Source: Obrimoposthia wandeli
Lineage: Eukaryota
NCBI GenBank assembly: GCA_977020255.1
Contig: CDROCS010001776.1
Coordinates: forward strand, 806,001-870,000
Direction of reading: 5' to 3'
Length of the DNA stretch: 64,000 nt
The position numbers and the translations under genes were made by a program. Within the stretch, counting starts at the first letter, position 1. The number at the start of each line of letters is the position of its first letter. Shown one piece after another: positions 1 through 64,000 of this stretch. Below the pieces are notes generated by a model. That model did no database searches. It saw nothing but the letters and a program-made list of their open reading frames with translations, and was not told the origin of the DNA.

Positions 1-411
1 TCCGTAAGTTTGTCAATTGGTGGTTGAGGTGTTCTTCTAGATTATGTTCCATGGTGTTGTTTTTATTTACCATAAAGTTTAAATTACGTAACAAAAGTCA
101 AGTTGAATAATTTAAAGTTTCTTGAACCAAAATTATGTATAGATAAAAAGTCATTTTAAAATTTTGGCATACTTAATGGAAAAGCAACTCCAATAAGGTG
201 CAAAATATTATTTGGAAGTATTTAAATATTACAACTTTTCAGCTACATTTCCGTTTCCATTGGATTCCATTAGGTTCCCTGGGTTAAAATAACTCAAAAT
301 TGTATATTTAAAAACAAGAAAACTCCATGACAAATTTCAGTTACTTACTAATTGTAAATGTATAATCCCCCTTTAAAATTCAGAGTTGGGTTAGCGGGAG
401 AAATTAGAAAC

Positions 412-480
412 AGCAAGAGTTCAGTGGTAGAATATATGACTGGTCAGAAGGGAGAACCGTAATTCAATTCCCAGGCACAC
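412..480 (+). mobile_element. tRNA(Gly)-like SINE head / tRNA-derived relic
   Basis: GTTCAGTGGTAGAAT (419-433, Pol III A-box-like, as in tRNA-Gly) and ATTCAATTCCC (462-472, degenerate B box); no intact cloverleaf. Confidence 0.55.
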
Positions 481-1265
481 CTTAAAATTCTCTCGCAAAC
501 TTTACACTGTAAAATTAAATTAACTATAATTTACTTTCTTATTAATTTTCTAGATATCTGACACAACCACATAAACAATATTATTCAATAGTGCGTGCCT
601 AATTATTTCAATATACATATAAATGTAAATTTTGAAAAAATATGTAGTCTTAGTATAAATTTATAATTTTATTTAATTAAATAATATTAGCAATATTTAA
701 TGTTTTTATTCTATTTGAACAAAAATTTTAGGGTAAATAGGTTAAACCTGTAAAATAACTCTAAATAAAATGAATGAAAACCTACCAAAATCAATTAAAA
801 TTTATTGTATTTTTAAATCAATTGTTGTGTAATGTTTTAAGTCAATATAAAAGACGTATCATAAATAATAAAATAACAACTTGAATTGTATTAAACTTAA
901 GATAGGCAAAATTGTGTTTTAAAATGGTACGATTTATTCAGCCTCGTAGAAAGGAATATCTTCTTTTCAGCTTCGAATCTATGAAAAAAGATTTATTATC
1001 TCGAATAAATACGAAACAATTTAATTTTTAAATATCTGCACTCGCATTGTAAAATATTAAAATATCCATTTAACTGTTTTGGAAAATTTGAACTTTTCCT
1101 TTTGAGTAAGCGTTTCCTAATGATACCATTTACAAATTGTCAAATGGATATTATCATGTATCATTGAATAGAACCACTACAAAAATGAGCATCATACATT
1201 GCATGAAAAAATGGCTACAAATTGAAATATAAACGACAGTCGAAGCTACAGTGTATATACTCTAC

Positions 1266-1559
1266 CAGGGTTCTCCAAGTGGGTTCTAAAGACAAAATCA
1301 GCAGTTTCGCGAACCGAAATTTAATAAAATAATAAAATTTACAAAAATTGGCTCTAACGTTACTACATCGACTCTTTATAATTACTTAATAAATACTTCA
1401 TTAGTTTAACTTTTTTTTATCTCTAAAACACTTTTTACCATAAATAATTTTTTTTTTTTATTCTTAACTTTTGGTTTTAAGCCTTTTTAAATAGGTAGGG
1501 ATTTTAATTTTTTAATAATACCAAAAGGTTCCACGTCCAAAAATGTTCGAGAACCCCTG
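1266..1559. mobile_element. hAT-type MITE
   Basis: Termini CAGGGTTCTCCAA ... TTCGAGAACCCCTG; 8-bp flanks TACTCTAC / TACTATAC (7/8 match), consistent with a hAT target-site duplication. Confidence 0.75.
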
Positions 1560-4500
1560 TACTATACTATATACCATATACTATTGATTAGCTATTGATT
1601 TTAAATTACTTAAGTAACCTCGAAATATTTCATAAACTCAATTTATTTATAACGCATAAACTGCTTTCAACGCCTGGAAAATATTTGTCAAAATAATTTT
1701 TTTTTTAATTTTTCTAACCACTATATAATATATATAATATAATAATCATTTATTGATCAAATTGAATTGTATAATAAAAAAATAATTATTTTTAGATTCT
1801 ATCATAAAAAACATGGTGTATTTAAATTGTATAATTTGTTATAAAACAATTTACTGGTTTCAAATTGTTCAAAATAGTCATTTTTATATAAATGATCACT
1901 GGCTTAGGTAAATAGAAAAATAATTAATGAAATATTGAATTATTAAAAGTTTCGATTTTATTTATGAAAAGAAGATATAACTGCCCTAAATATGTATATA
2001 TATAAGTTTTTTCTGTATGAATTAGATACTAGAATTAAAAAAAATTAATTTACGATGTTTTTGATTGTTTTATTTTTAATTTTGTAATTAAAATTTAATC
2101 ATAATGAAATAATACTTAATATTTAAATTATTTTTGAAGCCATCAATAAATGCTCCATATTCAGATAGACTTGTTGATGAATCAACCATCATTAGGTTCA
2201 AGAAAGCTCCTTTCTAACATTAAAATTAGAAAAATATTTCCATTGTTAAAAGCTAAGTTTAAAATAAATAAAAACTAATGAATATCAATGAGTTACAATT
2301 ATATATATTCAAAAATACTGGGTAAAATCTTTCGACATTTTCTTTCTCTTTAACGGAAAAGCAAATGTATAGTCGGAATGTGTCAGATTAGTACGAAAAT
2401 GTTATTTAAAAAATTCCATCTCTTCAGAATTTTGAGATATCGATAGGATCACATTTTTATACACAAAATAATTATTTTTCCATATGAGATATATTTTTGA
2501 TTGTAAAAAGTAGTTTAAAATGTACGAGTATGATATATTAAGTAGTTCATTTTATGTATGCCGTCACATTATGTGTTGTTAAATAAATATATGAGGCATT
2601 TATATTTAGTTATAACAATTAATTATTAGGAACGATCTGTTACGAGAATGTGGAATGCCTTTATTGGTTTCTAAAAGATTTCATGTTGCAAACGTAACCA
2701 AAGTATTTCAAACATTCAAATCTATTACAAACCTCTTTTTAGCTGACTTTGATTTATTAATAAAGGTTTTCTAGATAATGGCATTTCAGCTTCTGTATCT
2801 GTAGTATTATTTTCCATTATAATCTGTAATGTCTTCAACTTATTATCAAACTTTAAATGGGTACGATATGTGAATGATTAGTGAGCCATTTTGGTTAGCA
2901 GAATTGGCGATGTGGGATGAAATTTTGCTTGTTTCGTTATGCAATTCAAAGTAATAAATATGCAAAAATATAATCATGAAACTGTTTGAAAGAAATAAAC
3001 AAATTTCCATATGCTCACATTTTTAAAATGAAACAAATTTATGGACATTTATCTTTGTCTTGCATAAAATTTAAAAAATACTTTTTTATGTGTGGATTTT
3101 ATTTATATTGTTGCCTGAAATAGTTTTAAAAAATAGCAGTGCTATCAATCATATTTCAGCAAATATATAAATACATATATAACACAGTGATCAATCTTTT
3201 TTACATATTTGTGTTAGAAAAAGTAAATAAAATAAAATTTTCTTTAAAATATTTAAATTTCAACATGTACATATTTTCTGGGGGTTTGGTATGTGAATTC
3301 TAACAACATTTGATATAAATTAATTTTACAAGGGAAAATACTTTTTTGTGATAACGATAAATGGCAACAATTTATATATTATTCGACAGACAATAAATTA
3401 CAATCTTTTTTAATTCTATTTGTTGATGTGGTAAGTTAGGAAACAAAATTTTAATTTACCCTGTTTTACCAATATTTTGATTAATTAAAATAGAAATAAT
3501 TTTCTTTCTGTCAAATTATTCAATTTATCTACATTCTAAAATATATCAAATATTAATAAATTCAAATCGCATTAATTTTATAAGTTAAATTTTAATTTAA
3601 AAGAAAAATAGAAAATAAAAGAATGAATACTTTTAATAAATACTATGAAACTAACTCTTTATTCTGAATTACTAATTTCTAATTTGTTAAATTATATTTA
3701 TTATGAAAACTTTTATAAATTTATGATAGAAGTTTTCTGCTTTGTTAGATACATTAAAGGAGAGATAAACATTGATTCTTCGTGCTTTAAAAATTCATTT
3801 AAAAATGTTTAAAGTGTAAATTATTACTATTCTGAAATGTTTTACACTACAGATTTTATTTAAATGATTTTATTAATTTGTACTGAAAAATAAAGGAATT
3901 ATTTATGGAATAATTTTTAAAATGTTTAAAAGCATTTTTTTCATATTTTATAATTATTTTAAAAGATAATAAGTTTATTAAAAAAATTTTAATGAAGTTG
4001 CTAAAGTATGCTCAATGGGTTCAAAGATTTCTGTAACTAAGATTTGTGTAAACCGGGATATCTAGAAACAATTGTAATTGTCGAAAAAATAGCCAAATGT
4101 GTATTGGCAGAGTTGTATAAATTACGATAATAAATATTGTAAATGTCTTCGTATTTTTAAAATCACTTTTGTAATTAATTTTTTAATATTTAAATTTAAG
4201 AAAATATTCCACAAAATAATTTTAAAACCTTCAATACAAATTTCATCTAAATTGACTTACATGAACTTATTCTACTATAAAAAGTTAAGATATTTTATAT
4301 TTTACAATTTTACATTCATTTTACTGTTTAAGCTTGAACCTGTTAATAGTTAAAAAATCAAAATTTAAACAGATATTTTAGAAAAAATTAAGAGAAAAAA
4401 TATGAGAATTTTATTTACATTAACAATGGAACAGTTTCTCTAATTCCGTCTAGAAATGCTGTTTAGTCAAATTGTTTAAATATTTTGTATTCAAAATTTT

Positions 4501-5527
4501 GAGTTTTACCAGCACAAAGAACAATCTCATGTTTGTCAAAAATATCTTTGTTCACTTTGTTCTAAAGATAGTGTTTTATAAAATTTATATGCTATTTTGA
4601 AATTATTCCATAAATCATATTAAAATTAATTCAGTAAATAAAAAATGCATCTGTATTAAATCAGACACGGGCCTCAAATTGTCTCACCTTTCAACTCCTA
4701 ATTAGTATATAAATTTTAATTTTATTACAGATTAAGATCATTATTTTTGTGATGAGACCTATTACATTTTAATTTGAGTCACCATACATACTTTACTCAA
4801 CTTTAAGTCTAATTTCTATGTAAAAATGAATGGAATAAAGAAAAACGTATTTTTATTTAACTCTGAAACATTAAGTAAAAAATATCAATACATTTTTATT
4901 ATTAAGAATGAAATGGAGCATTTAGATGAGCTGAAGTTGACACTAATACCATTTGTAAGTATAACCGTTTACTGGAACTGGTTCCTAAGTAAATCTTTAG
5001 TTAAATAATGAAAATGTATTAGACAAAAATTTAACCTAATGAGTGACAATTAATTTTTTTTATAAATTTCAATAAAGTATCTTACAATGTTTTTCTTTTA
5101 GAAGTCCATTCATCTTTTGAATAAAATCAAATTGATTCAATTGATCATCGGTTGGAATCACCTGGCAAGGATAAAATTTAAAAAATAAAATATAATATAA
5201 ATTTTTTAAATTCAACTTCATAACAATAATATGTTTAATATCTCGCTAATATCTAATAAATGTATGATTTATTAATCAAAAACTCTTCATGTTCTCCATT
5301 ATTCTTCGTGATAATTTCTGATTAGTAAAGTCTTCAGCTACTTCTTGAATTTTTCAACATAGTTAAAGTTTCTTTTATTCTTCTGCAAATTGTTATAAAG
5401 ATTCAGAATATTTTGTGCTATTTTCTACTTTAATCTGTATATATTTTATATGAACATTTTCAAAAAATACTAAAGAAATACCAAAGAAAAATAAAACCAA
5501 ATCAGTGTAGATTTTAGCGGACAACTA

Positions 5528-5690
5528 CAGTAATTATTCACCTGTAAGGGTATTCATTAAAACATGTTTTTGAGAGAGACCGACACCGAATCACTTATAG
5601 ATGAATCACTTATAGATGTCACCCGGCACCCTTATAGGTGAAGCGTGAAATTTTCGGTGACCGGACACCCTTATAGGTGAATAATTACTG
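5528..5690. mobile_element. Tc1/mariner-type MITE (163 bp)
   Basis: 24-bp TIR CAGTAATTATTCACCTGTAAGGGT ... ACCCTTATAGGTGAATAATTACTG, TA on both sides; internal repeats CACTTATAGATG x2 and CACCCTTATAGGTGAA x2. Confidence 0.85.
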
Positions 5691-6329
5691 TAATCAGATA
5701 GTTTAAAAAATTAACTTCGATATTGTTTAACATTTTTAATTTCTAATTTTGTTATATCAAATTCAAAGATTTAGATAAATATTTTTGAGATTTAATTAAG
5801 TAAAAATATTATTCTAATTAATAATGAGTTTGAAAATAAAAAATATGTCACTGTTTCAAAATCCTTCTCAATTTCATTTGATATATTTCATTGTAGGCAA
5901 TTCTTTAATACTTTCTGTTTCTGAACTTTTCCTCGTTTACAAAGCCTAATGAGAAATATTTTAATTTTTGTTTACAATTTTTTAATTGAATATTAACAGA
6001 TTAATCATCAATGTTTACAATTCTCATCCTAATCCTCCTCAACGTTTAAGTGTTTTTGATGAAATTTATCGTCTAATTATCACATAAAACCTAAGATTTA
6101 CTCTCCACAAATCCTGTACATGCATTCAGATATTTGTTTAACAAAAAGGGTAATTATATAGAACTTGAATATTTTTCAAGGATGTGCTTGAAAATTGAAT
6201 TCATTTTTTTATTGTTGGAAAATAGAAAGCATTGTTTTCTTTTGTACTTGTTTCCAAATGTAATTTTTTATATTAAGAAATAATTACTGTTTTTCATTAT
6301 TTTCAATATATTTTCTAAATAGCTTTCTT

Positions 6330-6650
6330 ATATCTATTGGGAAATTTTTTGTTATTTGAACCAGACTTCAGAAGATCATATAAGTATTTGGGATTTTGTG
6401 AGATAATACATTTTTGATAATATGTCGATTCTTGAATTAATTCGGACATTGATAGACAGCCAATGGAGTTTCATTAAATGTTCATTTGTACTAACACTTT
6501 TCTTTTATTTTAATATAATTCTAATGGCTGTGTTAAAATGTTTCTGCAAGTGATTTAATTGATTAGCTCAAATTTTAAACAGTAAACAATTGAAAATCAA
6601 GTATTAATGTAATAATCACATGCTTTAGCATTGTAGTCATATCAGTAGGT
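6330..6650 (-). mobile_element. Non-LTR retrotransposon (LINE) 3' fragment, same family as 55340-55710
   Basis: Collinear similarity with 55370-55710 (GAAGATCATATAA.TATTTGGG, ATACATTTTTGATAATATGT, CATGC.TTAGCATTGTAGT); the minus-strand reading NFPIDIRKL parallels NLPIDIKTL in the other copy. Confidence 0.55.
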
Positions 6651-7214
6651 TTCCTGTTAACCTTTAACGTACAGGTTATCATATGATTCATAATAAAGTT
6701 AATTAATAATACGTAATAATCGATTTTTAATTCAATTTAGCTTTACATTATATCAATCTGAGTATAATGTAGTTACAATTGCAGAAAAATTTACCATTTA
6801 GTAACATTGTACATGAAAGTACTGACTAACCTTTTCCTGGTGAAACCGGTATCTGACGCCCGAGGGAGTAGGACTTGCATCGGATAAGCCTAGGACCAAT
6901 AGTGCCAGAAAAGGTGCAATTAGTGCCGACTGCATTTATTCTGCATGCATATGACCAACGCATTACAATTTTAATTTTAAATTCGACTCGTAGGAAAATA
7001 TTTGAATCTATTTTAACATTTATTTAATTTAATTGATAATCATGTTTTTTATAATTTTCATATCGATTTTATAAAATAAATGGATAAGTTTGAAAGTCAC
7101 TAGGAGATAACCAAGAACATTGAAAATATAAATAAAGATAACTCAAATAATTGGCTTGTGTGAGAGTGCATGTTTATTATATAATTAAATATTAATAAGT
7201 ATTTATTATTTTAA

Positions 7215-7449
7215 CCCTCTATCTCCTAGATTAAATTTTATTTTCGGATCTTTATAATTTTGATAATCTTGATGCCTCACTGATATTGTCCAAGTTTGTT
7301 TAATATGCGATTTTATCTTATAAAATGAACGATTCAGGCGTTATCTAACTAAATAAAATGACATGACCTAAAAAATAAATGTTTATTTAAAAAAAAAATT
7401 AAAAAGATTATCTTGGCGTTGCCATATGGCTACGCTAGGAGACAATGGG
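7215..7449. mobile_element. piggyBac-type MITE (235 bp)
   Basis: TTAA-CCCTCTATCTCCTAG ... CTAGGAGACAATGGG-TTAA; subterminal palindrome GCGTTGCCATATGGCTACGC. Confidence 0.8.
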
Positions 7450-10400
7450 TTAAATGATTAAATTATTTCAATGAACGATTTTTGTGAATAATTTAAATAT
7501 ATGATTGATCTAGTGCATACGACACTCCAGAATTACATTAGATGGAATTTTTCAGTTGCAAGTCCTGCATTATTTAGATCGGTTATGGGCACCCATGTAC
7601 ATAAAACAAACAAAAAATAAACATCCTTTGATTATCATTTAGTACGTCTTAATACCCCATATAGAATCACCAATAAACTTTGTTATATGATATGTTACGT
7701 ATTTAGATAAATGAAATGAATCTCAAAACTCAAAGCTGGATAAATTTACAACAGTTTCATGGCTTCGGCTCCAATGCTTCGCCGGTATTGTGATGTATGT
7801 TTGAAATAAAAATATGGCGAAATACTAAACACCCGTTTTGTGAAATAACTGATGTTTGACGAGTACAATATATTTTCAAATGGCTAGAGGATGTAAATAA
7901 AGATGATTTAATCGAAATGACGATTTAAGATGAGCCCTCTGTACCAATAAATAGTACTTAATGTAATGTTTTGTTTTTTTACGTAATACGCTTTGATATC
8001 CGTGATGTACCAGTGCTATTGGATCTTGAATAAAACAACACAGTGCTGAGCTCCCTTCCTCTGAAGCTTGACTAACACATTCAAGTTAACAATTAACTCT
8101 AATGCAGCAACAAAAATAAGTGTTCAGTTGTTGTTATAATCGGATCTTGAATAGAAAGCAAATTAATAGCAAATTAAATTATTGCATGTGTAATCTGCTT
8201 TAATTTCTCCTAAAAATGCAACAACACAGCTTCTCTTAGATTTCATAAAGCTCTCTAATACAAAGTTCAGCATCCCCAAGAGAGAGAAAGAGAGGGAGGA
8301 GAGTTCGAGAGAATATTTTAAAGCAGTATAATTTCTTTGTGTAATTGTGTCTTCGGATAATGCTTGTGTGAGGGGCGGTTGTTGTCAGACCCGTTGTCAG
8401 GATCACAATGACTCGGGACAATCAATCACAGGCCAGGAAACGGGGTTGACTGTGTGGGGAGACTCGTAATGGCAATTTTATGCAAATTCGGATGGTGATA
8501 TCTGTGTTGGAGTCGATATGAACTGGTCCCTACTGAGTGACTGATTCAATTGTCGCCTGTACCGGCTTGTGCCTCCTGAATGGCGTCGTGGAGCTGCAAC
8601 ACTGTGTTCCTCCGTAACTGCTTATTCCTGGGTCGGACTTCAGACAACCACGCGGTGCCCTTCATCAATCAATCAGAGTTATGTCCCATTGTTTATTCCT
8701 AGACTACACATCCGTCTTACAGGAAAATTAAATTATAATCATACAGTCCCGTCCCCATTTTAACGATGTTTGACAAACAAGGGTGTGTAAGCCATTATCA
8801 CTTTTTGATCTTCTCTAACCACTTTAATTGCAATGACATGATAAGAAGATCATGCTTAGATGAGTTTAAAATAAGAAATTCTTTGCGCTTCAATGTCACG
8901 CTGCATGGAAAATATCAGATAAGAATTAGCAAGGGCGAGACAGATGGAACAATCCGGCAATGCGAATTAACTATGTGAGAAAAGCCGACGACCGTGAAGA
9001 TTGAAACTAACAGATGTACTTAGGTTGTACAAACAAAGGAAATATAACTTAATACCTATGCGAGCACAGTAAATGACGACTAAAAGTCTGTGATTTAATT
9101 GCAAGATTATTTGAATTTCTACTGCTCAACTCTGCAATCTGCCTCAATGTCAATCGTTGCAAATTGCTATGATATAGTTTCTCTGCATTTTTATGGATTT
9201 CAGTGATTTGAGCATACAAAGGGCCTTTAAAAATACTCATAAAAAGAAACCAGGTAGAGTTAAATTATGTAAACAGCAGACCACTCAATGAAACAATGGC
9301 ACCCAATCCAATAGGTTTCAAAATTACTCTTCAGCTATCCTCACAGTGCGGTAGTGCCCATTTGTAGAAAACAAAACCGCTATTGATCATGAATTTGCAT
9401 TCAAAATTGAGTTGAGAAATCTTTCACTATTGACGTTTCCTTCGAAAAAGAAAGGTTATATGATACCAGATTATGAAATTGCAAGTCATATGGTGACATC
9501 GGCTAAATTGAAATATTTTCCTAAGATTCTTCTTCGTTCAGATGACCAATATACACAATATACACAGGCTTGTAGGAAATTAAACTTGAAACAAGCTTTG
9601 TGTGACAACTACACCCTATCTAAATGTGACATGTCTTCTTCAAACATTTTCAAAAGAAAGTCCAATAATTCGACTGTCTGAATCTCCATCATTTAATGCT
9701 TGTACCAAACGTAGAATACATGCTTTTACATTTATTTGCCTTTGCAACTTCAAAGTGTCAACTAAATATCCAGCTCTTGAGATAATCGACGAGTATGATT
9801 TACGGACTCCTATCCCAGCGTCATACTATTGGATGTCCATATGTCGCTGTAGTAGGTCTTCCACCTTTGGTAGATTCTTTTACCGACCACGATTCTTCCA
9901 ACTCATAACATAAAAGTTTTCTTTCTTTGCAGATTTTAAAATGAATCAATTATGAATCAATTAAAAGAAAAGCCATAATAAATTTATAAATTTTATTATT
10001 TATAGATTTTTTACGAAAATGTCTTAGATGCTTGACCTAATTAGAAACTTGTTTGAAACATTTTAACACCCTCTATATTGAAATGTAATTAAAATACACT
10101 GAGTGGCAACGGACTTTTTTAATGATCTTTTTTGTTTTAATTTAATCATAATTCTTGCATCAGAACTATAATAAAACAATTGTACTTTTTCTTCCACAAA
10201 AAATTACATTTTTAATGTTAAGAGGTTTTTTGTTTTTATATGTAGTGGTTTTTATTTCATAGTGATGGAAATTTTGCTTTTTTGAACGAGAGTGACTGTT
10301 ATTCTTAAATTTTGGCTTTATTACACGAAATTTATCTTTATTAAAAGGTTAAAAATTTAGTAAAAACTACAATGTCATATTTTCAACTGGCCATCTTAAT

Positions 10401-12129
10401 TTAGGTGAAAACACAGAAAAAAATTATAAAATAAAAATAAAAGATAAATGCTTTTAAATTGTGAGTAGTGTAAAGTGACGACTCCCAGCATCGCACACAA
10501 CAAAGAAAATACAAACTTTCTAAATTCAAATTTATTTTCAAAAAGCTATTCATTAAAACAAATTTATTTCAATTCATTTTAAAAAACAACAACAAAAACA
10601 ACATAATTAATACAGTTTAATTTATTTTATTCAACTATTTAAAACAAATTAATTCAATTCAATTAATTTTTTAAAAATTCAATCAAATTTATCAAATTTA
10701 ATCAATTTATTTTAATTCCAATTCAATCGAATCCAATTTAATTAAGTAAATTTCAATTAACTTTTTTTCCCATGATTTTTTAGGGATATGCAACTTTACG
10801 TTACCAGATCACTATCTACATCTAAATTAAAAACAAGAGATAAGAAAATTTCAAAATGTATTCAAAAGGATATTGTGCATGTAAGTCCATTACATATTTC
10901 ATATATTCAAACAAAATGAAGAATTTTTTTAATACACAATTTTAACTTCATTATACATGAGGAGAATTAGAAATGATTTATTCCAAAAATAATAAATATC
11001 GGTTTTTCAGATAATAAATGGAATTACCTGTTTGCATGATCTATTCGAACAGTTTCTTTATTTTTCATATTTTATTTTAACTTAGATGGAGATGGTGGTC
11101 CGATAATTCAAAACGAGATAATAAGGTATATATAAATCTAAATTATAAATATATATATAAATATATATATATTTAATTTAGATTTGTATAAATTATTTAA
11201 CTGAAATTAATTAGAATTGTTTTAATGAAGTGAATTGGTGAGATTTTGAATTAGGCAAATTTTCATACCAAAATGTTTAAAAGTAAAAAGGCAAAATATT
11301 TAAGTACAAAAGTCATAAGTCTAAAAATAGAACACCAATAAGAGCCTGCGAGAAAGGTGACGACTCTACGGAGGGTAATTCTTTTATGTACTGCAGTGCC
11401 GCGGACTCTTCACTGTATACTACTACTGTGTTACAAACTACATGTAATAATTCATTTATCATTAAATTTGTGATAAAAACTTTGTTATTTCTGAATTTAT
11501 AATTTCATATGTTTGTAATAATGTAATAACAAAATTAAATAATTAAAAGTATTAACTTTAATCCAGGATAATTTTTTAGGGAGTGAGTAAAATTATAAAA
11601 CACAACAAAAAATATTTAAAATTTAGTTAGAAGTTGTTAAAATAAAGATATGGAAAATATAAGAAATATAAAAATTAACCAATGAATAATTCTATCTATA
11701 GAAATTTCAAAATTGTAAATATACCCAAGTAAATAAAAGGAAAGTTTATTATATTTTGTTTGTAATTTTGTCGAAAAAATGAGCTTTAAATAATAATCAA
11801 ATGCGATTCGACCTTGATATTCGAAAATTATTTGTATTTCACATTTTAAAATAATCAATGGTGTATTGTAGTACAAACTAGTGAAACTATGGTTAGTAAG
11901 ATAACAAGATAAATAGTGAACTCAAAAAGTACGAGTTTGTTGACAATTTAAAGTAGATTTTAAAAATATGATATATAAAATTGAAATTACGAATATCGTT
12001 CTTACTTTTTGTTCTCAAAGATTTGAAACGAAATTGGTTGTGTTTTTTTATATACTAATTAAATTTTTTTGAAGCATTGCTAGAAAATTTAAACTGATAT
12101 TAACAGTTTTCATCTCAGTTTCTCAGCTT

Positions 12130-12400
12130 TGTACTCAAATGTGGTATTAAATGTTTTGATGAAATGAAAGTGCAACATCAATCTGAAAATCTTTGAATCC
12201 TGTGAACTGAAGATAACATAAGAATTGTGGAAGAAATAGCTTTAGTCGATTGTTTCTCGATACTTTCGACAGTTTCACACAGGTCTGGTATTCCGAAGTT
12301 GGCAGATCTTACCCAAATTAGCATAATGACAAGTTAGTTACCACACGACTTCAATGATAGAAAAACTGAAGCTGAGTACAATGCTCCCAGAATTTTTTCA
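12130..12400 (+). pseudogene. Degenerate mariner/Tc1-like transposase N-terminal fragment
   Basis: A reading resembling TEDNIRIVEEIALVD...LPHDFNDRK recalls the RTxENIxxV...L..D...R segment of mariner-like transposases; it has stops and no visible TIRs. Confidence 0.35.
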
Positions 12401-15400
12401 ACGGTGTTTTATCAAAGAAAGAAATAAAATCTACAGGAAACGGTAAATGAACTTATTCTTGTAATTGCTAAATGAAGTGATTTTTCAAAGAGGTTAGCTG
12501 TGCCAAATATGGTTTTATGGCTGACTGTTACGTAACTCATCTGTGTGCTTTCTACAATGTGGAAATATACGCTACTTATTATAAAGCTTACTTTTCCGGC
12601 ACACTATATTTTGAGGTAAGATCAAATATGATTGTTCTTCAATTTCTCCATGAAATAATTTTTTATGTACAGAAAACTAAAACAAGATTAATATTTGGAT
12701 TTTATAATTTTAGTTGTTATTAAGAAAATATTATGTCTTTAAATTACATTTGCAATATTCCTAATTATTTACTTTAATTAGCAAATAATTTTAAAATATG
12801 GCAAATATCTTCAAACATTTGAAAGGAGGTAGTACAAGCTAGCATCAATACAAAACTGCATAGGTAAGAAAGAATATTTCATTGTTTCGAGGATTCCCAG
12901 GGACTTTGTTTGTCACTTTAAAACGCAGAATCATTCTGCCGTCTACTGACAAAATAACAAAAGTCAGTTTTTTAAACATCATCAAATTAAATATTAGACT
13001 TTGATTTTTAAGTTAAAAAAACTCTAAAATATATAAGAGTGATTAAGGTTATAATGAATTTAATTTTGAATGGAAAAGACAAAAAAGTGTCAAACTTTAA
13101 TTAGGTTATTTTGGATGCAAATTATTTTGTCAAAAAAATAATTACATTATAAGATTTTTAAAAAATTTCAGCTTTTCCTCAATGTTCTCCTCGTCTTTTC
13201 CTTATCTTTTATTGCACGATATTTTGTTGTTATATATTTTTAACAGACAAAAAGATTTTCTCATAATAATTGGTAATTCACATTTAACTTCAGATAATTT
13301 GGAAAATAGAATTTTTATTCAAATAAAGACTCTTCAAAATGTTTTTTCTGGAATTTTATCCTCAAGTACATAAGATATTGTTGTTCATAAATTTAAAAAA
13401 TTATATGTTTCAGAAAGTTACTGGTTCAAATGAACATAATGTGAAATACTTTGTAGATGGTTTTTGTTGTTGTAAATTGTTCCATTAACAGTCCTTTTTT
13501 ACACGATTGATGCCTGAATTTCTTTCATCAAAGTCTCAAAACTATCTCGAATCCGTGCAAGTTCAGCAAACCTTCAAACGAAAGTGAATTAAATGATTTG
13601 AATCCTAGATGACAATTTTTGTGTGAAAAAGATGTGTACAATTGTTTTATGCAATCTGGGAGTTATATTTAAAAACGTATAATTGTTATTTTGAAATCAC
13701 TGCTTGGTCGTTAATGCGATTGAAATCATTGAAACATTTTGCACAACTGAAGTACGTGAACTTCTTCAATGAATTCCTCTGAATCACCACTGAGACCACA
13801 GTGTGGTGTTTTGTGTCAATTTTCCTAAATAGTGTTAAAGTTTGTTGGCATTTATTTTAATTATAAAATGAAAAAAGTATTTAATATATTATCAAAATAA
13901 AAATTATTATTATATATTGATATTGTGTTTAAATATTTGGACAACAACAAAAAATTGTAATCGTGAGAAAATTTCATCAAAAGAATATAATTTGTATATA
14001 CTAAAAACATATGTGAAAATAAAATTGAACACAACGTTGTCAGCGATTTGTTGGAATATATTATTAAACGAAATATAATTTTAACACATTAACCCCATTT
14101 TCATTAATATTTGACGTCCAAAACTCGAGATATGATAACAATTTTTCATGTCTTCTTATACCACCAGATTGAAATTATTCCGTCAATTTTGAGAACAACG
14201 TAACAAATTTGTAAATTAATTATTTTCCTTATAACATTGCACAAAATGTAATTATTATTATTTCAGCAAAATACCATTTTCATAGATTAAATATTTAATT
14301 TTGAACCATTTCAACGATTTACAGTACCTAGAAGATTGTTCAAATATACTAACATTATTAGACATTACATTGAAAATGAAATTGAAAATGAAATTGTAGG
14401 TAAAGATTTAAATTGTAACTTGGATAAATAGTAAATATAAATAAATTTTATTTATGAACATAAACAATGAAGATTTATGAAAAAGTAAATTATTGTTTTA
14501 TTTGTTAAAATAAACAAAAAACAAAGTTACCGATTTAGAAATGTTGATGACTTCGCAGAATTATTTAGAGATGCTAGAAATATTCATCGTTTATATACGT
14601 GGAAATCCATTTTGTATTGGCTAATTTCGTGATTGAAACACACAAGCAGCGTATTCAAAAATTCAACTTTGCTTACTTTTTACAAAGAAGTTATCAAAAT
14701 TTAAGAAATAGATTGTTTTTCTTTTAAATTGTGTTGGATTAAATGTTTAAAAATAATAATAAGCAATTGAAAGTATTTGCGACGAATAGAGTTTATTGTT
14801 CTTATTTCTACACCCAATATAAAGGGAAATATATATACCATATCAATGGGGTTTAAGGGGGTCAAACATCCATAACAAATTCACACCATAGATTAAAAAT
14901 ATTTTCATTCATTCTAGAAATTTTACAGATATTTTTATAAAAATTATATTTCCCTTATCTTCTAAAATACCAAAAACTACATTAACAGAAGAAAAAAAAA
15001 CATCATTCACTGTTATAATTTCAATAAAGATTATAAAAAATATGGATAATGAATGAAAATTTTCCAATAGAGAAGCGTAATTGTACCGTCATAATGCGTA
15101 AAATCAAAGTTATCTTTGGAAATTTAACATATTATATTATATATTGTATGTGTTTTCCCGCACACATACGTACGGCGGCACAGGCTAAGGTTAAACTCAT
15201 GTTATATCTGGGGTAGCCAGTAATAGATCTTATTAGTATTTCTATTTTTATAAGAATATCTATATTTTTACTCTAGAAAGCTCAATTGGTACTCCTTAGT
15301 ATTGATCGATCCCCTTTCGACCATGTTGTATTAATCGACCCATAGTGAATTTCCATTGACCATGTGGAGTCGAAATCGACCACTTTGGGGACCTCTGGCC

Positions 15401-16376
15401 TATACCATTAGAGTAAATAGATTATTTTGTCTGAGACATGTTTGCATGTGTATATCAATTTCAGTATAAAATTATATTTGCGAGGGTGTCAGCCAGTTAT
15501 GGAAAATCGAATAAGGATCACAATGGTGAAAGATTGGTTATATACCCTCTTTCTCTTATATATTCAGAGATACATCAACTAAATAATAATCATCAACATA
15601 TATGCTAATAAACTTTCAAGATAAATGGTCTGTTAAAACCACTCATGAATTGTATAATCATATAAATCATATACTTCCAAAAATCAGTTGTTGGTACTTT
15701 ACTACATGTAAATATATTTCAATTATCACACTCTCTGGCTATTGGTACCTACTATACCTATATATACATATTCATGTGCTCAAATTTAGATATCGCAGTT
15801 AATTTATCAGAGAAATACATTCCATGATACTGCAAATCATCTAAAAGTTGTGTTTACTTGTACTCTCTATCTGCTCAGTAATTACATCCCTTTTTAGAAT
15901 GGCTATACAGATAGCAAATATTTTCATTCTTTTTTACTTTATGTATGATCAACGGCTTCAATTAAAAATGATAAATAAATATTCGTAATGGTGCTGTAAT
16001 ACCGTTTTTTAGCCCTAATGCTAAAATTGATGCATATAGTGACTGCAAACGGATGGAGAATTGAATAACAAATTTATATTAACTACATTAAAACAGTATG
16101 GTATTAAAAAAGATCTTGAATTTCTACTCGTAGCAACAACATCATTCAATGAATTAGTAATAACAGTTATAAAGAAACAAGCCAAAAAGAGATCACATCT
16201 TAAACAAAAGAAAAGTAAGTAAGTAAGCAACAGTAGTATAAACAAAAGATCGGAAATGGGGGATATATTGGGATTATTGGCGCCTGATTTGAAATTTGAT
16301 GGTAAGTTTGCTAAAGGTATGCCTACACTATTAGATGCATGCTATGTTATAAATACGCATACTTCAAATCTACCTG

Positions 16377-16975
16377 AGTAGGTAGAAGGATGGAGTCTAG
16401 ACCACTTGCTACCCCCTCCCTCCTTGTGCGCACACAATGTTAAAGGGTGTCACACCATAAGGGTGTCATACCATAAGGGTATATCTTGCCTCACCATAGG
16501 GGTGTCACACTATAATGGTGTCTTGTCACACCATAAGGGTATGGCTCAGAAAGGTTATGATAGAGGGAGGGGTCAAGTGATCTAGTCTCCATCCTTCTTA
16601 TGGTGGACCAACATATCCAATGGTTGTGGTCATCCATAGATGAAAGGGTCAGGAAGCGTTTTGACTTGAAGGTTTTAAGGTATAATTAAGGTCAACTATG
16701 GTTGTCCATTACATCTAAAGGGTCATGGGCGTCCATAAATCAAAGGGTTGGGCTAAAGACAAAATCAAGTTTTAAATGTCAAGGTTTGAATACATGGTTG
16801 GAATCATCTTTAGAAGGCAAATTCATCCATAAAGGTATGGTCGTTCATAGATGAAGGGTTAAAAAAGTTGGAATTTCATAGTTTTAAGTACATGGTTGTG
16901 TTTGTCAACATATTACGAGTTTAATCATGTATTAATTTTATGGTCGTTCACAAGGTAAGGGTTAGATTTGGCATA
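16377..16975 (+). repeat. Polinton terminal inverted repeat with internal tandem motifs
   Basis: AGTAGGTA...GAGTCTAGACC start; about 5 copies of GGGTGTCACACCATAA (16445-16540); about 7 copies of ATGGTYGTYCAT...AAGGGT (16620-16965); reverse-complement similarity to 43000-43559. Confidence 0.85.
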
Positions 16976-17231
16976 AATTAAAGAAACCTATAGTATTCAA
17001 TCAATTATTATATGTGAAAGTTTAGATTAAAGTTCACTCTTATCAGTTAAGGGACGTATTACGTAATAATATACACACTATTATATGTGAAAATTTAGAT
17101 AAAAGATATTTCCAGGCTTATGCATCTAAAGAATTATGATAAAATTTCTTTAAATAACTTAAATACTATATATTAAAATAAAAATAAAATAAGAAAAAAG
17201 TCAGAGAATAATACAAAATTAAACACATTTA

Positions 17232-18700
17232 TTATGTAATTTCATAATGTCCATAAGCGCGGCTTCTATTTTTCTCGATCCAATAGCGTTTGTCGTCTCA
17301 TGAGCTGAGAGCAGTCTTTTGTATTATGATTGTGTATAGTTGGTGATTTATTGTTCTAAACTTCTTTTGTGGTATAGTATATGCATTACCGTTTTCATAC
17401 ACGTCTAAATATGTTTGATGTACAACCGTTGATCCCTTAAGATTTACTCCTTTTGCTTTATTATTTTCAAAGTCATCTTCAAACTTAAGTGAATAACATT
17501 TACAAAGTAAGAAAATCCATTCTTTATACATTCTTCCTTCCGATTCATCTTTAAATAATCCTATTTTACTATTAAATTCATTAGAATATCATGAATCATT
17601 CACATTATAATTTGACGTATCTAATGCTCCATCTGCAATCATTTGAGGCAACAAATGATTTCTTAAATTAACATCTTTGCATTCTAAAAAGAATGAATCA
17701 GTATTTCCGGCAACTATATTAATTGAACAATTAAATAGTAATCTATAATTTTGTAAATCATGATACTGAAGAGTATACATTCGTAATTTGCTAAGGTCTA
17801 GCACCGCTTGGCCTATATAGTTTGGTCGATCGAGACAAATAAAGTATTTTCCTAATAAAACAGCTATTAAATTATCATGAATTTCAATTGTTCGATGAAA
17901 CATAGGTTTGCTAGTATATGTAATTAATTTGTAGAACTAGTGCAGATGCAAAGATTCAACCGTTTCTTAACATTTTCAACGATCTTTCCATACAAACTAA
18001 CAATTTTAAGTTTATAACAAATCTTTGTCACATTTATTCGTTGCTTGAAACCTCATTTCTGAATTATATTCTATATATTCTGCGAATATCTTTGCCTGAG
18101 AGAACTTTACTGTTCAATGAATAATTGTTACCACTGCTTCTAAACTAACATACATCTGCTATAGTCTCCAATGAATAACATAATTACTTTTTGGTGAACG
18201 TGTCATTAAATGTTTTTCAATTTTTTACCAGGAGGACATTTCTTTTCTGGAACTATAGGTAGATCGTCTAAAATATCATGAAGGCTTTCCGGTATTACCA
18301 AGTCTACCTCCATAACATAACCATATTCAATATGTTCCATGTCCACATTTTTCATTTCATGCAATATTTCGTTTAATTTTATATCATCAAGAATCCATTC
18401 CAAATCTTCTTTTGGTAAAGATTGATCAAAAGCCCATCCATATAAATTATTAACATCTATATATATATATATATATACCCGAAGAAATCATGTACATTTC
18501 AGGATCCTGCATCAGTTCAACCTTATGTTTTAACATTAGCACTTGCCCAGCTCAACCCTGGAATGCTTAAAGGTTGAGTGGTTCTAAACCATCTTTGCTA
18601 AGAGTTATTATTCCGATTGTTTGAAAGACATCATGTTATTCAAAGCTTTCTGAAAGCTTCGTCCACAAATTATAATATCATATCTTTAATTATATTGTTT
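17232..18700 (-). pseudogene. Polinton protein-primed family B DNA polymerase, C-terminal part, with stops, frameshifts and an internal deletion
   Basis: Motifs GLEP..PGLSW..MLKHKVELMQDPEMY; YIDVNNLYGWAFDQSLP (motif A); GYVMEVDLVIPESLHD; RPNYIGQAVLDLSKLRMY; AGNTDSFF (degenerate YxDTDS); FKDESEG; KAKGV; KTALSS*DDKRY..AYGHY. Confidence 0.95.
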
Positions 18701-19438
18701 TATATGTAAATAAATCAAATTATGTACATGTTGGGGTTTCTATATGAAACTGTTTTCCAATATAGATCCTCAGAATGGAGGGCCCCAACGTGAGTTCTAT
18801 AGAAGCAGGACTTATAGATGTTTGTGGCCTACTTAAAGTTATGCTTGCCTGTCTCAATTCTTATCTGAAGGTTTGTTATTTCTAAATTTTAGGGTCTATA
18901 ACAACGCTGTCTAGTTGTAGGAAATATTTTATTACTAAACACACTAAGTTAAACACGTTCTAAATACGTTCTAAAAATGACATTACTATTCCTAAGACTT
19001 TCACAAAGTCTCTACACAAGTGAGGAGGATCCACGTATCGATTTTATTTTAGGGTTGGTTGGTTACTAGATTCTTTCTCTAAAATGTGGCAAGGTTAAAG
19101 TAGTAGGTTTTTGGACAGCTGGTTGCTCTAAAATAGGGAATGAGTTTAGAGAGCTTGTTGCTCTAAAAATAGGATTAGTTTAGATTGATAGAATATAGAA
19201 AATGTACTGAGATAACTTCATTTGTTACTCTTCTTTTAAACTGGAATCAACTTTTATAACTTTGATAGAATATCGAATTACAAAGGGAATACCTTAACTT
19301 TCAAATTTCTTTAAAGTATTCTTTTATATAATCAACTTTACTAGCAATGAAAATATCAAATTTTACAAATAATTCACTTCAAATTTCTTTAGATTATTCT
19401 TTTATAATATCGACTTTACGAGCAATTAAATATCGAAT

Positions 19439-19900
19439 TTACAAATAACGATCAATTTTAACGACACTTCGCTCTCTGCTCTTACCGTCCTTCGTAGAGA
19501 TTGTGGGACTGACTCGATCCGGTTGCCGCTGGATATCCTTAATCCGATTCCGCAGATGCCTTGTGAGAGGAACTGCCTCGTGTCGTCCTTGTCCGATCCG
19601 ATTGATTATCAGATAGCCTCGATCTGATTTCTTCTTACTGAGACGCCTTGTGATATGAACTGCCTCGATCTGATTTCTTCTGTAAGAGTGATTCAATTTT
19701 CTCTCTTATACTGAAATTTCACCTTATCGTTGGTCGATGGGAATCTCCTTCTGTCGATCAGACAATGGCCAAATGTCTGAGTGTTTTTCTTTAATTCACT
19801 TAGCTGGCATACTTCTTAATGGATTTCGCTAAATGCTAATATTTCCTTGATTCCTTTTCTTAATGGTACTTCAGTTTTCTTAATTATTTTTGGGGCCTTT
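19439..19900 (-). pseudogene. Decayed Polinton accessory ORF with internal repeats, function unknown
   Basis: Less AT-rich than its flanks; partly open frames (IREKIESLLQKKSDRGSSYHKAS...) with a repeated AAGAAATCAGATCGAGGC unit; co-oriented with the Polinton genes. Confidence 0.4.
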
Positions 19901-20199
19901 TGGGTTAATGTAAAATCCCTTATATACTGCACACGTTTACACATGACCTTCGTGGTCCTAATACTAAATTCCCGTCTTAATTTCAACAATTTAATTTTAA
20001 TATGAATTCCATTTTAAATATAACCTTGCTTTCAAGGATTTTTTTTTTGTATAAAATCAATTAATTATTTAAAATTACTCAAAACCTAATCCTAACATAC
20101 ATATTCGATTATCAACTTAGCTTTTCTATTTATTATTCGACTTTCTAAAATAATTAAAATATCTTGTAAGAACACATAAAATTACTTATCGATTGTATG

Positions 20200-20860
20200 A
20201 ATTAATACAAGAATGAATGCAAGTGAATGCATGTATGAATGCAAGTGAATGCAAGTATGAATGCAAGTGAATGCAAGTATGAAAGCAAGTGAATGCAAAT
20301 ACAAGTAAGAGCCTTAGCAAGTGAATGTAATTGAAAAAAAAGAGTCTCGAGAGTTTGATTGAATGCAAGTGTAATTTAGACTATAAGTAAATTAAAATAG
20401 AGTTTTCGTATGAATAAAAGTTATATTAAGTGCCAGTTATATTAATAACAAGTAAGCAACTATAAGAAGCAGTGATACTGAATTATGTTAAATGTTAGAA
20501 CGACTAAGTTACAGCGAAATTAATAGAAAACAACACTAAGTTTGACGGTATGAATGAAAATTAGTAAAAATATTAATGTATTTGAATGATAGTTTGAATA
20601 AATGAGTGTTAGATTGAATGTAAATGAATGCAAGTATGAATGAATGCAGCTACAAGTACAAGTAAGAAAGAATATGATTGCAAGTACGAATTTCAAGTAC
20701 AAGTATGAAGGAAAATTAGTAAAAATATTAATGAATTTGAATGCTAGTTTGAATAATGAGAGTTAGAAGGAATGTAAATGAATGCAAGTATGAATGCAAG
20801 TGAATACGAATACAAGTAAGAGTTTTTGCAAGTGAATGTAAATCTGTAAGTGAGTACTAT
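20200..20860. repeat. TGAATGCAAG(TA) short tandem repeats and a ~153-bp duplication inside the Polinton arm
   Basis: Alternating 10/12-bp units at 20210-20310 and 20615-20835; AAAATTAGTAAAAATATTAATG block at ~20558 and ~20712; inverted homolog at ~41700-42000. Confidence 0.85.
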
Positions 20861-23258
20861 CTAATTATTAAATTAATACTATCAATCAATGAAGATGATG
20901 TACAAACTGATGAAAATTATAATAATTAAGATGTAAACTCTCATATTTTCACATATTTTACCTTCATGTTAAAGTTAACAGTTCATACATACTCACGTAA
21001 TTAAATAATTAAAATGTCTTATCTCGTTTAATAACATTCTTTAATTGAAATATTTTTTAAATAATTAGATAATTTTAAATTCTTTATTTTCTAAATAACT
21101 TGATTATAAAAATATATTCATAAATATAATTTGAAAGTATCATTATTCGTTTCTCTTTTTAACTATTCGAAATTATATTTATATATACAAATTTAGTAAA
21201 TTAAGTAAACAAACAATTTTATTCTCTATGTATCGAATATTGTAAAATTATTTTCAAAGACATGAAAATAATAGTAAACAAAGTGAAAGCTTTGTCAATA
21301 AATTATAATACCAAATCTTTAATCACATTGTTTAATATGCAAATAAAACAAATTATTCAAACATATTAGATTATCATCTTAATACCTCAATATATTATTC
21401 AACTTTATAAATATTTTTTAAAATTTATTTTATAAAATAGTTAAATTAAGAGTCTCAAGTGAATAAGAGTTAATAAGAGTCCGATATTATGGTTTAAAAT
21501 GATACTAAGTGATAACAAGAGTAAGTAAAAAAAGTTAGTAATATCAAATGTGTAAATGAACTAGAGTTATAGAGTATGACTGAAATTGTAACTGAGGACG
21601 TTAATTAGTATAATAATCTTCACACAGAATATATATATATTTAAATTACTTGATATTTATTTGCCATTGTCTTATTAATATAATATGAATATTCAAATTT
21701 ATTTCTTCAAAAATTCATTTTATATATTAAACAATATTTCTTTACCACATTATTGTGGTTTTTTATCAAGTGATTTTATCTTTAAACTATAAAAATATTT
21801 TAATTATCAAGTTAGTATCTGTACAGAAGTCAAACAGAAGTTACTATTAAGTTTATTCTTTCAAATATTAAAAGTTCTTTCGAATTATTTAATTTTGTTT
21901 ACTTTACATTCGAAAATTATTTGTAAACATAATAGTTTTGCATATATTCAGTTTAATATGTTGTAAGTTATTACTGCAATATTCCATTATATAAAAAGTA
22001 ATTGATAGTTTACTGCTGTTTACAAAAAAAATTACATATAACATCAAATATGTAAATTTCAGTTATGAATTTATCAACTATAAATATTTTTACACAGTTT
22101 AATGAGTTTTACGCCAAAAACTTAAAATATTTTAAATTTTAATCATAATTTCTATGATTTTGTCTTACATTTACTTCAATAGTTCAATATTTCTTTATTA
22201 CAGGTTATAATAGTTTACTATTATTTACACATTCTGGTAAATAATTTTGGTATTAATTGTTTTAAACTAGATTAACCTCGTATAACCTCATTCTTTATCT
22301 TAAACTAAAATACATTTAAATATTTTATGGTATTAATTTACTTTGCTCAAGTATTTTAAACATTAAAAGTTATATAAAAGTTTAATAAAAAGTTAATCAT
22401 TGAATACAAGTACACAAGTTCTAATATCATACAACATTCTCAACTGTATTCAATAGATTCTTTCTGAATATAAAATGTTGAATTTAAAAGTGTATAAAAT
22501 TATGAAAAATATCAACAACAAAAAAAACATTAGCCCTTTGTATATAATTATTTGTCAAATATTATGTTAGAATTGTATTTAATCTTTATTTTGTTTTAAT
22601 AATATTATATTTTAAAGCTATATGAAAATATTGTGTCACTCGCAATGCTCTAACAATAAATCAAAATCTGCAAACGGTTAAGTAAAGTTAATTTTAATTA
22701 CGATAAAAATTATTAACAAATATTTATTAAATTCTATCAAACTACCGTTATTATAATCATAGGCAGAATGTGTTAGTATTCTAATATACTATTCAAGAAA
22801 CTTGAATAACTGCAAATTAATTTAATATTCGAACTATGTTCATAAAATTATATAAAAAGTTTAACAACTCTTTATTATTATTTATTTTATTCTAAATATT
22901 ATTTAGAACTATTGTGTAGTTATTTAATTATTTAAATACATTATACATTGTTATTCGTTAGTGCTTATGTTAAAATATAGTAGCAAAATAAATGTCATTA
23001 CGAATAGATAATAAGGCAGATATAATACTTCTACGCTATTTTGAATATTTCGCAAAAAGTACCACAATGTTAATTACACATTATTTAAACAACAATATTT
23101 TAATAAATACCACGTGATTTTTTTATTTACAGATATTGTATATAGTATTAGCATTTAATAAATTTTAACCTTTTAATTAACTAATACCATAATTACTAAC
23201 TGATTTACTGATTTAAAAATGATAATACAATATTATCTTTACAAAAATGAAATAAGAC

Positions 23259-23576
23259 TTAATCACTTATGTTACGGTTTGGTGCATAGCCAAAGTTAGA
23301 ATACTCTTCCAGTCTTCTGGGTCCTTGTAGGTAGGTTCACTGGGTTGTTGGGATTCTTCTATTTCTTACCATCCAAACAAGCTTCATATTATCACTCATG
23401 ATTGTGTCTCCTTTCTTCGCCTTCCACATAGTTAGAATTTTTCTAGTTCTTTTTCTTCATATCCAGGTTCTGGCATACTTCTTTAGTGTTTCATAACAGA
23501 TTTGTCAGAGGTTGTGTATTACTTAATTCATGACATAAGGCCATTTCAACACACAACAAATGTAGGACTTCTCCAT
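23259..23576 (-). pseudogene. Decayed 105-aa Polinton accessory ORF, possible RING-type zinc finger
   Basis: A single frame from ATG to TAA over 106 codons with 4 internal stops: MEKSYICCVLKWPYVMN*VIHNL*QICYETLKKYARTWI*RKRTRKIL... Confidence 0.35.
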
Positions 23577-23978
23577 ATTTGAAATAATATTGTTTTAATA
23601 ATATTATATAACAGAAATATATAAAAAATGTCAAAACTATTAAATAAAATATAAAATTTTAATTCTTCAATTGAGGTTAAAAATATTTTAATTTTAAATT
23701 ATAATAATAATAATTTAAATTAAATCATGTAAAAATAAATTTTTATGACCTTAACAAATTTTATAAAAGTTCCTCTAAAAATTAAATGTTGATAGCGTAG
23801 AACAATTATATCTGCCGATAATAAAGACAGTATTTTAAAACTAATTAAAGAGAAATAAAAACTATATACAAAAATAATGCCTGAATACAAAAATTATTAT
23901 TTAAACTTTATTTACTTAAAGAATATTAAGATACAAAAATAATTTATATTAAATACTAAAATACAAAATATCTATATA

Positions 23979-24477
23979 TTACGATTTGTATCTTAACGTT
24001 CTATAAAATCTTTCAACTACTGCAGCTTTATATTGAGAATATACCGAATAATGATTGATATTTTCTGTTTTGAATAATTTCTTAACATGTGAATTAAAAA
24101 ACTCTTTACCTCATCAGTTTGGATATTTACTGATCAACGATTAAAGATTATATTGCATGTAATAAATCAATTTTTGACACCAATTGCCTTGCAAAACGAC
24201 TAAATACATCAATACAAGTTAAAAATATACTTGAATCCTTCATTTACTGAAGAATAAGGAATCATTTCCATTAAATCCATCTGCCATAACGAATTAATAC
24301 CATTAGTTTATATGATCTAGTAGGGAAGTTACGTCTTAAAGGTTTATTCAGACTATATGATAATTCATTTCTTAACCATTTCCGTGTGTTTGTTTTTGAT
24401 TGTTTGACTATTATTGTACATTTTTATAACCCTGTATATCCGTCTGGATCTTCTGGATTGTTCCTAATCTGTTCCAT
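23979..24477 (-). pseudogene. Polinton retroviral-like (RVE) integrase, truncated and frameshifted
   Basis: NPEDPDGYTGL..KWLRNELSYSLNKPLRRNFPTR; WQMDLMEM; FKYI..CIDVFSRFA; IQTDE(G)KEFFNSHVKKLFKTENINHYSVYSQYKAAVVERFYRTLR (D, D and E catalytic segments recognisable). Confidence 0.93.
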
Positions 24478-24605
24478 TACAGCATGAAGAATTGAAATTT
24501 ATAAATAATTTAGACAACTTTCTATTGTTTATTCCCATTTTTATAAAAGTTAAATATATTTTAATCTGTTTATATGTTTGTATAAAACGAAAGTGATGCA
24601 TAGTT

Positions 24606-24935
24606 TTAACTTCTTGAACCTATAAGATCACCTATTAAAGAAGCTATAACGGGAAGTATGGCCATTATGAATCCACCGTTTTGATTGTAAATTATGTTTC
24701 TTTTTTTAATTTTACCGCGTGAATTTGCCAAATTTATTAATGAATTTTTATATTTTAAAATATAAGGATAAGATTTAATTTTACCATAAATTATTTTATT
24801 TAAAATTTTTATTAAATCATCAACTACATACATTGGAAATGATTTCAACATTTTCATTTTATTCGTTTTTGATACGTCAATTAATGTTTTAAAATAAGGT
24901 AAACTTTTTGCAAATTCAATATTATTACGATCATA
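24606..24935 (-). CDS. Small basic Polinton/adintovirus protein with a C-terminal amphipathic helix (pX/cupiennin-like)
   Basis: Open frame ...EFAKSLPYFKTLIDVSKTNKMKMLKSFPMYVVDDLIKILNKIIYGKIK...KKRNIIYNQNGGFIMAILPVIASLIGDLIGSRS*; located between ATPase and integrase; the original start codon is unclear. Confidence 0.65.
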   Translation of the reverse strand, partial: YDRNNIEFAKSLPYFKTLIDVSKTNKMKMLKSFPMYVVDDLIKILNKIIYGKIKSYPYILKYKNSLINLANSRGKIKKRNIIYNQNGGFIMAILPVIASLIGDLIGSRS

Positions 24936-25034
24936 TAATACAGTGTTTATTAATTTTTTAACTTCATCTTTATCTGTCTTTTACTATGTTTAAGAATACT
25001 CTTTTTAATATTCATTTTATTTTAAACTTTATTA

Positions 25035-25647
25035 TTATTTATTTGGTTTATAGACTGTAATACCATTACGGTTAAATATATCAGTAACAATTCTTAAATC
25101 ATCAGGACATGATTGAGTAAAATTTTAAAATAAATAACCATGAGGTAAAGATGTAGCATCATGAAACGCATCAATTAAATAACTCTTGTTATGAGGAAAT
25201 GCTTGACGAGCAATAAAATCTATCACTGTTTGATCTCTAGGATTTTTAAATAAAATTAAATAATGTACATTAAGATTACGAGTACGATGATTTCCTCCTT
25301 GATGAAATAAATTTTGTGTTATAAAAATTACAGTAACTTTTGTAAATAAATTATAAAAATCAGATTCTTTGTTAGCCTCTTGAAATAAGTCATCAATAAC
25401 AATTACATCACCTTTTAGTAGTCTTGTCATCCAATTTTCATAAAAAACCGTTAATATTCTTAATGTTTTTTATTTTATTAAATTCTTGGTTTGTTAAACC
25501 AGCTTCTCCATCACCACCTTGATGCCAATATATTTTATTAAATTTATTTTTAAACATTTTTGATTTTAATAATTTACAAACAAATACAGTTATTCCTGAA
25601 CCACTTGGACCTACTACTTCAAAAGTTGATTTGTTAATTAATAACAT
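25035..25647 (-). pseudogene. Polinton A32/FtsK-like packaging ATPase
   Basis: Walker A GPSGSGIT (Lys to Ile), Walker B VIVIDDL, VIFITQNLF, RTRNLNVHYLILFKNPRD, PHGYLF..NFTQSCPDDLRI; two frameshifts and an apparent short deletion after FTKV. Confidence 0.95.
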
Positions 25648-25725
25648 TATATATATAATATAAATATATCAGAATAAGTACATGTTTATAATAATAATAA
25701 CAACATTTTATTAAATATTTATTTA

Positions 25726-26050
25726 TTAAACATCAAAATATTCGGTCGCCGTATAAATCCTCCAGATGAGAGTAGTTTCATTCTTATTTATTTTATATCC
25801 GAGAATTTTTATTTTGAGCATCCAACTTCTTCCATCTTCTTGAATATCCGAAATCTTTGTTCCGGAACAATCATAAAATTTGTACTTATCACCGCACATA
25901 AATATACCCTCGTTCTCAAGTTCTACGTTAATCTTTAAATATTCGATGACATCATTGAGTTATTGAATGTCTTTGTTGTCAAAATCAGAGACTCGGTAAT
26001 GGTACGAAGTTTTCAATAATGTCACAGGCATAGTCATTGGATGAATCCAT
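25726..26050 (-). pseudogene. Decayed Polinton accessory ORF, possibly an OB-fold single-stranded-DNA-binding protein
   Basis: Reconstructed MDSSNDYACDIIENFVPLP..DFDNKDIQ*LNDVIEYLKINVELE...CGDKYKFYDCSGTKISDIQEDGRSWMLKIKILGYKIK.NETTLIWRIYTATEYFDV*; the fold assignment is pattern-based only. Confidence 0.35.
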
Positions 26051-26057
26051 GCAGATG

Positions 26058-26387
26058 TCAAGAAGAACATATCATACTCGTAATATGATTCGTATTTTTA
26101 TAATTTTTTTTAATGTATGTCATGATATCGTTACCTTGATTGTGAAAATTTAAATGTCTAAGACCTAAGATTACGACCTTTCCACATGTGAAAATATTCA
26201 CACAATGGATTGAAAATATTTAATCTTAAGCCTGGGAAAACCTCAGGGTCAAATGAACATTCCATAATTTAAACAGATTGATGCTTTGATCTAAATTTTC
26301 ACATACCGTAATTGATTGAATACTAATTATATTTATTCTTAAAGGGTAAGAAATATTTTTAATGTTGATCGTTAAGAAATCACAAAG
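26058..26387 (-). pseudogene. TATA-binding-protein (TBP)-like gene remnant, one TBP repeat, two frameshifts
   Basis: Reconstructed ISYPLRINIISIQSITVCENLDQSINLFKL/ECSFDPEVFPGLRLNIFNPLC/(V)NIFTCGKVVILGLR aligns by eye with the TBP C-terminal repeat ([28 protein letters not shown]...[36 protein letters not shown]). Confidence 0.85.
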
Positions 26388-26623
26388 CTATACACCTAAT
26401 TTATTATCACGTTTTGTTTTTTTATCTGATTTCTTAATTAAATCTTCGACTCTATTGCGTTTATTAATAATGCATGTTAAAGTTTTTGAATTTGTTTTTA
26501 TTTTTCGTTTTAAATATGAAATTCTTCCTTTTATTATTGGTTTCTATTACGAGCCAACACATGCTAGCATTTTCTCAGACAATATTTTAACAGTCTTTCT
26601 GTTTCATCCTCTGTTAATAACAT
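26388..26623 (-). pseudogene. Decayed basic Polinton accessory ORF of unknown function
   Basis: MLLTEDETERLLKYCLRKC*... followed, after a frameshift, by IIKGRISYLKRKIKTNSKTLTCIINKRNRVEDLIKKSDKKTKRDNKLGV*. Confidence 0.4.
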
Positions 26624-26819
26624 TATATATATATCATCAACTACATAAATTGGAAATTATTTCAACATTTTCATTTAATTCGTTTTTGATACGTCAATTA
26701 ATGTTTTAAAATAAGGTAAACCTTTTGCAAATTCAATATTATTACGATCATATAATACAGTGTTTATTAATTTTTTAACTTCATCTTTATCTGTCCTTTT
26801 ACTATGTTTAAATATATTG

Positions 26820-27030
26820 ACTGTAACTCTTAATTCATCTGAACATTGTTGTGTAAAACCCTAAAAATAAGTATCCATGAGAATTCACTATTGCATCTTC
26901 AAATGCAACAATCAAATATTGTTTATTACACTGAAACTTTTGCCTCGTCACAAAATCAATGACTGTCTGATGTCTCGGATTTTTAAATATTACTATGCAA
27001 TGTAGAACGAGATATTTTGAAGTACGCACA
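26820..27030 (-). pseudogene. Second, diverged fragment of the Polinton packaging ATPase (C-terminal part)
   Basis: HCIVIFKNPRHQTVIDFVTRQKFQCNKQYLIVAFEDAIVNSHGYLF parallels HYLILFKNPRDQTVIDFIARQAFPHNKSYLIDAFHDATSLPHGYLF at 25125-25270. Confidence 0.9.
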
Positions 27031-27652
27031 AATATTTTTATTCTGTTTCTTTATTTTTTAACAACTTCATATTTTACATGTACATCAGTTATTTAATTTT
27101 TAAAACAAAAACATTTTTAGATGCATACTTTTATATTTAATAATTATATTCTTTAAAATATCTTTTTAAATATTGCAAATAATTTAGGAATGAATATTAA
27201 CATGTTGATGACTATGTCAGATATCGATTAACAGAAATCATTTACACTTTTTATGTATTTTTCTCTAAATCAATAAATGAATAATTTTCATATATTAAAA
27301 AGAAATCTAACATTTTTATACATAAACGACATTTAATGAGAAATATTTAAAATAATTTCCGAATACACTTAATCTCTATAAACAATAATGGCTATACTCT
27401 AGATATGTAAGATATAAGTATACTAAGATCGTAAATAAATCCGATACAATAAAACTCGTCATACAGGAACTTTTCCCAGGACAGATTTAATCTATTTGTG
27501 ATTTTATTATGATATTTACACTTAAGATTTTCCAAACAATAATTGGACTCATTCAAGTATACATAATTGGGGAAAAGAAGTGAGAAAAAGTTCCGAAGGC
27601 GAGGACAGATGATTTTAAATTGACTCCCAGCGTGAATGCAGTAACAATGACA

Positions 27653-30600
27653 TCAATTGGTCTCGCCAGATGCAGTCACCGAGGTCTCAACCTTGCTCTC
27701 CAGCGTCAAGGTCACCGGACCATCGTTCACCAAAGTAACATCCATCATGGCCCCAAATTGTCCATCTGCAGGTAGGTAGATGGTGAGAATAAACTTACAT
27801 GCTTGAACCAGGAAAACCCAGGTTTCTACCGTTAGACCAAGTATAAATCCCTCGTGCAAACCTTTGAAATAGTGGTATTTGACAGACTTAAACATCGGGG
27901 TATTTACTACACTGGTGAAGCGTGAATCATTGAATATAAATTACCATGTTTAACATCTTAGTTAGACCTTCTTTAGGGCAAAGTAAATATTGGAGTTTAA
28001 GAAAGTTGTAGGTGATACAAACAATATATTTTTTAATATTTCCACCGACCGAATTTTAGCAGATTTAAACTATATCTAAAAATACAGTCAAAGTCGTGTC
28101 GGGTGGACCCCTATTTATAAATACAATAAATTCACCCGCTTAATGAAACCGTTTTGTCTTGGGACGGAGTTAAGAGTAAATTCCCGCGTCCTTGCTTAAT
28201 AATTGGAGCTGTGTCGATTTCACTTATGTACATACCCGTTCAAAACTTGCTGTATTAACCTACAGTGCAGATAGCGCCTGTTCACGGAGCTAATAACATC
28301 AATTAAACGTCTTAAGTCACAGATACGGCAGGTGAAACAGACAAACGTCTGGGAGGGCAGGAAGGAACACAGGAATAGACAAAGACACTGGGTGGCATGC
28401 CACTGGTGTCTCGGAGTTATCAACATTATTCGCCACGTGTGTATCTGACGTTAAGCAGAGAGTTGTCGATGAATTTTAATAGGTGTGAAAAGGAAGTGGT
28501 CGGCAGGATAAAACCTGCGCCAAGAAAACGGAACTGCTAGAACTTTATAGAGCTCGTGATCAAACAACTCAAGAGGCTTCCCTCAAGGCTATTGTGTAAT
28601 TAAGGTGGGATTCGTGTGAAGGAAAAGAGCGACGGTTCATCGAAAGGAAAGCGCCAGCATCAAGGGAAGAATCTGCAGATGCTCTGTACCATTGGTTAAA
28701 GTTCTTGCACATACAAAATCAACATCATTGCTCAAGCTACTGGCCACGATTTCAAAGCGTCCAACAATTGATTTTTGTAGCGATGAAGATTAATAAGTAC
28801 TCTCTTGATCATTCTCGAAATTCGGTCCTTCGATAATTAAATCCCAAATACCCCAGACCCACAATTTATAAAGCGGGGTCCACTGTATTCATAGTTATTT
28901 TGCTGTATAAAAATCAGCAAGAATAAAACTACTTAAAAAATGAAGTACCCGTTTAATGAAGAGTTCCTGTGACATCAAGTTCGATATATAATAAAACGCG
29001 TACCATCAAGTTTCAGTTCGAGAATATATCAAACCACATTTGGAAACGCCTTTGAAAATTCGTCATGATTAGATTCGGACATGGTCAATTATAAATCCCA
29101 TTTTCAAGCTAGTAACTCACCTTTGACCAGTTCGGATTTGTATTCTGTTCTAAGCTTGTCCAGGAAATTGTCGTAGTATTGTCTCGATAAATCGGGACCC
29201 ATTGATTTGTGAAAGTCCAGTTTGTTGCCTTTCAGAACCGAGTGAAGGGTGAACTGAAACACGATACGAATAATTAACATTCTTAGAAGAAGCAAAAATG
29301 TGATTGAAAATACGCCGTTTAAATATAAAGTTTTTAAATAGACAAGTTTTTAATCAAATTTGAACGACGAATTATCCATCCAAAAAAGAAAATTTACCCT
29401 TGTAGTTGCAATGCTCCTCCGCATATTCAACACAATCATACTCAAAATTCGACATGATCATGCTTCCAAAAATACTACAACACATTTACAACCGATGGGA
29501 AAATAAAAAATTTAAGTTATTTTATCATAAGCTATTAGTTCAAGAATAGATTTAGGCTTATTTAGACAGATGAAGAGTATCATGTAGATGAAAAAAACAA
29601 TTTTCTTGTTGGACCTTTCTTGGAGAAGAGTAAATCCAAAGATAATCAAAAATTGTTTTTGGAAAACTGGTATTATAAAATCAAAAGAAATCATCATCGT
29701 AGAAGAATTTAATTCGATTTTCAATAGTTTGTATCCAACCAAAAAATGTATAAATGATCTAGAAACTGTTGAGGCAGAAACTGGTGACAACATAACCAAC
29801 AACATATTTCTTCGGATAAAACTAGAAACTTGTGATGACGTTATTGTTGAAACTGGAGTTCCTGTTAAAGATATGTACAATACAAGTGAAGTTATTGTCG
29901 ATTAATTTAATCTAAAAAAAGTTTCAGTAAGATTTCATCCAGATCAAAGAAACCATTTGACCGAAATGAAAGAAAATATCGAAGAATTGCGTATAAAAAC
30001 ATGAGACAAACTACATTGAATGATTTTGTTGAAAATAATTGAATGCACATGTGTCAATTTTCAGAAAAAAACCGTAATCCGAAAAAGCCCGCCATCCAAA
30101 ACTAATTTTTTACATGTTCGGATTATCGGGGGTTGACTGTAGTTTCAACAGTTTCAGGCAACCCTTAATTTTTTTAATGAATAACTGTTTTTCTTATACA
30201 CAAAGCTCCACAAGCTGTTATTTCATAATAATACATAAAATAGTTTAAATGTTACATTTCCAAGGGTTTCATAAAATCATGTGTAGTGAATTCATGTTTT
30301 GTAGTTACTTAATTACCTTAAGTAATTGGTTGCATAATTATTCAATAAAATTGTGTTTTAATAAAATTGTATAATTACGCAACAAACAAACCGTTTTATT
30401 TTATTTCGTTTTTAATTAATTTTGAAAACAAAATGGAGTAAAAGAGTTTGTTTTAATTTTTATATTTATGTTAATTTATTAATTTTGAATTACATGATGA
30501 ATCTCTCAAATACAACATGGTCAGCTGCAACAACGACTTCTCAAGCTAATCCAGCAGCAAGGTCTATTTCTGCCAATGAACAATATTACAATTATTACAT

Positions 30601-32394
30601 GATGAATCTTTCAAATCCAACATGGTCAGCTGCAACAACGACTTCTCAAGCTAATCCAGCAGCAAGGTCTATTTCTGCCAATGAACAATATTACAATTAT
30701 TACATGATGAATCTTTCAAATCCAACATGGTCAGCTGCAACAACGACTTCTCAAGCTAATCCACCAGCAAGGTCTATTTCTGCCTATGAACAATATTACA
30801 ATTATTACATGATGAATCTTTCAAATCCAACATGGTCAGCTGCAACAACGACTTCTCAAGCTAATCCAGCAGCAAGGTCTATTTCTGCCAATGAACAATA
30901 TTACAATTATTACCAAACTATATCTCCAGCAGTTACCACTATTTCAACTACTACTCAAACCCAAACTCAAACTGTGGAATTTAATCAAGACATAATATCA
31001 TATATAATTAAATATATGCTTACACTACATCATGTATTTAAAAACAAATGAAAATTGAAAATGAATTTACTTAATGAAGTCAATTTTATGTTTAAAACGT
31101 TAAGAAGACGTTTAAACCCTCAAATTTTACTGATGTGAGTTCATTTTTAAGAAACACGTAATAGGTCATTAATATTTAATTTCAAAATTAAACAAACAAA
31201 TAATATCTAAATATCTTTATAATACCACATTGGCCCAGAAAACTTTTGCTTACTACGTGGTTTACGGATAAATAAGTAAATTTAAATATTTTACAAATGT
31301 ATGATTTCTACTTTCAAATAGTTTTCTTGTGACATAATATAATTGAGATGAAATGTCCACAAATAATCACCAAAATTACCTGACTCACGCAGAGAATCTC
31401 CAGATTCAAGTCCTTGACACTGAGATGCCACCGCTTGTCAGATTTAGTGTCAGGGAAAATTCGCAGATTAAGGATCTTCCTGACCCTTGAATGAAGAAAT
31501 TGTCAGCCAACGAAAATAATCAGAGGTGAGCTGTGAAGCGTAAAGAAACCACGAAGAGCCTCACATGTATTCAGTATCTTTGTCCACATCGTCTGCGGCA
31601 ATGCCCACCAGTACCATGACTCCTCGTCCAATGGAGCTGATCACATCACCATTCACTGTGAAGAATTAATGCAGATTCTTGATGTTAGAATAACAAGAAA
31701 AACTTTCTTAAATGTTTTAAGAGTACGATTTATTTCATTATTCTTGCCGTACATGTTATGTAATCATATGCGGTTGTTAATTCATTAAGACTTCGACTAA
31801 CAAAGCACTGCAAAATCACATTTGTGTGTTCTTAATCATTATTTGTTATGTTAATCTTTCCCAGAGATTAAATTTTCCTCTCAGAATTCAAAGCTATGAT
31901 AAACTTTATACATTGGTAGATAGCGATACTTTTTAGACAAAACATATTAGGGACTTTCGAAGAAATGTATACGACAATTTTAGAATTTTGTTAAAATCAT
32001 AATTTCAATGTAACTTTCATTTGCAATATCTCTCAAAGTCCATATTGTATATAGTTCAAACTTGACATGTCTAAAACTAGTTCTCTTCCAATTATTAAAA
32101 TGTATAAATGCGTAGCAGAAATAGAAATTTTTGTATTTTGTTGCAGAAATGTCAAAATTCTTATTCATGTGATCCTACAGTTGAAATATCTATGATCATT
32201 CTGAACACATTTAATTGACATTTGACATCAACAACTTCCTTATTATTCAATTTTGTATTAGAAAATATGGCAAATAAATATTAGCTTAAAAATTAAAATA
32301 AAAAAAGAATAAGTTAAAACTGTAATTGATAATGAAGAAAATATATACAACCTGACACAGAAGCTGATTTAACCCTTTGAAGCACAATCTTCAT
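27653..32394 (-). CDS. DTD1: D-aminoacyl-tRNA deacylase 1 (D-tyrosyl-tRNA deacylase), 5 exons, 161 aa
   Basis: Exons 32394-32352, 31655-31565, 31485-31380, 29253-29121, 27765-27653; all GT-AG and phase-consistent (486 nt). Protein [33 protein letters not shown]...VRKILNLRIFPD...EILCVSQFTL...GNKLDFHKSM...DGQFGAMMDVTLVNDGPVT carries the SQFTL and Gly-cisPro (NDGPVT) DTD motifs. Confidence 0.97.
28103..28885 (+). mobile_element. Internally deleted pogo/Tigger-like DNA transposon in DTD1 intron 4
   Basis: Inverted ends GTGGACCCCTATTTATAAAT / ATTTATAAAGCGGGGTCCACTG-TA; internal CENP-B-type HTH remnants ESADALYHWL and AQATGHDFKASNN*FL*R. Confidence 0.75.
29300..30139 (+). mobile_element. 3' half of a pogo/Tigger-like transposon in DTD1 intron 3
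   Basis: DDE_1-type remnants QKRKFTLVV.NAPPH, NTTTHLQPM, LDLSWRRVNPKIIKNCFWKTG; right TIR TTCGGATTATCGGGGGTTGACTG followed by TA. Confidence 0.8.
30489..30913 (+). repeat. 105-bp tandem repeat x4 within a 209-codon open frame (30422-31051), antisense in DTD1 intron 3
   Basis: Units start at 30489, 30594, 30699 and 30804 and are nearly identical; the translated unit is YMMNLSNPTWSAATTTSQANPAARSISANEQYYNY. Confidence 0.95.
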
Positions 32395-34378
32395 TAAAAT
32401 TTTTGAAAAATAATTTTTAACAATAGGTTAGAAAAAGGTGACTCCATACTATTATTATTAAATTTTAATATATTTTGGAATTTCTAGAAATAACCATATG
32501 AATACTAGAAATATTTATAAATAATTTTTATAGTAAGTATTTTATGCGTAAATATATTGTGTGAATTAGCATGAAAAAAAACCACTATCTTTATTTTAAA
32601 TTTCTGACTTTTTTCTAACATTTATTCAAATTTATAAACATACATTTTAAAATTAATTCCCAAAAATTCTCATTTAAAATTTTTTCACTCTTAAATAAAT
32701 TTTGGTTAACTTATAAATCTTAAAATATTCATAAATTTATTTTAAAAAATGCTTTAATGACCTGAATTAAAAAGAAAGAACAAAATATTAAGCCATTGGT
32801 GCCCTGATATCCTTGATTTAAAAAGAACCATTGATCAATGTCTCTTATATTGTAACTAAATTTTAATATAGTTACACTTTTGTTAAAGCTTTTGATAAAA
32901 TAAATAAATACTCTTATTTTAATAGAATTATATTAACATTTATATTAAATATATTCTTAACAATAATAGATTCATAGTTTTTATAATTTTTTATTTATGT
33001 CAGATATATTATACTGTGTAACTAACCATTTTTAATTAAAAATCAGTCAATTTTAATTAAAATATATTTAGAAAATGTGTCCTTTTTCCAAACTGCTGAC
33101 ATTTCTAAAATTTATTTTAATTTACTGCTATAAATTATATAATTAATTACTTAGATTTTCCGTTTAAAATTCTGTGTACAGCATTTTAAAAGGATTCCTG
33201 TCATTTTGCAAAAAATTTTTTATTATAAAGAAAAAAATTACAACAATAATTTTAAAGGAAATTTTCAAAATTTACATGAAAATAAAATTTGTATAAATAT
33301 CTTTATAACATTTAAATAAAAAATCTATAATGAATAACAAGAAAAATAAATGTATTTTATCAAAATAGAAGTACAATTTTCAAGGTAATTAAATACATTA
33401 TTTTCATATTCAATAATTCCAATTAAATTAAACGCGTTTAAATATTATTTAAACATTGAAAAAATTAAATTAAAATACATAATATAAATAGTATAATAAA
33501 TTTATTGATAAATAATTTATATTAAAATTAAAATACTTATTTTTCGTCACATAAATCTACTTTTAGTGATCACATAAAGATTATTGGGATCTTATTATAA
33601 TTTTACCAAATTGAAGTCTGTCAAAGTTCTATCGTTACAAAGAAGCTTAGGACTACATTTTGTGAAACATTTTGAGGTTTATCATATGGATCTAGGATAG
33701 TTATAAAATATCAATATTGACAAATAGTTTTCAATATTTCGCTTGTTTTCAGCTAATACTTATAATTAAAATATCATGAAATGTGTGAGAGAAAACATCA
33801 TGAAACGTATACTTATAATTAAAATAGTCATGAAATGTGTGAGAGAAAACATCATGAAACGCATTAAACCATTTCTATTTTAGGAATAGAGTTGTTACAA
33901 TTCAAATGGTAGTCTCTTGTTTGTGAGTTCTTAACTGAATAAATATTCTGTTGAAGGTATATCCTGCGTAATATAAAAAACTGGATGTTAGTTGTGTTGA
34001 TGTCCAGAATCGGACATTATCATTAAAATAAATAATAAATTGGCTATTTATTAAGTCCTGGCCAAATACATTAATTGGAATAAAATTTTAAATAGAAAAT
34101 TCAAATACGGAAAATTAATTAGCGTTTAATTACTTATTTTAATTAATTATAACGTTTAAAGAGAGTAAATTAAACTCACGTGACCTATAAAACGATTAGT
34201 TATAGATAAAATGTAAAATACATCGATTTATAGTACTGAAAATGTTTAAGAGAGGAGTATTAATTATATGATATTGTTTGTTTAACATATGAGCAATAAA
34301 GTTGAAATATTCTTATCCATCCCTTTCTTTGAGTAACTGACAATAATGTAATACTTTCGTTACTTTTAAAGAAATATA

Positions 34379-36058
34379 CAGTATTGCTTATAAGAAACAC
34401 ATAATTTATTTTAAAGAAATAAAATTACTTCTAACTTTATTAATTTCTTAAAATACTTAAGTAAATATGTATAGATAAAATCTATATTTAATAATATATG
34501 TAATTAATAATGAAAATTAAATTTATGTAAATACACAGGATTATAATTGCGTATATTGCACAATTTATGGACTAATTCTTAGGCAATAAAAACGCATAAT
34601 TTAAATTGATGTATTTAATTACAAATTGCGTATATTGCACAATTTATGGACTAATTCTTAGGCAATAAAAACGCATAATTTAAATTGATGTATTTAATTA
34701 CAAATATACATCAGTAAATTATGAAATAACATTAGTAATCAAAAAATCAGGTAAATAAAATTGATATATTTAATTTAATATTTTGTAGATTTTCGTTTGT
34801 GGACAATAACATCATTCAAACGTCTATACATAGATTGACATGTTTTTTGATTAAATCCGTAGATATAGCTTCAAAGGCAGCAAGCACTTTACATTTTAAA
34901 TCATCAATGAATTTAAATGTGACTCATTTGAACTTTATTTTTAAAATACTCCAAATATTTTCAATAAGATTGAGATCTGGAGAATTTTGCCGTCAGAATT
35001 GTAAAATTTTGATTTTGTGATCCGACATAAAATCAATTGATCATCCAGAATAGTGACATGGAGCCCTATCTTGTTGTAATGTGCTATCACGTGGAAAGGT
35101 TGGGAATGCAGTTTTCAATGTTCTATATATTTAACTGAGTTCATGGTTCCTGGCACATGAGTTAAATATCAGTCCCCATTTCCATTGACAATTCCCCAAA
35201 ACATTACAGACCTGTTCTCTGAATATACATCTTATGACATACATTTGATTATATTGATGATTTGTAGGCCGTCTAACAGTCATTTGCCACCTTGATGACA
35301 TTTTTATTGAACTGTCGTCAGAAAAATAAAGTTTGTTCCAATTATTACTATGGAACATTTTGCATTTACGAGCGAAAAAGAGTCTTTTCTTTCGATGAAT
35401 GCAACTTATTACTGATGATTTTTCTGCAACTCGTGAATATAATCCTTTAAAACGCATGAAGCGGGATATTATGGATATCGAAACTTAATCTATAAGATCA
35501 TATTCGATTGCGACTTGATAGGTTGAAAGTTGTGGATTTTCGGTAATCTTTCTTTTTATTTTTAGCTTTTGTAAGTGATTTATTTTGTCTTATAGCTACT
35601 TCCTAATTTTCGAACAAATGTACCTGTGCTTTTCCATTTTTTAATAAGCCTACTTATGGTAGATTGGTTAAATTTAAAAATTTTAGATATATTTTGTTGG
35701 GTATATCACTCTTTAAACATACTAATAATAATTTCCTTCTGTTGCTTTGACAATTGAACCATTATATCTTAAAAATGTATATTTAAAATGACAAATTAAT
35801 AACTTAAATACGCTTTAACAAGGTTATATATTGAAAAAAATATATTATGCAATTTTTTTGCTAATCTTATTTCACAATTATTTTTTTAATAATAAATTTC
35901 GTTTAGTATAAAATACGTTTTCAAAAAAACTTTATTGATTCATATTATAAAACAATTTTTTAAAGTTAGTAAATATTTTTATCAAATATAATAACAGATT
36001 TAAAAAATTATAAGCATTTTATTTAGAATTAATTATGCGTTTTTTATGAGCAATACTG
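34379..36058 (-). mobile_element. Full-length (1680 bp) Tc1-family transposon with inactivated transposase (34790-35762)
   Basis: TIRs CAGTATTGCTTATAAGAAACACATAATT / reverse complement CAGTATTGCTCATAAAAAACGCATAATT, TA on both sides. Transposase MVQLSKQQKEIIISMF..NQSTISRLIKKWKSTG...LYFSDDSS...QQDRAPCH...NSPDLNLIENIW (DD34E type) has several stops. A 79-bp tandem duplication lies at 34545-34704. Confidence 0.93.
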
Positions 36059-36164
36059 TAAGTTGATGATTATCATCAATATGTTCCAATAAACTGATTT
36101 TATCAATAAAGTATTTTAATAATAAAACATCCTCTTTGTTGTCCAATATTATATTCTTCATTAA

Positions 36165-38287
36165 CAGTTCGTCGCTGTTTGGGGTGCATTTTGCACCCAG
36201 GCACATTTCAAGTGTTATAAACTCGAATTAATCAAACTTTGAGAATTTCTGCTTTATGACTTTTTAAGTTTGACCATTCTACACATCATATCGGAAAGTC
36301 AAACATTTTGTATACTATGAGGAAGCTCAGACATATTTTTATATGTACTGTCGTTTGGTGTGCATTTGCACCCCAAACAAATATAATGCATTCTTGTTTT
36401 TCAATGCAGAAATCTGACTCTTTAAATTTATTTTAGGTACTGAATATTACTATAGTACTCAACCAATCAATAAGCAATAGTTGATTCAACAAGAATGTAG
36501 ATAGGTATATATTGGCAACTCTCATGAGCATTCGAATTAGTTGCATTATTATTTTCAGATTGCATTCAATTATATTTCATTCTCTGCATTTGCAATATGT
36601 TGCGTCAACTACCACGGAGACTAGCTCGTAATGATGCCAACAGACTGTTGTTTGGCCAAGACATTGATGATGTGAGCATTCATTGGACTTCATTTTCTTG
36701 CAGACGCCCTAAAGGGACATCATCGAGTACTGGAGGAAATGTGGTCGGATCGTGATAGTCATGCTCTTTTTAGGGCCACCATGAGCTGCCAGCGCTTCAA
36801 ACAACTGAAGCAAGCATTACGCTTTGACGATCCCATAAGGAGGGATAGGGAGGATCCCCTGGCTCCCATTCGTACAATTGTGCAATATGTGAATGACAGT
36901 CTTGTCTATGCTTATTCGCCAGGCCCATTCATTACTGTTGATGAGCAACTGGTAGAATTCCATGGCAGAGTTCGTTTTAGACGTTATATACCTACAAAAC
37001 CAGGCAAATTTGGTATAGAAATCTACTGGTCCGTGGATGCAGACAACAGTTTCCCACTGCGGTGTTTAGTATACATTGGTGAGAAGACACTTTCGAGACA
37101 AGAGAAAGAAGACTCCCCATCAATTCCGGAAGCCGTCGTCTGGAACATTGCTCGTCCCTTGTTGAACGAAGGAAGGAACATCACAGGAGATAATTACTTC
37201 TCATCTCTTCACCTATGCCAGAGATTGTTGGAACGGCAGACTACATATGTCGGCACAATGCGACAGAATAAGCGAGAGAATCCACCATTAGCAAAGACAA
37301 CAACTGGACGACACATGGGTGATAGCATTCACTACTACACTGATGATGCCACTCTTTGCTCCTTTTGGGACAAGGGCAAAAACCCAGTTTTACTAATTTC
37401 AACCCAACATAAAGCCCAACAAAATCACCCTGATAGAAAACCAGAAATCGTAATATTCTATAACAGTACTATAACAGTATGGAAACCCTTAATAAATTGA
37501 ATAGGACATTCTCATCGAAGCGCAAGTGTCGCCGGTGGCCTTACTCGATCTTCTTTTCGTTAGCAGATAATGTGTGCTATGCTGCCCTGTTGTTATGGAA
37601 TTCGTCCGAGGTCAACAATGATTCACATTATGCATTCAAAAGAGAGCTGGCATATGAATTGTGTACACCACTGATTCGACAAAGATCCACTATCCCCAAC
37701 CTCCGTAAGACCATCAAAACGGCAATTGAACGTCTTGGTTTACAACCTCATATGGTGCCACTCCCTCGTCAACAAGCAGTTCGCACTCAGGGAAGGTGCT
37801 ACATGTGCCCGAGAGGTCCAGACCGCAAACAACGGAAAATGTGCTTCGAGTGTCATCAATTCATTTGTCCAATACATGGACAAACGCGTAATGTGTGCAA
37901 TAATTGCATTGTTTAGCTTTATAAACTTATACCTAACTGTAACTGAATAAACTATTAGACTCTCTGTGCCAGAGTACACTTCAAGTATATTATGTTCAAT
38001 TCATCATACTAATAAAGTCTCTGTAACTTTTTCTATTTTCTTAAAATACGTGTCCTATACCAATAAAGTAATGTTTTTCTATTTCTATAATGAATGGTTC
38101 TATAATAATTAGTTTAGCTTTTATGCTTTCTAAGAAACGTTGTGTAGGTAGTAGCTAATAGAGTACTTACTACCAGAACAGAACCTATTGCTTCTTTATT
38201 TGCAATGAATTCCAATGGAATAGGCTGGGGTGCAAAATGCACCCCAAACGTCGTTTACCTAGTAAAAAAGTGAACAGCGAAGAACTT
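36165..38287 (+). mobile_element. Near-full-length piggyBac transposon
   Basis: TTAA on both sides; TIR CAGTTCGTCGCTGTT / reverse complement AAGTTCTTCGCTGTT (13/15); subterminal palindromes GGGGTGCATTTTGCACCC at about 36181, 36358 and 38227. Confidence 0.95.
36597..37916 (+). pseudogene. piggyBac transposase (DDE_Tnp_1_7 plus C-terminal Cys-rich domain) with an N-terminal deletion and a frameshift
   Basis: AFIGLHFLA..LEEMWS, ATMSCQRF..LRFDD, ITVDEQLVEFHGR..YIPTKPGKFGI, ITGDNYFSS, YVGTMRQNKRE, IFYNST/METLNK, RRWP, RCYMCPRGPDRKQRKMCFECHQFICPIH..VCNNC. Confidence 0.95.
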
Positions 38288-39399
38288 TTAACAATTTTTT
38301 CACAACACTGGCTACCTTTTACAAAACATCGTCAACATCATCTCTAAAAGACTGAACAGTGTGGCTATTATATAACCAGACACAGTATACCACACTCTTT
38401 CTAACAAGCACTTAAAAGTACATAAATAATTAACTAGACCTAATTGGTCAAATTAAATTTAAATTCACTAATTGCTGATTAAGCAAATGTGTTTAATCAG
38501 CAATTAGTGGCAACTTACCCCTTCCATGATCAAACCTGATCATCAAACAAATAAATTATTGAGATACACAAAAATAACATATCCATACAATTCGACTCAA
38601 ACCAATTTTAACTCTGCCTACTTCTGCCTATTTATCTACGTACATAAAGTCTATATACAAAACCTGATAAGCAGCTATAAAATATAACTTAAGAATTGCA
38701 CAAATAATCTTTTTACCTTGACTCTATTATCACAACTTTAACCTTACCATCACTACCTGGCACCAAATTGATTACCCTCCCTAACGGCCATGTTCCTCTT
38801 TCATTTTTTGTGTTTAAAATTAAAACGATATCATTTATTTTCAAAGGATAATTCTCATCACTGCGCGGCCTTTTGAGGCATTACCTTTTTCATCCATCAA
38901 TTCTATATATGTTTGTTAAGCTTTTGAGTAGGCGGATGTGAATGTTTCAAGTCATAACCCCAGGACAAGTACAGGTTAAGTTGAGGTCATGACCTCACGA
39001 GGTCACAGCCTAGGACACCAATGATGTCATGTTCACATCATCACGTGATTAATCGGTGCTTCATGTCTTTAGTTCTTGAAAACAAAGAAAATAACTCATC
39101 GATGACTCATATTCTTTGTTATTTTATTTTTTGTAACATATTTTCAAAATTATATTAATTTTTATCTAAAAATTATATTGACATGCAATCTTTACGAACC
39201 CCTAAGTTACTAAGCCTTCAAGGATATTTTTATGCTCAAAGGTGGTAACGTACTATACATCATAGACATATTATTTAAAGAAAAGTTATTTAAATAAAAT
39301 AATGTATAATATAATTTTAATAACGACAATGTCTCTAGGTTTTTATATATTTTGTAAATTTTATTTAAATCGGATTTTTAAATAATATCCATTATTAAT

Positions 39400-42300
39400 T
39401 AAAAGAAAATTTGTTTTACTAAATCAATAAAATTAATTAATCCAGAAAGAGTATTTTATAAGCTAAATATTTTAGTTTCATTTCATTAACTAGAAATATG
39501 GAAAACAAGAGAATGGTAATAGAAGAACTTGTGAATAGCAAGCATTACTCTTTGGCAGATAAGTTCTATCTTGCAGAGGGTTTAGGGCTCCAGAAAGCTC
39601 TTTAGGTAGAATAGATTCCAGGCTTCATTGGTAGGTCGCCGAATGACTAATACTCTACCTAATTAGAACTTGCAATGAGACCTTCACACACACACATATG
39701 AGAACGACCCTAAAGTTCCCACTAGGACTACATATGAAAGGGATGGCAGAGGAATGGGGAAAAACTCTAACTTTTTGTTCAATTATTTTAATAAAACAAT
39801 AATTTAAAACGTTTTATACAAAATTATTTTTAAACTTAAGCAACTTACTTTTAAAATTTGTTAAAGTATAAACATTTAATTTTTATTTACTTACAAAAAT
39901 AAGTATTATATAATTTTCAAAATTTATTTCAAAATTATTATTTAATTATAAAAGTAAATATTATAAAAATTTCTAAATTTAAATAAAAATATTTAAATAC
40001 TTATAAATATGAGTATTGTATATTTATTAAATTTAAATTAGTAAATTTCATATTACTGTATTTTGTAAGTAGTAGCATCTTTCACTTAATATTATTTAAA
40101 AACATGTTAAAAGTGAATATCTTTTATACTTTGAAGGCAAGTAGGGGAGCTAGATGGCAGAGTTTAATGCGCTTGACTTAAGATTCAGTGGAGATATCCC
40201 ACTTCTGGCAAAAAAAAATTTTCTTATCAGAAACAAAAATAAAATTAAAACTATATATGTATTTCAAACGACAAACTTGATTATAATAAATGTTAATGAC
40301 TTTCAATTAATTCATATACAAAAATATCTTTAATATGAGCAAAACACTCTTTTATAATCTTAAACATTATGTATGATGGGTTGTTTGCGTTTTTCACTTC
40401 TATATATTGTGTTATGATTCTTATGTTAAAAGAGAAATCATTCAACTTTTAATTGAGAAAACAAATTTATAATTCATTAACACAAAATAATATTAAAAAT
40501 GTACTTTAATTGAAGTCAAAAAATATAATATACTCGATATTAAACAAAGTTCATCTTGTGTAAATTAATTAAAACTAATTTTCTTACAACTAATGTATAA
40601 ATTTTCAATTTATTGTAAACGACAGTAAACTATCAATTACTTTTTATGTAATAGAATTTTACAGTAATAACTTACAACATATTAAACTAAATGTTTACAA
40701 GTAATTTTCAAATGTCTTTTAAACTAAAACAAAATTAAATAACACGAAAGAATTTTAATATTTGAAAGATTAAACTTAATAGTGACTTATATTTGAGATT
40801 TATATTATATGCAGTCGGTGCGATACAGCTACTAACTTTGTAATTAAAATATTTTTATAGTTTAAAGAAAAAAGAATTTGATAAAAACTACAATAATGTG
40901 GTAAAGAAATATTGTTTAATATATCAAATGATTTTTTATAGAAATAGATTGAATATTCATATTATATTAATAAGACAATGGTAAAAATATCAAGTAATTT
41001 AAATATGTATTTTTTGTGAAGATTATTTTTATATTAATTAACGTCCTCAGTTATACTTACAGTCATACTCTATAACTCTAATTCATTTACACATTCAATA
41101 TAACTAACTTTTCTTTACTTACTCTTGTTATCACTTAGTATCATTTTAAACCATACTCTCTAACTCTTATTAACTCTTATTCAATTGAGACTCTTAATTT
41201 TATAAAATAAATGTTAAAAAAATATTTAGAAAGTTGAATAATATATTGAGGTATAAAAATGATAATCTAATATGTGTGAACAATTTGTTTTATTTGCATA
41301 TTAAACAATCTGATTAAAGATTTGGTATTATAATTTATTGATAAAGCGTTAAGCTAAATTTGTATATATATATAAATATATTTTCGAATATTATAAAAAG
41401 AAACGAATAATGATAATTTTGAAATTATATTTATGAATATATTTTTATAACCATGTTTTTTTTAAATAAAGAATTTAAATTTATATAACTATTTTAAAAT
41501 ATTTCATTTAAGGAATGTTATCAAACGAGTTAAGAAATTTTAATTATTTAATTGCGTGAGTGTGTATGACCTGTTAACTTTAGAGTAAGTATATAGAAGT
41601 AAAATATGTGAAAATAAAATGTGAAATTTCACATCTTAATTATTATAATTTGCATCAGGTTGTTACATTATCTTCATTGATTAATAGTATTAATTTAATG
41701 ATTAACTAGTACATACTTGCAGTTTTTTCTTACTTGTATTCGCATACACTTGCATTCATTTAAATTCATTTTAACTCTCATTTATTCAAACTAGCAGTAA
41801 AAATTCATTAATACTCTTACTAATTTTCATTCATACTTGTACTTGACATTCGTATATGCAATCGTATTCTTTCTTACTTGTACTTGTAGCTGCATTCATC
41901 CATACTTAAAATTGAATTCATTGTTAATTGTACTTGCATACATTGTTAATTGTACTTGATTTTATTTACATTTACACTTGTATTAAATCATACAATCGAT
42001 AATTAATTTTATTTGTTATCACAAGAGATTTTTAATATTTTAGAAAGTCGAATAATAAATAAAAATAGTACTATGTTGATAATCGAATATGTACATAAAT
42101 TGATTTATTTACTTATAAAACAATATACCTAAAGATTTGGTATTCTAATTTGTAAACAAAACTTTCAGTAACTTTGAATAGCATGTGTTTGCAAATTAAT
42201 TTTCAATATTCGATTCAAATAAAAAATATGTATAAAATTTATTTTTGCAGTTTTAAAAATAAAATGTTTTAAAGATATTTTTGAATATATAAAGTGGAAA

Positions 42301-43559
42301 TTGGATAATATTAATATTCAAATTATTTAAATAAAGCCATAAATAAAATTCAAATTTATCAGATTAAAAAAATTCAATTAAGGAATGTTACCAATGAGAA
42401 AAAGAATTTTTAATAATTTATGTGAAATACGTGAATAAATTTTTGATCATTGTAGCATATGAAAATAAAAATATGTGAAAAAAAGCTTAAAATTTCACAT
42501 CTTAATTAATATAATTGTAAATAGATTATTAATGTTGTTCATTGATTAATAGCATTAATTTGATAAATACAAATTAATAATAACAATTTTTTAATATTTT
42601 CATCATTATTTTTAAGCATAAATTACAAGTATAATATAAATAAATTTTAGAGTTAAAATGAATAAGTTTGTGTTTGAATATCCATTTGTTTAAATACTTC
42701 AAAAGTGATTATATTTTTGCAATTACCAGTATTTTAATTTTTTCACCAGGATCCTTTAATTTTCTTAAACAAATTTGTTTAATTACATTAATAAAAAATT
42801 TGCGTAAATTTAAATATTTATTTTTAAAAACATATAAGTAAACTACTTTGATAATATTTAACATTTTTCCTTAATATTTATATTAAATAATGTTACTTTA
42901 ATATTTTATTTTAAAAAATCCCTTAAATTAAAATTTAACAAAAACAAACAAAATAATTTGGCTCAAATTTAAATATATTTTTAAATTACAAGTATTTTTT
43001 ACCAGGACCCCTAACTCATGCATGAACATAAGGGTATGGTTGAACTCAATTTCGATAGAAAAATACAACTATGTAATAAAATTATCAAGTTTGTTCAAAA
43101 TCTGACCCTTAACTTGTGGACGACCATAAAATATTTACATGATTAAACGGACAATCACAACCATGTAATCACATCTTTGAAATTTCATCTTTTATCCCTT
43201 CATTTATGGTCAACCATACCTTTATGGATGAATTTGCCTTCTATAAATGATTCCAACTATGTACTAAATTCTTGATTTTGTCTTTAGCCTGACATTTCAT
43301 TTATGGACGACCACAACTCTTTAGGTGTGTTGGTGAACTATAGACGGTCACAACCATACCCTCAAGCCTTCAAGTCATAACTGAGGCCAACCCTTTAATA
43401 TATGGACAACCGCAACCCCTTTGGTATATTGGCCTATCATACCTTAAAACGACATAACCTTTCTGACTGACCCTTATGGTGTTACACCCTTAACCATTAT
43501 GTGCGCACACAGGACCCCCTCCCCCCAAAAGGGGTCTAGACTTCATTAAAGTACCTACT
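39400..43559 (-). mobile_element. Inverted, non-coding Polinton arm related to 16377-22900, ending in a TIR
   Basis: 43000-43559 is the reverse complement of 16377-16975 (ends GGTCTAGACTTCATTAAAGTACCTACT). About 39800-42100 is the diverged reverse complement of about 20095-22900 (e.g. 41101-41345 vs 21295-21545). About 42125-42570 is a diverged direct repeat of about 41310-41710. No polymerase segment is present. Confidence 0.88.
40149..40210 (+). pseudogene. tRNA-Leu(TAA)-derived pseudogene lacking the T-arm, followed by an A-run
   Basis: GCTAGATGGCAGAGTTTAATGCGCTTGAC-TTAAGA-TTCAGTGGAGATAT...CCCACTTCTGGCA follows the eukaryotic tRNA-Leu(UAA) pattern (GATGGCCGAGTGGTTAAGGCG..GACTTAAGATCCA...CCCACTCCTGG); the GTTCGA T-loop is missing. 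Confidence 0.7.
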
Positions 43560-43960
43560 ATTACATATTCACTAGCGCTAGTCAATAATGGATACGATCA
43601 ATGAAATACGTTCCGAGTAGTTTTCTCTGTATCGGTAAAATTCTGAGCAGGCATACCGTTTGTTCTGGTTATACCACTTACTTTTTCCCTATTCAGATTT
43701 TAATTAAATTTATTTATTCATATGGATCTTAACATTATCACAATTCAAAATTATCTTGGAAAGATTGTAGACTTTTTATACCTACATTGTGAAAGAGGTC
43801 TCAAATTCAAATTATTTACAAAATAATGTGATGAATATTTTATAATTTAAAAAAATATATTTGCATTTTAATATAAAATTCAATATTATAATGGATGTGA
43901 CTTCGGGGATAAAAAGTCAATCTCAGATCTGAGTAGTAAAAGGGAGAGATGACGATGAAT

Positions 43961-46900
43961 TCACATTATTGGTCTGATCAAAGAAGTCAATTGATCGATG
44001 ACGGATGTTAGAAGGTGGTTCTGGTTTGTGCTGAGAGAGTGGAGGGATTCCTGCGAGACTATTGTTACAATTTCAGTAGCGGCTTGTTGCAATTTCGACA
44101 ACAAATCCTCCAGAGGGTCAGAACGCAGTCTTTTTGGATCAGGAGACCAATCTTTTAAAACGATGTTGCTTGACTGAGCCTGGATAAAATGTATAATCCG
44201 ATAATAACAAAATTTTACCAAAGTTTGTTATATTTTAGGTTGTCTTATACATATTCGATACAAACAAATTTTGCTGGAACTGTTTAGCAATGTTTTTATG
44301 AGTACAGCAATTTTATTTACTTTATTAGATTGATCAAAAAAGTAAAAAATAATTCATTTGTCAAAATATTTATTTTGGTTCATTCTTGTGCATCTTTTAA
44401 ATAATATGCCATAACTTTTGAATCATAATTTAGTCGACATACAACCAATAATATGCCAAACGTTGGACAATCAAATAAAGGTAAAGTCAGGCTGTATGTG
44501 AAGGAATCTCCAGAAGAGTTGAGTGAATCTCCAAACGAGGAATTAAGGTGTTTGGAAGCCGTAAATGCTGATGGCTTAGCTAAAGATTTGAGAGATATAA
44601 TTTAATTAATTAAAAAATAGAAAACACTTCGTATACTCAAGATCTTTATGAATTTGAGAATGATTTGTGAAAAACAAAACAGTACATATTAAAAAGAATG
44701 AATAAGACAACAATTAAAATATTTGAACATTAAAATCGAAACCCATCGGCCGAAATTTACAAATTATAGAAAACCCATTCTACATCATGTGCTTTCTCGA
44801 TTAAATGAATTGTTAAGAAATTATCGGGGTTTTTCCCCTGGAAATGTAAATTATTAAATGTGTATGCATATTTTTGATTTTTAATAAATAAAACTTTTTA
44901 AGTCTAAAGTATACAAAATTAAAGTTCACTTTTCTGTGTTTTTTAGGTTTAAAAAATTGCCCTGATTTTAAGCGTAAATATTTAATAGAAACCTTAAAAT
45001 GACTGAAAGCAATCGAAAACGTATTTTGACGCATCTTAAATGCAAACACGCTCCTGAAGAAACAACCACAGCTACTCACAAATCGAAGCCGGAAATGCTG
45101 AGCGAGAGTAACTAATTCATCGTAATTTGTCCCAGAGTCAGCGGAAGAAAATGACTGTACCAGCTCCGAAAAAATGAGGGCAATTGAAGCCACCTCTCCA
45201 CCAGAAACTGAGCTTACTGAGAGACCAGCAGCTTCCAGGCGATCCATCAGTAGCAGACATAGCATCTGAATCATACAAACACACTCAATGATAATAAATC
45301 AAAACTATTGTAATGATAATTTAATTGGTCCCCTATATCTGACATAAAATAAATAAAATCCCACTTTGGCGTTGACGCAAGTATTGGCTATAAAATCATA
45401 AAGAATATTAATGAAGATTTTGCGATTAGTCTGTGGATAAAATTAATTTCTTTACCAAACACTATTGTAAAAATATTGGCTTTAGGTGTTTTGCTAGGTT
45501 CAAGGAGAAATATGATGAAACTTCTATGGTAGAAAGAATGAGAAATGTTATCTGCACAAAATTTTAGAGGTGCTTGCTCTTAATTACTAAAATAAATTGT
45601 TTTTTCATTTATAAAAAATTTCTGATTAAAATTATAAAATATTTAAACATTTAGATTCAAACAAAATAATTTTCGCTATCATATCTTAAATCTAAATTTA
45701 ACTTTTTAATATTTTCAATCGACACCATCAAAGAGAATTTATTTTTGTAAAATCCACTTTCGAATTTATATTGCAAATTTTTTCGTAACCATCAAATATT
45801 ATTCACGGATTAAATTAATGAATTACTTAGGTTCAATTTGCGGTCTCACCAAAAAATGAAATTGAAAATTCTTGTTTATACAATTATAAAACCAGATTCT
45901 TAAAATTGCCGAATATGTAAAAGAAAGCTTCATTGCAGAAACTGAATTCCATTTACAAACTCGATGCTCTGGTTTGGAAATTGACTTCCGATCGTACACT
46001 TTCTTTCAAATTTGAGAACTCTCTTAAGGTTAAATAAACAGGAAAACAACTTGACATTACGATAAGATATACTGATTTTGTACAGATTTCCAAATATGCA
46101 GGCTTATTTCATTCCCCTATAATTACTGTTTTGGCCGAATTTTTATATGATGTTCCGTCTTGCGGGATATTTCAAATAATGTCTAATTGGAATGTTCGTA
46201 AAATAGCCAGGGCATATTATTTACTAAAAATGTTAATACATATAATTAATTTTAACTACTTTTTGGAATATTTTCTCACTGGGAGATAAAATTTCATTAC
46301 GCCACACATTTCAATCCATGTTTAGTCTTGAATGCCTCATGTCTGTTCCATGAGCGTTCATATGATTGAGTAGCTGAAGCACTTTCGATTTGAAATATAT
46401 AAACCATGTTGCGCAAATTCATTTATTTAATGATAAAAATATTCGGATTTCCTACTATTACTCTAATGAGGTAATGCTTATCTCACTCGTATCATTACAC
46501 TAACTCGGAGCTCGGCCTCTTTTTCGTTGTATAAAGTACTAGTAACCTTAATATTTCTCATTCCATCTGTTCACTATAAGGAAGTCGACCGAATGACACT
46601 CACAGTCCGCATCATCACAGCATTGTCCACAGCAACACTGGCTCGAAGCTGCGTCACAAATGATTCCAGGGTCTGAGATAAACATAAACCACAAGCTCGT
46701 AAATCGTCGTCGTCATGCCGATCCCACGAGTTGAAGCACCATGTAACGATCGAGTTTTTCTGACTTAGAAGCAGCTTTGTCTAAGGGGAGTTATAAAGGT
46801 AGAGTTAATATATTTTTAAAATATTGTAAATTTACTTATTTGTTTTTGCTCTCCATATTCAATATTTTAAAATATATTTACTTACTTATTTATTGGTTTT

Positions 46901-49900
46901 TTAAGATATTTTCTGTAATTTGTAACAAATATAAGCCCATTTTTAAAAAATTAAATAATTAGGTATAAATTTAATAATTTATATATCCCAAAATGTTTTT
47001 CGAAAGCTAATATTTTTAAAATGTTCCACACAATCGGTTTTGGAAAAAAATGAAAAGTTGTGATTTCCAGTTCAAATAACTTGCCTTGTAAGAGAAAATA
47101 TGGAAGAGAGTAATTAGGTTGTGGGAATATTATAAAATGTAAAAATCTTGGCTTGGATATTGAAAGAATATGAAGGTACACAAATTTTACAATGTGAAAT
47201 CGACTAACCCTGTCAGCTTGGGGTAGCATTTTGAGAAACCTTGTTCTGAGGTGACCGTATCTAAGGACGTTGGCGACAGAGTGACTGTTACAATGCTGTG
47301 ACTCGATAAATCGGTTGATAAGAGTGAACAAAAAGGCACAGTAGTCGATCACGAACGACATCGGTCCATATCTGACGACATTTAATTTTACCTTTTTTAA
47401 AATATATTTGTGAAAATAATTATCAACAATAAAAACATTTACTCTCAAAAGTTACGCTATTTAGCATAAGAAACAAAACTAAACTCATTCTTGAATTCAT
47501 GTTGGATACGTTTTTCCTACTGCAGTGATTTTTGACGAGATTTGGTTGTAGTAGAGTGTATTTTTACATTGAGAATATATCCCATTCAACGTCTTGGTTT
47601 AAGAGCAACAGGTACACCCTGGATTTGAGGCTGGACCCCATCAATACAAAATTTATACTCTAAACAAATATAGTAAAAAATCACCACGAAGTAGAAAATC
47701 TTCTAAAATATAGCACAGATTAGTCATTAGTTTATTTTTGAAGTATTCTACAATTAAATCGATAAACGTCTAATCCGTAGAGAGAAAAAATTACCTGGCA
47801 ATGAAGACCAATACATCAGACACGAAGATCCAAGAATGCATAGATTTCTCGGTCAACAAACACAGCCACAGCTGACTCTCCTGGAATAATAACCACGAGA
47901 TGGAGTTCAGAAAATCAGAAAATAATTAGATCGTTATCAAACTGACAAAAGATTGTATTTATTAGAACCAGATGACCTCAGAAGTACACAGGCTGATTTT
48001 CCCCTCCAGGTTATATAATTGTTTAAGTAAAAAAGAAGTTGAAAAATAAAATAACATATGGAATAGGGTTTCCAATGTCGATGAGTCTATGTAAAACCGC
48101 TTTAGAGGTTCTGACATCAATACTGGAACTGATGATATCAGAATTTTCGGTAATCAGAGAAAAATATCAATATTAGCTACTAAAAGAAAACCAATGTAAA
48201 AAAAGCATTTTATTTTATTCTATCAGTATATTTCAGTACAGAAATACCGCTCCATTATATAGTGTAAAATCTTACATTGAAACATTTAAACGATTTTCAA
48301 CCACATCTCAATCAAAACAACATCGGCTACATTAAGATGGAAACGCGAGATTAACAATGTGTTCGAGAACTTTGTAAACAGTAACACTCAAGTTATTTTA
48401 GAGTTCGTAAACTTTCTCTTTGATACGTGCAATCATCGACAACGAGCGGAATATCGAAAATATTTTAGATGACTGTAGTGTGTTACATAGCCACAACGAT
48501 ATTGAAAATTAATACATCACATCTTATACAGTCTCATGTTGAAGACATCGATGCCATGATATGGAGAAAGATGATATTGTACTTTATTTAACTACCTTTT
48601 GATTATCATTGATTTAATTTTAGAAAACTGCATGAAATGGCATTATCGGGCACACAATAGAATATCGAATTTTGCCACTGTTTAGTACTGTGGAAGTGTT
48701 GAGTCCTATACGTGCAATGCAAGATAAGCAGGGTGGAAGTTATGAGGATCCTCCTGCTGCAAGATATGAGCGGACAAGGTCTATTCTTGATTAAAAGAGA
48801 TTCTGTCGCCTTAATGAGCGTGGTGATCAGACTGAGATGTCAATAATTCAGTGGAAAATGACTTGCTGCTATCTGTTATTCATCAATATATTTTCTTTGT
48901 CTTGACTCATGGGACACAATGTATAATTTAAACATCGCCATTGTTGATTGTTGGGGTGTAGTTGGATATTGGCACTAAAAATCATCTACATATTTGAATA
49001 TTACATATGTTTTAAAAAAAGAAGCAAACTCAGTGGAATCAACTTACTCCCCCTGTACATATATAAAATGCATTTAAATTAGATACAAGAATTTTAAATT
49101 TCAATAACGATATTTATTATTAAAGAAAAAAATAAAATAAAAATACTTCATATAAGCTATCGGGAATTAGTAAAATCAATCATATATTTTCGATATGATG
49201 GCTCCCTTTATCCATAACTGATTCTAAACAAAGAGCAACGCTTTCAATTAAATGTATGATCCCTGCGTAGAAAATTCGATGATTAAAGTCACATAAATCT
49301 GTTTTATTAAAAAATATTTAAACATTTATTGAATTTCAAAATTTAGCATTTTTTATTATACAAAATCGAATTATTTTAAGAATACGGTGTAGTTTGGTAC
49401 TGTTAAACATACTGGAAGATCAGCAATACTTACTAAAAGAAACAAATCGCTAATAGTGAAGTCCAATTTCGTTGATTAAAACAGAGTATAAAGCAGCTGT
49501 TTCCAAGATTTTTGGAAGGTGCCCCAATAAAAAAGGAAAACTTTCGCGCGCCCCTTTAAAAAATTAGTAACACAATTATATTTATTAATTCAAAAGCTTT
49601 TTTAATAAACAAATTTAAAACGTAAAAAGGTTTAAGATTTACTTTTTTAAAATTTCTAACTTAAGAAATAGCTTTGTAAAATTATTGAAGATTTCTCTTT
49701 CATGGTAATGATCAATAGTTTTAATTGAAGTATCGAAATATTTTTTTAATGCATTCTTTTTGAAAAAATCAGTCGTCTCTCCTGGGGGTCACGCACCACA
49801 CTTTGGAAACCTCTGGTTTTGAGGGTCATTGCACAATGCTGCTTGTCAATGTTTCTTAGTTTGTTAAAACCACATCCCATATGACTGTAAAGTGAATGTA

Positions 49901-52900
49901 TGACAAATAGTCTATTGTTAAATTAGAAAAGGTTAAATTAAAACCCAAATGAACTCCACTTCATAAGAAAAAAACGACTTGAACTTGCGAAGAAGTAATT
50001 GAAATTTACGAAAAAAAATCCCAATTCTCCAGATGGACTGATTTTAACACACCATGCAGAAGACATATATGTGATGAAATAATTCCACGATCAAAAAGAC
50101 ATGAACATAGTGGAGGATTAAAGGCATAGGGAATTTTGCAAAGCAAAGGAAATGGAGATATTTGCATATTCAATCAGTTTTAAATCGGAATGCACAAATG
50201 TCTAGGACAAGGATGATGAACCCCTTTTGTTGCTGATCAATAAAAAAACAATTGTTTTGAGAGTCAGTTAAAAAACTTTTGATATTTATAAGAGAAAATC
50301 AAATATTTAAAACAATTTTATTACAGTATATGCAATGATTTCAACGAGATTTTGGCGTTTTTTAAATCGTAGCTAAGAGCAGCCGTTAATTGTCATTCCA
50401 AACCAACTCAGTATCTAGCGTGATAAAATTAACGAATAAATAAATCACTAACTAGAGAACTGCAATCAAAAAATTAAATAATATCATAAAATGACCCGTT
50501 CGAGGCACCTTTGTTTGTATGTGAGATTTATAGACTGTAAACACATGCTTAGGTATTACATGCTTAAAAATATTATATTCCACTATTTAAGTGTATTATA
50601 AAACAAACAGTAGCACAGAATCTAAAATTATTTCTAGCATAAATTTAGGATTTTTTCAACAAATAATCCCTGTAAAATAGAACTCACCACTTCCTGAACA
50701 TCGTTAGTGTGGTGTACGCAGACGAAAGAGCATACAGCCACGAGAAGATGATGGTATCCCTGATTGTACAATGACGGAGAGGGAGGCCCGCGAAAATCCG
50801 CATTTTCTGATGACAAGAATTATATGATTTGATGAAAAATAAAGTTTTTTCCGGAAATCTTTGATCCACAACCGTACCACAAAAGATTATTATATCTCAG
50901 TTACGCACAACAGACGCAATTACGTTAGAAAGCCTTGTATAATAGGCAATAAAGATTTATAAAGGTTATTGGGGTCTTTCTTAGAGTTATAAAAAGGTAT
51001 AGAATGAAGTATTAATATGATATATTTGGTTATTTTTCTTTATTTTGATTTATGTATTTTAATCAAAAAAATTCCTAATTTATTTTTCAAATTTTAATTA
51101 AAGTTAAAAAATTATTAATTTTTAGAAAAACTATTATTATAGCCTAATAATTTTAATGGTTATGTTCAAAAGGAGGACTATACCTAAAGAAACCTTTCCC
51201 AAGGAATTATGTAAGAAGTTAATGAGAATGGGTGACTGAAGATATCCATTAGGTGGCTTGAAAGTGTATGGCAAAAAGAGACCTGCATCTTCAATGTCTC
51301 GTCTAATTTATGATAGTGCACCATCACATTTGACAGAACGAGAAAAGAAGACTGCAAAATTGCATTTTTATTTTACACGTATACATTTAGGACTCAGAAA
51401 GATACTACAGCCATTAGACATCTGTCAACAAAAATTTATAACATCGAAACAATGGGGGAAATGAAAGGTTAAAGGTTTTCAATCGTTCACTAAAGTAGGA
51501 AAGTTACGAAATGCAAACTTTTCAACATTCTGTGAATGGATTGTTGATGCTTGGAAAGATGTGTAATCCCGTTCGAAGTCTAAAATCATTGAAAACCCAA
51601 TCAACGAAGTAGAGGATGACGAAGACGACTACGATGAAAGCGATATTAGTGAAATACCTACAGCAAGTATTGGAGCAGTTCAAAAACTGACGTATAGAGG
51701 ATGCTTTTGACCGTTCCGTATATAATGTGCATTTTGGTTTATAAAATTCTTTTAAAAATGTAAAATTTGGTTTATTGTATCTTTTATGTTTATAAAGTCG
51801 GAATTTTCATCAATTACCCTAATTCTCTAAATATAAGCTTGAACAACGTCAGCATAAAAATGATATAGAATTTCAAATTTATTGAATAAATTCTTAATCA
51901 AACTAGCATTTTTCTAAGAAACAAAATTGAACCTAAAATGGAACCGTGTGGTACTCCTCATTGTAAATCTTCTTAGTGTACTTGCCTGACCGAAACACTT
52001 ACCTCCAATTGTACAGATGACGTTTACCGCTGATTGGATGACGCCCCTATGTATCCATGACGATGATATCTCGGGCTCTGTACGAGAACAATTCTGAAAT
52101 ATCTCTCTCCTGCTTCACAATGTGAATCCAATCATTATATTTTCTATTTCTCAGTTTTACCCAAAAAGATGAATAAAAATACCATTTCTTTTCAGTAAGC
52201 ATCTCAGAATTACAGAAATCAGGATACAGTGTGGAAATGCAGGAGTCGCTGAAAATGGATAGCTAATTTTAAAACATATAAAGAAAATTCATATATGAAA
52301 TTAAAACGTGGGAAAATTCATAATTAAAAGATTGCTATTCGATTACTATCATTCACATATTGACTGCTTTTCTAACCAATTTCACTCTCACATCAAAAGG
52401 ACTTTTTAATTTTGATTTTGTCCCACAAATTTATTTCAGTAAAAATAAATCCAAAACCTTGTAGAAAATAAATAGTAGATATGTTCCTGTTGACTAAAGT
52501 AAGTAAATGATCCTCAGCTATTGAATTCAAGGTGTTAATATGAATAAAATTTACTAAAAAATGTAGATGTAATGAAGTTTAATAATTAAAAGGTTTATAC
52601 ATATAAAAATATATTAGAGGTTTTACTATCTAAAGCCAACAAAAATATTTTTTAATAAAATATCAACTTTTTAATTATATTTTTTCTCACTGAAACGAAT
52701 GAAATTTCACTCTTTGTCCAACAGATGTAGATCAGAGATCAAAATCAAAGTACAATAACCGTACAAAAAATCTTATGTTAAATACCATCAGTAAATATAT
52801 ATATATATATATATTTAGCATGCGCACCATAGTTGAAACTTAAGTTGGAAAACTCCGACCTGAGAAATAATCTTTTTAAAAGGTAATATTTTATTTGAAA

Positions 52901-55900
52901 AAAAATTCTCAGAATGATGGAAAGATACAATTTGATATCATATTTAAATGATTTTTTAAATTTATACTCATCTAGTTATTATATACCTTTTCACAATCAA
53001 ATATTTTAAAAACTGATTTAAGAGGTACTTCCATTCTAAGGCTAGATAATTTTATATTTTTATCAATATTCTCAGCCAAAAGATAATTTTAATTGCCTAA
53101 TAATGTTTCAGAACAATTATAAACCTTTATTGAGTTGCTTAATATGTTTATTATTTCTGTAAAAGTTATTGGTACGGACCATTGCATATATTTTTCAAAA
53201 GATCATAACTTGTTTTTGATGGATGAAATTTTCTTAATTATGTAGCAAATATTTTAGTGTCATTCGAACATATAACCAAATCTCTAGGCCTTAGATGCCT
53301 TAGATGGTTTAGATGGCTTAATCAACAGCAGTGCATTAGTGAATAGCATAACTCAGAAATGGAAATGTCCGCAAGCAATTTAAAATTATGTGCAAAAATA
53401 ACTTTGTTTAATGAAATAAATGTATTTTGAAAACTTTTAAATATGAGCAAATAATCGTTTACAGATTAAAATGTAATATTTTCTTAACAATCAAATGTCG
53501 AAGTATTATTCGATTGCGAGTCAAAGAGCCTTATGAAACCCAATATCGCAATGCAAATAAAGATTTACTTCACGTTATCCGATATACGATTCTGGTGGTC
53601 AACCAACGACATCTTCATAAATGTCCGCATTTGAGCAATCAAGTAAAGACTCAAAAGATTGTGACTTTAAAATGTGCTTATAGAGGAAACTCTTGTGAGT
53701 GACTGAAACTATTTATCAGACATGCATTAAGACTAATTAAGACTAATTAGGACGAAAGACTAATCGAACCATCTACTAGCTGATTCCCTCTGAAATTTCC
53801 CTCGGGGTAGTGGCAAGTTGTTTTTTCTGGTATAACGAATGATTAGAAGAACTGGCAAATGTGACGTTCCTCACTTATTCTCAAACTTTAAATAGGTACG
53901 ATATGTGACTTTCTTCTTTGAAGTCGCACGATTTAATACATATGGATATTTGGCCAAATTCGTGAAGTCGAACTGGTGACGTGAGACGAACAAAACATTC
54001 TATGAAAATTGTAGTTATTGTGTTCTTTGTGATTTTTTTAAATGTTAAAACTATAAAAATATACAATATATTGTAAATTATAAATGCCTAGAATGTATTC
54101 AATTAAATAGTACAAAGTATTGGTTAAAGTATATTATATAATACCACAATGACAGACGTTTGTTACATTTATATTCTGTAGATAGTTAACCGACTTATAA
54201 GTCTCAGTCAAAACACTGCTTATATAGAGGTAGAAATATCCATTCATTTTTAACAGTGATAGTTAATTATAAAGTATAGTTATCATATTTTCCAGCCGTA
54301 AATTTTCAAATATTCGGTACAATTAATTTTTGAACTCAATAATAATAAAGAGCTTGAAAGGAAATGATAGAAAATGATTGATTTATTTATCGTATTCATA
54401 TCTATATGCACCTATGTTTTGCACATTATTTTAAATTGCTTGCAGTATTTTGAAAATTGATAGGTAAAATGTATAGATGTGGATGAACGCAAATAAAGCA
54501 TTTTCTGTATCTGGTAACTTGACTTCATTTGTCACTCACCAGAAATCCGTGTAAGAATGGAATCTGAATCCGCGCTATCAATCAGAATCGACATAATCAC
54601 CTCACATCCATAGAAAATCGTATCCCCAAAATACTGCAATAAACTAGCATGGTGCGGACCATCCAGCTTGTGTATGACGGCCTTCATCCTGGTGGAAATG
54701 TTTAAATACTGTTTATATAAAATCCTTTTTAAACATAAATTAGGGCAAAATTAATCGACATCGAAAAATAGCAACAATTGTGTATTCAAGAAATTCTTTT
54801 TTACTATTTAAATACGAAGTATTGACTCATAATCTAATCCTCGTGTATGTCATATATGTATTTTACATATAATGTCAGAAACTAAATTTCTACGTTTCAA
54901 ATAGATATAACAAAAAAACTAAAAGGAGCCTACCAAATTAAAACTCGGTATGTTGGTATCAATTATTAAAAATAAGGGGATAGATAGAACGTAGGCATCT
55001 TACTCGATAGTACCAACCAGGATCTGTATAGCTTCTTCAAATAAACTTTCACATTCCTGAAGTTTTGCCTGGTAAACGACAAGAAATTTCATGAAGCATT
55101 TCAAAAGAAACGCTGCCATTTTCCCTTCTTTTTCATAATCCTTTCCACCGTCCTTAACCTGCATCAGATGTTTGATAAAAATAAAAGTAGTTTAAAATAA
55201 CATCGACTTACCATAATATATTTAATATAGCGCTAATATGTAACAAACCTATGACTTATTACTAAAAACCACTTTCTTGTTTCCCAGATAAATAATGTCT
55301 ATATAGTAAAGTTTTCAGGCACTTCTTGAATTTTTCAACATTTTTACAGTGTTTTTATATCTATCGGTAAGTTGTTGTAAAGTTTCGAAGCATAAATTTC
55401 AAATATTCCATTTGTTATCAGGGAATTTCTTAACCATGCTTTCTGTACCAGGCTCAAGAAGATCATATAAATATTTGGGCATTTGTGAAAGAATACATTT
55501 TTGATAATATGTAGGATCTTGAATTCAATCTGTAGACAATAAAGATTCATTAAATAGTTATTAGTATTAGCACTTTTCATTAATGTAAAGATAATCCTTG
55601 CGGCTCCGTTTAAAATTTAATTGATAAGCAGTAAATGGCAATACCTAAATAATTTTAAAAATTAAATCTCGATGTAACAATCGCATGCATTAGCATTGTA
55701 GTTATCTCTGCAGTTATTGTTCCATCATGTTATCACAGTTCATTGTAATATTGTCATCTACGACACGACCAACGTGCATTTTTCAAATACTCACATTTTC
55801 TGTCAGCTTTGCCTTCAACTGATCCATCCTAAAGTTGAATGCGGTTCGATAGTTCTGCGAGATATCCACAAATACAGAATCCTGAGAGTTATTCAATAAC

Positions 55901-58900
55901 GTACCACAGTAGGTCGTTGTGATCCTAAAACAAAATAGGGATTATAAAATAACAATTTATATAATTCCATTTTTATGTATTTCCTTACGCAGCAAGAGAC
56001 TTCCAGACGGGTAGACTGGCTCGCATATCGAGATTCTCGGCTGACACACTGCAATTAGACATTCGTACACAAACTAAATGGAAAATAAATCAATGATAAT
56101 AATTTTCTGTCGACTTTCAAAATGATCAAAATTAGTATGGTTCGAAAGTAGGATTAAAATCAGTGTGTTTTGTTCTATACAAAATCTATTCTAGTCTATA
56201 CTACAAATTAATGGTTATAACATCACATTTCAATAGATACACCATTTAAATGATTCTGGTCAATTTTCAGGTTAAAGAATAAAACCACACCTGATTCTGA
56301 TTTACGCGATAGATACGTTCCCCAAAAACGCGTAAAACAAGATAACGCAATTAAAGAAAAATAGAAGTAGGATCCCAACCTGAAAAACACTAAAAATTGG
56401 TTAAAAAAGAGAAGATATTATTGTTTTAATAAGAAAAACACATGCCTGTGGTTTAAGAGGTAATTTGGCAATACTAATTTTAATAACTATCGTAATATTT
56501 AATTGCTGTCATTTTCTGACAATACACAAACTCAATTGCGAAAAACTTCAACATCACTTTCATGGCTCGAAATGGTTTCAACATTATCTTTGTGCCTAAT
56601 TGGTGCTGATGAGGAATTAGTAAAATATCCGTAATAAAGTGTTATTCTCCTGATTTGTTTTAGTTGTTATATAAATATCGATAATTATCCATCAATAATT
56701 ACAATTCACGTTGAAACTTCTCAGCTCATTTATCAATATGTGTTAACAATGTTGTATGAGCACTTAATTTTGTACCAGAAACCACAGATTTTCTAATACC
56801 TGTCTCGTTCGATATAGTTCTCATGGTAGATTCTTGAAAACCGAAATGTTTGTCTACAGTCGATGCACCCTCTCCCACTACAAGACGATCTACGATTTTA
56901 ATTTTCCATCCATAGGTATAGGTTTCCGTTTCTTCTGTGTTTTAGTTGACATTGTCGTAAGGGTGGCTATAAAATTTTAAATCCAATAAGTAATAAATAA
57001 ATCGTAAATTCTAATTTATTTTTTATTTATTTCAGACCAAATTAAGAAATTTATGTACGCACGATTTTTTTCTAATTTATGAAAATCTTTCTGATAAGCT
57101 TTTCTTTAAAACTACTCATGAATTGTGTGATATTCCATAATTTTTTATAGATAAAATAAGGGAAACCCCATAATTTCATTCTGTGTTCAACTAAATACAT
57201 ACAATGTTGTTTTTGTAAACACACAAAAATTTTAATATTTTTTTTGTATGCAATATAGTTCGTATAAAAAATACAGCGTGTAAAAATAGAATGAAATTTT
57301 TTAAATCGCGTAAAAACAGAATTATGTGTACGAATAAAATGAAATTCTCATATGCTAATCCACAAATGCGTAATATTTAAGGAGCCTGTGTAGTAAACTA
57401 TTAGTTATTGATGCAAAAAACTGATAAGCACTTCAATCTCTTCACGTAAATATATAACTACAAGGAGTTTTTGAAAAATAAATGTTCTTGTTCTATTAGT
57501 TTCATTTAGAATAGTATTAATCTTAAAAAGAAAAAAGTAATGTAGGGAGATGTGTGTGTTTGGAACAAGGATAAGCCCAAGAAAGCCCCCTCTCTACCGG
57601 GATGGGGCTCCTCTGTGGAGCTTGTTTTCGTCGAATGTAGGTCAAATGTATTCAAATAGTTGGCATTCAGTCATTTTTCGATGGATTTTTGGTGAGTCTG
57701 TCAATTTTCTGTGATATTTGGTCCATTTTGAAATAAATTTATCGTCTTTCGGAACACGGCAAAATACCAGAATTATTGAATATTCGTTTGATTTTCAGTA
57801 GATTTAGATGGAATGTAAGTCAAATTTACCATGTCTTTCGGAACAGGGCAGAATACGAGGCAAAAAGTTGGATATTCTGTCAAAATTCGGTCATTTATCA
57901 GTAAGATTCTAGCGTTATATTTAAAAACTTTTTTCGGGTAATAAACTTTTAGACTATATTAAATATCACAATCCATTCAATCGTTTAATAATCAATGTAG
58001 TATCAAAATGATTTTTTGTAGTTAGGTAAATATTTTAATTGTTTATTCATAATATTAATTAAAATTTTATTCCTCAAATTGTTTTGGACTTAAGGCCATT
58101 TTAAAGAAATACGCTTGGATGACATTATATTTTAAGCAAATAAGTTTAAATTAAGATAGATATGAACATAAATAGGATGAACTTAAAATATATCTAAAGA
58201 ATTTTTTACATTTAAACATTAATATTTTTAAAACCATATGAACAAACTAGTATATGTTATTGCATTAGAAAAGTTTGGGAAAGGTACCAACAAAAAATAT
58301 ATTAATCTTCCAGAACCGTGTTTCCCGATTAGCTCACATATAGTGGAGTCTTTAAGATTTTACTTGGATAAAGATCTTATATGATTAAAAAAATAAACAC
58401 ATCACTAAAAAATTAATATTTTTTTCCATATCTTGATGTAGAATGTAAAGATATAAATCATCGCATGGTTATTGATTGATTGTATTAATTTTTAATATAA
58501 ACCACACTAAAATTACATAATTATTTCTAGAGTACTCACTACGGATAATGCAATTTAGGCCATATTTATAAAATAAGTTCCATGAATACGATAATAAAAA
58601 CGATTTATAAAAATTAATTAACATAAATTTGAACTAACGTTCTCCAATAATAGAAGCATTGGAGTCATAGAATGATGAATTGAATTCATTTAGAGACTCG
58701 AGCAATTTCTACATCACATCATTGTTGTTACTAAATAAAATACAAACCGATTGTAAATCAAAATTCAATTTAAAGGCTTGCTTTAGCAAACTAGCCAATT
58801 CTGTATTCTGTGTATTGTCGGACACATTGAATTTCTAGAAATTATTAGATCAACATGTGCAAAATAACTCACAATGCACAAATCATAAATTAGTTGTAAA

Positions 58901-61325
58901 GACACAAACAGTATTTTAATTGTACCAATGTGCTGAAATAACTCAGAGTATAATTCTAGTAGTGCATTTTTAACCAGTTGCAATTTATTACAAATTTCCT
59001 ATTACATTTAGTTATTGTTTTTTGTAGAGCATTTTACTTTTATTTTCATACTGTATAATTCTGTAGACATATCCAAGTCTGGTATTTCTCGAACTAGCTG
59101 AATGACCCCATGAAGCTTAAATTTATAAAAAATACGACAAATCAATTAAAAAAATACATTTTCCATAAGTGAGTCTTTCATAATAATATTAAAATTCATA
59201 GAGTAAAAGACATTTTGAAAATATATGACCTTTTTGTTTAAATTAATAGGTAAAATTATAAAGTAAATAAATTAAACAGATTCCTGACATTTTTTTTTAA
59301 TAAGATTTATAAATTTATTAGTAAAAAACAATTTATATATTTAATTTCAAAGAAAATATTACAAAATTATATACATAATGTCTGCATACAGTCATAAAAA
59401 CGGAACATCAATATTAATATTTGAAACTTATTAATGTTTCTTTAGAATTCTTTTAAAAAAAATATTTACTTCTGAATTTATTATTTTTATAAGTATTTTA
59501 TTTATTAAATTTGAAGGAATTTTAATTTATCATAATTTTAAATAATTTGTATTAGATGTATTATATAATTGTAAAGATTTATGTCAAGTAATTGAAAAAT
59601 TTAGGAATTATCAGAAATTCATAAAATTTAATTAAAAAAAATTTAGTTAGGTTAGTATCCAATCTTTAAAGTAATTAATTTTTTTATATTTTTGCTAAAA
59701 AAATATATAAGAATACAAAAATAAAATAAAATCATTTCAATTTTAAATTTTATTTACTGAATTCTTTTTTGAAACATCTACAATGTAGTTTTATGTCTGA
59801 ATACTTGAAGAGTTATATATATTCATAGTTACATTTGAAATTTTTTAAAAATCAAACCTTTAGTCAAACTTATATTTGTTAATGTTTTGTCTATCTAAGT
59901 TTTGGTTTAGGAATTTCTTTGTCTATTGTAAAATAGAAGATAAGAAGAAGATCTTATTTTGAAGCTAAAAAAAATTTGATCACACAATTTGGAAGGGGTT
60001 TGAAAATAATAAGGAATATTTTGGTTAATTATAGAGTACATTAAGCAATAATAACTTTTAATTTTATATCAGTTCCCGATTAGCGTTTCACTGGTTTCGC
60101 TCTGTAGAATACATCATGAGAAAGGTGGATTATCTCTGACTTCACAGTCTGTTTATTCCACGAATTCAAAATTAAATATTACAGGGAGAAATTCTTGACT
60201 GTAGTTCAATCACAGATCGCTTTGACAAATTTGGTTCCGGTCGATTTGTAACTTATTGACGTCCAATAAGAAAACGTATATTCGCAGTAACAATAATTGA
60301 AATATTTCAAATAGTAATAATCGTATTTTATATTGACTTATAGTTTTCAATTCGTTTCCTATAATTGAGAATTCCCTCTTTAAAATCCTGTTAAAATAGT
60401 AAATTATTAAAGTCCAATAAGACAACGTATATAGAAATCAATTTTGTTAACAGAAGAAATAAGAATATTGTCAACAGCACGACTTATGCTTTTTTGATAA
60501 TAATCACAACGTTGATATTTCGGATAATAGTTTCGATAACACTTTCAAATTTTGTTTCTAATATTTTTAATATATCAATATTAAATTCTGGTTCAGGATC
60601 TAATAATAATGAAAAAATCAACTTGTATCGTAATATTTCGGATAACACTTTCAAATTTTGTTTCTACATTTTCAAGATTTCAATATTAAATTCTTGTTCC
60701 GAATCTAATAATAATGACAAAATCCCTTGTATCGTAAATATATTTTTTGTGTAAAGAAACAGAATACTGCAGTTATATAAAGTCATCTACACATATGAGA
60801 GAGGTGAACAAAACATGTTGTCGTGTTAAATGTTGATATAGTAAACAGTCTTTGTAGAACCTCGCCGTCACATACTCTGTGTAGTTCAAACTGGCCGCGA
60901 CTAGTAAAATAACGAATGGAACTGTCAGTAACGCAGGCATAGGAAGCGTCATAGATAGACAGAGAGTGTGTCGACAGGGAGAAAACTGGTATTTCCCGGT
61001 TCTGCACACATATGCCTGTGCAGCCGAGAAATTTCACCGTCTGTCTATACTCTGGGCAGGCGGACAATTTTAATACAGACACATCGAGAACACCAATTTA
61101 TCACACACGTGCATATTGAATAGGTGAGTGAGTACATATGAGTGAGTGAGGATGAATGAAAATGAGCATGTGCGTGAATATATGATTATTTTGTGTGAAA
61201 TGATTGTAGTCTGTGTATGTGTGTTATTTTGTGCATATGTGCACATTAATACCATGTGTTGACGATGTTCGTCGGCATATGGTAAAGGAAGAATCTTCAC
61301 TTCTTATCTCTGACTTTGTGGGCAT
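43961..61325 (-). CDS. FIRRM: FIGNL1-interacting regulator of recombination and mitosis (C1orf112/FLIP/DUF4487) homolog, about 17 exons, about 739 aa
   Basis: Phase-consistent GT-AG exon chain: 61325-61253, 61051-60876, 58998-58873, 58708-58639, 56073-55989, 55924-55795, 55158-55004, 54688-54540, 52248-52161, 52109-52003, 50806-50688, 47880-47795, 47371-47209, 46759-46604, 45265-45080, 44574-44443, 44179-43961. GYHHLLVAVCSFVCVHHTNDVQEVESQLWLCLLTEKSMHSWIFVSDVLVFIARYG matches the recalled human segment LYQHVCVHLCTFITSFHPSLFAELDAALLNAVLSANMITSLLAMDAWCFLARYG; FPHCILISV and SPDPKRLRSD also match. The first and penultimate exons are uncertain. Confidence 0.85.
49494..49815. mobile_element. hAT (Charlie-like) MITE in a FIRRM intron
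   Basis: Termini CAGCTGTTTCCAA ... TTTGGAAACCTCTG; 8-bp flanks GTATAAAG / GTTTTGAG (5/8). Confidence 0.55.
49950..50250 (+). pseudogene. Tc1/Tc3-like transposase fragment
   Basis: HKKKRLELAKK, NSPDG and a degraded GG..A*G..KG segment correspond to Tc3-like HKxxRLxFAK...NLDGPDG...GGGSVMVWG. Confidence 0.5.
51150..51700 (+). pseudogene. pogo (POGK-like, DDE_1) transposase fragment in a FIRRM intron
   Basis: LIYDSAPSHLT, ILQPLDI, FQSFTKVGKLRNANFSTFCEWIVDAWKDV, acidic tail EDDEDDYDESD. Confidence 0.8.
55340..55710 (-). mobile_element. Non-LTR retrotransposon (CR1/Jockey-like) ORF2 3' fragment in a FIRRM intron
   Basis: IYASKLYNNLPIDIKTL is typical of the C-terminus of LINE ORF2; a second copy lies at 6330-6650. 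Confidence 0.6.
56285..57328 (-). mobile_element. Internally deleted Tigger-like transposon
   Basis: Inverted ends CACACCTGATTCTGATTTACGCGAT / ATCGCGTAAAAACAGAATTATGTG-TA; minus-strand HTH remnant KIKIVDRLVVGEGASTVDKHFGFQESTMRTISNETGIRKSVVSGTKLSA at about 56700-56920. Confidence 0.75.
60535..60745. repeat. Diverged ~108-bp tandem duplication
   Basis: Two copies of GATAACACTTTCAAATTTTGTTTCT...AATATTAAATTCT.GTTC.G.ATCTAATAATAATGA...CTTGTATCGTAA. Confidence 0.8.
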
Positions 61326-61743
61326 TTTTCCCAACTCGAAGTCAGAGATAAGTCTGCCATCACCCTGAAGAGCCCGGTAGGGCAAAATTGGTTAAGCCGA
61401 TCGGGGATTGATACTAAAATTATCTATGTAAAATGCAAAAGTGCCTTATTTTTAATAGAAAAATATTTCCACAATTAAGGAAATTTTTTAATTAAATAAT
61501 TTCAATTTAATTTTTATTTTATTTAAATACTTCTAAAATATTCCCAACAGATTAGCTCAACCTGATACTTCATTTAGTGTCTTAGACAGCCTAACATTTG
61601 CTGAGGCCCAGTTATCTATATCCTCACGTTGATGCAGTTTTGTATTCTGTGTATATGTGTTTTCTGGATATATATATATTGATTTTTAGAATGTACTTTG
61701 GCATTTTTCAATCCTGTTAATTTTAATTCTTATTAGTCCCCAA

Positions 61744-61810
61744 CCGGGTTAACCTGTTTCACATTCCTGGGCTCATCAGTGATACGGCAAGGCGAAACCG
61801 GTTAAACCGG
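61744..61810 (-). other. Inverted repeat enclosing a degenerate Penelope-type minimal hammerhead core
   Basis: 17-bp inverted repeat (15/17) at 61744-61760 and 61794-61810; the minus strand reads CTGATGAG-CCCAGGAATGT-GAAAC-AG-GTT. Confidence 0.4.
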
Positions 61811-64000
61811 AAGGAGACTGATAAGAATTAAAATTATCAGGATTAAAAAATGCCAAAAGTGCATTTTAAAAATCAATCAATTTTCCTAATAAAGAAATAA
61901 TTACCATTTTCAAAAATTAATTTTTTATAAAATCAATTAATATAAAATAATTTAATCAATTAAATTATTTTAAAAATAAAAATTCATTTTTTAATTCCCA
62001 ACACAATTACAATTCAGAAATTTCCTTTCTTTGTATAAAAAGTTTTGTTATATATATCTAGACTAAATAAACTGTAATCTTTGCATGATTATAATACTTC
62101 TGCGATGTCATGAGATCACATAATATTTTTTAATCACGACAGGGGTCGTGTACTGAATTAGATTATCATAATAAAACAAAAAACATATTTATATCAACTT
62201 TTGTTAAATCAACATTACATAATCAAAACATAAAAGGTAACAGGATAATGTTTAATGTATTTTTAAATTAAATTGACTACTTTAAACTCTTGTTTTAAAA
62301 AGAATTTTTTAAAAAGTTTATTGTATTTAGGTTTAATTTAACCATAATAATAAAGAAATAAAAATCCATTTTTAATTACTCATTCTTAATAAAATAATTT
62401 TTTTAGAGCAGATAACTTTATAGAAATAAAATTTACAAAAGTTAAAAATCCAATAAATAGACTGTTTAAAAATGTTTAAAATTAATATTTCATGTGAGCT
62501 TTACTACAATCACATTTGTAGATATTTAAAATCAAAATTAAGATTTACATAATTCTATATTCTTCATCAGTGTTAAACAAATAGATAATTATTCATGAAT
62601 AATGATTCTTTATTTAAATTATTTTTTAATTGTATACCACTACAGTTTTGCAAAAATAATTTTAAATTTACAGTGAATAAAGGATTTTTTTAAATGTCAA
62701 TAATAATGTGGAAAGAATTATATCAAATCTCATCAAGTTCCTTAGATTTATTTGATGGTAATATTTTGTATTTGAAGGTTCTTATCAAATATGTCTCAAA
62801 ATAATACAGATTTTAATAATGAATTAGTTTTAATTAAAATGGATTTTCACAAACTCTCATCTGAGAATCACTTTCAATTTTTTTTATTTCTTACTAACTA
62901 AATAACTGGACGCACTTAGAAAATAGAAATATTACATACATTTTTTTTGATTTAATAATTGATGTTTCTATTTTATTATAGATATTTAAAATATTTTATT
63001 CCGCAGATAATAATTTATATAGAAAATGTTAATACTTACTTAAATTTGACCCAAATAAAATTGACTTTTTCTAAATTTTGACTATGAATTATTAACACAC
63101 AAAAAATTATTTTTAATTCTTTACATGAATAAAGCGTCTCTGCTTATATTTTTCATTGGGTAAATATTCACAAAGATTTTTTTTTAGTTTGTCGTTTTCA
63201 AATAAAAGTTTATTTATAGTTTCATCTCTTGAACTAATTTTCATTTATCATTCAACTGTAAGACTAAAATTAGAATTGTGTAGATTGTCATCTCTATTTT
63301 GGGTGTTGTAAATGATCTAGTTAATTAGAAAGTTTCTACTTGTGTAAAGAAGTGAAACCATTTTAGTTGTTTATCATAAATAAAGTGTTTTTTAAATACC
63401 GACTAGTTGAAAGCAGTTTCGATTAGAAACCTTCACATAAGTATAATTCACTAAAATTCAACTGATATGACTTAATTGATGTCCTCTTGTTATTTCTGCA
63501 TCACATCTTAACTATTATGTCTCTTCTAGTCAAGTCATAAATTATCTATCATTCCTTTTTTGAAAAGCTTTTGAACCATTTTTGAACTGTAAAACTATGA
63601 TGCAGTTCATAATCTCTATTTTAATATTTTGACGATCTTTCTACAGTCTCAATAAGAAATACAATATCTCTGCTAATGCGATATTTAATACTTCTAATCT
63701 CTCTACGTCCTGGACTAAACTTAAGTAGCTTCTCAAAATACTGCCATATCTGTGATGGAGCCTAACTTCTGTACTCTAGCCTAAAGTATTTCGTAAACGT
63801 AAGACTTTACATCTTAAATTTAAAAAAAAGAAGGAGCTGAAGTGGCTTAACATTTACTTACTATTGCACAAACAATCTGTAATCATATATTACTTTGTGT
63901 CAGATCCGGAATACTTGAAAGGCGGTGTTCCTCAGACTTTGATTTGTGGTTTAATTCTATTATTTATTTTTACTTCGTCAATCGTATCGATTATTTAGTA

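Follow-up and report, generated by a model that had tools for sequence, protein, structure and literature searches.

A compact TATA-binding protein gene carried by a Polinton lineage and a candidate promoter word before its packaging and capsid genes

Does a lineage of Polintons carry a TATA-binding protein (TBP) of its own, and what might such a protein do there? The question is raised by a short stretch of minus-strand DNA, positions 26058-26387, in a window of 64,000 nucleotides from Obrimoposthia wandeli (GCA_977020255.1, contig CDROCS010001776.1, positions 806,001 to 870,000), which a sequence-only reading had taken for a TBP-like gene inside a Polinton/Maverick cluster. That identification holds. 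A profile of short, element-type TBPs (here called mini-TBPs), for which only 32 metagenome proteins were used, matches three stop-to-stop segments without any joining of frames. The segments lie in two frames, cover successive parts of the profile and reach 40.0, 27.4 and 25.5 bits, where the best of 20 locally shuffled windows reaches 10.3 bits. A canonical-TBP profile finds the same segments at E 0.0018-0.084. Against Pfam PF00352, unbroken copies from elsewhere pass the cut-off, and the single unjoined frame of the window, at E 0.047, falls below it. The remnant proper, the C-terminal lobe, spans 26086..26363 on the minus strand (88% DNA identity to a natural unbroken copy; tblastn E 5e-37). 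Two frame breaks, near 26256 and 26198, lie in the domain, as had been proposed, and a third that had escaped notice lies near 26106, in the tail. Because homology to unbroken copies ends at 26363, approximately the first 52 codons, corresponding to the N-lobe, are missing. The remnant is intronless and shares its strand with the ATPase and integrase remnants, an arrangement that the tblastn layout confirms. The window copy is a broken, 5′-truncated and dead gene copy in the remnant of a Polinton/Maverick.

Its surviving neighbours also lie on the minus strand. ORF2 (25729..26052; tblastn 88%) is the remnant of a predicted OB-fold, single-stranded DNA-binding protein resembling T7 gp2.5 and Enc34. 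Beyond it are an A32-type packaging ATPase remnant (25038..25635; tblastn, with PF04665 on unbroken relatives), a small basic protein labelled a putative virion core protein from its composition and position (24609..24980; tblastn 92%; a Pfam search of the window gave no match to it) and the 5′ remnant of an rve integrase (23991..24522; tblastn, with rve on unbroken relatives). The window copy retains a short word, YATAAAC, before its ATPase gene (25684..25690, a putative late promoter that intact copies have at the corresponding place, 53 nt upstream of the ATG) and before its core gene (25046..25052, within the 3′ end of the ATPase gene and 37 nt before the ATG in intact copies); a further word stands upstream of the integrase region (24568..24574). 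Where the TBP 5′ end and pPolB would be expected, pieces of the core and ATPase genes are present in duplicate (26630..27020, minus strand). The 3′ part of a same-family pPolB is found at a distance, together with a TIR that begins AGTAG (16377..18633, minus strand), in an orientation relative to the TBP cluster opposite to the native one; the pPolB remnant itself (17238-18633), which has a TIR of its own next to it, is either displaced or a separate piece, and this displaced TIR is the only one that the window copy has. The co-orientation of TBP with the pPolB remnant, noted earlier, does not reflect the native layout, pPolB being divergent from TBP in intact elements of the window's family.

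Several features of the window may be recorded here. Long inverted repeats flank the TBP cluster (20098-22029 and 40609-42569; also 16599-16977 and 43090-43441), and a TIR-like piece is present at 43.1-43.4 kb; we speculate that an inversion between such repeats could account for the flipped pPolB remnant. Within the TIR of the window's family, a stretch of 57-59 bp is 81-85% identical to nucleotides 215-273 of the TBP coding sequence (window 16991-17068 and 26284-26363; also in the TIRs of intact copies in the L190, L196-L200 region), and it may represent a cis-site common to both or a piece that was captured. The window also contains a piggyBac-like transposon with short inverted ends and a DDE_Tnp_1_7 frame (36156-38270), a D-Tyr-tRNA deacylase fragment (27653-27940) and a 105-bp tandem array within an open frame (30384-31013).

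A single dead copy cannot say whether the gene belongs to the element. To avoid circularity, we examined loci anchored on pPolB or capsid genes and not on TBP. In all seven pPolB-anchored loci, taken from 91 pPolB rows among those with the longest frames, an unbroken TBP frame lies divergent from pPolB within TIRs approximately 12 kb apart; nine of the ten loci picked from 99 capsid (MCP) rows have a TBP gene within 10 kb, one of these nine in a neighbouring deleted copy. The elements concerned pass the tests for a Polinton. Intact ones have AG...CT TIR ends and a 6-bp TSD (perfect in C981 and C3109, 5/6 matching in C1435, C2685 and C1526). Unbroken relatives supply pPolB (PF03175, E 1.6e-11) and rve integrase (PF00665, E 2e-6 and 1.8e-11), the A32 ATPase exceeds the PF04665 cut-off, and an adenain-like protease is weakly matched (PF00770, E 0.006-0.011). 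The capsid protein, which gives no direct Pfam match, reaches an Atlas score of 0.98 to clusters in which 15-30% of members carry PF21738. At least four TBP-bearing families with differing layouts reside in the source genome, and several layouts occur in metagenomes. Polinton-type neighbours accompany the element-type TBP at 15 of 20 metagenome loci, with a hallmark gene at 8 of the 20; the five loci that have none are contigs under 1.7 kb. Among canonical-TBP loci, 2 of 60 have a single Polinton-type neighbour match.

A quick tree of 122 rows separates 104 element-type TBPs from 18 sequences of host, cellular or large-virus origin (SH-aLRT 100). The rows entered were those selected with the family's own profile, and the tree supports this split without reaching to the deeper origin. 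Two NCLDV-like TBPs fall with the canonical group, apart from the mini-TBPs. The copies neither nest with host TBP nor lie in random context, as processed pseudogenes would. Between families, dN/dS of the mini-TBP is 0.13-0.21, with dS near saturation. Among eight young copies of the window's family the TBP variants are nearly neutral (8 synonymous vs 19 non-synonymous), with dN/dS 0.97, frameshifted tails included, vs 0.11 for the ATPase in three copies. Decay after insertion would give this pattern, yet it lends no support to current function. Taken together, these observations support the earlier suggestion that a Polinton lineage carries its own TBP-like factor, as a regular gene and not as a host processed pseudogene; the checks by locus structure, which found unbroken TBP frames inside TIR-bounded elements, and by phylogeny both came out in its favour.

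What kind of TBP is it? A PF00352 search of the source genome returned 19,768 first-look candidates; 150 were scored, and all 150 were over the cut-off. Ten of these belong to four host-type loci and 140 are shorter matches, 20 of which were read. Unbroken copies are approximately 143-154 amino acids long from the conserved start, with PF00352 E values of 1.3e-17, 6e-12 and 2.6e-9, over the curated cut-off. Elsewhere, relatives made up 43 of the 50 candidates of one search, and 58 cluster representatives reached E 1e-30 or better. A structural model derived from 35 sequences (pLDDT 94.4) has helices only at residues 82-86 and 130-143, and none in residues 1-81, so that the N-lobe helices are missing from it. 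All 144 model residues align to residues 66-238 of yeast TBP, with Z 13.1-13.7 and rmsd 2.5 (the best non-TBP match has Z 6.4). Since the alignment covers the full TBP core, the model describes a two-lobed TBP approximately 29 residues short, a saddle in one chain of about 145 amino acids. The remark that only one TBP repeat is visible is accurate for the window copy and does not extend to unbroken copies, which hold both lobes; of the two explanations that had been offered, deletion of the first repeat is the correct one, and a half-TBP acting as a homodimer is rejected.

The intact protein belongs to the TBP family (PF00352) and departs from canonical TBP in two features. It shares with cellular and archaeal TBPs (PDB 7egb_P, 2z8u, 1ytb) the whole saddle as modelled, three intercalating phenylalanines and an acidic E-x-E stirrup, at approximately 25% identity. 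F39, F98 and F114 are invariant in 35 of 35 aligned mini-TBPs. The fourth intercalating phenylalanine is the first departure: internal symmetry would make it position 23, where K, S or R is found, and hhalign puts it close to position 27, which is variable; under either of these ambiguous registers there is no conserved aromatic residue. The second is helix H2 of the N-lobe, lost from the model with the other N-lobe helices. The stirrup has E or D at both positions in 35 of 35 sequences, and its pattern is matched by 104 of 126 element-type rows. According to the available portions of Ravarani et al. (2020; PMC7221094), contact with TFIIB is made by two C-lobe glutamates, and contact with Mot1, TAF1, Brf1 and TFIIA largely by a basic patch on helix H2. 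The mini-TBP has therefore kept the TFIIB contact residues, and the H2 surface is absent, as far as the model shows. Canonical Leu, Val, Asn and Thr positions are occupied by Asn112, Arg45, Ser69 and Met47/Leu122; we take these positions to face DNA, as in TBP-DNA structures, and the DNA face would be more polar (Leu to Asn, Val to Arg, Asn to Ser).

The two inner phenylalanines are 75 residues apart in the mini-TBP vs 90-92 in canonical rows. A Polinton-like contig (L119:9995-10501) encodes a TBP of 169 amino acids, long enough for N-lobe helices; it uses YATAAAC too, in 16 copies, all on the coding strand. Across the family the spacing runs from approximately 72 to 91, which suggests stepwise shrinking.

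The gene adjoining the mini-TBP, ORF2, had been considered as a TBP cofactor. A model of an unbroken relative (pLDDT 90.9) has its best matches, of middling Z, in 5odk (Z 7.8) and 1je5 (Z 7.7). Because this OB fold is closest to phage SSBs, we rejected the cofactor idea, and ORF2 is probably a replication gene. A homologue search with ORF2 gave no matches, and the Atlas gave weak leads only.

An indication of what the mini-TBP might do comes from the DNA in front of the genes that accompany it. In an unbiased 7-mer count over 19 metagenome loci TATAAAC ranks first, and YATAAAC is present in 28 of 70 upstream windows vs 1.7 in shuffled ones; the reverse strand has it in 1 of 70 and control loci in 3 of 432. 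Counted by gene class, with one representative per lineage, the word precedes the ATPase in 7/7, MCP in 7/7, an exonuclease-like gene (EXO) in 8/8 and the core gene in 5/6. It precedes TBP in 1/20, pPolB in 0/4, the SSB-like gene in 2/7, integrase in 1/5, the minor capsid gene in 1/6 and PV in 1/6, these totals including four mis-called rows (B TBP, L119 TBP, C pPolB and A pPolB); the TBP count is 1/18 when its two are left out. Eight of the 20 TBP rows have an ordinary TATA box in place of YATAAAC. In the four strong classes the word is found in 26 of 27 windows (1.0 expected), 23 of the 26 at 29-53 nt upstream of the ATG. The final C is required: YATAAA[AGT] occurs in 1/27, where 6.3 would be expected. 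The word is located between genes or in any of the three phases of the upstream frame, often near the end of the upstream gene, and it also stands between divergent genes (L108). Its spacing to the downstream ATG has sd 12.7 (n 26) vs 27.6 (n 16) to the upstream stop.

Gene and word also go together across clades. The source genome also holds a complete Polinton of another clade in which an HMM search finds no TBP gene and the word stands before 0 of 12 ORFs; a partial copy of that clade has the word before 0 of 8. The resulting 0/20, vs 32/97 windows in TBP-bearing elements (p 0.0016), derives from a single clade in two copies, so word and gene may co-occur through descent alone. This TBP-less clade (L229:8278 to L231:3328, G000:C2184) is approximately 15 kb long with a 406-bp TIR; its integrase carries a fused PLA2-like domain, a pX-like protein and a PF21738 capsid are also encoded, and its genes start behind A/T-runs. 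An IMG/VR scan with the TBP alignment returned two ordinary two-lobed TBPs only, on large-virus-like contigs, and scans with the capsid, ATPase, pPolB and the motif pattern returned no matches; the control is consequently confined to the source genome.

Since capsid and packaging genes stand behind a shared TATA-like word, we suspect that the mini-TBP switches them on through the host machinery. Our preferred reading, to which we assign a probability of roughly 0.6, is that the intact mini-TBP is a self-encoded late factor that binds YATAAAC and brings in host Pol II by way of TFIIB. Ordinary TATA boxes would serve host TBP for the early transcription of the TBP, pPolB and SSB-like genes. The mini-TBP would then read YATAAAC through its re-tooled, more polar DNA face, and would be expected to prefer that word to TATAAAAG or scrambled DNA. 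Its acidic stirrup would recruit host TFIIB and thereby Pol II to the capsid, packaging, core and exonuclease-like genes, and loss of helix H2 would free it from control by Mot1/BTAF1, TAF1, Brf1 and TFIIA. The N-lobe, which is changed in the mini-TBP, is the half of TBP that reads the 3′ end of a TATA box, where the diagnostic C falls. The motif thus offers indirect support for a role at the element's own promoters, as the sequence-only reading had supposed; the Pol III alternative that it also raised looks less probable, since Brf1 uses an N-lobe helix that the model does not have. Some results count against a late factor: the integrase, minor capsid and PV genes mostly lack the motif, and the SSB-like gene has it in two of seven cases. 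In the passages available to us, Ravarani et al. (PMC7221094) also argue that recruitment of host TFIIB is not, in general, a property of viral TBPs.

Could a host factor read YATAAAC instead? Host TBP, a divergent host TBP paralogue or a forkhead protein might do so, leaving the mini-TBP to act as a repressor or decoy, either by sequestering TFIIB or by blocking TATA boxes of the host or of early genes. The forkhead consensus is RYAAAYA, which YATAAAC fits in 26 of 27 windows when read as ATAAACA. The favoured forkhead word, GTAAACA, occurs in 0/27, as does the reverse orientation, and the tight spacing to the ATG is that of a core promoter, not of an enhancer. Additional TBP-like genes exist in the host, the mini-TBP is much altered on its DNA face, and a plant TBP has been solved on a C(-25) TATA variant (1qn3, as described in the available part of its record), all of which would suit a host reader; that the same-host clade without a TBP gene also lacks YATAAAC is harder to square with one, and we regard this account as rather unlikely.

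An improbable alternative is that the mini-TBP binds AT-rich termini or other DNA in replication or packaging, and that YATAAAC has another meaning, for example in polyadenylation or as a by-product of coding. The position of the TBP gene among replication genes (pPolB, SSB-like), the resemblance between part of that gene and the TIR, and the frequent proximity of the word to the end of an upstream gene would fit. Against this reading, the word lies between genes and in all three phases of the upstream frame, keeps closer register with the ATG than with the preceding stop and appears between divergent genes, and the TFIIB stirrup is retained in 35 of 35 sequences. That the copies are processed pseudogenes of host TBP or functionless passengers is very hard to credit and already largely refuted: the nearly neutral variation in young copies and the dead window copy would agree with it, whereas the separate clade, the fixed place in at least four families and several metagenome layouts, the low dN/dS between families and the intact modelled fold speak against it.

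If the mini-TBP is a late factor, its closest functional parallel may be found in herpesviruses. As described in the accessible part of PMC12529657, KSHV ORF24 mimics TBP on late-gene TATTWAA promoters with host Pol II; it is a large protein that acts in a six-factor complex and binds Pol II directly. The beta- and gammaherpesvirus mimics, so far as that part describes them, likewise combine a TBP fold encoded by the virus with a short TATA variant at late genes; the use of host Pol II is demonstrated there and presumed here. The mini-TBP differs from ORF24 in its 145 amino acids, its retained stirrup, its word and its SSB-like neighbour. Genes for a herpesvirus-type multi-subunit activator were not recognised among the element's ORFs, of which several small ones are without assignment. 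By analogy, the mini-TBP may work like the herpesvirus late system without being a member of it. NCLDVs usually encode an RNA polymerase. Those with a TBP often carry their own TFIIB as well, according to the available sections of PMC7221094, and their TBP-like proteins (that paper and BFVD matches) resemble the mini-TBP in being dsDNA-virus homologues with a diverged N-lobe regulatory surface. Neither TFIIB nor RNA polymerase was seen among the ORFs of the TBP-bearing elements, which are 12-18 kb long.

Polintons and Mavericks were reportedly the subject of studies by Kapitonov and Jurka in 2006 and by Pritham in 2007. With Polintons, Mavericks and adintoviruses as characterized in the passages available from Starrett et al. 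(2021; PMC8502044), the present elements share TIRs starting AG, a 6-bp TSD, pPolB, rve integrase, A32 ATPase, adenain-like protease and jelly-roll capsid; the mini-TBP, the SSB-like gene and the conserved late-gene motif are additional. The legend to Fig. 5 of the same paper includes the label TBP without naming the labelled element, and the passages available carry no text on it. This label was the only literature found on TBP in Polintons, in a search outside which most subscription journals fall; the one supplement of PMC8502044 that was searched has no match to TBP or TATA. The statement that TBP is not a described Polinton gene was nearly right, that label being the exception.

A more far-reaching proposal, for which we put the chances slightly above even, is that a widespread lineage of these animal Polintons runs a true early/late programme by means of one mini-TBP, among the smallest two-lobed TBPs and without the host's control surface, and a private YATAAAC promoter, an orthogonal pair independent of herpesviruses that serves a regulated virion-producing phase. 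It has long been asked if, and under what circumstances in time, Polintons produce virions at all. A late-promoter word with a candidate activator makes virion production testable, and an early/late programme, if true, would be evidence for a regulated phase of it. The mini-TBP would be a natural minimal TBP in which recruitment of TFIIB is separated from the Mot1/TAF1/Brf1 surface and, if specific, mini-TBP and YATAAAC would form a compact orthogonal promoter-factor pair. Motif and TBP gene together mark a large Polinton clade.

The genome itself deserves a few remarks. Its first-look candidates (24,443 for pPolB and 30,238 for capsid in addition to those for TBP) should not be read as copy numbers, yet they indicate a Polinton load that is very large, nested and in part young. 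BIR (IAP) and dual-specificity phosphatase genes accompany TBP in some of the element families (L025, L027, L030, L239-L240). Several copies of a host BRF1-like gene are present (L223-L226), one beside a pPolB of the TBP-less clade, and the host TFIIB gene is divided among exons. The host loci L001/L002 (C238) and L004/L005 (C60, C1092) comprise two TBP genes that lie head-to-head approximately 1.2 kb apart and two TBP paralogues without introns, which are two-lobed, divergent and placed on a long branch.
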